A stretch of 64,000 nucleotides of DNA from Yuukianura sp. NJ FZ-2021 (taxonomy: Eukaryota), in NCBI GenBank assembly GCA_046563655.1, contig CM102289.1:10044001-10108000 (forward strand), written 5' to 3'. Of this stretch, positions 1 through 64,000 are shown in pieces. A program made the position numbers and the translations under genes. The notes beneath the pieces were generated by a model that was given only the letters and a program-made list of their open reading frames with translations, did no database searches and was not told the DNA's origin. Numbering within the stretch: position 1 is the stretch's first letter; every line of letters begins with the position of its first letter.

Positions 1-2950
1 GTAAACGCTTAAAATCTGCTCTACACTCCGCTTTTAAATTTCAAGAGAAAGGTGAATGGAGTCTTAGTCTTTTGGAGAAAGAGTGACACTGACTAAAACA
101 TTGACGTCTTTAACATTTTTACGACACTTCTCCTCATGAAACAAAACACAACCTACTCAAAAAGTTACTAAACTTCTCAAAACACGCCCTCCGCTTTTTC
201 TAAATTAATCAAAACACTAAAATTCTCCTCTTCCCAAGAGCTTCCTTTTGGAATAAATTCTTGGAGAAAGCGGAACAGTTTTTACTACTTTCCCTTCATT
301 TTTACGACCAACTCTTCCGTTTTTTCTGAAGATTCGCAAAACCCTTTGGTATGAAGAGGCATTTTTCCGTAAAAACTTGGGTTTTAAGTTGATTACAATG
401 GATTCTAGCCAACTTTCACCAAATCCTCTGCTTTTTATATTTTCTCCAGATTTTTCCATTTACGCAAGCACTAAAATATTTAACCCTACTAATTTCTTTT
501 TCCAATACACCATAACCTTAGTCTATTAAAAACTGCAACTCATTTACAACCTTAAATAGCTTGACTTTTTTGAGTAGTTTTGTATTTTGGTGAAAGTTGG
601 AGGGTTTGCAAACGGTCCCCAGAGAAAGTTAAAGTCTGATGCTGTTGATGATTTTGATTTGTAAGATTAGAATTGGACGTTTTTGTGTTTCCTTTGAAGT
701 GCTGTTATTTGAGGTCTCTGAGGAGGAAGAGGTCAAAGGGCATTTGGATCCCTTTGAATTCTATTATCCTCCTAATACTTCCTATTATCCTGCCCTTCAA
801 GGGCCCCAGGCAAAACATACTCAAAGCGGATGGGGGTGACTTTACCAAAAACGTCTCAAAACTTAAGTCATTTGAGTTTTCCAGGAGAAAGCAGTCTTTT
901 GTTTAATTGAATCATCCGAGGACTTTCTTCCATCAACATTGATGCAAATTGAACTTCTGGATTTTTCCAAAATACGTTTCCTTTTATGTAGTGATTAAAA
1001 AGCATTAATTGGGACAAAGTGACTACTTGAGTGGAAAATTATGTCTCCAGGCAGGTTTTTAACATTATGGACCAACTTTAGAGTTTGGGGGGCAACAGAG
1101 TCAGTTCTTGACTAAAAAGTAGCCACAAAGTACTTGGACACAAATTAGTTTTGGTAGCCCCAGGTACAGAAACTAGTTTCCACTCCTCCTTCCAGGAACA
1201 GCCTCCGTGACTGAGTGTCCGAGGTCAACAAGGTCAACTCCAACTCCCACAACAATCCACATCCACAGTCCAAGGAGCCCTTACTCTCTTTCAACAATGG
1301 AAATCGAATTAGAGAGTACCCTTAAGTCTCCCTCCAGATCACATCACAAGGCCCTGTCATCTTCCAATATTTTATTAAGAACAACCATTGTGCCCTTCAC
1401 TTCTCTACATCCTACCACCAACTGGGAATTAAAGGGGAGCCCTTGAAGTCTTTTCAGTTCAAGTTTCCCCCACTTCATTTCCATAACAAAAGTAGTGATG
1501 TCACCTTCTCAAATCAACGTTCGATCCTACAATATCTTTTGTCTCATTTTAAAAACCATCACTCCGTTTCTTAAAAGTGAGAAAAGAGTGAGCGTCCTTA
1601 AGGGCTCCCTTTCAAACGATTGTCATCATCAGGATTATCATCATCCACCCTCCTTCCAAAACACATCTCAGATCGGAGCCCTCCACGGCGGGGGAGGGTG
1701 GGCCCTTAAGGGCCTGCTCTCGGGAGATCATTTTGTCATTTGAATGTTGTTGCACAATGCCTACCGCAACACCTTATTAAAACCAACAGGAGTCAAACCA
1801 CGCTTTTTAGTTCCACCAAGCTTAACTTTCTCTTTTGCATAACTTTTTTTCATCTTTACTTTTACATTTTGATAGCTGGAAGCACAAGTTATTGTAAAAA
1901 CGTAAGAAATGCCTGGAGTTGTGTATGAAGTTCCTGTTTTTGAAATTTAAAATTCAATTTTGCGTCAAAGAAAGAATAACAGAAGCGGAAACCTGTCGAT
2001 TCCAATTGTTTGTGTTTGTCCTCCAGCCAAACTGGAATGAGATGCACAAAGTTTATACTTTTTCTTAACTTTGTATTTTCCTGCCTGTCATCTTGACTAT
2101 TATTAGTTGGACTAACAATGAACCTGATTTGTTAGGATCAGTTGCACGCACTTACAACTCTCAAAACTTCCCTCCTAACACAATTTAAACAGGATTTGAA
2201 GAGTCATTTAAACATGGAAGATGTTGAGATAGTTGAAGGTGGATTGAGCTGCTCATTATTGTAATAACACACTTCTGCATCTAAATAAGGCACTTGTCAC
2301 AACATTCTAAGGAGAAAGTCACTTTTCACTAATCCCCCAAGTCCCTAATGCTTTCTCAGCACTAACTTTAGTTTAAGGCACTTTGCCTGCCCTGTCCCAC
2401 TAAATCTTAAAAGTCGTCAGGAAAAAAACGTAGATTTGAAAGTTCCCGCCAAGAAGCTACAAGCAATTCCCACTTGTTGCAGAGCAAGGAAAAAGAAAAA
2501 CTGTTTTTCCAAAGTAATTTGAAATGTAAATGGGCAGGAGAGATTGGATTTGAAAGTGGTAGGTCGTAACTACTGGGCTTGTGAAGAGGGAGCTTCGAGG
2601 GGAGCCCTTGAATAAGGGAACAGTAGCCCTTGCAGCTACTAAACGACATGTATGAACATTACCACTTCTTCGCTTGCACTGTCTTTGAATAAGAACATGT
2701 ATTTGGAGAAAGTAGGTCAAAGGTCAAACCCTATTGATTTTTAGTATTTATTTAAAAGAAATGACGTAAGTGGTAAACGAAAGGACAACGTAAGACGTAG
2801 TGTGGATTCGCAGTACATCCTAGTTTATGTACAGAGTCTAAATGAATTTGGAAGAAAGCAGACGAATGTGAAGGAGATAGGGGCGATGGTTGTAATTTTG
2901 AATACTAGTTGATGAATTTGAGATGAGTAGATGTTAAGGGTGGGTGACCT

Positions 2951-3649
<699 letters not shown>

Positions 3650-3940
3650 TCAACTACAATTGAAGTTAAGAAACTCACAAGTTAGGTTGACGAAGTGGAT
3701 GCTGGAACGGATGTTGGTGGTTACACTGGAAGAGTCCTCTGGATAACTTTAGTTGGATGACGATAGTTAACTTTGAATTTAACAATTTGGAATTGGTTAA
3801 CGTTGTTTCCTGGTTTCTTTGTGCGAAGTTTCCACTGTGTTTCGTCTGACAATGAGTCAGAGAGGGGAGTATCAGCTGATGCGCAGACTGCTATACTCTA
3901 TAGGCAATGACCTTACAACACAAGTCTCTGTTTTTTCCAC

Positions 3941-3952
3941 TGCGCATGCGCA
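3941..3952. promoter_or_regulatory. NRF1/Erect-wing type palindrome upstream of GABARAP
   Basis: Perfect TGCGCATGCGCA about 330 bp upstream of the GABARAP ATG. Confidence 0.5.
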
Positions 3953-6900
3953 TAACAACAAAATACAAAACAAGGAGAAAGCAAAGTACAAAAGACGCCA
4001 ACTACTTTCACTCGGACCTCCTTAACGCTACCAAACTTTCTCCGTTTTTCTAAAAACCAAAAATTCTCTCTTTCCTCCATTTCCTCAAGATTATCTTAAT
4101 TATTTTCATTTCCACTGAGTTTTCAACTTATAACATATGCTGGGAAGGACGGATTTTGAAAATTTACATCCAGTTAAGCCTGCATTGTCATGAAACAACG
4201 AAATAGCTGAAATTGAAACTGTGGCTGTTGTTGGGCTAAGACGCTGTTTGAAAAAGTGGTTCGGAAGAGGCGATGAGTCATAGGTGTTTGAAAAATCAAA
4301 GATTTTGTTCCTGTCAAAGTGAATAGGGACAAGAAAGAAAACGTAGACTTATGAGGACTTCAGAAACTGAAATCTGTTTGTTTAGAATGGTCCAAGGGCC
4401 CCCTTTTCACTTGCCATCCCTTCAACATAATTACCCAGTGCACTGCCTGTTCCACCTGCAAGGGCCCTTATGTCGTCGCCCCGACGTTCCATTCTCTATC
4501 CCGCTCCGACTTTTTTAGTGAGAAAGTAGAAAATTTTCGTGTTTTTAACAAACTTTAATAATGATAGATGTGAAAGTTTGATAGTCCACTAGCGCCACCA
4601 ACTTTCATCGCTATGCGTCGTTGTTTACAAAAGTCAGGTTGACCTGTGATGATTTTTTGAAAGTGAGAAGACGACATAGCTGTGAGTGGAGTCGAATCGA
4701 TGAGTCAGCCTGTTGCCTGTCCAAAGATTTTGAAAAGATAAGTTGTGCGTAAGGGATCGGAAGGTGCGTAATCACCAAAAGTACCCGCTAACCTCTTAAA
4801 CGATTCCAGCACTTTCATGAACGCTGTTTTATGGACTATTTAGCACAAAAATTGAAGATGAATTTAGAATATTTGACCTAATTGGAAATGGAAATGTTCT
4901 CATTTCCGTGGATTGACCTTGACAAGCACTCTAAAGTCCATTTGCATCAATTCCGCAATTAGGTGAACTTCTTCAAATTGCAATTAAGAATTAGTCAAAG
5001 GCCAACCGTTGACTCAAAGTAGGACGCCTGGAATCATTTGCGCAAAAAAACTACATTTTTTAGTTTCTGGTCTCATCAGTTTCGTAAAATTGACTTCCGT
5101 TTTTGTGGATTTGAAATGTCATTTTATGACACAGAGCTTCTGGAGAGTGTTTGTGAATTGCGAAATGGACGAAATAGAGTGTTATCTATTAGGACTTTTG
5201 AGGAATCGAGGTCAAATGTCACGTCATGTCTGCCACTTTTACTAGAATCTTCTTCCTTGCTTCACCCATCGAAATATTTCCGTCTTTGCAGTCATTTCGT
5301 CATTCCCTGGTTGGTGCATTTTTGCAAAAGTAAAAAAAGTAAGGTAGAGTCGTATGGTTTTGGAGGAAATCGGTGGTCGGTGGCGTGATATGCCTACTTT
5401 TTGATTTGTTAATTTCATAGTCGTTTTGGAGAGTTCGTTTGTTTTTGTTAAACGTTTTGAAGTGGTCCCATTGTCCTCAGTTTGAAGTGTTAAGCTCAAT
5501 TTCATTTCCATGTTCACTTCCAGACAAGTTGGCGTCGGAAGAAATACTTACCAACTTGATGTAACTGAATTTGTGCTTACGCAATAACAAAATTAACTGC
5601 CGAATTGACATTTGACACTCTCAGATGCATTTTCTGTCTCTCAAAGGATGTACGAATTAAAATTGCTTTGTTTTCATTTTTCAAAAGTCTTTTAGCATCC
5701 ATGCGTTCCCAAAAGAAATTCAAAGCAGTGACGAAAAAGCATGATGAAGTTCACTACTTGCAACGTCCAACTGTTTTTCAAAAACGAAACTTTTCAAACT
5801 TTTTTTTTCCAAAAACCTAACCTGCGCTACTTTTTTCGTGCTTGTGAGCCTTGTATCCCTTTGCCTGTTGCAGAGTCCTGTTAGTTAAGGGATAGGCTTT
5901 GACTTAAAACAGTATAAACAGTGTATTAATAACTGAGAACCTGTTTCTATTTTTTACTGTCTTTTTAAACTATCCAGTCCAAAGATTAGTGTAAACACGA
6001 ATGCTAAATTCTCATATCAATCCGACTGATACCACGCAGCATAACGCATTCTTAATTTACAAGTTCAAAAATAAACATGATTTCACATTTACTTCAATTT
6101 CCAAAAGACATAGAGGCTTAGTATTGCTGCCATTTGGATTTAAAACCAAATGCAAAACCAACTGAGAATGTTGCATTTTTATCATAGTGCATGGTGGATT
6201 GGGAGCAGAATTAGTCATGGATTAGGACAAAATCACATTTGTCAAGGCCACTAAACGCTATTAGTATTTTTAGTTTTGAAATAAGGTAAACTGAAAAGTG
6301 TGTTCTAAAAGAGTGAGTGAATTCCGTTAGAAGGTGAGTCATCACGCAGTTCAGGTAGAGAGGGGAGGGGAAAGTGATTTCATAGACACCAAACTGACGT
6401 TTTAGCAGTCGCCAGTTCAAATCTCCGCGGGTGGAACCACAAGCGAAGCCTAATTACACTTTCTGCTACCCAAAACAAAACTAGAACAAAAGTTGAAAAC
6501 GACGTGAAAACGAAATTTAAAAAACGCTTGAAGAAGGGAACTTTGGGAGAAAGCATGTACAGAGACCAAGTTGTAGAAAAGTGAAAGCATTAACTGGTAA
6601 AGTTGTTTAACTTTTTGAGCTGCTAGCCCTCGGCTGATCCCGGGTCAAGATGTGATTTGGGTTAATGTGGTGATGTGTGAGTTGTAGGAAGAGATCGGAA
6701 GATGCGTTGTTTGGGTGATGGTCGGTGATTCGTGGAGAGGGATGGGGTGGTGTGTCCTTCTGTACAGAAGTGTACAAAATTGTACAGAATTGAGAGTGTA
6801 CAGAACTGAAGTGTACCTTGTTCAAATGGTAGAACAGGGGTAGGTTTTTAGGAAGCTCGGAGGAGGGTGGTATCATGCCCAGGATTTAGCAGATCCAGAA

Positions 6901-7132
6901 CAGACCTCAGTCCGTGTCTGCAACACAAGGAAGCATCTACTTCAAGCGACGTACAACACTCCCAAGTGATCAGACTCAATTTAGCACTGGACCACAACAC
7001 ATCTCAATCTTACAAACACTAAACAAGTGACAAGTGAAAGTGAAACACTCCACTTCTCAAATTGACAGTCGGAATCTTATGGAACTCGCACTCCAGTTCC
7101 AACTTCGAATCACTTTTCAGAATCAGTCCAAA

Positions 7133-9553
7133 ATGGCAATTCCCTTTTTCGTTGACCCCGAGTATGGCCCACTTCCCCCGCCAGCAGCCCAGCCTGCCCC
7201 ACCGCCAAGGTCACCACAACCCCCTCCGTGGCACGGTGGCAACAATCGTCCCCTTGTCACCATCGATGACAACAACAACCATGTCATCCCTGACTTGGTC
7301 CATGGAGTGGCTACTTTCCCCCACTTGTACTCTCGTCAACAACCAATGAGAAACACAAGTCAAGTGTCAAATTCTGGAAACAGTAGAGAAAGCGTGTCAT
7401 CTTGGCCTTCGTGGCTTCCTCTGGACACTTTGGCCAATTGTCTCTTCAACAATCCACTCTCAACTTTCACCTTCTCTCGAACAGGTCAGTAAAAACAATA
7501 AAAACTACAATAATACAAATACATTTACAATTAATTGTTCTAATCAAAATAAGAGTGGGAAATGACACATTTAGTCCAGTTACGAATTTAAAAGATTAGA
7601 ACAGTAGTGTGTAAGTGTGTTGGTGTAAATTTCCTTGTTACACTGCGCTGTGAGTGCGATTTCCCAACCACAACTTGATTTACAAACATCATCGTGGTCA
7701 CCACAAAACAAAAGGCGCTACAAATCCAATCTTAATCAAATATTAACTTTTCCTTAATACGTTTTTATAGTTCCGTTATACGTTACTTTTTTAAAGTTTG
7801 GAACGAAAAGTTACGTTTGTTTTGAGTTGAAGGACTTTTAAGTCCAATGATCTCAGATGTAAGGTGTGGCGTGAGACAATAAGACACAAATAAGACGTTT
7901 TGGGGTAACTAGGTGTGAATTTACGTCAATTAGGAAATTAGCAAACGACATCAGTGGACAGAAGCTGTGCAAAAGTGCAAATTCTTGAAACATGACTTGT
8001 CATCCACTCCACTCCAACTCTTGCCCTCTTCATTTCATGTGCAAAATCCCGTTTGACTATTGACACTACACTTCAACTTACTCAATCTCCAACTTAATTT
8101 CCATAAACTCCATGCGCTACGCGACAAAACTTGAGTTTTAATTTTTGCACTTTTAATTCTGCTACGTGGACACAAAGGACACACAATACTTTGCATTTCT
8201 GCTTGTGCAAATAACCGCAATTACTCATCCTCACCTAAAAATAGATATTCAACACACAGTAGCCTCCCATTTACCCACTCCAATTCTAATCTCTCCAAAC
8301 TTTAAAACTTACTCTACAAAATTCCAGTGTCCTCGGAGGTCACAGAGGTCATTTGAGAGAACAGTTGCCCGGAAATTAAACTGTTTACTCAAATTCTGGA
8401 AGTTCAAACACCCCGATTTGATGGAAAGTCAAGGAAAAGATTAGCAATTTTCATTTCTTATTGACTCGTGTCAAACTTAATGTCTCAAGGAGGATTTTGG
8501 GATAAGATTTGTCATATTTGTGTTGTGCAGAGAGTAAACAACTTTTAGTCCACTGCCCTAATCTAACAACGTAAATTGTTAATTGAATTTAAATTCCAAG
8601 TTCAAGAGTCCAGGGGTGGTTGACCTCAGAAGTCAAAATAAGTGTCACAAACAACAAATGACCTAATGTCTTCTTTTCATTTTCAGAACAAAACGAGAGT
8701 CCAAGGGAAGATGGACTGCCAGACGTCGTTCAATGCCACTCTGGCTTCTCCTTTGACCTGTCTTTCCAGTCAACCCGCGTCTATGCCTCACGACCACCCA
8801 CCTCCAGCACGTCGCCAGACGAACAACACACTCCCAGGCGACGACGTCGCCACCCCGCTGGAGCTGTGCAGCCTCAGGATGGTCGCCACCCTGTGCCGCT
8901 CAATCAGGAGCTCATTTACAACGCAGATGACATGGACGAGTGGAATCTAGAACTCAAAGTGGCCGTCAACTCTTGGAAAGCAGTCGGAGCAGATTTAAGA
9001 GACGTAGGAGACCAATATGCATTTGAATTCGAGGTGAGACATTTTTAAACATTTCAAAAAAAACTTTACAAATTTTAAAAAGTAGTGTGAATCATAGCGT
9101 TGAAGGAGGGAGGGAGTGATTTAGAGTTAACGATACGAGGTGTTGATGGCCACTTTCTAATTACACTTTTTAAAAAGCATATTCTTAGAAATAAAAAATG
9201 AAGCGGCATTAAAGTTCACGTAATGTTCAGGGGAGATGGAAATTAGACTTTTTTTGAAATTGAAGTTGAAGATGCTGTTAGATGCAGACATTAATTTTGG
9301 TTTTATGATCCAAGTGGGAAGACTTCTTTTGTGTTTAATAACTTTCAAAATACAAAAGAAATCTCACACCCTTTTATGAAAAAAAAACTAAAGCAGCGTT
9401 TTTTTTATTGTTTCACAGAGCTCACTCCAGCGTCAGCGATCTCCGAGGCAAGAATCTTTCAAAGTTCAATGCGGTTTCAAAATGGCGATGCTGCCAGCAC
9501 TGGCCTTGGTGGGTGTTGCCACTGGACTGGCCTATCTACGACGTCGCTTATGA
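7133..9553 (+). CDS. Putative BH3-only protein with C-terminal tail anchor, ~277 aa (exons 7133-7484, 8687-9033, 9419-9553)
   Basis: Three exons join in phase (1, then 0) via GTCAGT..TTTCAG and GTGAGA..TCACAG; Pro/Ser-rich N-terminus; WKAVGADLRDVGDQYAFEF BH3-like motif (8983-9018); ends MAMLPALALVGVATGLAYLRRRL-stop. Confidence 0.75.
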
Positions 9554-11006
9554 AAAAGCGACATTTCCAGCATGCGACATTTACGACATTTCAACATTGG
9601 TCCTTGACAAGATCCACCGAAGAGTCATTCAACTGCTGACGTCCTTGTCCGGTTGTGTCTCCAACCCCACAAGAATCCGAACTTATTCAACTGTGTATCA
9701 ATTCGTACTTTAATTTAGTCATTTTTAGTTGAGTTTTCCTCTTTTTTCCTCTTTTTTGTTCACTCAAAGTGTGATCTCAACTTTAAGATCATGCTCCTAA
9801 GCACCTAACGTTAAACTTTAGTTTTCTCAAAGTGGAATTCACAACTCCACTTCTAAATAGGTCACACAATTATTTATTTCAAGTTTCTATTTATATTTGT
9901 TAGTTTAGAATCATCAAAAGTTTACAATTCCGTTTTCGGATCAAAATGTGTTTGGCAAAGTTAAAACTTGGTTTCGTGATTTTTTGAATTGTTAATGATC
10001 TCGGTTGATCTTTCCTTTCAGTAGATTTCCCTAGTCAAACATTTTTTCATTTCGTGTTTTCTGAAAATTTTCAAAGTTTGGACATTGAACTCAGTTTTCA
10101 GAAAGAAATCAATTTCTAAACCATTTGAATTGGGGACCCTGACAAGGTGCCTTTTGCTTACCAACTTCCAGTTATTTTCAAAATTATTCACTTTATGAAA
10201 AGGATTTTCCGTTTTTTAAATTCTCAAATTTCCTAAATTTGCCCACCCAATTGTCTTTCAAAATAAGAAATTATGTAATGATTGTAAAGATGACTTCATT
10301 TGGAACCACAACTCTTTCAAATGAGGCCTAACTTAACCTACCGACCAAAAGAAATTGAGTGGACTCAATAATTTATAGTTTTTACACTCCTTTTGTACAA
10401 TTCCTTCTCTCATAGTCGTAATTTGTAGTACTTTTAGTTAGTTGTGTACAGTTAATTGTAAAATAGTTATTTTTGGAAGTAGGAAAGTGGAGACTTCATT
10501 GGCAGAAGACATGCATTTTATTTTGGACAAAAGTTGTGCTCAGTTTATGTTATGTTTGTTGTACTTTGAAGAGATCCAACACAAGGCCCAACACGTCTTT
10601 CAAAACCATACTGTACATGCATATTTAATAGCAATTAGTTAAATTAAACTTGCCATAAATCAAAAGTAATAATATTGTCTTTCTAGTTTATTTTTTACTA
10701 ATTTAATTACTCAACTGTAAAAATCCAGATTGTTCTGCAGAGGAATCAAAAATAAAAGAGCCTTATCATCAGCAAACCTCAGTCGTCTTACTTGCTTTCA
10801 TTCTTTTTTTAGTCATACCAAAAACTTCAAATTTTCATAAATTCTTAAAAAATTCCATATTTGGGTTAGTGTTACCAAAATGTTAAAAAGTAGGTTATTG
10901 TTCCAAAGAGTAAGAAAGTTCTTAAGGTGGTTTTCTTGTCCAGGGAGTGAGAAAGTAAGAAGTGAAAGTGGGTAGTTTGGAGTGTAGTCAATGTGTTTTT
11001 TGAAGG

Positions 11007-11043
11007 TTATTATAATAGCGAAGCTATTATGATAAAAGTGGTT

Positions 11044-11074
<31 letters not shown>

Positions 11075-11823
11075 CTGTCTGTCTGTCCAGATTAATTATC
11101 TCAGAAACTACTGGTCCGATTTGATTCCGGTTTTCACCAGTGACCATGTCATGACCCGGACTAGGTCACTATTGAATATGACCCCCGGGTGTCAACTCCT
11201 TCCGGGTCAAAGGTCAAGGTCAACCGGTTTTATCCCCGGTAACCGGGAAAATGACCTCTACAAAAGTTGTTCATCTCATCGAGTGGAACAACTTTTGTGT
11301 TTAATGTGTGACCCTAGGTCACCTCCTTCCGGGTCAAAATTGATTTCAAAGGTCATTTGTAATGCAAGTGTGGGTACAAAAAACTCTGCTTGTGAGACTG
11401 GAAAGGCAATTGGCATGGGACTTGATTCTCTGCTTAGCAAAAAATCTATTACGCAGTTGACAGATACACTTCACACACTCATGCACTGTGTCCACCGGGT
11501 GTCACCTGTCACCTCTCAGTTGCCGGGTGTCACCTGTCACCTGTCACCTCTCAGTTGCCGGGTGTCACCTGTCACCTGTCACGCCTCAGCTGTCACGTCT
11601 CACCTGTCACCTGTCACGCCTCAGCTGTCACGTCTCACCTGTCACCTGTCACGCCTCAGCTGTCACGTCTCACCTGTCAACACCCCCTGGGGGGGCGGGA
11701 GAGTGGGGGAACACACTCCTACTCCCCGGGGGGGGGGGCGGGAAAATGGGGGAACAAACCCCCTTCGGGGGGCCTATTGCTTCGCTATTATCATTATGGG
11801 CGGTTTACAACCGGTTTATTTTT
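11007..11823 (+). mobile_element. Non-autonomous Helentron-associated (DINE-1/HINE-like) element with internal tandem repeats
   Basis: Subterminal inverted repeats ATAATAGCGAAGC (11012-11024) / GCTTCGCTATTAT (11779-11791); (GTCT)n microsatellite 11043-11086; CTGTCAC-based central repeat; 3' hairpin CGGTT-TAC-AACCG (11801-11813); T-rich ends. Confidence 0.7.
11495..11680 (+). repeat. Imperfect tandem array built from CTGTCAC/CCTCAG units inside the HINE-like element
   Basis: Repeated GTCACCTGTCAC(G/C)..TCAG units visible directly. Confidence 0.9.
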
Positions 11824-14800
11824 ACAGAGGAGCAAAAAAAAACGGAGGGGTTGGTGGAGGAATCATTGCGTAAAACGCACCGAAAGTTATAGTGCCGTTT
11901 CTACATTTCAACTTCCCGACTTCAAACTTTCCCTCTCCAGGCGACATCTACTACTTCTGAATCCAAACTCAATTTCACCCCCTTTCCTCTTTCAACTGAA
12001 GTTGAAAGTTTCAAATGTCTCTGTGAACGAAGATTCACTTTTAACATAGTTAAAATTATAAACTAATTTGAAATTGTTTCAACAATTGCTGAATTTCAAC
12101 AATTGGGAGAACTGAGGTGATTTTTCGGATAGACATTTGAGCATTATTAGTCATCGTGAAGAGAAACGGGAGCAAGTGTAACAAAAGCAAGTGGCGTTTT
12201 TGTAAGTTTGGGAGCCCTTGAACGTTTTTTTGTTGAAAAAGTAAAATGAAAAGGGTAAACTGTTCTTTTTTTGTGGGGTGTTGAGGTAGTATCAGTTTTT
12301 ACTTTTGAGTTTAGAATTGTAGTGGAGAATAATTACTGTTGTTGGGTAGCAACCAGTCTCTCAGTCTCCCTTTGTTACGATTTGGTCCAAAGGAGAAACG
12401 TTTGAAGGTGTTTAGGATTGATGAGCATTGTGTCAATTTCCTGTTGGTCCTTGGGCCCTTGAGGGCTCACTTTTAGGTGAAGGGCCATAAAACCCAAGGG
12501 TCAGAACATGCAGAGGAGAGTGTAGCAAGTGCATAGGTCAGTGGAAGATTTGAAGAAAAGCATCTCAAGATGCAGAAATGGAGAGAAGATGAAGTTGAGA
12601 GAGGGGGTGAAAGAGCGTCTCTCCCTCCCCACTCTTCTCCAGACTGCCTGGCGTCAAACTCCAACCAACAACAAATGAAATTCAATCCTCAACAGTTCTA
12701 CTTTGCCACTCCGAAATATTTCTAATCTTATTCGTAAGTTCAACATAGACAACTTTATGATTACTCTGCATTTTCATAATTTCATAACGCAAATAATAAT
12801 TCGTATTAAAAAAAGTCGAGAAAAATGAAAAGAGCAAGGACCTAGTGGGAGCTTCTACGACGCAATTGTCGCGATTTCTCAACGTTTTGCTTAACCTTTG
12901 ACCTCAGTTAGACTGTGATGCGGGGCTCCTGTTGATTTTATTGCAATTTAATCAAACGGCGCAGAATATTAAGTTTCCGAATGCAGGCATGAGTCTGTCG
13001 TAAAATAATTTTATGAAGTGCCACTTTCAATCTTCATCATGACATTCGACCTCAGCAATTTCACTACGAACAGTTAACTTTAACTGTACTTTTAGAAGGA
13101 GTCCAGTGCCAACATGTGCTTCATCACTCATCGTAAACTGTCATTCGAAAGCAATAAAACCAGAAATTAATTAGTAACTTTGGCACAAGTAGGCCATCCG
13201 AGCAGCATTTAGACAACAACAGAGCAATTACAGGGACAATGATCTCATCACAACAAATCAAACACAACTAAACAATTAACCAGTGGAAAATTATACAAAA
13301 CATTTTTACATTTGTTGTTGACACAAAAAGAGAGGAAATTTTGGTGAAAAGGAGGAAGAGTTTGGATGAACGTTTTGGCAAAGGAGGTAATCGTTTGTAT
13401 GTGATATTTAATTTAGACGAAACCACAAATTGAGTTAAGACGGAGTACAAAATAAATAACATACACAAGATTCAGGAGTTGAAGTTCAGTCACCTCCGAA
13501 AGTTTTTAATTTTTGAACATTGGTATAGATAAATAGCGCAGTTTGAGGCACAAAGGTGCGTAGTTTGTTTACCCCAACTTAATTGTGACCTCGTGCTAAA
13601 AACCACAAGCTACGTCTTTCATTTTGAGCGGGGAGTACAACGGTCAATGTCAAGTGGGGATCCGGTGTCAACTTCCTACAGTTTCTTTTTTGGAAGAAAT
13701 TACGCAGCGGGGGTTGCACAAACAAAGTTCACTTTTCAAAAAATGAATTTAGCGTCTTGGAACGAGGGTCAATGATTTACAACGTTCAAGGCAATTCCGA
13801 ATTGCGTTTAAATTAGTTTTCAAAGGGGCGCAAATTGTGCAAATTTTCTCCACCCACACAGCCAATCTTTCACGGTTTGTAAAAAGTGCTTTCACAAAGT
13901 GAACATTTGTTATGCGCAATTACTGCGATGTCCCCTCAACCGGAAAACAAATTGCTCCAAAGTCCATGTGACTCAAAGTCATGCTAGAACGCAGATTTTT
14001 AAATTTTTAATTCCTGGACCACTCACCGCAAAACATAAAAATTTGAAGCGACGGAAATATTTGCGGAAATTGATCGCGCACTTCCTTGGTTGAATCGTAA
14101 ATCATGTGGAATCTAGAAAGCAAAGTCCATCAGTTCCATTGAACCTTACAAGTCCAATGCGAAAAAAGTAAAAGCAGGAGCCTAATAGTGTGAAAAGTGT
14201 GAAAAAGTGTGGAGGAAGTAAAAGTGCGTGGAGATTCCTTTGATAATTAGGAGTGATTTGAGGTGGCTCATGAATCAAGTGACTTAATCCGTGAATCCTC
14301 GGAGTGGAGATTTATTAGTCTCTAAATCAGGTACTGTGCACGAGGATTCTAATGAAAACTTAACAAAGAAACTTTAATCTTCCCACACACAGGAGCAGTG
14401 ACAGCAGGATGCATCGCTCCTTTTCTTCAAAATCAACCCCCACATCACACAAAACTTAAATTAGTAGAGGAAGATCCTCGGAATTAAAGAAATTGATCAA
14501 CTCGGAGAAAGTTACAAAGAGAAACAAGATTTATCACTTCCGCCCTTCAACAACTTCAATCTTGGAGTAAAACTAAAACTTCATTCTCATTTCCAAAGTT
14601 TCCAAAAATGAAAACAAGAATTCATGTGTCAAACCAGTGTTGGAAAAATTTTGGAGGGTGAAAAAAATAAAAGGGGTTAACTTTTTTTTATGTTTTTGTG
14701 TCACTTTCTCCGTGGCGGTTCTCCAGAATTTATGATTTTAAAATCCAAAGTCTAAAAAGTAAAATGTAGAATTGGATTATTGTTAAAGTTCCATTCCTTT

Positions 14801-15413
14801 TCCATTAGGCTTGAAATTGAATCCAAGAAGAGAGAAGTGAATGAAGTGGAAATATTGCGCCTTTCCTCTCTTTTCTCCCGCACACGACAAACTTTCCCTC
14901 TCAAAATTTGAAGTTTTTGGGGGGTAGAAGGGGTGAATTGAAAGTGGAGTTGAAAATGTACCAAATAATCCTCCACTTCCTTCCCGACCATCTTTTTAAA
15001 CAATTACGAACTGACGTTTTCCGTAATTTAGTGACACTGGGACACTGCCTCTCTCTTTTTAACTTCAATTGTACTAAATTTTCAATTAAAATCAGTGAAC
15101 CATTGAGAGGGTGAACCTTTACCTTAGAGCTTTTTGACATGTTTATGATCTATTTTCCAGTTTTTCATGAAATACGACAAAAGAAACAAAAGTACTTTTG
15201 GTTTGTTTCTCTTTCAGTTCCGTTTTTAAACTGCTTTTAAACAATTTTTAAACAAAAAAGAAAAGAATCGCAGGGTGACACGTTTCATCGCCATGTCCTT
15301 TCAAACGATAAAATTTATAATCGATTCTGAACAATTATCGCTATCAATTGAAAAATCCAAAGACTAACAAATTGTTGAAAAACTAAAAACTAACTAAAAC
15401 TAACCCTTTGCTT

Positions 15414-17028
15414 TCACTGTAACTTATTTTTGGGGAGACGTGAGTCTTGAATTGGATTTTTGTCGACTGTGACGACTGAAGAGTTGGTGGGGATGGGTGG
15501 ATTATGTTGCTGTTGTGCAAATCCCAAATCATGAAGTGACTTTCTGTCAGTCACAAATTTAATTTGGTTCAGTTCTTGGTGGATTGATTGCTGCGGAGAA
15601 ATGTTCTCATCACTTTCTTCTTTTTCTGGTTTAACTTGAGATTTGCATTTAAGTTTATTCCAACAGTGGCGTCTAAATCGAACTAAACTTCTCTGTCCAT
15701 GCGCGGATTGCAACTGGAATGTCAGTTCGCGTGTCTTGTGGTTTCCATTGATCATCAGAAGCAGATTGAACAAACCGACGATCAGGGGAAACACAATCCA
15801 GTCTCTCTGGATACTTTTCACCTCAAGAGAGAGTACATTCTTGCACGACTGGAAATTAAAAATTTAAAACTTACAATTTAAAATTTAGCAAAGTTTGACA
15901 AAAATGTTAAGCCGAGCTTACTTTTTGATAGAGGAGATGGTGAATGGAACTGATGTTTTTGGTCGATGTGGAATTGTGAGGTCTGGCATTCCAAGATTTT
16001 AATTTTCGGTGACATTCTTCTAGGGAGTTTTTGCGACAACAGGAAAGCGGAACTCTGCCGTCGCACACTTCAGCCCAATCGGTGGCACCGTTGAAACCAC
16101 AACAGCGCAACTTTGAGACGAACGAAGGAAACTTTTTAAAAAAGTAAAACTTAGAAGTAAGAATGTGAAAAAGTTACTCCAGCTTCCAAGCGTGACCAGA
16201 GTCGTGGATGTGGAGCAGTGGCGTTGTGTTGGTGGTTCCAGAGAATGTTGTAGTATTCGTAATTTCCATCGCAGAAGATCATGGCCTCACTTTCGAACAT
16301 TCTTGCGTAAGAGTTCATGTTGAGATGTCGCCAACTCCCAAGGGAAAACCCAATTGCCACGAAATCAAACAACACAATCATCCACAGGAAGTGGGGATAC
16401 TATTTTCAAAAATTCAAAATTCAATACCAAAATCTTAAAATTTAAAACTTACTAGGAAAATGAAAAACTTACAAGACGGTAGAAGAAGTTGGTGTTAGAA
16501 AGCAAGGAAGCGAGTAGTCCACACCCTGCGATGAATGTGAGTAGGGCAGACACAAATGCAAAGACGGCGGGAGAGTTTGGATGTGATCCGGAAGCCTCCA
16601 TGTACACTTCAATGATGGAATTTGCAAAGTACAAAACTGTACTCATCGCAAGGCTAATCACACCAACCAACTGAAAAACAAAAGGAAATTAGAAAGTGAA
16701 AGTGTAAGCGATGTTGTGTTGATGTTACAATGTGGATGACTCCCGTGACGAACAAGTTGGTGGGAATTGCAAATTGTGCCTCATCGTCTACGATGTCAAC
16801 ATTTGACGGGTCGTCATGCGTCACTTCTGCCAGAGACACGCTAATTTCTGCGTGTCGAGTGGAGTGAGATGGGCTTAATCCTTTGCGATATCGGAGAGCT
16901 TTCTTCTTTTGCCGGGTATTTTCCGGATCACCGTCGACTGAACCATGTTCAGACGAATCGTCAACTGTCTCCCGTACACCCGAAAAGCCTTCGTTCACAT
17001 GCACAACTTCTATTCCATCCGGCATCAT
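15414..17028 (-). CDS. Divergent tetraspanin with long N- and C-terminal tails (about 5 exons)
   Basis: Four hydrophobic segments across exons; large extracellular loop with CCG (LRCCGFNGATDW), PLSCC and a later Cys (SCKNVL) before TM4. Confidence 0.8.
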
Positions 17029-17888
17029 TCTCACAATTTATTCACAAAAGAAATCAGAAAAATTCCAGTTTACTTCAAATGCAAATGTTGAAACAAAACT
17101 GAAGTTTTAAGCAAAATTTGGAAAATGAATTGATCCAAATTCATTCTTTGTCGTTATGGCAATTTGAATTTAAAAAAAAACGGACTTCTCAGAAGATGAA
17201 AATTTTTCAATTTTTATCTTTTTGTTGAAAGTGTATTAGAAATTAAGATTTTTTTTCGGGAGACGTGTAGTAAGTATTTGGTGGGAAATCAGGAAAATAC
17301 GCAGACTGAAGGAAAATTTTATTTTGTTGTTAAGGAAGAAGTATTTTTGATCTACCTTGCTTTCTCTTTATAAAATTGGCAAAATCAGAAGTGGGAAGCT
17401 CATTAAATGTGGTTTAGTTTTAAGCAACTGGGGTGTCTAAAATAGACTTGTTGAATCTTTTTTGAAAAGAGGATTTGGCGAAAAGTGCACCAACTGTGAG
17501 TCGTGCATCACTTGTGCTGTCTCTAAATTTTTGCAAATGTTGAATCTAAAAGTGACATGACTCCCAGTCCACCCACTACACTTCTACTCGGGTGACTTCC
17601 TGCTACCCGCCAACTGTGTTACTATGCCTCTTTAGTCTTTTAGTCTCTCTGTATCCACTGATATCCGATATCCTTAAATGGCGACGAAGGCTATTTATAA
17701 GTTCTACTTTCCAAAAAAATATCTCCCAAAAGTTGGTTCAAAAACTATGCAACCTCCCACTGTGCTAGAAATAAAAAGATTCTAAGAAAGTGTTTCCACT
17801 TTCCAAAACTTTAGTTTGATTTTTGATTCGTAGTCTGGCAGTGGTCGTTGTAGCTTCTTCTCTCCCTTAGTCACTGTCAAGCGACACA

Positions 17889-18789
17889 ATGAGTGGACCT
17901 GTCGTCAAAGCATCTGGAACTGGACTCACCAGTGGATTCGCAGGTACCAAAGTCTTTCTTTTTTAAATTTTAAGTAGTTTGCAAATTTTGAACAATTTTT
18001 GACCAAGGAATTCTTGAGTAGAAAAGTTGGAGAAAACTGATCTGTGTTTTCCATTTTTTAGAGGCGCCCAACAAGTTCACCATTCACAGCCAGGGCTTAA
18101 ATGTGAGCAAATTGGCACTCGCCTTCGATGGTAAAAATCAACAGTTAAAAACTTGTGGCGATTGTTGTGGGAATTTAGTAAGAGTTTTAAAGTTTAGGTC
18201 CAAGCAAACCAGACTGCAAAATGACGACGCAGAAGGACGGGAGTGTGGACGTGGTGTACACAACGCCACTGGCCGGAGACTACAAAATCCACATTAAATT
18301 TGAAGAGGCCAATATCCAGGGCAGTCCATTTGTGGCCAAGATTTTGGGTGACGTGCAAAAGGCAGTTCAGAAGGTCAAGGTCACCGGACCAGCACTCAAG
18401 ACCGGAAAACTCAACGCCATCAACGAAATCATCGTCGATGCAAGAGAAGCTGGAATCACCAGTACAAACTTTCACTTTGTACTTTTGAAAATATTTGTAA
18501 AGTTTCATAATTTTAATTTTGAATTAGGCGGTCTGCAAGTAGCGATGGAGGGGCCAAGCAAGCCAGAAATTAGTTTCAAAGCTGCAGAGGACGGAACAAC
18601 CAAAGTTCAATACAAGCCATCAACCGCTGGGGCATACAAACTGAGTAAGTTAAAACTATTTCACCAAAATCATAAAAAATTGTGGCCAGTTTCCAAAAAC
18701 TCAAAAATAAAATTTTGGTTTTTAAAATAGATCTCAAGTTTAACAATTTCCCACTTCCTGGCTCACCCTACAACATCAAAGTAGCCTGA
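17889..18789 (+). CDS. Small protein made of two filamin (Ig-like) repeats, ~190 aa, 5 exons
   Basis: MSGPVVKASGTGLTSGFAG..FTIHSQG..FDGPSKPDCKMTTQKDGSVDVVYTTPLAGDYKIHIKF..IQGSPF; second repeat VKVTGPALKTG..MEGPSKPEI..DGTTKVQYKPSTAGAYKL..LPGSPYNIKVA; TATA-like CTATTTATAA at ~17691. Confidence 0.85.
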
Positions 18790-19644
18790 ACACTTCCATT
18801 AACTTCTGCTCTCTACTTGTCTCGTCTGCTCCATTGTCTTCAACTGTTGTAAGTTTGACCTTCCATGACCTCTGCTTTTAGATCAATTACTATGATAACT
18901 TGTTTTTTTAGACTCTATGTTTTTGGATACCGATTTGACACACTGCCAAGGAGGGAAGAGACTGCTAATCTGCCGTGGTCTCCATGATTCCATCATTTCC
19001 CAAAATACTTTTCAAAATCTACACTCAAAATTCTCTCTTTCTCTTTCTTTTCACTTGGACTTTTAATGTTTGAATAAAAGAGAAACCTCTTGGCTGCTGC
19101 AACAGGCAAAGGGGCAAAAACAAAAGTTGATCGGAGCTACTTGTACTCAAAGTCATGTTGGATTTTGATTTTGAACAGCCCTTGAATTAGAAAGTGACAT
19201 TGATTCTTGCATAAGAGGGGAGCAGTGTGGGCAGATGGTGTTTTTTTGGATTGAAAAAACAAGCAATTAGATGGAACTTGACATTGGTGGACACTTGACA
19301 AGTGACTTGACATGACGAGATGACACTACACATTACTTCCACCCACTGATCATATTGTAATAGACGGAAATTAGAAGTATACTTGTTCAAAACACTACAA
19401 ATTAACAACAACTGTTGCTTTTCTCCCCACTTTCACTAACCTAACTAACTTTCTCAAAGCAGAATAAAAAAAGTGAGGCTGAGGCTGACCAATCCAAAGA
19501 CTCAGTCGAAATGAACAAGTCTTCAAGTGATACTTGGCATCAAGTACTCTTTTATAGAAACAAATTAATTATAGGTTAGGCTAATTATAACGTTCCGCCT
19601 GTTCTGAGGAACTTTCTCCGTTTTTTCACTCAAAATGTTTGATT

Positions 19645-20650
19645 TTGGGGGTTTGGAGTTGGGATGGTCCCCATATGCATTTTTTTCCATTGCCACCCAC
19701 TCCCTCCCCCACCATCCAACTCCAAAAGAGTAAAATCTTCCTTCGTTCTACTCCTTCCGTCTTCATATAAAAGGGAAGCTCAACAAATTCTTCTCATTCA
19801 CTTTTTGGTCTCGTTCGAAAGATGAAGGAAGAGGAGACACAGTTTCCTTATGCAAACAAACAGAATCTGCCTCTTCTTCAGTTATTTTTAATTTTCATCT
19901 CCAATTAACTTTTATTTTAGTTAATTGATCCATTGAATTCAAATGGTTCATCAGTGAATAGATGCATAACATGTCAAAACATTGTGTTTTGAATTTGTGA
20001 AGAGATGTTGGGGGGTTTGGAGTTGGGATGGTCCCCACATGCATTTGTGCCATTGCCACCTCACGCTATTCACCTCCCCCAACTCCAAAAGAGTAAAATC
20101 TAAGGGAATCCTACTCCTTCTCTCTTCGTATAAAAGGGAAGCTCACCAAGTTTTTCCTCTTCACACAATCCAATGGAGCTTCCGCCGTTCTCGTCTGCTG
20201 TGACCTTTGACCCTTCACTCTTGTTTTTCTTATGACTAAATCTTTGACCCAGAAGGTCAAGGTCATGGCATTTATGCAATTCTCATAGTCACTCCGTCAT
20301 GCACACTTTTGGTGGTATTTTGGTTCATTTGTTGGTTTTTGTGTAGTGATTGAGATGATTTTGGTTTCTCCTCCTTTTTATATGAAAGCAAAAGGAGTAT
20401 GATGCTGCTCGTCTGGGTCTATTTATAACATTTCCCATTCCGAGTGCGGACCTAGTCGGCTCACAAGAATTCCGCCACAATTTTGGCTGCTTGAAGTCAT
20501 TTTGTCTCAAGTCCAAATCACCTTGAAGGCTAATTCTCAGAAAAAAACAGAAACTGCAGAATGGGTATCTCAGCATTAGAACCAGTGCAACTTGGACTTG
20601 AGACAAAATTGCGGGAACTCGCTTCCAAAATTCAAAAGTTAAAATCAAAA
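19645..20650 (+). repeat. ~1-kb dispersed repeat, copy 1 (copy 2 at 53798-54802)
   Basis: Near-identical sequence to 53798-54802 (e.g. spurious ORFs 19982-20203 and 54134-54355 translate almost identically); contains internal duplicated subunits and GC-rich hairpins. Confidence 0.95.
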
Positions 20651-20772
20651 TTATTCAGAACTCAACTTCTTAAATTATTCAGTTTTGTTAAATTAGGCTG
20701 ATTGATTAATTTTAACTAATTAATTAGGATTCCATTAACATCTCCTTCTGCGTTAACGGTGGTGACCCAGCG

Positions 20773-22203
20773 ATGACCCCGGAACTCCGACAACCCGAGA
20801 AAACCGGCAATGTGAAATTGAACACCACAATCGCTATAATTGGGAGCGGAATTGCCGGCTTATCGACTGGACTTGCCCTGCACAACGCTGGATTTACTCA
20901 AGTAAGGATTTACGAACGAGACGATTGTTTTGACCGGAGACGACAAGGGTATGGACTCACAATGCTGCAAGGAAATACTGCACTCAGAAGACTCGGAGTC
21001 TATGACAAGGTCAAGCAGATTGACACTCCCTCCAGATCTCACTACATCTTCGACTGTCATGGCAACATTGTCGGATTCTTCGGAACCAAATTCTGGCCAA
21101 CACCAACCTCTGACAAGAAGGCCAAGTACAACCTCCATGTCAGCAGACAGAATCTACGCAAAATACTCTATGACGAATTGACACAAAAAGCACCAGGAAT
21201 CGTTCAGTGGAACAAGAAGTTGGATTCCATTCGTCAACTACTTCCAGAAGAGCCTAATAACGGTGAGGATTCGTGGGAACTTTCCTTTTCGGATGGACAT
21301 TTTACTAAGGTGGAGTTGGTAATTGGTTGTGATGGGATTAACAGTTTCGTCCGACGTCAAGCCTATCCGGAAGAGGACAATCCACTGAAGTATTTGGGAA
21401 TCCTACTAGTGCTTGGTAATTAAAACATAATCAATTTACTAAAGTAATTGTAAATTAAAAGTAATTCTAATTTGTTTCTAACTGGCCAAGGTATCACCAG
21501 GACTGACCACTACCTAAGTCAAGAACGAGTGTTTCAAACTGTGGATGGAAACACAAGACTGTTTGCGATGCCATTCTACGGAGATGAAAACAGTCCTCAT
21601 GAAAATATGATGTGGCAACTGTCATTCCCAGTGGAGGAACAAGAAGCGAAACAATTAGCTGCCAACTTGGATCAACTAAAAAGAAGAGTTTTAGAAATGT
21701 GTGGAAATTGGCACGATCCGATTCCATCCCTCATCCAGTCAACTAATTTGTCACTGCTCATGGGTATCCCTGCCTACGACAGAGACCCTCAACCGCCATG
21801 TCAAAGTTGGAAGTCATTGGTGTTGCTTGGAGATGCTGCTCATCCAATGTCTCCCTTCAAAGGTCAAGGAGCAAATCAAGCCTTACTGGACGGAGTCTAC
21901 TTTACAGATTGTTTAAGTCGTGGAGTGAGCATAGATTCCGCTATTCGTACCTTTGAAACTGAAATGTGGAACAGAGTTCGTCGGAAGGTGTTGGATTCCA
22001 GAGAAAGAGCAACAACTTTCCATCACCCGGGCATCCTCGGAGGTGACTTTTTCCTTTACCGGGGAATTGGACAAGAATTCCTCCAAAAATTAAAAGAAAA
22101 AGGAGTCAACAGCAGCAGTGGAGAAGCAATCGATGATCTAATTATTTCAGAACTCAAAGGCCTAAATCTCAACGGTTACGGCAACTCAACTGCTCAAAGA
22201 TGA
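20773..22203 (+). CDS. FAD-dependent monooxygenase (class A flavoprotein aromatic hydroxylase family); 2 exons 20773-21415, 21491-22203
   Basis: IIGSGIAG Rossmann motif, IGCDG, LLGDAAHPMSPFKGQGANQALLDG; single phase-1 intron. Confidence 0.92.
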
Positions 22204-25200
22204 CAATTCTTTTTTTTGATTAAGTCAACGTTATTTGTGTAAAAGCGTAAAAATGTAAATAAAGATTTCTGTTCAGTTAATTTGTAAAATACAAGTTTTT
22301 AAGGTCCATTTTTTCCTATTTGTGATGTGTAGTACTTTCACTTTCGTCTGGAGAATAAGATTACTGAAATTCTTAAAGTGAAAGTGGATGTCCAGTTTTT
22401 TTTGAAATCTCGTTTGGTGAAACATGTTTTGCTGACACTTGAAAGGAAATTGAGATTAAGTTTAGTCTGGAGATGCTTTCTTTTGAGGAACCTTGACTTT
22501 CACTTTGAGAAAACCAAATCATGTTGCTTTTCCATTCGTTTGGCTAAATTCAATTTGTCCATCCCAACATCAATCTTTTTTTTTTCACTTGCATCCTCCT
22601 TAAGTTGAAAAATTGAAGGTTGCGGGTGGTAAATCATGTTTTGATTGGACGGAAATCAAACTGTCCATCTCTGGACCAAGCTTTCATCGTCACCTGTCAC
22701 AAGCAGCACTGGAATCTCTTGGACAACCTCCGCCGGAACTCCCATCCACTTTCACAAATCCATTTTTCTAGTTCTTCAACTTTTTCCTCAACATGTTGGA
22801 AAGAGAAAGAGATGTGTAGGAGAGGAAAAGCGATGTAAAATGTAAAATCGGAAGTCGTTGGAGCTTGTAGCTTGAAAGTGAAAGTGTTGTAGTTTTGTCT
22901 TTTGTGTGAGATAGGAGGAATTAAGCGTAATTAAGATAATCACTCACTCAGGGTGACAAGGACCAGAAATTCCTGCTCAATTGGAGGCACTCAAGCGAAG
23001 GCTTCTGTTTTAGCACAAACCAAATTCATCACGCGCCTCTCAACAAAACCCATTTCAGTAATTAACAAAATTACGCAACATTTAACCCCCTTTTGTAAGC
23101 CACTTTCAAAAGAGAAAGTGTGAGGGAGAAAGTTCTCTCAAAAGCTTCTTTTTTAGAAACAAAAGCTTGTTCATCTTTTCATGAGCATCTTGTGAGAGTG
23201 ACAGGGGAAAATATTTAATTGAAAATAGTTCCGCTCCTTGATTACAAAATGGAGACTCATCTCCCCAATCAACCAAAAGCTTAACACAATAAAACTTTAT
23301 GGGCAGAGTGTAAAAATAGTAGTTAGCCATTTGGACCTTACGCTAACGTTTGGCTTTTCTCCCGGAAAAAAGTAAAGTGACAGGAGTAGATGTCATCATA
23401 AATATTTTAGGAAAGTTTTCTCTCGGAGGGAAAGTTTAATTAAGCCATTTTTATGTGGGAACATAATAATTTCCAGGAGGATTTTATCCGGAAAACAACA
23501 GTTCAAAATAATCGGATTGAATTATTTTTTTATGTTATGGCTTAAACTGGAGGAAAAAACCATTCCCAACTTTTATCTTCCCTAATCCAATACCAAACAA
23601 CATTTCACGTTCTTAAATGCTTTTTAGAAAAAAAAAAGTTATAGATCTTCAAAAAGTTTGACAGAGACTGCACACTTCCAAATTCCAATTTAAAGTTCAC
23701 CAGTCCCCACCATGTTTAAATTCTAAACGAAAGTATTTTTGTTTTCATGAACCTGCAGTCACAAAAACCGTATTTTTTGAAATCCTATTTTGAAAGCTCA
23801 TTTTAATGAAATCCGTTAGGATTTCATTTGTTTTTTTATTTGGTGCACTTGTGCTGCTTGATATAAAAATAAAATGGGTTTACGTAGGAAGTAAAAAGTG
23901 GAATGGTGAAAGTGATGGTGATTTTGAGTGTTGTTTTGCATTGAGGCGGGTGTCTGTGGATATTATTAAAAATTTGTTTTTATGTGAATCTCTCTTTGCG
24001 TAAGTGGCATAATGATGATCCCTCGGTTGGAGCCTGAACAAGCTAATTTAAATTTATTAGCTCACTTTCACTTCTTCTGTCAACACAACTTTCACTTTCA
24101 AACACTCCCTCCTCACCCCTTTTCAAAAAAGAGAAAAGTGGTGTGTAAATCAATTTGTGCAAGACAGCTTATGGCCCATTTTAAACTTTTACAGCTAACT
24201 CCGCCTTTAATTTCAATCGCAAATCCACCATTTTTAAAAAAACGTTTCAATAGATTATCATCACGGGGATTCCGTTTTTATGCTTTCAAATAACAGAATT
24301 ATTTCGCGCAGGGGTGTGAATCTTAATTGTAGTTTTCAAAGTTATGTTTTTCAATACTACTTCTTTTTCGCAACTTTTGAGAAAAATTTGAACGAAAGTT
24401 TGGCTAAAATTTCCCTTTAAGTTTTGAACCTTGTGGTATGGAAAAGAACGTGAGACGCCAAAGTTTTTGTTTCTGATTGCGGTAAGTTATGGTGAAAGAT
24501 TGTAAATTTCTTTTTGAAATACGAGGCAAGTCATTGAGGTGTTGTAAATCAAAAATGACAAAGTACACAGTGCTCCACTTATCTTTCAAAAACCAACTTT
24601 TTAAAAGAAACGGGGGATACAAAATTTACTGAGATTGTATATGCCATTGTTAAAAAGTGAATTTGTGGAATGTCGTGTCCATGCATTGTGAGCTGCTTGA
24701 TTATGCAGAGAAAGTGTGGCCTACCAATAAATATTCTGCTGGAATATTTATGTTAGAAAGGGAAAGTAGCTTTCTCTGCTCCCATTTGAAATCGGAATGT
24801 AATGGGCTGCAGTTGGGGCAAAAGTGACTCTGAATAAATTCCAGATTTTAGATTTTAGAATTTAGATTTTGTTCAAATGGACTCTGCACAGTTTACGTCC
24901 TTCGAGGAGGAAATCAACCGCACTTTCACATAAATTCTCCCAGTTAGACACTCTGGGTTTGAATAGAGGCGGACTTTTGAAATGTGAAAGTCCGTTTTGT
25001 AGAAAATATCTTTTCACCCTATTTTTTGATATCAAAAGACAAGTGGTCATATTTCTTATTTTTTGTGTTGAATGGTAAAGCACTTTGGCATAAACTGATT
25101 CATAAAAGAAAAAGAATAGCAACTTTTACCGCATAATAATCTGGTGGAAAAAATGGACCTTCAAGACCAGCCATACGCACTTACTTTTTTACCCTCTTTT

Positions 25201-25729
25201 TTTTTTAGCTTTCACCCTCTCAATACTTTCCCATCTTCATCAATTTCCGCTTTTCATTAGTTTTACATCCTTTGATGTAAATTTTGAATGTATTTACTAA
25301 AAATTCAGGTGTTGTAGGACTCGAAAGTTCTACTACAACTTCACCTTCTCTTTAACGTGAGAAAGTCAGAGATGGCGATAAGAAAAGAAAAGCGGAAATC
25401 AGAAAATTTTGCAAAAACTTACAGATGTCGGGTTTTGGCACATTCCTGGCAGATATCCACGTCAGTGGGGGAACTTTGTAGTTTGTCCACTGCGAGTACA
25501 TCGGTCGTCCTTCCTTGTACAATGAGAGACTCGTCAAGCAGAAACTGACTTTGCAAAAAGTTGAAGTCAGTGATAGCGATAGGAAAGGAAAAGCGAAAAG
25601 TAAAAAGAAATTGGCAAAACTTACCGACGTCGGGTCTTGAAGTCTTCGCAAGTATCGACATCACGGTGAGGGCACTTGAACTTTTCAGTTTTTGAACCAA
25701 ATAAGTATAACAACACGATGTTAGTTCTT

Positions 25730-26006
25730 GTTCACTGAAGCACTTTCACTCACATATTGTTTTGCACAAACGAAATTGGCACATTGTTGCACAAAAAAAA
25801 AGTCAACTTTTGCAGTTTTTTTTAAAGAGAAAGTTAACGTTTGTCTTCACTGGCTAAAGTTCTCACGTTCACTGAAGGCCTCTAATCACTCACAAATTGT
25901 TTTGCACAAACGGATTTTGCACAAAAAAGAGTCAACTTGGTTAGTTTTTTTGAAGAGAAAGTTAACGTAGGTCTTCACTGGTCAAAGTTCTCGCGATCAC
26001 TGAAGG
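25730..26006. repeat. Two-copy diverged tandem duplication (~135 bp unit)
   Basis: TTCACTGAAG..CACTCACA..TTGTTTTGCACAAACG..GTCAACTT..AGAGAAAGTTAACGT..GTCTTCACTGG occurs twice. Confidence 0.8.
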
Positions 26007-26043
26007 GCTCCAAGATGGCGGCCGACGACAGCAGAACGCAACC

Positions 26044-26071
26044 TTCTAGAACATTCTAGAACGTTCTAGAA
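26044..26071. promoter_or_regulatory. Perfect six-unit heat shock element (alternating nTTCn/nGAAn)
   Basis: TTCTAGAACATTCTAGAACGTTCTAGAA; a second three-unit HSE at 26305-26317. Confidence 0.55.
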
Positions 26072-26356
26072 ATACAGTGGATCTATACTGCTAAGCAGTG
26101 ACTCCTATATGAAAAAGTTAATGGCTATAATCGGTTTTGGACATAAACAGTAAAGTAGGGAGGGGAGGGGGGGGGGGAGGGGGGTTGACCGTCCATCCAT
26201 TGTTGTCCAAGTATTAGTACTTTTCTATGAAGTAAATTAGTAATGTACTATAATGTACTAATAAACTGCCTACAATAGTCATGGTTCACAGTACTTAATC
26301 TATTTTCTAGAACATTCGATTACTATGTATGAAATCAATCATAGACATTTATTACG

Positions 26357-27052
26357 CTAGCGAATCGCCACCCCCGATCTCAGCTGAAATCGACAATTAC
26401 CCTAGCGAATCGCCACCCCCGATCTCAGCTGAAATCGACAATTACCCTAGCGAATCGCCACCCCCCGATCTCAGCTGAAATCGACAATTACCCTAGCGAA
26501 TCGCCACCCCCGATCTCAGCTGAAATCGACAATTACCCTAGCGAATCGCCACCCCCGATCTCAGCTGAAATCGACAATTACCCTAGCGAATCGCCACCCC
26601 CGATCTCAGCTGAAATCGACAATTACCCTGGCGAATCGCCACCCCCGATCTCAGCTGAAATCGACAATTACCCTGGCGAATCGCCACCCCCGATCTCAGC
26701 TGAAATCGACAATTACCCTGGCGAATCGCCACCCCCGATCTCAGCTGAAATCGGCAATTACCCTGGCGAATCGCCATCTCCGATCTCAGCTGAAATCGAC
26801 AATTACCCTGGCGAATCGCCATCCCCGATCTCAGCTGAAATCGACAATTACCCTGGCGAATCGCCACCCCCGATCTCAGCTGAAATCGGCAATTACCCTG
26901 GCGAATCGCCATCCCCGATCTCAGCTGAAATCGACAATTACCCTGGCGAATCGCCATCCCCGATCTCAGCTGAAATCGACAATTACCCTGGCGAATCGCC
27001 ACCCCCGATCTCAGCTGAAATCGACAATTACCCTAGCGAATCGCCACCCCCC
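26357..27052. repeat. 45-bp tandem satellite, 15 full copies plus a partial
   Basis: Unit CT(A/G)GCGAATCGCCA(C/T)CCCCGATCTCAGCTGAAATCG(A/G)CAATTACC. Confidence 0.98.
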
Positions 27053-27203
27053 ATCTAGGCGCGAATTTGACCATTTGAATTGGAGATTAACAAAACTTTA
27101 GTTTGATTTTTAGAGTGTTAAAAACTAATTATGATTAATAACTATTAACTAACTAATTAATAATTATAAACTAATTAATTATAGATAACATCAGTACAAG
27201 CAA

Positions 27204-29133
27204 ATGAACAATTCAAGATCAGAAGAACTTCCATCACCACCGATACCTGTGAGACGAAGTCTCAGAACAAGAAATACTGGCAGTAGTACCAATGCCAGAA
27301 CAAGTGAGGCCATATATTAATTGCTATTCTTAACTGAATTAACACACTAATTAATACTTGGTTTGATTTTGGAATAGATTATGACGAAAGTCTGGAGCTG
27401 TTGGATGTCACTTTTGCCGAGTCAGAGTCAATGGAGTCAGAAACAGAAGAAGAAGAGGAAGGCGACGATGAAATGCTGCAACTGAAAATCATGCAGGCAG
27501 GAGATGGCACCAACGATTCACTCGCCACTCTGTCAGAATCAGCCATTCGTTATGTTAAAAGTAAGTTTCACTTTAACTAAACATTCATTGTAAGTAGTCT
27601 GGCACTATTTTGTAAACAGATGATCGAGGGTATCGCCAAGTGATGGGGACAAAAGACGTCACTGTCGAATTCAATCCTGAGAAATACTTGGCAGCAACAC
27701 AGCGTATGAAGTACAAGTCACAAGTGTCTTCTACTTTTCAATCTGCGGAGAAGAGCGCAAAGAAACCGAGGAAAGGAAACAGAACTGGCAAAACACGGAA
27801 CGATTCTCTGCCGGAGAGGCCAACTTACACTTCGTCTGTGTCAGCTGACATTGCCAAACTGAAGTTGGAGAGCAGCAGAGTTCCGTCCATGAAGCATGAA
27901 GAGGAAGTGGAACTGTTGATGGCAGATATCGCAAAGGACTTTCCTCGCTGGCAGTACATTCTAAGGTCACTGGACTTTTGAAGACTTTAGCTAACTGTAT
28001 GAGGCTCATCTTGATTTGGAAATGGTTCTATTTCAGAGAGAATTTTAACATCGTCCTGTACGGATTCGGATCCAAAGAACCAATTCTACAAAGTTTCAAG
28101 TCCTTTCTCAACGATGAGTTTATGATTGTAGACATCAACGGACATTTTCCAAAGTTAAAACCTAAGAATGTAAGTTTAGTTTCTAAAATCACACTTCTAA
28201 TACCAACCGGCAGTGAATGTATCAACTGTGCTTGATTGGAACTTTAGGTTCTGCTGAGTTTGTGGGAAGCACTGGATATATCTGGAGATGAATCGCTAGC
28301 CACCACAGGACACAATATTCTGGCAATGGCAGAGTAATTAATTACTAAAACAATTTAACTTTTGTAGAATTCTGATTGCGTTTTGTTGATTGTAATTTGA
28401 TGTTGCAGTGAAATGTATCGTATTCTGAGTACTACGACCCACCCCAGTGTCTATTTTGTGATCCATGGTTTGGATAAACTGGCAGTGGAACAACCAAAGT
28501 TATTTGGAGCATTATGTACCTTATCACAAGTGAGATACCTCCACCTCATAGCTTCAGTTGATCACATCAACACTGGCCTAGGTAAAATTAAATGTTTTGT
28601 AATTAACACAAATTCTAAATCAAAGTTCCAATCATATTGACCTGACCTATCCTATTAAGTACAACTCATGTTTGAATTTTGCAGGAATGGGACATGGTCT
28701 GGTGGTGGATTTGAACATTTACTGGATGGATTCCACCACATTTGCCAAGTACGAAGAGGAACTGAATTATACCAAACAGGAATTGTCTCATGTCCGAGGA
28801 GACGAATCTGCAAAGAGTTCGCTGGAACAAGTTTGGAAATCGCTGACTGCAAATGCGAAGAAGGCCTTTCACATTTTGGCTAACCTTCAGCTGGATGTGA
28901 TGAAGGCCTCTGGTCAGTCCAGTCACAAGAACTTTCCTGGAGTCCCATTCTCAGAACTGTCGCACAAGTGTCGGGAGGCATTCATCGCTCATGGAGAAAT
29001 GCCACTGAGGTCACTACTCACGGAATTCTTAGATCACAAACTAATTCGGTACGCAGGGAAGGGCAAGAAGATTGACAACTTGCTCATCGTCAATATTGAA
29101 ACACAAATACTGGAGGACTTTGTCAAGAGCTAG
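27204..29133 (+). CDS. ORC2: Origin recognition complex subunit 2 (multi-exon; start codon tentative)
   Basis: FPRWQYIL, FNIVLYGFGSK, INGHFP, LIASVDHIN, WMDSTTFAKYEEE, SLTANAK, CREAFI..LRSLLTEFLDHKLI motifs. Confidence 0.93.
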
Positions 29134-29448
29134 CAAAGTATTTGTATTTGTATTTATTTCACTTCAAGTACCCTGCATGCAGGCCATTCAACTTGAGTTT
29201 AAGTTAAAAAAAAAGAAGATGTGTACATTATTTAATTAGTAGGTCAATGAGGACAAATATTGAAAAACATAAGTCAATTTAAAAAGAGTTACATTGGTTA
29301 GAGTTACATTGGAGTACTGTGACTTTAGACGCTGCATGCTAATACAACCAAGGTCTAATTATTTTAATAAATACTTTTGCACTTTAACAAAAACAACAAG
29401 TAGAATGGTAACTTAATTTAACAATTTAAGACTTGGAGTAGGTGAGAG

Positions 29449-30262
29449 TCAAGTGCCAATGTCTCTTAGGGATGACATGATTTGTGGAGCAGCGTGAGGA
29501 CAACTTCGGTACACATTTGAGCAGATTTTGCTGTCTTCCGAATGCGATCCAAGGCGAGCAGCATAGTTGTAGCTCAGTTTCCCACGCGATGCTTTTTCAG
29601 CATGTCGTACCGTGCCGTCACGCCTAATTCCCAAAAATTGTGCCAGTTTTAGAGCGGAAATTCTGAAAAGTAAAGTTGTAAAATACCCGAATAGTTCCAG
29701 AATCCTTTTCTCATCGTCCTTGAGCGATTGATGAGGCTTAGCTGAAAGTTCGCAGACGAGTCTCATGCCACATCCCAACTGGTCGAACTGCAAAACGTCG
29801 TCCAGTGAAGGGTCAAACCGACTCAGCTCAAAATCCGACGATATCTGAGGTTTAGACACTCTCCTCTCACTTTCTCCGAAGCCACTCCTCTGACGCTTCC
29901 GCTCGTTCCAACCCCAACCTTTCTCTGCAATTTCAATCAAATTCTTAAGCTAATTTTTGAGATAATTTTGAAGGTGATTTAAAAGTTGAATTGAAGTTTA
30001 GTTGAAACTTACGAGCTCTCCTGTGTTTTCTGATAGACAGCCAGTAAGTGATGGCAGCGGCTGCTTTGAAGTTCAAAAGTGCTGCTCCAGTCAATCCGAG
30101 TGTCAAAAGTCCAGAGTGTCCAGTGATGACAGACACTGGCATGAGGGGCCTCACAAGGCCAAAGGAACTCGGATGGTCGTGGTCATCATAGTCATGACAG
30201 TGACAGAACGAGGTCAATCCAACAACAACCAAAGTCACACCAATGGCACTTAGGATCTCCAT
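29449..30262 (-). CDS. Secreted DM4/DM12-like arthropod protein (3 exons)
   Basis: Signal peptide MEILSAIGVTLVVVGLTSFCHC; DQLGCGMRLVCEL, YNYAARLG..CSNVYRSCP Cys pattern. Confidence 0.6.
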
Positions 30263-30838
30263 CTAAAAGTTTAAGTTTTGCAAAGTTTTTAGAAAAATAA
30301 GATTGATTTTTTTAAAAGTATTTTCTGAATTACCTTGATTGTGCACTTGAGAGTGCCTTTTGTGGTTCACTGGGTCACGTCCACTCAAGTAAACTTTGAA
30401 ATAGGTGAATTGAGGGATTTTATAATTTCGTAATGTGGAAATTCACTTTCTCCTGCTCACATAACTTCACAATTCAAATGCGTAACAAAGTTGAAGTGTG
30501 TAATTGGAAACCGGTTTGTTACGTGAGAAGGAACTTGTTTTCCAATTGTTTTTCTGGGGATGCCCAACTCACAACTTTCACTCTTGTCATTACATTTTTG
30601 AACTTCTTAAATGAATTTTACTTTTGATGACAAGGTGAGCAGTAGCGTCACGACCAATTCACGTCCAAACAAACTTTGAACATTGGACAATTTTGAAATG
30701 TAATTGGAATTTATGTTGAATTGGTTTAATTTAAAGCTGGAACAAGGACAAAAGTTATCAAAACTTTGTGCTCACAATCACAGATTCCTTTGACTCTAAC
30801 TCTAGCAAATCATAGCTTAAATCATAATTATTGTTAAT

Positions 30839-33221
<2,383 letters not shown>

Positions 33222-35569
33222 TTTCCTCCACTTCACTCTCCGGAGTTTGAAGCCCACTTGGAAGTCTAAAGGCAACTGGACAGAATTTAGTACTTTTGTA
33301 GCTAAATGTGAAGTTGTGATTGTGGAGACTTGAGAAGATAAAAGTAAATTGTGTGAATAGAGTAGTGTTTGTTCACATGCTACATCATCTGTGTGATCAA
33401 GAGTCCAAGGCCGCCCTGTTACACGCAAAATATAAAGTCAAAGTAGTCAACGACATTGAACTCAGACACAGCATATTTCAACTACAAGAAAAGAATCCAA
33501 CTTCATTTCAACTAAAAACAATCTTTCACAAAAAAACAATAGCAATGAAAATGATGAGTATTTTTTACTTCAAAAACCACACGCCAAACTAAGCTCTTCA
33601 ATTAAAGCTCATCAAATTTAGCAATGAACGGAAGGGACATGCAACGAAATGGTTAACTTTTAGATCAATGCGAAGTGGCTAAAGAACTCAAATTTTTAAT
33701 TGTGGAAAAGAGATAAGGACTTACGTAGGCTGTTGGGAATTGATGTGAATGTGTGATAAATAATCAGTCTCACTTAGGAAATACTGAATGTCAGATGAAA
33801 CTCCCGGTTCCAGTTTTCAGGATTTTCTTTTTGGCAAAAATCAATAAAGGGAATTCCGGGCAGAAAACTCTGGAATCTCTCGATAGAAAGCAGCGAACTC
33901 TACGAATTGGGAGAGATGCTGCTCAACAACATTTCTCAAGTTTTTAGTTAGGAGATTTCCTGTGCTTCATTCTTTGAAATGAAAACATGTTGTGGATTTT
34001 TGTGCTTTTCATTTTTTCATTTTGTAGAATAAATTTCCATATTTTGTTGAATGTAGTTGAGAATGTGTGTGATGAATTGTATTTAGCGTGTGTTATGTGA
34101 ATGGAGGTTAGTGATCGATCCATGGAGAGAAGAAAGTGAAAGCAATGCTTTCGTATCCAGGTCCTCCGAGGCACGTGTCACCTCATTTTGTGCCTTACTT
34201 TCTCCAAATCCACTCCATTTCTTATCCTCAACTCTCTACTTGTTGGCTTCCTCCGTTCAATTCCACTTTTATTTAAGTTCATGAGACCATTGAATTATCA
34301 AAATAAGTAAGCATTATACAAGGGATTACAAAAGACAAAGTACACACACTCTACAACCAAAGTCATTTCGAGGTCAAAAGGTCAAAGGAGGTCACAATCC
34401 AAACCCACCTTCAACTGCCACATCCCATCTCACCACAAGTCTAAACTAATTTCCATTCCTCTCACAGTTCTGCTTTCTTCTTTTTCATAAACTAAAAGTG
34501 GAAATCCACAATTTCCAACATCCCATTAAGAATGAGAGACATAAAGATATGTGCGTAACACTTAATGTAACAATTAGTTTTAATTTTAAGTTAACGTAAT
34601 TAATTAATTATCCCATTCATGTCATTCACCATCTCACTTCTCATAAAAATAGTAACTTCAATTTGAGTACAAACTAAAATCCTGTTCATTTTCCCTTTTG
34701 CTGAGTAGATTCTACCAAACGCAAAACTTTTACAAAAACATATTTAAATCTGCAGTTGGGAATGGGTGAAAGTGAGTTAAACTTTTGTTGTCGAAAAAAA
34801 CTACTTTGTTTAGTTTCTGTTTTCTTATTGTAGTTACTTATTGGGAAAGTTTTCAAGGTACATTCACTTTGTGCAATCGTCCAACTTTTTAGTACGCCAC
34901 GTTACTCGACATCTTACAAAAGGAAGTTATTTACACTGTAACTTTTAAGTTTTAGAATAATTTCCAACTAAAATGCCTCCAGTTGATCACTCTCTCACTT
35001 CTTTTTCTGAATTTTTGGATAATCGGATACTACTCCGTTTAAATTTTGTGCGATTTTAGATTTTGAATGACTAAACCAATTCAGCCTTGGAAATCTCCAG
35101 AGTGCAACAACTCTTTTTATGATTTGACAAGACGTGACTCTAAGTTATAAAATTTAGTACTGTTTTAGCACCACTTCGCTCAAAACTTTGTCTTAATTTA
35201 ACCCTTGTTTTCAACTAAAAACTTAAAAAAGAGAGAAATGTGAAAGAAAATTTAGAAATTCAAATCTCTCCTTCGTCATGAGAGAAAGTAATTCCGGAAT
35301 GAGTTTGTAAGTAGTAGAGACTTTAGATTTTGAAAGGTTTTGGGTTTGAAATTGGAGAGTATAGTCACTCACTCTTGCACACCTTTGTAAATATGAGTGG
35401 GTTGATCAGTCAATTGTTAAAAGTGTAAGTATGCCAATAAAAAAAGTGTATGTGGCCAATTTGAGGTTTCATTTGTACAAAGTTGTAGTTTGAGGGATGT
35501 TCTACAATGGTTTTAGGCTTTCCAAGTGTCCATGCCATGATATGGACCAATTTCTTTGTCCAGAGATGT

Positions 35570-37095
35570 TTAGGCTGATGCTGGACTTTTGAGTTTGTTG
35601 AGTTGGCCAGTGAGAGAGTCTGCGTCTGCCACGAAGCTTCGTTTCACTTGCCTCGAACTTCCTTTCTGGAATGCCGTTCGCTTCTCAGCTTCCTGGAAAT
35701 CAAAAAACAAAAAATAATTAGAAACTGTGGTTGAAAAGGAAAGTGGGAGTTTTGAAAATGAGTAAATAATGACAACTGTTAGATGTGGGATTGAGTTAAT
35801 TGGATGGAAAGTAATGGGCGGATGAGGGAAAGTAAAATTGGACTCAAAGGCTAAACTGCATGACAATTCCCATGTCACATCCACTCTGGACTTTTTGTGA
35901 GATTGAAGTTTAGGAGAGAAAGTTGGGTGGATTTTGCGTGGGTTTTGATGAATAGTCTCCTGAGAGGGAATCTGTTTCCAGGAAACAGAAACTGAAAACA
36001 AGAGGATTCCATTTCTCCAGGGAAAATTTACTCTCTCTTTCCCTCTCATAATTGCTTAATGCACTGCTTCTCCGCAACTTTCCCAATTTCACAAAAAAAC
36101 AAGATTCCAAAAAGTTTTCTTCAAAAACAAAGTTATTTCCTATTCTGGAAAACTGTCCGATTACAATTACATCATTAAAATAATAGGATTGGAAAAGGTG
36201 AGTAACGGGATACTTTGTTTTCAAGAAAAAGGTGAAGCAATTTGAATTGATTAATTTTCGTTTTTCATTTTTTGAAAAGTTTCGAATTGTTTTTGGATTT
36301 GTTTAAAAGTGGTAAGTTTACCTTTTTGAGAGCATCTTCAATTGATAGATATTTGCGGAGCGTGTCGTAGGGCGAAGGCTTTTTGTCTGATGCGAGTGAC
36401 CTCTGTGCGATGACTGGAGACACGGCTTCTTTAGCCTTCGGTTGCACAGGGGGTCTCAGGAGAGGAAACTCCTTCTGACCAAGGTGGGTCGGAGCCATGT
36501 TGGATTTGGGCCCACTTTTGAGCGCCACCGGACCCACCGTGGTGGCTTTCACTGGCGGAGATGCTGTGGAAGTAGCACGTTGACCTGCTCTCTTGTCCAT
36601 GTCTGGACCATAGCCAGATAGTTCCTTCAATTCCTCAAGCTCTGTCTCCGGTCGCTCACGAACAATCTCACCCCAAACATCATCATCCTTCTTTGTGTCA
36701 TACAGCAAATTGGCAAGGGCCTACACAAAAAGTTAGGAAAAAGTTGGAACTTTGGAAAACTTTTAAATTCTAAGATCAAAATTTATTTAGATTTGAAAAA
36801 AGTTGTAGTTTTGAGTAACTTTTACCTCGATTTGTGGATTGATGGGCAGATATTGAAGTGGTTGTTTGTGTTCGTAGTAGTCTTGGAGAGTGTCCTCGTA
36901 CTCCGGATCCTGTGCCAGTTCCCACTGATTGGCCTCGTAAGCACCTTCACCCATCATGAGTGGCAGAGCGTAGTCAGAGTCATAGGAGTTGTAGGACTTT
37001 CTGTGCGAACTGCCACTGGGCCACCCCAGGCAACAGGTTGTCAAGGCAACCACCCAAACACAGCACAGCGTCACTTTCGTCATGGACCGAACCAT
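35570..37095 (-). CDS. Putative secreted prohormone/neuropeptide-like precursor, ~263 aa (exons 37095-36826, 36720-36322, 35692-35570)
   Basis: Signal peptide (TLCCVWVVALTTCCLG), acidic/Tyr-rich segments, several dibasic sites (RK, KK, DKR, EKR, VKR); all introns phase 0. Confidence 0.65.
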
Positions 37096-40043
37096 TTCTT
37101 TCTTTTGATAAGCAGATTTCACGAGAAACTGTTGAGACTCCTTGAATTACAAAGAAATGTTTATGAGAACATGCTCTCAAAACCCACTTTCATCCATTCT
37201 TGAGATCCCAAAAGAGAGTATAATGTCTATTGATTCCTTTGACCACAAAAATAGGAACGCAAAACATCTCCCCGGGATGTACAACTCTTGTTATTATAAA
37301 GACGTCTTTAAGCCCAAGTAAAGGAAACTTTGTAGTTTGTGAAAGTGCGTCATTCGAAGGAATAGTTGAGACTGGAGAGGAGAGGGCTCAAGGGATAACA
37401 ATTAACCTCAATGCTCTCCATTCACTTTCTCCAAACAGAAGGCAATTAACTACAAAGTTGGAGGAAGCACAACTCCACTTCAATGTAATGGTGCCAAATA
37501 ATCCAAAATTCATGTAATTCCCATCCCTTCTTTTCCCTCGAGACTCTCCTTGCTCCTTTGAACTTTTTAAACTTTTACTTAGTAAAATTAAAAGTGGCAT
37601 GGGAGTGACGGCAGAGTGAGATCGCCAGCCGCAATATTTTGAGCAGAAAGGCAGGAGCCAACAAGTGGTTTTACTAGAGCAGGGAAATAGAAGGACAGAA
37701 GTAATAAAGAAGTGAAAGTCTACCTACACAGTGGAAACAAGAGGACTTTCTCCCACGCCAAGAAGCTCCTGGGGCTTTTGGACGACTCAGGAAAAAGTAC
37801 GTGATTAGGAGGGAAAACCTTCAACTTTCCTTAACCTCTGACCTTTGCTCCACCAGCAGAACTACTCACAAAACAGCCACCTCCACACTTTTCTAACTCA
37901 ACTTCAACTTAATATCTTGTTTTTTACCTGGAAACTCTCCTGTAAGCCACAAACCAGAGTGAACAAGGCTCAAAACATGTTCTTTTTCCAACTCAGCATG
38001 GAACAAAATGTGGAAATGGAGAAAGGTAGAAAGTCCTGTGAATGTTTTATGCCTCTGGAAGTATGAAGAGTGAGAATGGGCAAAGTGAAAGCAATCCCCC
38101 GGCTCCTGTCAACTTCAGACACAGCAGCCACTCCTCAAATATGCATCACACCAACTACACGATCAAACTGAGGACATTAGCCTACAACTGAGTACTCAAG
38201 TACGTAAGTCATACACAAACCAATTTGTCAGTGCCAAAAACCACCAGTTGCACAATTTATAACTAACCTAAAAGTGACACCAAGTCCATTGTGCACTTGA
38301 TACTCGTGTCACCCTGTGTCCAACTTCTAATCAACTACACAAGTATACAAAACTGTTTAATATTGAGGAGAAAGTTCCTGGAATGCGTCATAAGCGCCTG
38401 GCATGACAAAGTGACACATCGTCTCATCCTAGTTCAAAGTTTTTCTCGTCAAAGTTCATCTTTTGAAGAGTCATGAATAGAAAACTAATGGGACCTCAAT
38501 CTTGTGTCTAATAATTGGAACTTTTAGTCCCTGGAATCGTATGCTTAGTGCCTTTTTTCATTCCTATCCACACATCTTCTCCTTTGGAATTGAGAAAAAT
38601 ACGCCGTGATTGGTCCTTTCTCCACCAACTTCTTTCTAATGAGACTTTTCTCTGCTTTTCCAATTCCTAATGCCTCATCCTCATTTCTCGTGGAGTGGAG
38701 CTAATAATACTCTCAACCACCCACACACTTTTCCTTCAATTTCTAACTTCTCTTGCGAAAGTCATAAGAAGGCAGAGTCGTAGGATTAGCACAGAGACCT
38801 TGCATGTCAACTCCTTTGTGTCGAGGGAAAAGAACCTAAAAATTTTCATTTTGAAACAGACTTTGTCCTCGTCCACCTCCACAATTCACTTTCTCTACGC
38901 CCACGCTCTCGCTTTCCAACAAAAAAGTCATGAAATCCGCTTATACTTTCCCTCCCATATGCTTTCCCTCCTCAAAACTCAAATTTCCGGCCGGATGAAC
39001 TCAACTACCATGAAAATTCAGAGTAAGCAGAATCGAGGGCACATAAAAGAATTCATACACAGCATGCCAACTTTTTACCAAGTTGCAAAATAGGAAATTT
39101 GAAATTTGAGTAAAGGCAACATCAAACCCTGGAGCAGTTCCCTTTCCCTACTTTTTTTTAATCATTTTGTCAAGATCAAAGTTGCTTTCTGATTTGTGCA
39201 AAGAAGAAGTTTGTTGTAGGGATTATTTGGAATTAGGCCTTGTAAGTCCCGAGTCAATTTGTTATCGGACAAAGAGAAAGTGAAGAGAGAAAAGTGAATG
39301 CGTGGGTCAAAGGCCTATCGCCTTGGCTTTTAGCACAAAACAAAGTGAAAGTGGTTTGTGACAAAGTAAAAGAAGTGCTTAAATTGAGTGTTACCTTGAC
39401 GTTGGAGAGAGAAAGTGTAGTTAGTTGTGAAAGTATTGGAGACAATATTAATTATTGTTTGGAGATTGGAGCGATGGTTTGTGTTGGACGTCGAGAGATG
39501 AAATGAGTAGAGTGGGATGGTGGTGGAGAAAGTAGTTGCCACCTACGCACGGCCACCAGCAGCTTCTTCACTCGCTTCTGCGCTCTCTCCCTTCTTCCTT
39601 CTCAATGAACTTTCTCCTCTCCGCCAAATAAGCCCCAACACACCTACTTTGTGTTGCCACAACTTTGGAAAGCCACTTTCAACTTATTCCGTCGTTCCAT
39701 GTCATGCTTCCATTCTTCACCACTCCGAAGACCAAAAAACAAAGATTAGATAGTTTTCAAAGGAAGTTTTGGAAGTTTTCAAAAGTGGAAAGTTAGTTTT
39801 CGTTGTTTAAAGTTAAGTTGATTTGTGTTGCATGAGTCAAGGCGTAATTGCGTCAATTCGTAATTAAGTTGAGTTGTTTACCATCATTGGAGTGGCGATT
39901 CATGAATATTCATTGGCTTTCGTCAACTCCAAAGCACCCATTTCCTTCCAGACCACTTTTGTCTAAAAATGGAGTGAAAGTGGTGAGTTCTAAAAATGTT
40001 TTTGGGTGAGCGCCAAGTTGGGAATGTATGAAAGATAAAAGGC

Positions 40044-40051
40044 TGACGTCA
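40044..40051. promoter_or_regulatory. Palindromic cAMP response element
   Basis: TGACGTCA in the region upstream of the prohormone-like gene. Confidence 0.3.
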
Positions 40052-41644
40052 GTGGAGGCCCAAAATCCGAACCCACAACTTTCTCCGGACTTTCTCCCAG
40101 CCCAAACTTTCTCCAGTTCTAAACGCTTGTGGTCAAATTACTATTTTTAGCACTACAATTTTATTCCACAAGGGAAAGGTTGGGCAAATACCAAATTGGA
40201 TGACGGAAAAGGGGGCGGAGGTTGCTTTCTAATTCCACAAAAATATTCAACGAAAAATCAAAGGACTTTTGGACGCAACATTCCCATTTTACAATCAAAA
40301 GTGTTGGAAAGTCTTTGTTTTTTATGGGCTGAGTTTAGGAAAGTTTGGTTATGGATTTTCACTCTTTTGTAGTTCTGTATGGTGAGGTAAATTTGAAATT
40401 CAATAAAGTCATTTTCCAGTATATTTTTTGTCATATGTTCACACTTGTGTTGGTGGAATGACGCAGTGGCGTTTCTCTTCTGGTTTTTACTGGAGTCGGA
40501 GGGAGGGATGTGGGAGGAAAGCTAAATTTAGAAACTGAAGAAGCTGCTGCTCTTCTGATCTTCGCTGGAGACTTTAAGACGTGCTGCAGCATCTTCTTTT
40601 TCAAAAAAAATTCATTCATAGAAACTGTGTTGGCGCAGCTGGACTCTTACTTGACTTTACACTTCTAACTGTCCCACTGCGGACATTTTCAAATGAAGTA
40701 GAACAAGGATTTGCGTCATCCACTCTGGAAAATAGACGCAGATTGTGTTTCCAATTAGCGCCATTTCCAATTGAGACAAACAGGAATCCAATCTCTAACA
40801 ATTTTGCCAGTAGGCTCTTCTCAACAACAAAAACAAAATAATTTTTGTTTCGGTTTTTTTTTCATGATTTTTATTTGCAAGTTTTTTGAGCCGACTGGTT
40901 TTAAATATTGTTGTGATTTAGTTATTTATGCTTGAGCAATCCAAGCACAAATTTGAAAGGGCTCAAAGAAAGTAATGGAACGGAAACTGAGAATCAGGAT
41001 TCTTATTCAATTTTTGTTCAAAAGGAATCTTGGAAGAATACTTGGAAGAGAGCAGCCTTGGAATTTTTGAGACAAGCAAATTGAAGCCAGCGGCCTTATT
41101 CATGTTATTGATTTTAGACAAAAGTAGGAAAAGTAAGGAAGATGTGAGAATGTTGTCCACCCACGCTAAGAAGAGTGGAGAGAAAGCAGTACACAGCACT
41201 TTCTCCTTCGAATGCTCAAATAGACTACATTTGATTTGTGCCATCTCAGGTACAAACTCAATCAACCTTCCAATCCACTCCAACTTCAATGTTTCTGCTC
41301 CACTTTCACAAAAAAGACAGGAAATGAAGGAAAGTGTTAAACTTTCACCTTAAATCTCAAAGTCACAAATAGTCTCACTCAACTAACTATTTTAATGAAT
41401 CAACTAATTGGGATTTAGACTCTTTTTGTTTTCCATCTTAGTGCAGTGCACCTTAATTCATAAGTTAACTTAGGCGTATCTTCATTAGGATCAAAAGTAT
41501 TTTGTCAACATTTGGAGGAAAGCGTTTTTGTGTAATCAAGGAAACCAGTTTCCAAATCTCTTGTTTGGAGTAACAAATTTGAGTATTGTTATACTTTGTT
41601 TAGTAACTTAAAAAGGTAGTGAATTCGTAGATGACCAAATTGAA

Positions 41645-42964
41645 ATGGAATCAGACAGACGTGAAGGTGGTGAATTGGTTTCAGGCGTCCGCAGATTTGG
41701 TCCGGAAGTGACCTTTTTGTATGACGATGGCTTAACGCCACTGGAAAACGCCACGCAACTCACCATAGAGGAATCAACTGGTTTCCAAAGTACTACGCCA
41801 TTTCAATAAAATACTTCAAACTTAATTATGTTGAAAAGTCAAGAATGAATTTAGTTAGTTGATGTGTCATTTGTTAGGAAGTTTGTCAATTGAAAACAGA
41901 GCTTCCGATATTTTATTCATCAGTTAAACTCCACGCAGGTTCCTACGAATGCAACTTTCACTTTGACATTGTGGATCAAAATGGCCTCCGCTTGTTTCAC
42001 GTTGCAGGTGACTGCTAATATAATAAAAAAAAGTTATTGAGTTGAAACTTTTTGGAAAATTTAACTTTTGGTCTAACCTTGTTTGAATTTTGAAGAAACA
42101 TCGAGGCGAATTCTGCATTTGTTCAGCACCATGCCAGCTCGTCTTCAGTTTGTTCTTTTGGGATACGGTGGACAACCTGCTTTGATCGTCAGCGGATACG
42201 ACGAGTACTGCGGATACCCCACAGTAACAACTTTTTACTCTTTTTCTTCAATTTCCAAATTTCAATTGCTAACTGTTTTATTGCAGGATTTTTCAGTTGA
42301 AGGCGTCAGGGGTCACTTTGGACACATTTTGCAAAAGGTAAACATTTATTTTAAAAAGTTCAGGAATTGAGTGAATTGTTGGACGTTTTAGCGAGGCCAT
42401 TTGTGCGGAAGGACACGTTACTACGTGTGTGACAGAAATCAGGAACTTCTGTATCGTGTCTCCGCCAGTCACTTTGAATGCGCATGTATCGGAGGTATCT
42501 CTAAAAATATGACCCTACAAAAAGTACTTGTTTTCCTTCCTAACTTTGTTCCAACTTTCTAGTTTCCGGTAATTTTGGAATTTCAAAGAAGGAGGATAGG
42601 CAGCACAAGTTGTGTGGAACCATCAACAAAGTGGGTTCTGATGAAAACCCAAAGGGAAAACGCATGTACAGCGTCGTCCTTGAAGATGATTTCAACACTG
42701 CCCAAAAGTAAGCGGAAAACTGAGCTTAGCAAATTGAATTTTAATTTAAGTGGCGTTTAAATTGTTCAATTTGATTGTTTTTCAGAGCCCTTGTTATGAT
42801 CATGGCGGTGGTTCTTGTGAGTTACTTTTTATTTCAACTTATGACATTATGCTTATTATAAATTATGCAAATTGTGCTTATGACTTTAGAACCTACGTGG
42901 CTACAAGTCTGGAAAGCGCAAAGGTCGACCGTACTGGACAAAGCCAAGTAAAGACTCCATGTGA
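41645..42964 (+). CDS. Divergent phospholipid scramblase-like protein (many small exons; 5' structure tentative)
   Basis: In-phase exons giving DGLTPLENATQLTIEE..MPARLQFVLLGYGGQPALIV..GHFGHILQK..YYVCDRNQELLYRVSAS..CGTINK..YSVVLEDDFNTAQKALVMIMAVVLN; ordering matches my recollection of the scramblase beta-barrel plus C-terminal helix. Confidence 0.5.
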
Positions 42965-43262
42965 ACCCAAGGACAGCAGCACTTTCCTTTTCTAAATTCA
43001 TCTAAAATATCCTGAATGTGTTCGTAATATTAAATGAATTTGAACAGTGTCAAATATTCTCAAAAGAGTTTATAAAATTAGAGATTTGGAGTTGTTTGAA
43101 TTCGGAGAGCGATGAGGGAAAAGCGTGCTTTCGCCGCTCACTCTATCCGAACAAAAACAAACTTTCTCCTCGCTTTCTCAATTTGTGCTGCTCCACTTTT
43201 TAGGCCAAAGTGAAGAGAACCTTCGGATGTTCTTTTGGCTGTGCAAATCCTTTGATCACCTT

Positions 43263-43270
43263 TGACGTCA
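43263..43270. promoter_or_regulatory. Palindromic cAMP response element in the 7B2 promoter/5' region
   Basis: TGACGTCA about 125 bp upstream of the 7B2 ATG. Confidence 0.5.
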
Positions 43271-43393
43271 TTCAGAAATCGATGAGAGTGAATATTCTAG
43301 TGGGACTTCTATTACCCAACATACGGCTCTCCACCACTCTTTCTGTACATTTCTGTTAAAAAGTTCAACTGTTTCAGTATTTAAACTTTTAAA

Positions 43394-44656
43394 ATGTTCT
43401 CACTTGTTCTGGTGACACTCTCCAGTTTCGTGGTGGTGCATGGCTATGCTCCCCTGCGAGAGGTAAGTATTTCATCACTTGCATTTTTAACACCATTCTT
43501 AACAAAATTTTGCTTTTTGAACAGCCATTCCCTGCAGAGACATTCAACACTGTTGGCTTTATGCAGAATGCAATGGAGCGACTGGATCAGGATTTGGACA
43601 AGGACGGCCAATTCTTCGACCTCGGAAACAGGTCAATTCTAACCTTAAATTTTAAATTTTTTAAAAAGTGAAATTGAGAGTTAACTGTTTTGATTTTCAG
43701 ACTGGATGGACTGAACACGTTTCTTTCTGAAAGAACGCCGAAGGACTCTGATGGATTGGAGGGTGGGGCAGACTACGACCTGCACTTCCCCTCACTCAGA
43801 GACCAAGAGTACTTGCAGCAGAGTAGTCTCTTTGGATCCAAATTCATCACTGGTAAAACAACTTTTTCAACTTTATATGTTTGAATTTTAAAATGTAGTT
43901 TTTGAATTTAAGGTGGTGGATCTGAGTCTCAGAAGATCAAGGGGATAAAGAGTCAAGCGGAAGTGAAAACTGATGCAATTCTGCCTGCCTACTGCAACCC
44001 CCCAAACCCTTGTCCCGTGGGTCAAAGTGCAGAGGATGGATGCATTGAAGTGTTTGAAAACAGCGCCGCCTTCAGTCGAGCCTACCAAGCTTCTCAGGAG
44101 TGCATGTGTGACACTGAGCACATGTTCGACTGCCAACCTCCGCCAAACGAAGATGACCTTGACCTTGGCACAAACACATTCCTCAACGACCTCCAGGTTT
44201 TACTTTCACAAAACTAAAGTTTCTTAACTTTCACTTTTTAAACTTTTGCTTTTTAGCAGCTAGGAGGAGAGCACAAAGGAGTCATGGCCAAGAAGTTCTA
44301 CAACCAGAAGGTATGTTTTAATATTTTTAGAAATTTGAAATTTGGAAATTTAGAAAGCGGGAATATTTGGATGTAGATTGCACGTCAGCAGCAACTGAAC
44401 AAGTTGCAACAACTGGCCAACGAAGCTGCAGCACTTGATTTCCACAAGCACGGACTCAAATTGGTCAGTACTTTTTTAAATTTTGTTTTTAACTTGTGAA
44501 TTCATCACAACTGTTAAAGTTTTTTTGAATGGCGTGTGACCTGGGTTGAGTGACATTTTGAATTTGTGTTTTTAGGAGGAGAATCCATATTTGGTTGGAG
44601 AGAAACTTCCGATTGCCGCCAAAAAAGGAAATCTTGGAAAGAGTCTTCCGCACTAA
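43394..44656 (+). CDS. 7B2: Neuroendocrine protein 7B2 (secretogranin V, PC2 chaperone), multi-exon
   Basis: Signal peptide; PSLRDQEYLQQSSLFG; LPAYCNPPNPCP; C-terminal ENPYLVGEKLPIAAKK. Confidence 0.95.
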
Positions 44657-45169
44657 ATCGGATCCGCAGTTGAAAAAAGTTCAGTTGAAAATCGGAATGA
44701 TCCTAAACGTACCTTCACTCTTGCAATTCCTTGCTAATTTCCATTCAATTTTAACTCAACTCTCAAAAACAGTTTTATGGAGTGACGTCTAATCATATTC
44801 TCTGCTAAATAAAGTCATCACCTTAGAATTTATGAAGTCACACCCAGTCACTGACCTTCATTTTCAGAAAACTGAAAACTGTGCTTTTTTGGAAGCAGTG
44901 AATCCATTGAGTTTCAATTTTAATGAATCCATTTTCTTAAACGTAAGTGCCACATGAGGCAGTTGGCATTTCATCTTAACATTAAAAAAACGTTCGTCTC
45001 CAACTCAAGTTGGAAACTTTTTGGAAACTTTAAATTTTAAAATTATTTGAACGAGTATAACTATTTGGTAAAGAGCATTTGATTAACATACAACTTAAGT
45101 TAGAACTTGGTAGTGAAATCACAGTAGTTTGGAGTTTGAACTAGCGCGCTCTGCTTAAGTGGCGACTTG

Positions 45170-46291
45170 CTACGCACAGCGACATCGTGACACAACGTCC
45201 ACCGTCACTCTCTTGACTTGGAGTCCACAGGTGACGTTGAACTTGAGTTTGCGTGACCTGACTGCCTGGCACTTTGGAATGGAAGTGTAGGGATTCCCCT
45301 CTAAAAAGACATAAGTGCATCCTCCAACACATTCGTGTTTCGGCACTTCGATTCCAGCACATCCAGGCATCTCCAGCACCTCAGTCGACTTGACAAGTTT
45401 GCAACACTCACTTCCGGAAGAGGCGCCACATGGCAGTCGGTGCACTTTGTCTCTCGAAAAAGAAAACTGCGGAGTAATGTTTTTCTCCTCCCGCGCCTCG
45501 TTCTTCTGCAGAGCCAACCACGCCTGCTTTGAAATGTCACTTTTCCGGGGTTTCGGCGGGGCACTTTGGGTGGGACTTGAGTTGGTAGTGACTGGAGCGG
45601 AAGAGGTAGTTGAGACAATGGAGTTCTGCAAAAGGTCATTGACCTCAGAGGTGAAATTGACAAGGTCATTGACCTGAGTGAAATTGACTGGACTAGACAC
45701 TCCACTACTGCCGATGGAAACTCCGAAGTTTAAATGTTTAGTGTAGAAGAGAGTTGCGATGACGAGGATGAGGATGACAAGTAGAAAGGCAGCAGTGACC
45801 TTGAGACATGACCTTGACCTTGGGGGGTCCCTTGATGTGTGGGGGAGGAGGGGGGCCTTGCGTGTCCAATTGAAGTTGGACGACCAATGCGCAGAGTCAC
45901 TGTCAACATCCACCACACTCGTCAAGTAGTTGTTGTTGTCCGCTACAACCATGGAATCACGCAGTACTACTGGACCAGTACTCTCCTTTCTAACGATCTG
46001 CAACACAAAGATATCATTAGGAATTTAACATAAACTTTCTTACTTCTTGGAAAATCAAGAAAAAGAAAAGGACGAAAACTGGACAAAAGATTTAAATCCT
46101 CATAAATTCTTCGTTTAAATGTCAATTTCCTTTTAAAGTTTTCCTAATCCCACTTCCACTTTACAATCACTACAATGGAGGAAGGAAATGAATGAAGTTT
46201 GGAATTTTTGAAACCTAGGTATTTTGAAGAATAAGATTTGAAAATGGAAGAAAGTAATTGTAAAATGAAAAGTACCCACCTGGGACTGCAT
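45170..46291 (-). CDS. Type II membrane protein with Ser/Thr-rich stalk and C-terminal cystine-knot (exons 46291-46280, 45997-45170; start tentative)
   Basis: TM VTAAFLLVILILVIATLFY; C-terminal CC...PGC...CVGGC...C...C...CRC pattern of DAN/glycoprotein-hormone-type knots. Confidence 0.75.
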
Positions 46292-48376
46292 GTCTGTTGA
46301 GCGACTACAATTGGCACAACAGCTTCCCAGAATAGACGGAAGGCGCCTTGAGCAAAATTCATCCACAACCATCTCTTTTTTCAAATACTCTTCTCAAAAG
46401 TTCAAAAACTGAAATGTTTCTTGAAAAAGTAAAACTTGAACTGTTTTTCCACTGTGTGATGTGAAATGAAGCTGAGTTGACATGGAACTGGCTGGTTTTT
46501 AGTTGTGAGAGTGTTGATGTGTCGGTTGGCGACCATTGGAGCACTAAAAAGGAGACAATGCTAAAAAGAGAGCACTTGAAGAGATGCGTCCGACTGGCGT
46601 CACTTTCTCCTCCGCTCTTGTTGGACGAGTGACAGAGATGCACTTCCACTCACATCTTCACACATGTACTGATCATGGATGCACAATTAAGCGTGGGAAC
46701 ATTCAAAGATCAACTGAGTTGTAAATGGCAGAATGAGGCTATTGTTCTTTAGCTTGTGTTCCGTTCAAGTCCAACTGCCAAGTGAACCCTCCTTTACTTA
46801 GAAACTGGCAGTTCCTTCAAAAGTTTTAGGAGTGGAGCCCACTTCTGTTGACTTTCCTCCACTTGAACAATACAATCTCAACTTATTTTTAAATTCATAC
46901 TTTGGACTTAAAAAGAGTGGAGCCACATGACAGGAGACTGAAGGGGCTCCAGACGCCGACCTTAAGGCCCTTCAACCACTTCACTCTAAGAAACACTCAG
47001 CATTTGAACAACAACTAAGAAAATCACAAGGATTCGCAAACATGTCCTTGCACAAATTCCAACAAATTATGCACAAATCCATGGCGTCAATCCAAATTAT
47101 CAAAGCAAATTACACTTTTGATCAGAAACATCTCACGTGGGAAGAAAATGTTGTGAAATTTACAAATTGCAAAGACTTGTTGTGAAATTGAATCTGAAGG
47201 GGCATGTGGATTTGGGAAGTTATGAAAATTGCCAAAAACCAAATTCTCTTTCCAATTCCTTTTAGAAAAAGTGGTGCGTAGTTGAAATGTCTTGTGTGAT
47301 AAAATCTTAAAAACACAAACCACAAAGTTGAGTAGTCGATTATTTCCAAGAGTTTTAAAAGCACAACAACAGTCTGGCACCATCAACAAAAACCCCAAAC
47401 AAAAAGCAAACAACTTCAAGTCTCCGCCCGGACTCAAGTTTCAAGGGCCCACAAGGGTACTTGAAGGGCTCCAAAAAAAAGTCATTTAGAAGAGTTGTAA
47501 TTAGGGACTAAGTGGGGAGCCACCACGAGACGTAATTAATAGCTCTGCAGGAGGAGCCTTATTTCTCAATCCAGGGTCAAGGGGCCTTAAGTCCCCCGTT
47601 TTTAGTTTATGGGCACATTAACTCCTTGTCTTCCTCATTTTTTCCAAGAAGCTCCATTTTTTGTTGGAAAGGAGACTTGGCCTGACGCCACCGGAGGAAG
47701 TGAAAGTCTTTCGTAACTTTCTCCGTTTGACTTTCCCTGTCTGGGTTTGGTGGCGACTGGCGGGGCGGTGGAGCCACTTGAATCCTCAATTGTTTCATTA
47801 ATCATTCATAATGAACGGCGGGAACTGGTGGACCAACGCACAGCCACATTAATTCTCTCCATTTCCCAGCCAAGAGAGATGAGAGGAGGGTGGCGCCTAG
47901 CTGCCTGGAGCCACCATCAAATCTCCCAAACCCACCCCTTAGCCCACTTACTCTTTACATCTCTCATCTCACATCTCAATTCACCTTCTACCGCAAATTA
48001 AGAAACGGAGACAAAGTTATTAACTGCACATAAACAATGAAACACAATTGAAAATGTTACATTTTTATTCACAAAATTCTCACATCGGGCTGCCACTCAT
48101 GATGGCGATACTTCGGAAATCAAAGTAGGAAAACCCAGAGCTACTGGAGAATTGTATAAACTGCCTAAAGCCTAAACATAAATTATGACTTTGGTATCTT
48201 TTAAACGACGCTCATGGTCCAGTCATTGTTATCCTACAGGAGTACATGATTACGTGAAACCATTTTTGAATGTCGAGGGAATTAAGAGATTGACAACACA
48301 TTTGGGAAAATAGAAATGGAAAGTAGAAAAACGTAGGATGGGCAAGAACGAAGGGTGACAGAATGCGAAGATCGTT

Positions 48377-49852
48377 TTAGACACGAAGGATCTCGAGACA
48401 CTTGTTGTAGCAGATCCCAATCCAGTCTCTGCATGGAAAAAAGAAGTGAAGGATGGAATTATGATATAATCATAGTAATTGATTGCAGTTGAACTTACGG
48501 TTGTGTTGCTCCCCATTGGATTTGGTTGATTTGTCCCTCTGCAGCAGTGTAAGCGAGTATTGGATCTTCAATTGCTCTAGGCATGCCTACGAGACAATCA
48601 AGCCGCACGCCGTTTGAAATTTTAACAAAAAGAGTAATTGCAGCAGTTGGAGAACAGTTTTGGCGGAGTGAATCCTTACCTGCAATGTCCCAAATGAGTG
48701 CTTGATGGTCGTCTCCCGCAGTACAGACGTGGCAGGCACTGTGAGGGGCCCACGCCAGCCCATTCACACACGCTCGGTGGTTATTCAGCACTAAACAAAC
48801 ACAAATTAACTTGACTAAAACTTAGTTTTCTGTCTAATACTTGTGAAGCGAACCTGCAACTGGAGTACAGGGAACTCGGACGTCTAGTATAACCACTTCA
48901 CACGACTCCATCGCTATCGTGGCTAGAAAGTTAGGATCCTACAAAAAGAGAGAAAGAATGAGTTGTACTAATCGTTTGAACCAAATTGGAAAGACTGTTA
49001 CTTGTTTATTCCAAGCTAATCGCAGGAGAGGGATATGGCCAGTGTCTTCGTAGATAATTGTAGAGTGTTCCAAATGGCGGAGATCAAACATGCGTACTGA
49101 GCCATCAGCCCCAACGGATGCAAACATGTCACGACCCCCTCCAGCACGAGAAAACGCAATGTCATACACTTCCTGTCAAATCAAATCAAATGAAATTAGT
49201 AATTAAAAATTAAAGGTAAGAGAATGGTTGGGTTACCTTGTCATGGGCAATGAGTTGTGTCTTGACATGGCCACTGACGCTGGATACTCTGCCGATGGCC
49301 TGTCTCGTCTCCAACCCCCAAATCGTACAAGTCGTGTCGATGGAACTTGTGCCGATGAGGTTCGGATCCACTTCGTTCCAGTCGAAACTCGTCAGTGGGG
49401 CACAGAAGTCACTGTTCTTGTTGTTGTTGAGGAGACTCTCCAACTTGATTTCAGTGTCAGTGGCTCTCCACACTCTGAGATAGTCACCACTCGTTGCTAG
49501 GAGATCAGGATAAATGGATTTGCTATCTGGGATCCAAATTATCTTGGTTGCTGGATAAGGGTGTTCCAGTGTGGCCTTTGGCACAAATTCTGACGTGTCT
49601 TCATCTAGCTGCACTATTTGAACTTTGTTGTTGTACCTGTGGAATAACGTTGTTAGTTTCTTTGATGGTCTAGTGAATATGAGTTAAGGAAGTTTCTTAC
49701 TCCTCGACGAATGATCCAAGGGCGAGTCTAAATCGTTTGTCAGGACGAACGGACCAGTTCATGGCGTAGAGTGGCCATGGCGCCTCGTACTTGTAGATTT
49801 CCTTCCGCTTGGCCATCGAAACGTTAGCAGACGTTTGTTGTTGGTTTGCCAT
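48377..49852 (-). CDS. DCAF7: DDB1- and CUL4-associated factor 7 (WDR68/Wap), multi-exon
   Basis: [66 protein letters not shown], ends [15 protein letters not shown]. Confidence 0.97.
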
Positions 49853-50505
49853 TGTTGAGGTTCCCGAAGATGTCCACTTCGTCACTCCATGTTGTATCCC
49901 CTAATTCAATTCATTCAAAATGTTAATTGCACAATACTACTTTATTGTTACATTTGGAACATTTGAAGTGTTTTACGTACCTTTCAGTTAGAAATGTCTC
50001 CTCCAGCCGTCGGCCCGATTTGTTATGCCAAGATGAGGAGTGACCTTTAAATTTTAACGGGCACAATTAGAAACTCATAGTATGCAGGTTTAAATTATTA
50101 ATTACTGAATTTCATTCAGTGAGTCCCAGTGTTGCTTCGTTAACTGATTCGACGCTAGACTTAGTTCTTGAACTTATAAATGCTTGAAAGTTGTCAACTA
50201 ATCGTAAATTAAAATGTTTTCCATAAACAAATTATTTTAAGCCTACTTTCCAACAGTATATCTAAATGGGTATATCCATAGCGAGTGGAGTTCCTTCCAT
50301 AAGGTTTCCTTCATATACAAATGCCAACCCAATTGGCAACATTGCATTCCACCAATTTCCAAAAACTTTCTCCCTCTCCGCCTTTATGCAGCGAATTCAT
50401 TTCAGTAATCGTTAAAATCAACTGAATTCTTTACAAAATTCCGTCTCCTCAATTTTTAATAAATCTCTTATGTTGTGATATTAAATAGGCGCAGTCCCAA
50501 CGACC

Positions 50506-51328
50506 ATGCACAGCATGCTAGTCACGGCGGTGACATCTAAAACAAAGTTAAAAAAACCATGGCAACTAGAATTAACGTTTCGCTTATTGAACCTTGAACA
50601 ACGTCTTCAGAGTTCCGACAACTACTCACATGGCGCGTAAGCTACGCTCCTATTGTAAAAACGGGTGTTACGACGTCTAAAATGAGTTCATTTGTGAACG
50701 ATACTTCTCGCGATGCCTCTCCACAACGGTCTGATGCCTTTGTGGCAGGACGATCCTTGGTGTTGCTAGAAACGTTGTAAGAAAAACACAAAGATCACAA
50801 CGATTAACACATGACTCCATATTTTAAAAATCACTTTAGTGCTAAACGTGTTTGTAGCATCATACGTGACGCTGGTGAATTCCAAGCTGTGAGGGTCCAG
50901 TGCGTCCTTCTCCTTGCTTCATTTGTGCTCCTTTGTGGCGTCGCCTAGTAACAACAATCTATTCTTGTCCAATGACGTTGACTTGAACCTCCTTCTGCTT
51001 TAGTTTCCTTGTCCTCGCATCTGCCCTGGTTTGCCATCACTTAATTTGGGATTCCAAGGTGGACATCACGCCCCAATTTGTCCATTGGAGAGAACTGCCG
51101 CAGTCCAGTGAAGCCTCCCTCGATGAAGGCGACTCAGACGGAATAGAGTACTACGAAGAAACCATCAGTTAGTTCCAATTCACAAATGATTGTTAAAATG
51201 ACGAATTAAGGACTCACCACTTCCATTTCCATGAACTAGGGAGACGGAATTTCCAAGAAAGTACATTCCAACCTCATAACAGACGCGCAAAATCAGTTGA
51301 TGAAGACGTAGAGGTGACGGGTGCTTGA
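50506..51328 (+). CDS. Small orphan membrane protein (exons ~50506-50520, 50611-50636, 50687-50776, 50858-50947, 51004-51167, 51240-51328)
   Basis: Consecutive GT-AG introns keep one open frame: ..VQCVLLLASFVLLCGVAYFLVLASALVCHHLIWDSK..DEGDSDGIEYYEE..; first two exons uncertain (alternative ATG at 50682). Confidence 0.5.
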
Positions 51329-52194
51329 GGCTACACGATCCATCCTCCTCCTTTGTCTCATCATTTGGCGTTAATCGATTAATACATGAATTAATTGTTA
51401 TTGTTAACTTTCAAAAAATTAATCCACAACAAGTCAAGTGAAATGTTTACAAATAAATTTTGAAAATTGGCAACTGTGGAGGCTACATACACCTCCTGGT
51501 CACTCATATTATCAGAGCAGGGCACCTGAAATTCAGTTACAAATTAAATTAGCAGTGTATTAGTAAAGTGATAACAATTAGGATAAATTTATTAACACTT
51601 TGTATTTGTGACAATGAGATTAATTAAAACTGCCACTCCAATTAGCATTTTTCGGAATTTAACGTTTGTCGTGATTGATTTTTTTAAAGTTGAGGGATGT
51701 ATGGAGGGAGGGAAGGGCGTAGAGTGGAAACCTCTTTGTCAGACTCATTTATTTATCCAAAATTCTAAATTGGCAAACCACATTTTGTCAAATTGGATTT
51801 TGTATGTTAATTTGCGTATGGAAGGGTCTGCTGTTTCGCCAATTTGGATTGCATTGGAATTTGCAAATCTAAAAATTCCATTTGAAATTGAACTTTGGAG
51901 TATGATTTTGGTTGTGTTTGGCCATCTAGTGCCAAGTCCTTTGACTACACACCCTTCCATGCTCCTCTGTCCAATTCTACTTTTACACAGCAACACTCAA
52001 AACATGCATCCTACTTCTCACTTATTCACAAAACCCACCATCTCCTACTTCACATCCATCCAGTGCACAGACGCACCTTTTGGAAACTCATGTACAATTC
52101 AACATCCTGTCCATTTGTTGAAGCACCTCACCTCAGCACGAGTCAATTCGTTTCATAATTTCAGTGCTTTGTATTTAAGGAATCGCTGTCAACA

Positions 52195-53185
52195 ATGAGG
52201 TAAGGAAACCAAATTAATAGTTAATTAACTAATCTCTCATTCAGTTGTACAGCTGCCTTAACCCACTTCTGTTTCTCTTTTTTTATTTAGTAGTTCATTG
52301 AAACTCCAGAAACGACTGGCAGCCGCTGTTCTGCGCTGCGGCAAGAAGAAGGTATGGCTCGACCCCAACGAATCAGCTGAAATCTCAGCCGCTAATTCCA
52401 GTAAGTCAAATCTCCATACTCAGCCAAAACACGATTCATTGTTGTTCCTGTTTCAATGTTTCAAAGAGCAACATGAAACACTGTTTCTGTTTCATGTTGC
52501 ACTTTGTGGAGTACATTTTGTACTCAGATAACTTGATGTAATTACATTGTAAGTGGTTCTTTTGTTGCTTCACAGGACAGTACATCAGGAAATTAGCAAA
52601 GGATGGTTTAATCATCAAGAAGCCGGTGGCAGTCCACTCCCGTGCAAGAGTACGAGCGAACACAGAGGCCAGGCGAAAGGGACGACACTGTGGACCCGGC
52701 AAGAGGAAGGGAACGGCCAATGCCCGAATGCCAGAGAAGTTACTGTGGATTAAGAGAATGCGAGTCCTCCGTCGTCTTCTCAAGAAATACAGGTAACATG
52801 AACACAAATAACAATGGATCCGTTTGCATTTATTTAATTCCTATCCTAACTTTGAACTCAGGGAGACGAAGAAAATTGATAGACACCTATACCAGCAGCT
52901 CTATCTCAAAGTGAAGGGTAACGTGTTCAAAAACAAGCGAGTGTTGATGGAGCATATCCACAAGAAGAAGGCAGAGAACGCCAGATCCAAACAACTCACG
53001 TAAGTAGCCAACAACAAATGTTTATGTAAACTTCCTCCTTAAAGTCTTCAACTCACGAATTGTTTTTTGATTTTAGTGATCAGGCAGAGCAACGTCGATC
53101 CAAGGTCAAAGAAGCAAGGAAGCGCCGTGACGACCGGAAGGCCGCCAAGCAGGCAGAGATCGTAGCTGCTGCGCAGAAGGACTAA
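52195..53185 (+). CDS. RPL19: 60S ribosomal protein L19 (eL19), 5 exons
   Basis: [61 protein letters not shown]. Confidence 0.97.
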
Positions 53186-53428
53186 TTTTAATATTTTGGC
53201 TAAATAAATATCGTTGTTGGGTAACCCCGTTCTCAAACTCTGCAGTCCACAGTATCTTATTTCATTCATCTCCGCTTCCAATTTCATACTTTTTAGGATA
53301 CAATTTATGTTCCTTTGTCTAAATAAAATTAACCTTCTGTGCTACTGTTCCAGTTTCCTGCTTGTCACTGTGATTCTGAATGTTAGGTACCTAATCTCAT
53401 TCTCCTGGCGAAGTGAAAGTACTGCACC

Positions 53429-53730
53429 TCAATCGATCAATTAACTAAAATAAAAGTTAATTGGAGATGAAAATTAAAAATAACTGAAGAAGAGGCAGAT
53501 TCTGTTTGTTTACATTAGGAAACTGTGTCTCCTCTGCCCTCCTCTCTCACACGCGACCATAAAAGTGAATAAAGACTAACTTTTATTTTTACATTTAGGA
53601 GGGCAGAGGAGACACAGTTTCCTTATGTAAACAAACAGAATCTGCCTCTTCTTCAGTTATTTTTATGTCTCTTTTTTCTCTTTTTAGTTGTCATCTCCAA
53701 TTAACTTATTTTAGTTAACTGATCGATTGA
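53429..53730. repeat. Long inverted repeat (arms 53429-53543 and 53597-53730), MITE/foldback-like
   Basis: TCAATCGATCAATTAACTAAAAT..GAAGAGGCAGATTCTGTTTGTTTAC..TGTGTCTCCTCTGCCCTCCT and its reverse complement with one ~20-nt insertion. Confidence 0.85.
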
Positions 53731-53797
53731 ATTCAAATGGTTCAGGGAATAGATGCATAACATGTCAGAACATTGTGTTTTCAATTTGGGAAAGATG

Positions 53798-54802
53798 TTG
53801 GGGGTTTGGAGTTGGGATGGTCCCCACATGCATTTTTTCCATTGCCACCCACTCCCTCCCCCACCATCCAACTCCAAAAGAGTAAAATCTTCCTTCGTTC
53901 TACTCCTTCCGTCTTCATATAAAAGGGAAGCTCAACCAATTCTTCTCATTCACTTTTTGGTCTCGTTCGAAAGATGAAGGAAGAGGAGACACAGTTTCCT
54001 TATGCAAACAAGCCTAATCTGCCTCTTCTTCAGTTATTTTTAATTTTCATCTCCAATTAACTTTTATTTTAGTTAATTGATCGATTGAATTCAAATGGTT
54101 CATCAGGGAATAGATGCATAACATGTCAGAACATTGTGTTTTGAATTTGTGAAGAGATGTTGGGGGGTTTGGAGTTGGGATGGTCCCCACATGCATTTGT
54201 GCCATTGCCACCTCACGCTATTCACCTCCCCCAACTCCAAAAGAGTAAAATCCAAGGGAATCCTACTCCTTCTCTCTTCGTATAAAAGGGAAGCTCACCA
54301 AGTTTTTCCTCTTCACTCCATCCAGTGGAGCTTCCACTGTTCTCGTCTGCTGTGACCTTTGACCCTTCACTCTTGTTTTTATTATGACTAAATTTTTGAC
54401 CCAGAAGGTGAAGGTCATGGCATTTATGCAATTCTCATAGTCACTCCGTCATGCACACTTTTGGTGGTATTTTGGTTCATTTGTTGGTTTTTGTGTAGTG
54501 ATTGAGATGATTTTGGTTTCTCCTCCTTTTTATATGAAAGCAAAAGGAGTCAGATGCTACTCGTCTGGGTCTATTTATAACATTTCCCATTCCGAGTGCG
54601 GACCTAGTCGGCTAACAAGAATTCCGCCACAATTTTGGCTGCTGAGAGTCATTTTGTCTCAAGTCCAAATCACCTTGAAGGCTAATTCTCAGAAAACAAC
54701 AGAAACTGCAGAATGGGTATCTCAGCATTAGAACCAGTGCAACTTGGACTTGAGACAAAATTGCGGGAAATAATTTCCAAAATTCAAAAGTTAGAATCAA
54801 AA
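53798..54802 (+). repeat. ~1-kb dispersed repeat, copy 2
   Basis: Co-linear with 19645-20650 with scattered substitutions. Confidence 0.95.
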
Positions 54803-54924
54803 CAAATAATAAAGTCAAAGCCTAAAGTCAAAAGTACAGTCGAAGTTAGGTAACAAGGGAGTACTAATCAATCAATTAGCTTAAATTTATCAATTAAACC
54901 TAATCCTTAATTATCAATTTATCA

Positions 54925-55178
54925 ATGACCTCAGTCATCAGTGCATTGACCAACCAGTATTCATCGAGGGATTTACCATCACAGACTAAACTCAAACACA
55001 GGTAAGAGGTAACCCTCCATCACTTCCGTTAGCTTATCGTGCTGGTCTAGCATTTCGAATCTTTTACTTTACCACCTATATCTCTTGTTACAGAATTCCT
55101 GGACAAGGACTGAAGATGAACGGAAGAGCAAGAACTACCAAAAGGAGGTCGAGGAAAAGGAGAGGCAAGCATCGTTAA
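54925..55178 (+). CDS. Candidate 53-aa basic micropeptide (exons 54925-55001, 55094-55178)
   Basis: Strong splice sites CAG|GTAAGA and TTACAG; spliced ORF MTSVISALTNQYSSRDLPSQTKLKHRIPGQGLKMNGRARTTKRRSRKRRGKHR. Confidence 0.35.
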
Positions 55179-57166
55179 TCGTTAATGGTTAATTATTAAC
55201 CTTTTGTTCTACTGCTCCAGTTTTCTAAAATGTTAGTCATCAATTTCTACAGTTTCTTACATGCTACTCTTTCACTATCCGCTTTCTCCTCAAAAATGAA
55301 GCTGATTGGTTTCCTAGTTCTATTCCACAGACATTTGGAAACACTGTTTACTTTGGGTAATGAGACTCAGGATTTGAATGTAGAATGTGGGTATTTGGGT
55401 TTGGAGGTTGGAGAGAGTGAAAGTAAAGTGCAGTTAGCAATGCAGCCTATAAGTGGATTGATTGAGGGATGTTCGGAAGTGGGAAGATGCTCCACAGTTC
55501 ACACCTCCCCTCCTCTTTTTAAGAAGTTGTTGGCCTAATTTAATTTGAAGAAGTTGAAGTTGCCTGGGGCAGTTCATGCTGTAAAAGGGAGTTTGTGGCC
55601 TACTGATCTCTGAGTGTCCGGCAGAGATTCAACTGCTGTAGGGACTTAAGGGGTGCACTTGGATATTTTGGGGTGTTTCTTGTGGTTTAACGGGACAGAC
55701 TCGCTCTCATCGACACAGTTAAGCTCTTCTACTTTTTAAAAGTGGTGTCTGTGTACACAAGAGAGGGGAGGATCTGGGTCAATCGGTTATTCGGCTCCGA
55801 GGAGCCGAGGAGACACAATGTCCACGAGACCCGGCTCTTCCCCGCCCACCGCCTCTGTCAACAACCCTCCACCATCCAAAAACACACAGAACTTTCCCAC
55901 GGTCCAGGTATGGCCAAATAACACTTCACTTTTTCATATTTTTGTAATAATCTTCCCGGGATAAGTGTAGGTCAGGAACTAATCCCGTTTTGTGTAGTTG
56001 AAAATTGATGATTGTGAGCATTTGACTTTTTGCTTGTTTTTTGTAGGTGACTGCTCGAGTTCTATTCGGATCCGTGTCAGCGATTTCTACTCTGCAGGCG
56101 GAACGGAAGCGAAGACGATGACTAGTCATCTCCTCACTCTAATTTTAACTCTGCTCATTCACAATCACAACATTCAACAATCAAGATTAGTCTCTGCGGA
56201 GGGATTCGGATGTTCCGGATCTAAAAGTGAAAGGAATCTTCATCCCCGTGGCCAAAAGTTCTTGAATGTTGGATCCAGGAAGCGGCGGAGCTCTTGAAAC
56301 AATAGAACCAAGTCTCTACGCACAAAGTGAGCAATTAAACTTTTAGTCTTTAGTTGACCTTACACAAATTGGTTTCTTGGAAGCGGCGGCGGAGGAGCCT
56401 TTCATCTTCCATTTTTCCTTAACATTTTTATGTCTTCTACTTTGGACTAATGGATTAATGTAATTTCCAGATACTGCCGTTCCAGAGGATTCCACACCCT
56501 TCAACTACCAAAAATGGGAGAAATTGGCACTGTTCCAACCAAGCAAATGCAGAAGAGATTAAACAAATTGTTGTTTAAAGTGGTGATTAACCGTCATACT
56601 TTTTGTCAAATGCTATTTTTACACAATGCCCAGTGAACATACTAACTATAGTAAATGTATTTATTCCCTACAACTATTTTTCTAAATACACTCGATTCTC
56701 AATCTCTAAATAAGTTTAACTTTAGTCTTGTCTCAGATTTTGGAAATGGCGATCAAGGCGGATGTGCTCGTTTGCGTCTGTGTTTGAAATGGCGCATGGT
56801 GCTTGTGGTTCCTGGGATTTCCCGCCTTCTTTGACCAACTTCACTCAGCACTTTGGCATGAAATGGTGCTGATGGACTTGATGAGTACTGGGCAGCAGTC
56901 GTAGTGGGGATGCTGATGCTGGAAGTACTGCTGGACTCTGGAGTGGGTCCAGCAGTACTGGAAATGGAACGTCCTCTGTCAGAAGCTACTGCAGTTGCGT
57001 TGAGAATTTGTGGGCGTGGTGTCGTGCGTCTTTCCGTTCTTCTAATTTGAAATGTCTCTCTGAGAACGAGGCCTTTGGGGTTGATTCCAGCGTAGATGGC
57101 CACCATGCACAGAGCAAAGATGACCACGAACAGCACAAACACAACTCCAATGGCCGACCGTCGTTG

Positions 57167-59949
<2,783 letters not shown>

Positions 59950-60189
59950 TTTCAAAAGACACTGCGAAAGATTTCACAAAACTGGGAATTATGTAATTTT
60001 GGTTTCACAAAGTAACTGGAGGAAAGTCCAGTTGGAAACTGAACCGGAACAGCAACATTCCATCGCTGAAACACCGGAACTTTCTCCAGAAAAAATGGAA
60101 CTGGAGCAAAGTGTCTTCAAAAAACTTTTCATGTTCATAAGGAAGCACTTTGGAAGCGTCGGAATTAGTTTTTGAATTTGTGAAAAGAA

Positions 60190-60333
60190 TTCCCGGAATT
60201 TTGTCTCAAGTTCCAGTAACCCAGAGTCTAATACTCAGATAACAATGTCTGCATTTTCCTTCGTTTCCGACAATTAGCCGACAATTAGTGCGGGAATTCT
60301 TTTCAAAAATTCAAAAAGTAAAATCAAAACAAA
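60190..60333. repeat. Diverged fragment related to the 3' end of the 1-kb repeat, in the TMEM26/ENOPH1 divergent promoter
   Basis: 60190-60278 resembles the reverse complement of ~20528-20618; 60290-60333 GCGGGAA..TTCAAAAATTCAAAAAGTAAAATCAAAACAAA matches the repeat terminus. Confidence 0.6.
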
Positions 60334-60413
60334 CTGTGATTATGTTTTGTAACTTACACTTTACATGTGTAAATGGAACATTTAGCTTGATTAATTGTTA
60401 ATTATAATTAAAC

Positions 60414-61559
60414 ATGGACGATTCTGTGACGACATCGACGAACGTTATCCTTCTGGACATCGAGGGGACGACTACTTCCATAAGCTTCGTAAAGGTAACT
60501 CCTAAATTCAGTCACTGTCAAATCCATAATCCAATTGAATTTTGTGTGAAAAATGAAAACTAAACGTTTTATTACAATGGTAGGATGTACTTTTCCCGTA
60601 TGCACGTCAACATCTTCCTCAGTTTTTAATGGACAACTGGTCGGATCCAGCCGTCGCTTACATCGTGAAACAAGTAGCAATCCAAGTAAGAACAAAAGTT
60701 TATTCTTCTACTGTAATTGTGGAAATTTGGTCTAAATTGAATTGTTTTCAGTATGGAATGGATGTTGCCAGTGGGATTCCTAATGTGCCTCCAGTGCATT
60801 GCGAAGAGACAGATGACCCCAATGTTGCGTTGTCAAGTGTACTCAGAAATCTACTCTGGCAGATGGACCAGGACAGAAAAACTACTTCTTTGAAAGCACT
60901 CCAAGGAATGATCTGGAAATCAGGATACGAACTTGGACAACTAACGTCACAGTATGCTTTTACTTTTACTTTCCATGATAAACTTATTCCACTGTTCTAA
61001 CTTTTTAACATATTTTGGATTCCAGTGTGTTTCCAGACCTGCAACCAGCACTGGCTCAGTGGACAGGAAAAGGAAAGAAAGTGTACATTTATTCCAGTGG
61101 CAGCATCGAAGCCCAAAAGTTACTCTTTGCTCATACTGAAAGGGGAAGCCTCTGTCATGTTAGTACAGAACGAAAAAGGAATTAAGGTATTGTTAGTTGA
61201 AGTTGATGGTAATAACGTTGGTTTGGTTTTTAGTACTTGAGTGGATACTTTGACACGACGACGGGACCAAAGATTTGCGCAGAAAGCTATTCCAAAATCG
61301 CTCAACAAATTAATACTCTTCCACACAATATCACATTCTTCACTGACCTCCTCCAAGGTTAGTTTCATTTGATATCTTGACTAAATTAAGATTTTCCTTT
61401 CGTAGTGGCCACTGTGTAAGTTTATTTTGCTTTGTAGAGGCGGATGCTGCAATGGAGGCGGGACTGGAAGCAGTCGTGATGATTCGACCTGGAAATCCAG
61501 TGGTGGAAATTGACAAGAACAAGTATCGAGTGGCACAGAGCTTTGAAGGGTTCTACTGA
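60414..61559 (+). CDS. ENOPH1: Enolase-phosphatase E1 (methionine salvage, HAD family), multi-exon
   Basis: [67 protein letters not shown], IRPGN. Confidence 0.95.
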
Positions 61560-62213
61560 CGACATTTATGAACCAAATAAACGTACAGTTCCCCAACAAG
61601 GTCTCTCTGTACTTTGAAAGTTTTGAGGAAGAGATGTTGTGTTTGATCCAGTGGGTGGTTTGGGCTCCAGACATTAGCAGTTTGGATTTAGTTAATTAAA
61701 ACACATTGGATTTGTGTTAATGTTAACCGGGTTTAATAGAGCTGTGTAGTAATTTTGAAGGCATGTTTTGGTTTTTGTTTGAAGATGTTGGTTGTTGCCG
61801 GATGGATTGGGAGGAGGTAGGGAAGGGAGGTTATTATCTGTGGGAGTGAGTGGATTCAGCTAATTCAGCATCCAATACTCTCAAGGAGTGGACCAAGTAG
61901 GATGACATCTCCCTTTTCATTCCATCTCTCGCACACTTTTTCTCTTTTGGTACATTCGTCGGCACGTTTCATCACCTCCGCTCAGCTTTTGCGGAGATAT
62001 GATCAACTTTACTTTAACTTCAATGGAACCCAGTTCAATTGCATTTTAATTAGTAATTTTTTATGTTGATGGAAATCTGTATTTGGGATCATCGTTAAAA
62101 ACTATCAAGTAATTCTATCTTTCAACTTTGTAGACGAACGAAAAAAGTTACCTTATCAGGGGTTTACCACATACAATTTTTAGATAAAAAAATTTTGAAG
62201 GGAAAAGGTTAGA

Positions 62214-62333
62214 TTAGCAAGATTTGATAAAGCAGAAATTTTAGATATTTCTCAGACTTAGCAAGATTTCATAAAGCAGAAATTTTAGATATTTGTCAGA
62301 CTTAGCCAGATTTCATAAAGCAGAAATTTTAGA
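62214..62333. repeat. 44-bp tandem repeat, ~2.7 copies
   Basis: TTAGCAAGATTT(G/C)ATAAAGCAGAAATTTTAGATATTT(C/G)TCAGAC. Confidence 0.9.
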
Positions 62334-64000
62334 ACAGCTAAATTTAACCGTCATAGGATTCCAATGTTTTAGCCAATTTACACTGACAGTTAAGTGAATT
62401 CGGCTGGGATTTGTTGAACTTCAATTATTTCAAACAAAAGTTAATGAAAATACCATTAAAATGTGCTTTGCGAAAAGGTTAAAGAGTAAATGGCCCAAGT
62501 GTGTGAAAGAGGTGAGCGGGGAGTGCGAAAAGTGCCGACGGATGTACCAAAAAAAGGAAAAGTGTGAGAGAAGTGGAATCCAAAGGGAGAAATGCTACGA
62601 AGGGATTTTGCCTTTATGCATCCTCTTCTCTCATCTGACTGTGATGTCAGTGTTCGGGAGACAGCGGAAGTAGAGTCAAGTGTGTTTGAAGTGTGTCGGG
62701 GTCACTGTCTCCCAATACATCTTCCCATATCACTCTTCACTCTGTCAAAATCATACCGTCTTATAAGTTCAAGTCACAGTGACCGTTACTTCGTGTCCAC
62801 TGCTCACCACGTATGTTTTAACTCATCCATTTATTCCATTGTTGAGTGGTTGTTATCATTTTGGACACTTTGCAGGGCCCACCAACTGTAGTCTAAGGGC
62901 GGACTGAAGTAGGGATCGCTGGAGGCGGGATCCGTGGACCAACTAAAGATCAAAACAGTGAATCAAGTGGAAAGGAGTGAAACATAGTGAAGTGGGTGAT
63001 TCATGGTATCAGTTTGGCGTTACTAACTCCGGCCAATCCGTATGTTCATCCCCATGTAAGTATTCTTAGCATTTCAATCATAATGAGCAGTACTGAGCCA
63101 TTTATACTGCATCAGTCATCTCCCAACCTACCTTATGCTCTCTGTTTTACAGTTGTGTTCCAATTATAACGTACACCGTTACGTCAGGCCCAAACTATGA
63201 ATAAGCATTAGGTTTTAGAGTATGTTTAACAATGTTAGCTTCTAATGTTGAAGGGGATTGAGTTTGTGAGTGTGAGGGGTCATTCAATTGTGGACTGGGA
63301 ATGAGGGGGAAGGTCAAGTGACTCAATTGTTTGGCAAATTAGGATTGCATGGGAACACCTATGGGATATGCATTTAGCAACATGCTTCAGGCTCCACTGC
63401 CCCCACAAAAGTCTAAAATTGTACAATCATTCTGAATTGTAACAATTGGATTTGAGGGTGGCTTTCCTACAAAATCACCAACTAAATCCAAATTGGGATG
63501 AAGGCATTTCATCAAGTACCACTGTAGCCACTTTTTAGTCGATCCATGTAGCCTTCGCATCTTCCATATCCATACTAAAGGTGCCTTTGACTTTTAACTT
63601 CAAGTGTTACCACAATTACAATGTGGAAATAAATTCCATTCTCATAACTTACCATATTGTTCTTTCGAATCTCAATTTAGCCAAGTCTTCTGAACACATT
63701 TTAGCATTTTACAACTCTCTCGGATCAGTTTGTACCCAACGGATTTAGTTTACGACTCATTTAGTAACTTTGATTTGATTCCCTAACTGCCGCTCACTTT
63801 AATGTCAAGTTCGTTAATTACAATTTATGGTAGGATTCAGTATTTCGCAACGCAGTTTTTATATTTTGAAACCGACTACTCAAAATAAGTTTGTAACAGT
63901 TGAGCATTGTTGTGCTTCATCCATGAAGGTTTAATAGGAAAGAAGTTTTAACTGATTTGTATTTGTGTTTTTAGGTTGATGCTGGATTTGGATGCCAGGC

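What the first reader, a model, noticed from the sequence alone, without database searches (positions are those of the whole stretch)
7133..9553. Cryptic three-exon gene encoding a candidate canonical BH3-only protein in an arthropod
Seen: exons 7133-7484, 8687-9033 and 9419-9553 splice in phase into ~277 aa. The protein has a Pro/Ser-rich low-complexity N-terminus, then WKAVGADLRDVGDQYAFEF, then ends in a hydrophobic stretch with a basic cap (AMLPALALVGVATGLAYLRRRL). The last exon frame is absent from the ORF track. Established: BH3 motifs follow hydrophobic-small-x-x-L-x-x-hydrophobic-G-D-x-hydrophobic (BIM IAQELRRIGDEF, PUMA IGAQLRRMADDL). BH3-only proteins are disordered, often with a basic-flanked tail anchor for the mitochondrial outer membrane. 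They are poorly known in hexapods, where apoptosis is described mainly via Reaper/Hid/Grim, with Sayonara reported in Drosophila. Inference: a BIM/PUMA/EGL-1-like death sensor, implying a Bcl-2-regulated apoptotic arm that homology search would miss.
Basis: partly seen in the sequence, partly recalled or inferred. Interest (0 to 1): 0.9.

Follow-up and report, generated by a model that had tools for sequence, protein, structure and literature searches.

The report
Springtail Hid-like death gene with BH3
A real three-exon gene, probably from a springtail, encodes a small tail-anchored cell-death protein that begins with the IAP-binding motif of fly Reaper/Hid/Grim proteins and also carries a conserved BH3-like helix, so it joins two families of death triggers usually treated as separate.

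Summary
The three exons (7133-7484, 8687-9033, 9419-9553) have canonical GT-AG junctions, splice in phase to 277 aa, and contain the quoted BH3-like string and hydrophobic tail. The gene is real. All three exons and both intron positions recur in two metagenome contigs and in an annotated 242-aa protein of the springtail Allacma fusca. Non-synonymous change (0.32) is far below saturated synonymous change (0.76).

Met-Ala-Ile-Pro-Phe-Phe matches the IAP-binding motif (IBM) that defines Reaper/Hid/Grim (RHG) proteins. It is the most conserved part of the protein. IBM, length under 300 aa, three coding exons and a C-terminal tail anchor make up the published 'hid-like' architecture. That paper found it only in neopteran insects and failed to find it in wingless hexapods.

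The BH3-like block is also conserved in 8 of 8 relatives. Its best matches among solved-structure sequences are BIM, PUMA and BAD peptides, each individually non-significant. The nearest named protein-language-model clusters are BMF, PUMA and BIM.

Best reading: a Hid-like IAP antagonist at the mitochondrial outer membrane, with a BH3-like helix of untested partner. Binding to IAP or Bcl-2 proteins could not be tested, because no partner sequence, genome or RNA data were available.

The parts
7079..7132 (+). Conserved 54-nt leader that starts with an in-frame upstream ATG; probably 5' UTR rather than coding
   Evidence: The same 54-nt spacing and upstream ATG occur in L001. Mismatches by codon position are 11/5/5, which is not coding-like, against 1/0/8 in the first 15 codons of the CDS. 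Position -3 is T at 7079 and A at 7133.
7133..7484 (+). Coding exon 1 (117 codons plus 1 base), ends at donor CAG|GTCAGT
   Evidence: The orthologous exon is in L001 1064-1451 with the same phase-1 donor.
7136..7147 (+). IAP-binding motif Ala-Ile-Pro-Phe directly after the initiator Met
   Evidence: It matches the consensus A-[KTVI]-[PAE]-[FEISY] quoted in PMC8620624. L001 has A-I-A-F and Allacma P0012 has A-I-P-Y. The first 15 codons have aa identity 0.93, pN 0.029 and pS 0.77. The strict pattern is met at 1 of 1970 six-frame Met codons.
7485..8686 (+). Intron 1 (phase 1, 1202 nt)
   Evidence: GT-AG. No significant local similarity to the L001 intron.
8687..9033 (+). Coding exon 2 (middle region), ends at donor GAG|GTGAGA
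   Evidence: Homologues P0004-P0007 and P0010-P0012. dN/dS 0.16 against L001.
8716..8766 (+). Conserved block LPDVVQCHSGFSFDLSF of unknown role (predicted strand)
   Evidence: Pro, Asp, His and Gly are invariant in 8 of 8 sequences. Predicted as a strand at low confidence in both models.
8938..8970 (+). Conserved amphipathic block EWNLELKVAVN (predicted strand) just before the BH3-like helix
   Evidence: Trp and Val invariant. Strand 84-93 of P0002.
8974..9033 (+). BH3-like helix block WKAVGADLRDVGDQYAFEFE; the 12-residue core VGADLRDVGDQY lies at 8983-9018
   Evidence: Trp, Gly, Leu, Arg, Asp and the final Glu are invariant in 8 of 8. Helix 96-109 of P0002 is the best-scoring part of the model. 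21 of 23 PDB sequence hits are BH3-type peptides.
9034..9418 (+). Intron 2 (phase 0, 385 nt), placed directly after the Glu that ends the BH3-like block
   Evidence: The position is conserved. 6 of 6 exon-2 ORF calls from other sources read on as Glu-Val-Arg, that is GTxxGx. Allacma's annotated protein continues with the tail segment at the same point.
9125..9144 (+). Conserved non-coding element 1 inside intron 2
   Evidence: 19 of 20 bases are identical to L002 although synonymous sites are saturated.
9281..9310 (+). Conserved non-coding element 2 inside intron 2
   Evidence: 28 of 30 bases are identical to L002. A blastn block covers 9266-9346 at 78% identity.
9419..9553 (+). Coding exon 3 (44 codons plus TGA)
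   Evidence: The orthologous exon is L002 730-864 in the same frame, with aa identity 0.64 and dN/dS 0.17.
9482..9550 (+). Tail anchor: hydrophobic MAMLPALALVGVATGLAYL followed by RRRL at the C-terminus
   Evidence: It holds the highest 19-residue Kyte-Doolittle mean of the product, 1.88 at aa 255. The equivalent segment of P0012 is a predicted helix, 226-241. The pattern P-x-L-A-x-V-G..G-x-A-[YW]-L-R-R is conserved in all 3 full-length sequences.
9676..9758 (+). Conserved block in the presumed 3' UTR
   Evidence: 78% identity over 83 nt with L002 1019-1095. No AATAAA or ATTAAA occurs before 10643.

Best explanation
This is a real, selectively maintained three-exon gene of a hexapod, probably a springtail. 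It encodes a 277-aa, largely disordered, tail-anchored pro-apoptotic protein of the Hid type. Inferred mechanism: after the initiator Met is removed, the N-terminal Ala-Ile-Pro-Phe docks into BIR domains of an inhibitor-of-apoptosis protein (IAP). The C-terminal hydrophobic segment with its Arg-rich end inserts the protein into the mitochondrial outer membrane. IAPs are then sequestered or inactivated there and caspases are released from inhibition. The conserved helix just before the tail exon has the sequence pattern of a BH3 motif. It is most likely a second protein-binding surface. Its partner could be a Bcl-2-family groove, or other RHG or IAP proteins as with the GH3 helix of Reaper/Grim and helix 2 of Hid. 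The partner is not established. Shown here: the gene model, purifying selection, conservation of all motifs, and the lack of a confident fold. Inferred: IAP binding, mitochondrial targeting, killing activity, and any Bcl-2 binding.
For: Gene model and selection. The junctions are canonical and in phase. All three exons and both intron phases recur in L001 and L002. Over 271 aligned codons pN is 0.32 and pS 0.76; dN/dS is 0.16 for exon 2 and 0.17 for exon 3. Mismatches concentrate at third codon positions: 1/0/8, 10/6/18 and 12/9/21. A full-length annotated orthologue, P0012 of Allacma fusca (Collembola), has the same N-terminus, middle blocks and tail.

IBM. A-I-P-F, A-I-A-F and A-I-P-Y follow Met in 3 of 3 known N-termini. 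[quoted passage not shown] Coding-type conservation starts exactly at this ATG. The strict pattern occurs at 1 of 1970 Met codons.

Hid-like architecture, as listed in PMC8620624. The homologues start with an IBM, are under 300 aa, mostly have three coding exons with small terminal exons and a conserved last splice site, and have a conserved hydrophobic C-terminus. Hid's C-terminal segment targets it to mitochondria and recruits DIAP1 and XIAP.

Tail.

BH3-like block. It is invariant at W, G, L, R, D and E in 8 of 8 sequences. It is predicted helical. 21 of 23 PDB hits at E<=10 are BIM, PUMA, BAD or BH3-type peptides. The nearest named Atlas clusters are BMF, PUMA and BIM at 0.79-0.88.
Against: No sequence comparison with any recognised insect RHG protein was possible. 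Homology to hid therefore rests on architecture and short motifs.

The published C-terminal signature is a terminal Arg and Gly-Trp 5-7 residues from the end. It is only approximated here by G-x-A-[YW]-L-R-R-[RH]-(L).

The author of PMC8620624 searched apterygote hexapods and crustaceans and found no RHG homologue.

The loose IBM consensus is short: 2 of 1970 Met codons in the window fit it. An in-frame ATG 18 codons upstream exists in both species. If it were used, the IBM would be buried.

No expression data exist. No IAP or Bcl-2 gene of this organism was available. The organism itself is inferred, not known.
Confidence: 0.68

Rival explanations
1. One reading: a canonical BH3-only sensor of the BIM/BMF/PUMA/EGL-1 type. 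It acts only by inserting its BH3 helix into Bcl-2-family grooves, and the N-terminal IBM resemblance has no function.
For: The core V-G-A-D-L-R-D-V-G-D-Q-Y fits the pattern described (hydrophobic, small, x, x, Leu, x, x, hydrophobic, Gly/Ala, Asp, x, hydrophobic). Leu and Asp are invariant, with Gly (2 of 8) or Ala (6 of 8) before Asp. 21 of 23 PDB hits are BH3-type peptides. The Atlas neighbours are BMF 0.88, PUMA 0.81-0.83 and BIM 0.79-0.81. The context is disordered, with mean pLDDT 45.8 and 53.0. The tail anchor lies one exon downstream.
Against: The N-terminal 15 residues are the most conserved part of the protein (aa identity 0.93, pN 0.029). That is hard to explain if they are functionless. 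PDB E-values are 0.13-0.63, each non-significant, and the PDB is rich in such peptides. Atlas scores under 0.9 are leads only. No Pfam BIM, BMF or PUMA model matches at E<=10. The first hydrophobic position is Ala or Thr in 6 of 8 sequences. Two conserved flanking blocks are predicted, at low confidence, to pair as strands next to the helix.
Confidence: 0.12
2. A tail-anchored membrane protein of unrelated function, for example an organelle adaptor, in which both the IBM-like start and the BH3-like block are chance resemblances to short linear motifs.
For: Both motifs are short. The minimal L-x3-[GAS]-D occurs 62 times in the six-frame translation of the window. No family model, solved structure or named relative gives a function. 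The only named relative is an 'unnamed protein product'.
Against: The strict IBM start, the strict BH3 pattern and a basic-capped tail anchor occur together, and each is conserved across relatives as distant as 27-28% identity. The strict forms occur once each in the whole window. The combination matches a published family architecture.
Confidence: 0.15
3. Not a gene as modelled: the exons are chance ORFs, or belong to different transcripts.
For: No RNA evidence could be obtained.
Against: All three exons, their order, frames and intron phases are conserved in independent contigs and in an annotated protein. Substitution patterns are coding-type.
Confidence: 0.02

Closest known systems
Hid (head involution defective) and the 'hid-like' RHG homologues of neopteran insects (Friedrich 2021, PMC8620624)
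   Same: An IBM directly after Met. Length under 300 aa for the non-dipteran members. The ORF is spread over three exons with small terminal exons. The middle region is disordered and fast-evolving. The C-terminus is hydrophobic and ends in basic residues; in Hid this segment is the mitochondrial tail anchor.
   Different: It is found in a lineage where that study found none: Collembola for the named relative, and probably the window too. The C-terminal signature is G-x-A-[YW]-L-R-R-[RH]-(L), not Gly-Trp with a terminal Arg. It carries a strictly BH3-patterned helix and a PD..QCH.G.S.D block that the paper does not mention. Similarity to insect members beyond the motifs was not tested.
Vertebrate tail-anchored BH3-only proteins BIM, BMF and PUMA
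   Same: A disordered protein with a BH3-patterned amphipathic helix. Its closest matches among PDB sequences are BIM, PUMA and BAD peptides. The nearest named Atlas clusters are BMF, PUMA and BIM. A hydrophobic C-terminal segment is encoded by the following exon.
   Different: No Pfam Bim_N, Bclx_interact, BMF or PUMA match at E<=10. It has an N-terminal IBM, which none of those families is known for (recalled). The first hydrophobic position is weak in most relatives. Binding is untested.
GH3 / Trp-block helix of Reaper, Grim and Sickle
   Same: A central amphipathic helix that starts with Trp. One search lists Reaper GH3 residues 32-46 with key Trp32, Leu35, Val38, Gln45 and Tyr46. The window block is W-x2-V-x9-Q-Y, so it has Trp, an aliphatic residue at +3, and Gln-Tyr at +13/+14 with the same spacing.
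   Different: Position +6 is Asp rather than Val. The G-D pair typical of BH3 is not listed for GH3. No alignment could be run because no Reaper sequence was available from a tool. The correspondence is a lead only. Hid itself is said to lack GH3.
Sayonara (CG14044), the Drosophila BH3-only protein (PMC10107002)
   Same: An arthropod protein proposed as BH3-bearing on the basis of a short motif.
   Different: Sayonara is a coiled-coil protein of family PTHR21974. Its BH3 arose within Diptera, and it has neither an IBM nor a tail anchor in the passages read ('transmembrane' 0 occurrences). It is unrelated in architecture.

Membership tests
RHG / hid-like IAP antagonists | IAP-binding motif A-[KTVI]-[PAE]-[FEISY] immediately after the initiator Met | tested here: met
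   A-I-P-F (window), A-I-A-F (L001) and A-I-P-Y (P0012). Consensus.
RHG / hid-like IAP antagonists | Small protein (under 300 aa in newly found non-dipteran members) | tested here: met
   277 aa, 286 aa for the L001+L002 composite, 242 aa for P0012. Criterion.
RHG / hid-like IAP antagonists | ORF over three exons, small terminal exons, conserved splice site before the C-terminal segment | tested here: met
   The last intron position is conserved in all relatives seen. Equivalence with the insect splice position could not be checked, because figures and alignments are not held.
RHG / hid-like IAP antagonists | Hydrophobic C-terminal mitochondrial targeting / tail-anchor segment | tested here: met
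   Hydropathy maximum at the C-terminus. Predicted helix 226-241 in P0012. Conserved in 3 of 3 full-length sequences. Localisation itself is not testable here.
RHG / hid-like IAP antagonists | C-terminal consensus: terminal Arg and Gly-Trp 5-7 residues from the end | tested here: inconclusive
   The window ends G-L-A-Y-L-R-R-R-L, L002 ends G-V-A-Y-L-R-R-H-L and P0012 ends G-I-A-W-L-R-R-H. These have an aromatic residue 5-6 from the end and Arg-Arg, but no adjacent Gly-Trp and no terminal Arg.
RHG / hid-like IAP antagonists | Reciprocal sequence similarity to an accepted RHG member | not testable with these tools
   No insect RHG sequence was obtainable. The supplement held only an accession table. 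The protein searches returned only springtail-type relatives.
RHG / hid-like IAP antagonists | IBM-dependent binding to BIR domains and caspase-dependent killing | not testable with these tools
BH3-only proteins (as a functional class) | BH3 motif: hydrophobic-small-x-x-Leu-x-x-hydrophobic-Gly/Ala/Ser-Asp-x-hydrophobic; minimal L-x3-[GAS]-D | tested here: met
   V-G-A-D-L-R-D-V-G-D-Q-Y at 8983-9018. Definition.
BH3-only proteins (as a functional class) | Motif residues conserved in orthologues | tested here: met
   Gly (small), Leu, Arg and Asp are invariant in 8 of 8 sequences. Gly or Ala precedes Asp in 8 of 8. A hydrophobic residue lies at Asp+2 in 8 of 8. The first hydrophobic position is Val in 2, Ala in 5 and Thr in 1.
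BH3-only proteins (as a functional class) | No other BH domains and no Bcl-2 fold | tested here: met
   No Pfam family for the exons or for 8 relatives beyond low-complexity noise. No confident fold.
BH3-only proteins (as a functional class) | BH3-dependent binding to a Bcl-2-family groove and BH3-dependent killing | not testable with these tools
   No Bcl-2 homologue of the organism was available: no genome is held and none lies in the window.
BIM / BMF / PUMA families (Pfam PF06773, PF08945, PF15185, PF15826) | Match to the family profile | tested here: not met
   0 matches at E<=10 for P0001-P0003 and for 8 relatives. There is only language-model similarity of 0.76-0.88.
GH3 / Trp-block | Central helix with Trp, Leu, Val ... 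Gln-Tyr as in Reaper 32-46 | tested here: inconclusive
   Spacing of Trp, an aliphatic residue at +3 and Gln-Tyr at +13/+14 agrees with the residue list. Position +6 does not. No alignment was possible.

The most novel reading that the evidence does not exclude
The ancestral hexapod death trigger was a single tail-anchored protein that combined a functional BH3 helix, engaging Bcl-2 proteins, with an N-terminal IBM, engaging IAPs. On this reading the RHG family arose from a BIM/BMF-like BH3-only gene by gaining an IBM. Springtails still carry the dual form. The GH3/Trp-block of Reaper/Grim and helix 2 of Hid are then degenerate descendants of that BH3.
Probability: 0.22. Interest if true: 0.92.

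Novelty: new variant of a known kind. Interest (0 to 1): 0.78.

Why it matters
Textbook accounts split apoptosis initiation into two systems. Vertebrates and nematodes use BH3-only proteins acting on Bcl-2 proteins. Insects use Reaper/Hid/Grim proteins acting on IAPs. One paper read here states that BH3-only proteins exist only in vertebrates and RHG only in insects. [quoted passage not shown]

A Hid-type gene in springtails would move the origin of the RHG family back to the base of Hexapoda or earlier. It would also give 'taxon hopping' searches a new stepping stone towards crustaceans.

The same protein carries a strictly patterned, conserved BH3-like helix next to its tail anchor. That makes a long-standing question directly testable: are the two initiator classes historically or mechanistically linked? 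Springtails such as Folsomia and Orchesella can be reared in the laboratory.

Tried and rejected
**RNA evidence.** The look-up of sequencing runs listed no RNA holder for 7000-9700.

**Own genome.** None is held. The species' IAP and Bcl-2 genes could not be fetched.

**Complex prediction.** Complex prediction was not sent.

**Pfam.**
- Exons: 0 families at E<=10.
- 8 relatives: only low-complexity noise (TFIIA, NOA36 and similar, E 0.05-2.2).

**Protein searches.**
- Word-index search for longer proteins with exon 2: none among 213 candidates.
- Profile searches with A1 and A3: only springtail-type relatives.
- In the exhaustive search, 5 of 7 hits are true relatives. P0008 looks like a low-complexity repeat. 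P0009 (3874 aa, no matched stretch) was not examined.

**Solved structures.** The full-length profile A3 against PDB sequences gave 0 hits at E<=10. Only the 33-position BH3-block profile gave hits.

**Related loci.** It was repeated with the single protein P0004.

**Fold search.** Not run. Both models have mean pLDDT of 46-53, and the tool warns that such models give meaningless matches.

**Paper supplement.** The supplement of PMC8620624 held only the accession table as text. The alignments that could show whether insect hid-like proteins share the W...[GA]-D-x-[YF] block were not visible.

**Papers not reached.** PMC126101, the original GH3 paper, is not held.

**Literature coverage.** Searches for an arthropod or springtail BH3-only protein, or an RHG gene outside Neoptera, and for a GH3-BH3 link found none. 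Searches were badly framed and mostly returned irrelevant papers.

**Earlier findings of this scan.** Nothing relevant.

**Other RHG genes nearby.** I looked for a second RHG-type gene, as in the fly cluster. No other ORF starts with the strict IBM.

**Neighbours.** No Bcl-2 or BIR domain was found among the 18 large ORFs scanned, out of 39 ORFs of at least 120 aa. Shorter ORFs were not scanned.
Full report
**1. The observation**

The sequence read shows an ATG at 7133 in a good initiation context (A at -3). The donor is CAG|GTCAGT after 7484 and the acceptor ttttcag| before 8687. The second donor is GAG|GTGAGA after 9033 and the second acceptor tttcacag| before 9419. A TGA lies at 9551-9553.

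The three pieces are 352, 347 and 135 nt. They join in phase (phase 1, then phase 0) to 277 codons.

The product is rich in Pro (11.9%) and Ser (9.4%). Its only strongly hydrophobic window is the C-terminal one.

The exon-3 frame is a 53-aa stop-to-stop ORF. This explains its absence from a standard ORF list. The description is correct.

**2. Is it a gene?**

RNA data and the genome were not available, so the test had to be comparative.

- An exhaustive HMMER search with the exon-2 peptide found 7 proteins at E<=0.001. Five of them (P0004 at 5.6e-24, P0005, P0006, P0007, P0010) are clear relatives.
- A profile search added P0011 and P0012, a 242-aa annotated 'unnamed protein product' of Allacma fusca. 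Allacma is a springtail (Collembola, Symphypleona).
- P0012 has the same start (M-A-I-P-Y-Y), the same middle blocks and the same hydrophobic, Arg-capped end. It is the product an annotation pipeline obtained by splicing in another species.
- The 6 ORF-type relatives (P0004-P0007, P0010, P0011) all read on as Glu-Val-Arg after the BH3-like block. That is what an unspliced GTxxGx donor gives, so the intron sits at the same codon in all of them.
- With P0004 as query I recovered two metagenome contigs. L001 carries exon 1 (ATG 1064, phase-1 donor GGG|GTAAGT after 1451) and exon 2 (acceptor tgtag| before 2795). L002 carries the end of exon 2, a 428-nt intron and exon 3 (730-864) in the same frame.

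Selection, over 271 aligned codons:

| Measure | Value |
|---|---|
| Amino-acid identity | 0.53 |
| Proportion of synonymous differences | 0.76 (saturated) |
| Proportion of non-synonymous differences | 0.32 |
| dN/dS, exon 2 | 0.16 |
| dN/dS, exon 3 | 0.17 |
| Mismatches by codon position, first 15 codons | 1/0/8 |
| Mismatches by codon position, last 33 codons of exon 2 | 10/6/18 |
| Mismatches by codon position, exon 3 | 12/9/21 |

Mismatches pile up at third positions. The gene and its exon structure are therefore real and under purifying selection.

**3.

The most conserved stretch of the whole protein is its first 15 residues (identity 0.93, pN 0.029 against pS 0.77). They begin Met-Ala-Ile-Pro-Phe-Phe in the window, Met-Ala-Ile-Ala-Phe-Phe in L001 and Met-Ala-Ile-Pro-Tyr-Tyr in Allacma.

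This is the IAP-binding motif. PMC8620624 gives its consensus as A-[KTVI]-[PAE]-[FEISY] and calls it 'RHG homology-defining'. [quoted passage not shown]

In the window's six frames, the loose consensus follows 2 of 1970 Met codons. The second case is internal to a carboxylesterase exon. The strict form follows only the Met at 7133.

An in-frame ATG lies 18 codons upstream in both species. However, the 54 nt between the two ATGs change in a non-coding manner (11/5/5 by codon position), and the upstream ATG has T at -3. Selection on the protein therefore starts at 7133, which leaves Ala2 at the N-terminus.

**4. Fit to the Hid-like architecture**

I read the introduction, results, discussion, figure legends and Table 1 of Friedrich 2021 (PMC8620624). 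The paper defines the ancestral RHG form as hid-like:
- it starts with the IBM;
- it is shorter than 300 aa;
- its ORF is mostly on three exons, with small terminal exons and a conserved last splice site;

Passages of Sandu et al. 2010 (PMC3101595) and of PMC13217685 state that this segment anchors Hid in the outer mitochondrial membrane. They also state that it brings DIAP1, XIAP and Reaper there.

The window protein meets each of these points.

The one published signature it meets only loosely is the C-terminal Gly-Trp plus terminal Arg. The springtail-type tails end G-x-A-[YW]-L-R-R-[RH]-(L).

The same paper reports that searches in Paleoptera, apterygote Hexapoda, crustaceans and other invertebrates found nothing. 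It concludes that the family is probably restricted to Neoptera. My searches of the held literature found no later extension.

I could not compare the protein with any insect RHG sequence. Homology therefore remains an inference from architecture.

**5. The BH3-like block**

The core V-G-A-D-L-R-D-V-G-D-Q-Y (8983-9018) fits the motif definition given in the Sayonara paper (passages).

Conservation in the 8-sequence alignment:
- Trp, the small Gly, Leu, Arg, Asp and the final Glu are invariant.
- The residue before Asp is Gly in 2 and Ala in 6.
- The residue two after Asp is hydrophobic in 8 of 8.
- The first hydrophobic position is Val in 2, Ala in 5 and Thr in 1. This is a weakness.

A 33-position profile of this block was searched against 177,635 distinct PDB sequences. 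It returned 23 hits at E<=10:
- 21 are short chains: 14 BIM, 2 PUMA, 3 BAD, one foldamer and one 21-residue chain labelled Bcl-2-like protein 2.
- 2 are unrelated: synaptotagmin and a chitinase.
- All E-values are 0.13 or worse, and the PDB is rich in such peptides. This shows motif-level likeness, not homology.

The ESM Atlas gave concordant leads.
- For Allacma P0012, two arthropod 'hypothetical protein' clusters came first (0.91 and 0.89; 61 and 119 members; 246-247 aa). PUMA (0.83), BMF (0.82) and BIM (0.81) followed.
- For the window's exon 2 among named clusters, the order was BMF 0.88, 0.87 and 0.84, a BAK fragment 0.83, PUMA 0.81 and BIM 0.79.
- Scores under 0.9 are leads only.

AlphaFold2 gave no confident fold (mean pLDDT 45.8 for P0012 and 53.0 for exon 2). 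It did place a helix exactly on the block: 184-198 of P0012, and 96-109 of P0002, which is the best-scoring part of that model. It also placed a helix on the tail.

Both models pair the two other conserved blocks (…G-F-S-F-D-L-S-F… and …W-N-L-E-L-K-V-A-V…) as strands at low confidence. If real, this would mean the helix is part of a small module rather than a free linear motif.

**6. What the helix does is open**

Three options fit the evidence.
- It acts like the GH3 helix of Reaper/Grim. One search lists Reaper GH3 as residues 32-46 with key Trp32, Leu35, Val38, Gln45 and Tyr46. The window block has Trp, Val at +3 and Gln-Tyr at +13/+14, but Asp at +6.
- It acts like helix 2 of Hid (residues 302-320). 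AlphaFold3 models place that helix against the DIAP1 RING and against the GH3 of Reaper and Sickle.

From memory only, not from any call: Drosophila Hid has a Gly-Asp-x-Tyr stretch at the start of that helix. If so, the block would be a family feature.

**7. Context**

The neighbours are ordinary genes: filamin repeats near 18.2 kb, an FAD monooxygenase at 20.7-22.2 kb, ORC2 at 28.6-29.1 kb and a carboxylesterase at 31.2-33.4 kb. I saw no Bcl-2, BIR or second RHG-type gene.

The organism is not given. The only named relative is collembolan, and no annotated insect protein was hit. I therefore infer a springtail or another early-branching hexapod. If the source were a neopteran insect, the Hid-like part of the finding would be a known family member. 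The conserved BH3-patterned helix would remain the new element.

**8. Verdict**

The protein is better described as a Hid-like, IBM-bearing, tail-anchored IAP antagonist that also carries a conserved BH3-patterned helix.
- This is a new variant of a known kind, found outside the family's published range. It makes the link between the RHG and BH3-only systems testable.
- All functional statements (IAP binding, mitochondrial targeting, killing, Bcl-2 binding) are inferences.

Noticed in passing
window 9125-9144 and 9281-9310 (intron 2); L002 about 405-425 and 572-601: Two short elements inside intron 2 are almost identical between the window and L002 (19 of 20 and 28 of 30 bases), although synonymous sites of the flanking exons are saturated. 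They are candidates for a splicing or transcriptional control element, or a small alternative exon. In-frame translation is not conserved in a coding manner by eye.
   Followed up: partly
window 9676-9758, 10113-10153, 10342-10392, 10557-10619, 12423-12492: Further blocks of 75-83% identity with L002 lie downstream of the stop codon, in the same order. No AATAAA or ATTAAA occurs before 10643. Either the 3' UTR is about 1.1 kb long and conserved, or other conserved elements lie there.
   Followed up: partly
window 9772-9779 and 9996-10002; L002 1398-1404: Heptamers complementary to the seed of microRNA bantam (seed recalled from memory, not from a call) occur twice in the presumed 3' UTR. One is an 8-mer-type site. 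Only 6 occur on the + strand of the whole 64-kb window. L002 has one. Bantam represses hid in Drosophila. This is a weak but suggestive regulatory parallel.
   Followed up: partly
window 10052-10215, minus strand: A sub-threshold Rfam match to nuclear RNase P RNA: 22.4 bits against gathering score 28, model positions 78-280 of 301, E 1.4e-4 in an 801-nt search. It overlaps one of the conserved downstream blocks. No such match was found in L002. Unresolved.
   Followed up: partly
window 7079-7132; L001 1010-1063: An in-frame upstream ATG exactly 18 codons before the main ATG is present in both species, with no length change between them. The substitution pattern looks non-coding. It could be a translational control feature of the leader.
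   Followed up: partly
window 7485-7492: If intron 1 were retained, translation would stop after two more codons. The product would be a 119-aa protein with the IBM but no BH3-like block or tail. This resembles the 'run-off' short isoform described for lepidopteran RHG genes. No expression data are available to test it.
   Followed up: no
window 8716-8766 and 8938-8970: Two conserved blocks with alternating hydrophobic residues are predicted to pair as beta-strands in both AlphaFold2 models, at low confidence. No known motif was identified for the PD..QCH.G.S.D block.
   Followed up: partly
window 26345-27101: A long tandem repeat is open in three frames, with repeated units such as ...PPISAEIDNYP.ES... 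in the ORF list. It was not analysed.
   Followed up: no
window 45170-46024, minus strand: A 284-aa ORF has a hydrophobic segment and a Cys-rich C-terminal part that looks like a cystine-knot-type module by eye. Pfam gave no match at E<=0.001.
   Followed up: partly
ESM Atlas clusters: The two nearest clusters to the Allacma protein are arthropod 'hypothetical proteins' of 246-247 aa, with 61 and 119 members. Their sizes are close to the average lengths reported for hymenopteran and dictyopteran hid-like proteins. They may be the insect hid-like family or further relatives. Their sequences could not be retrieved.
   Followed up: no
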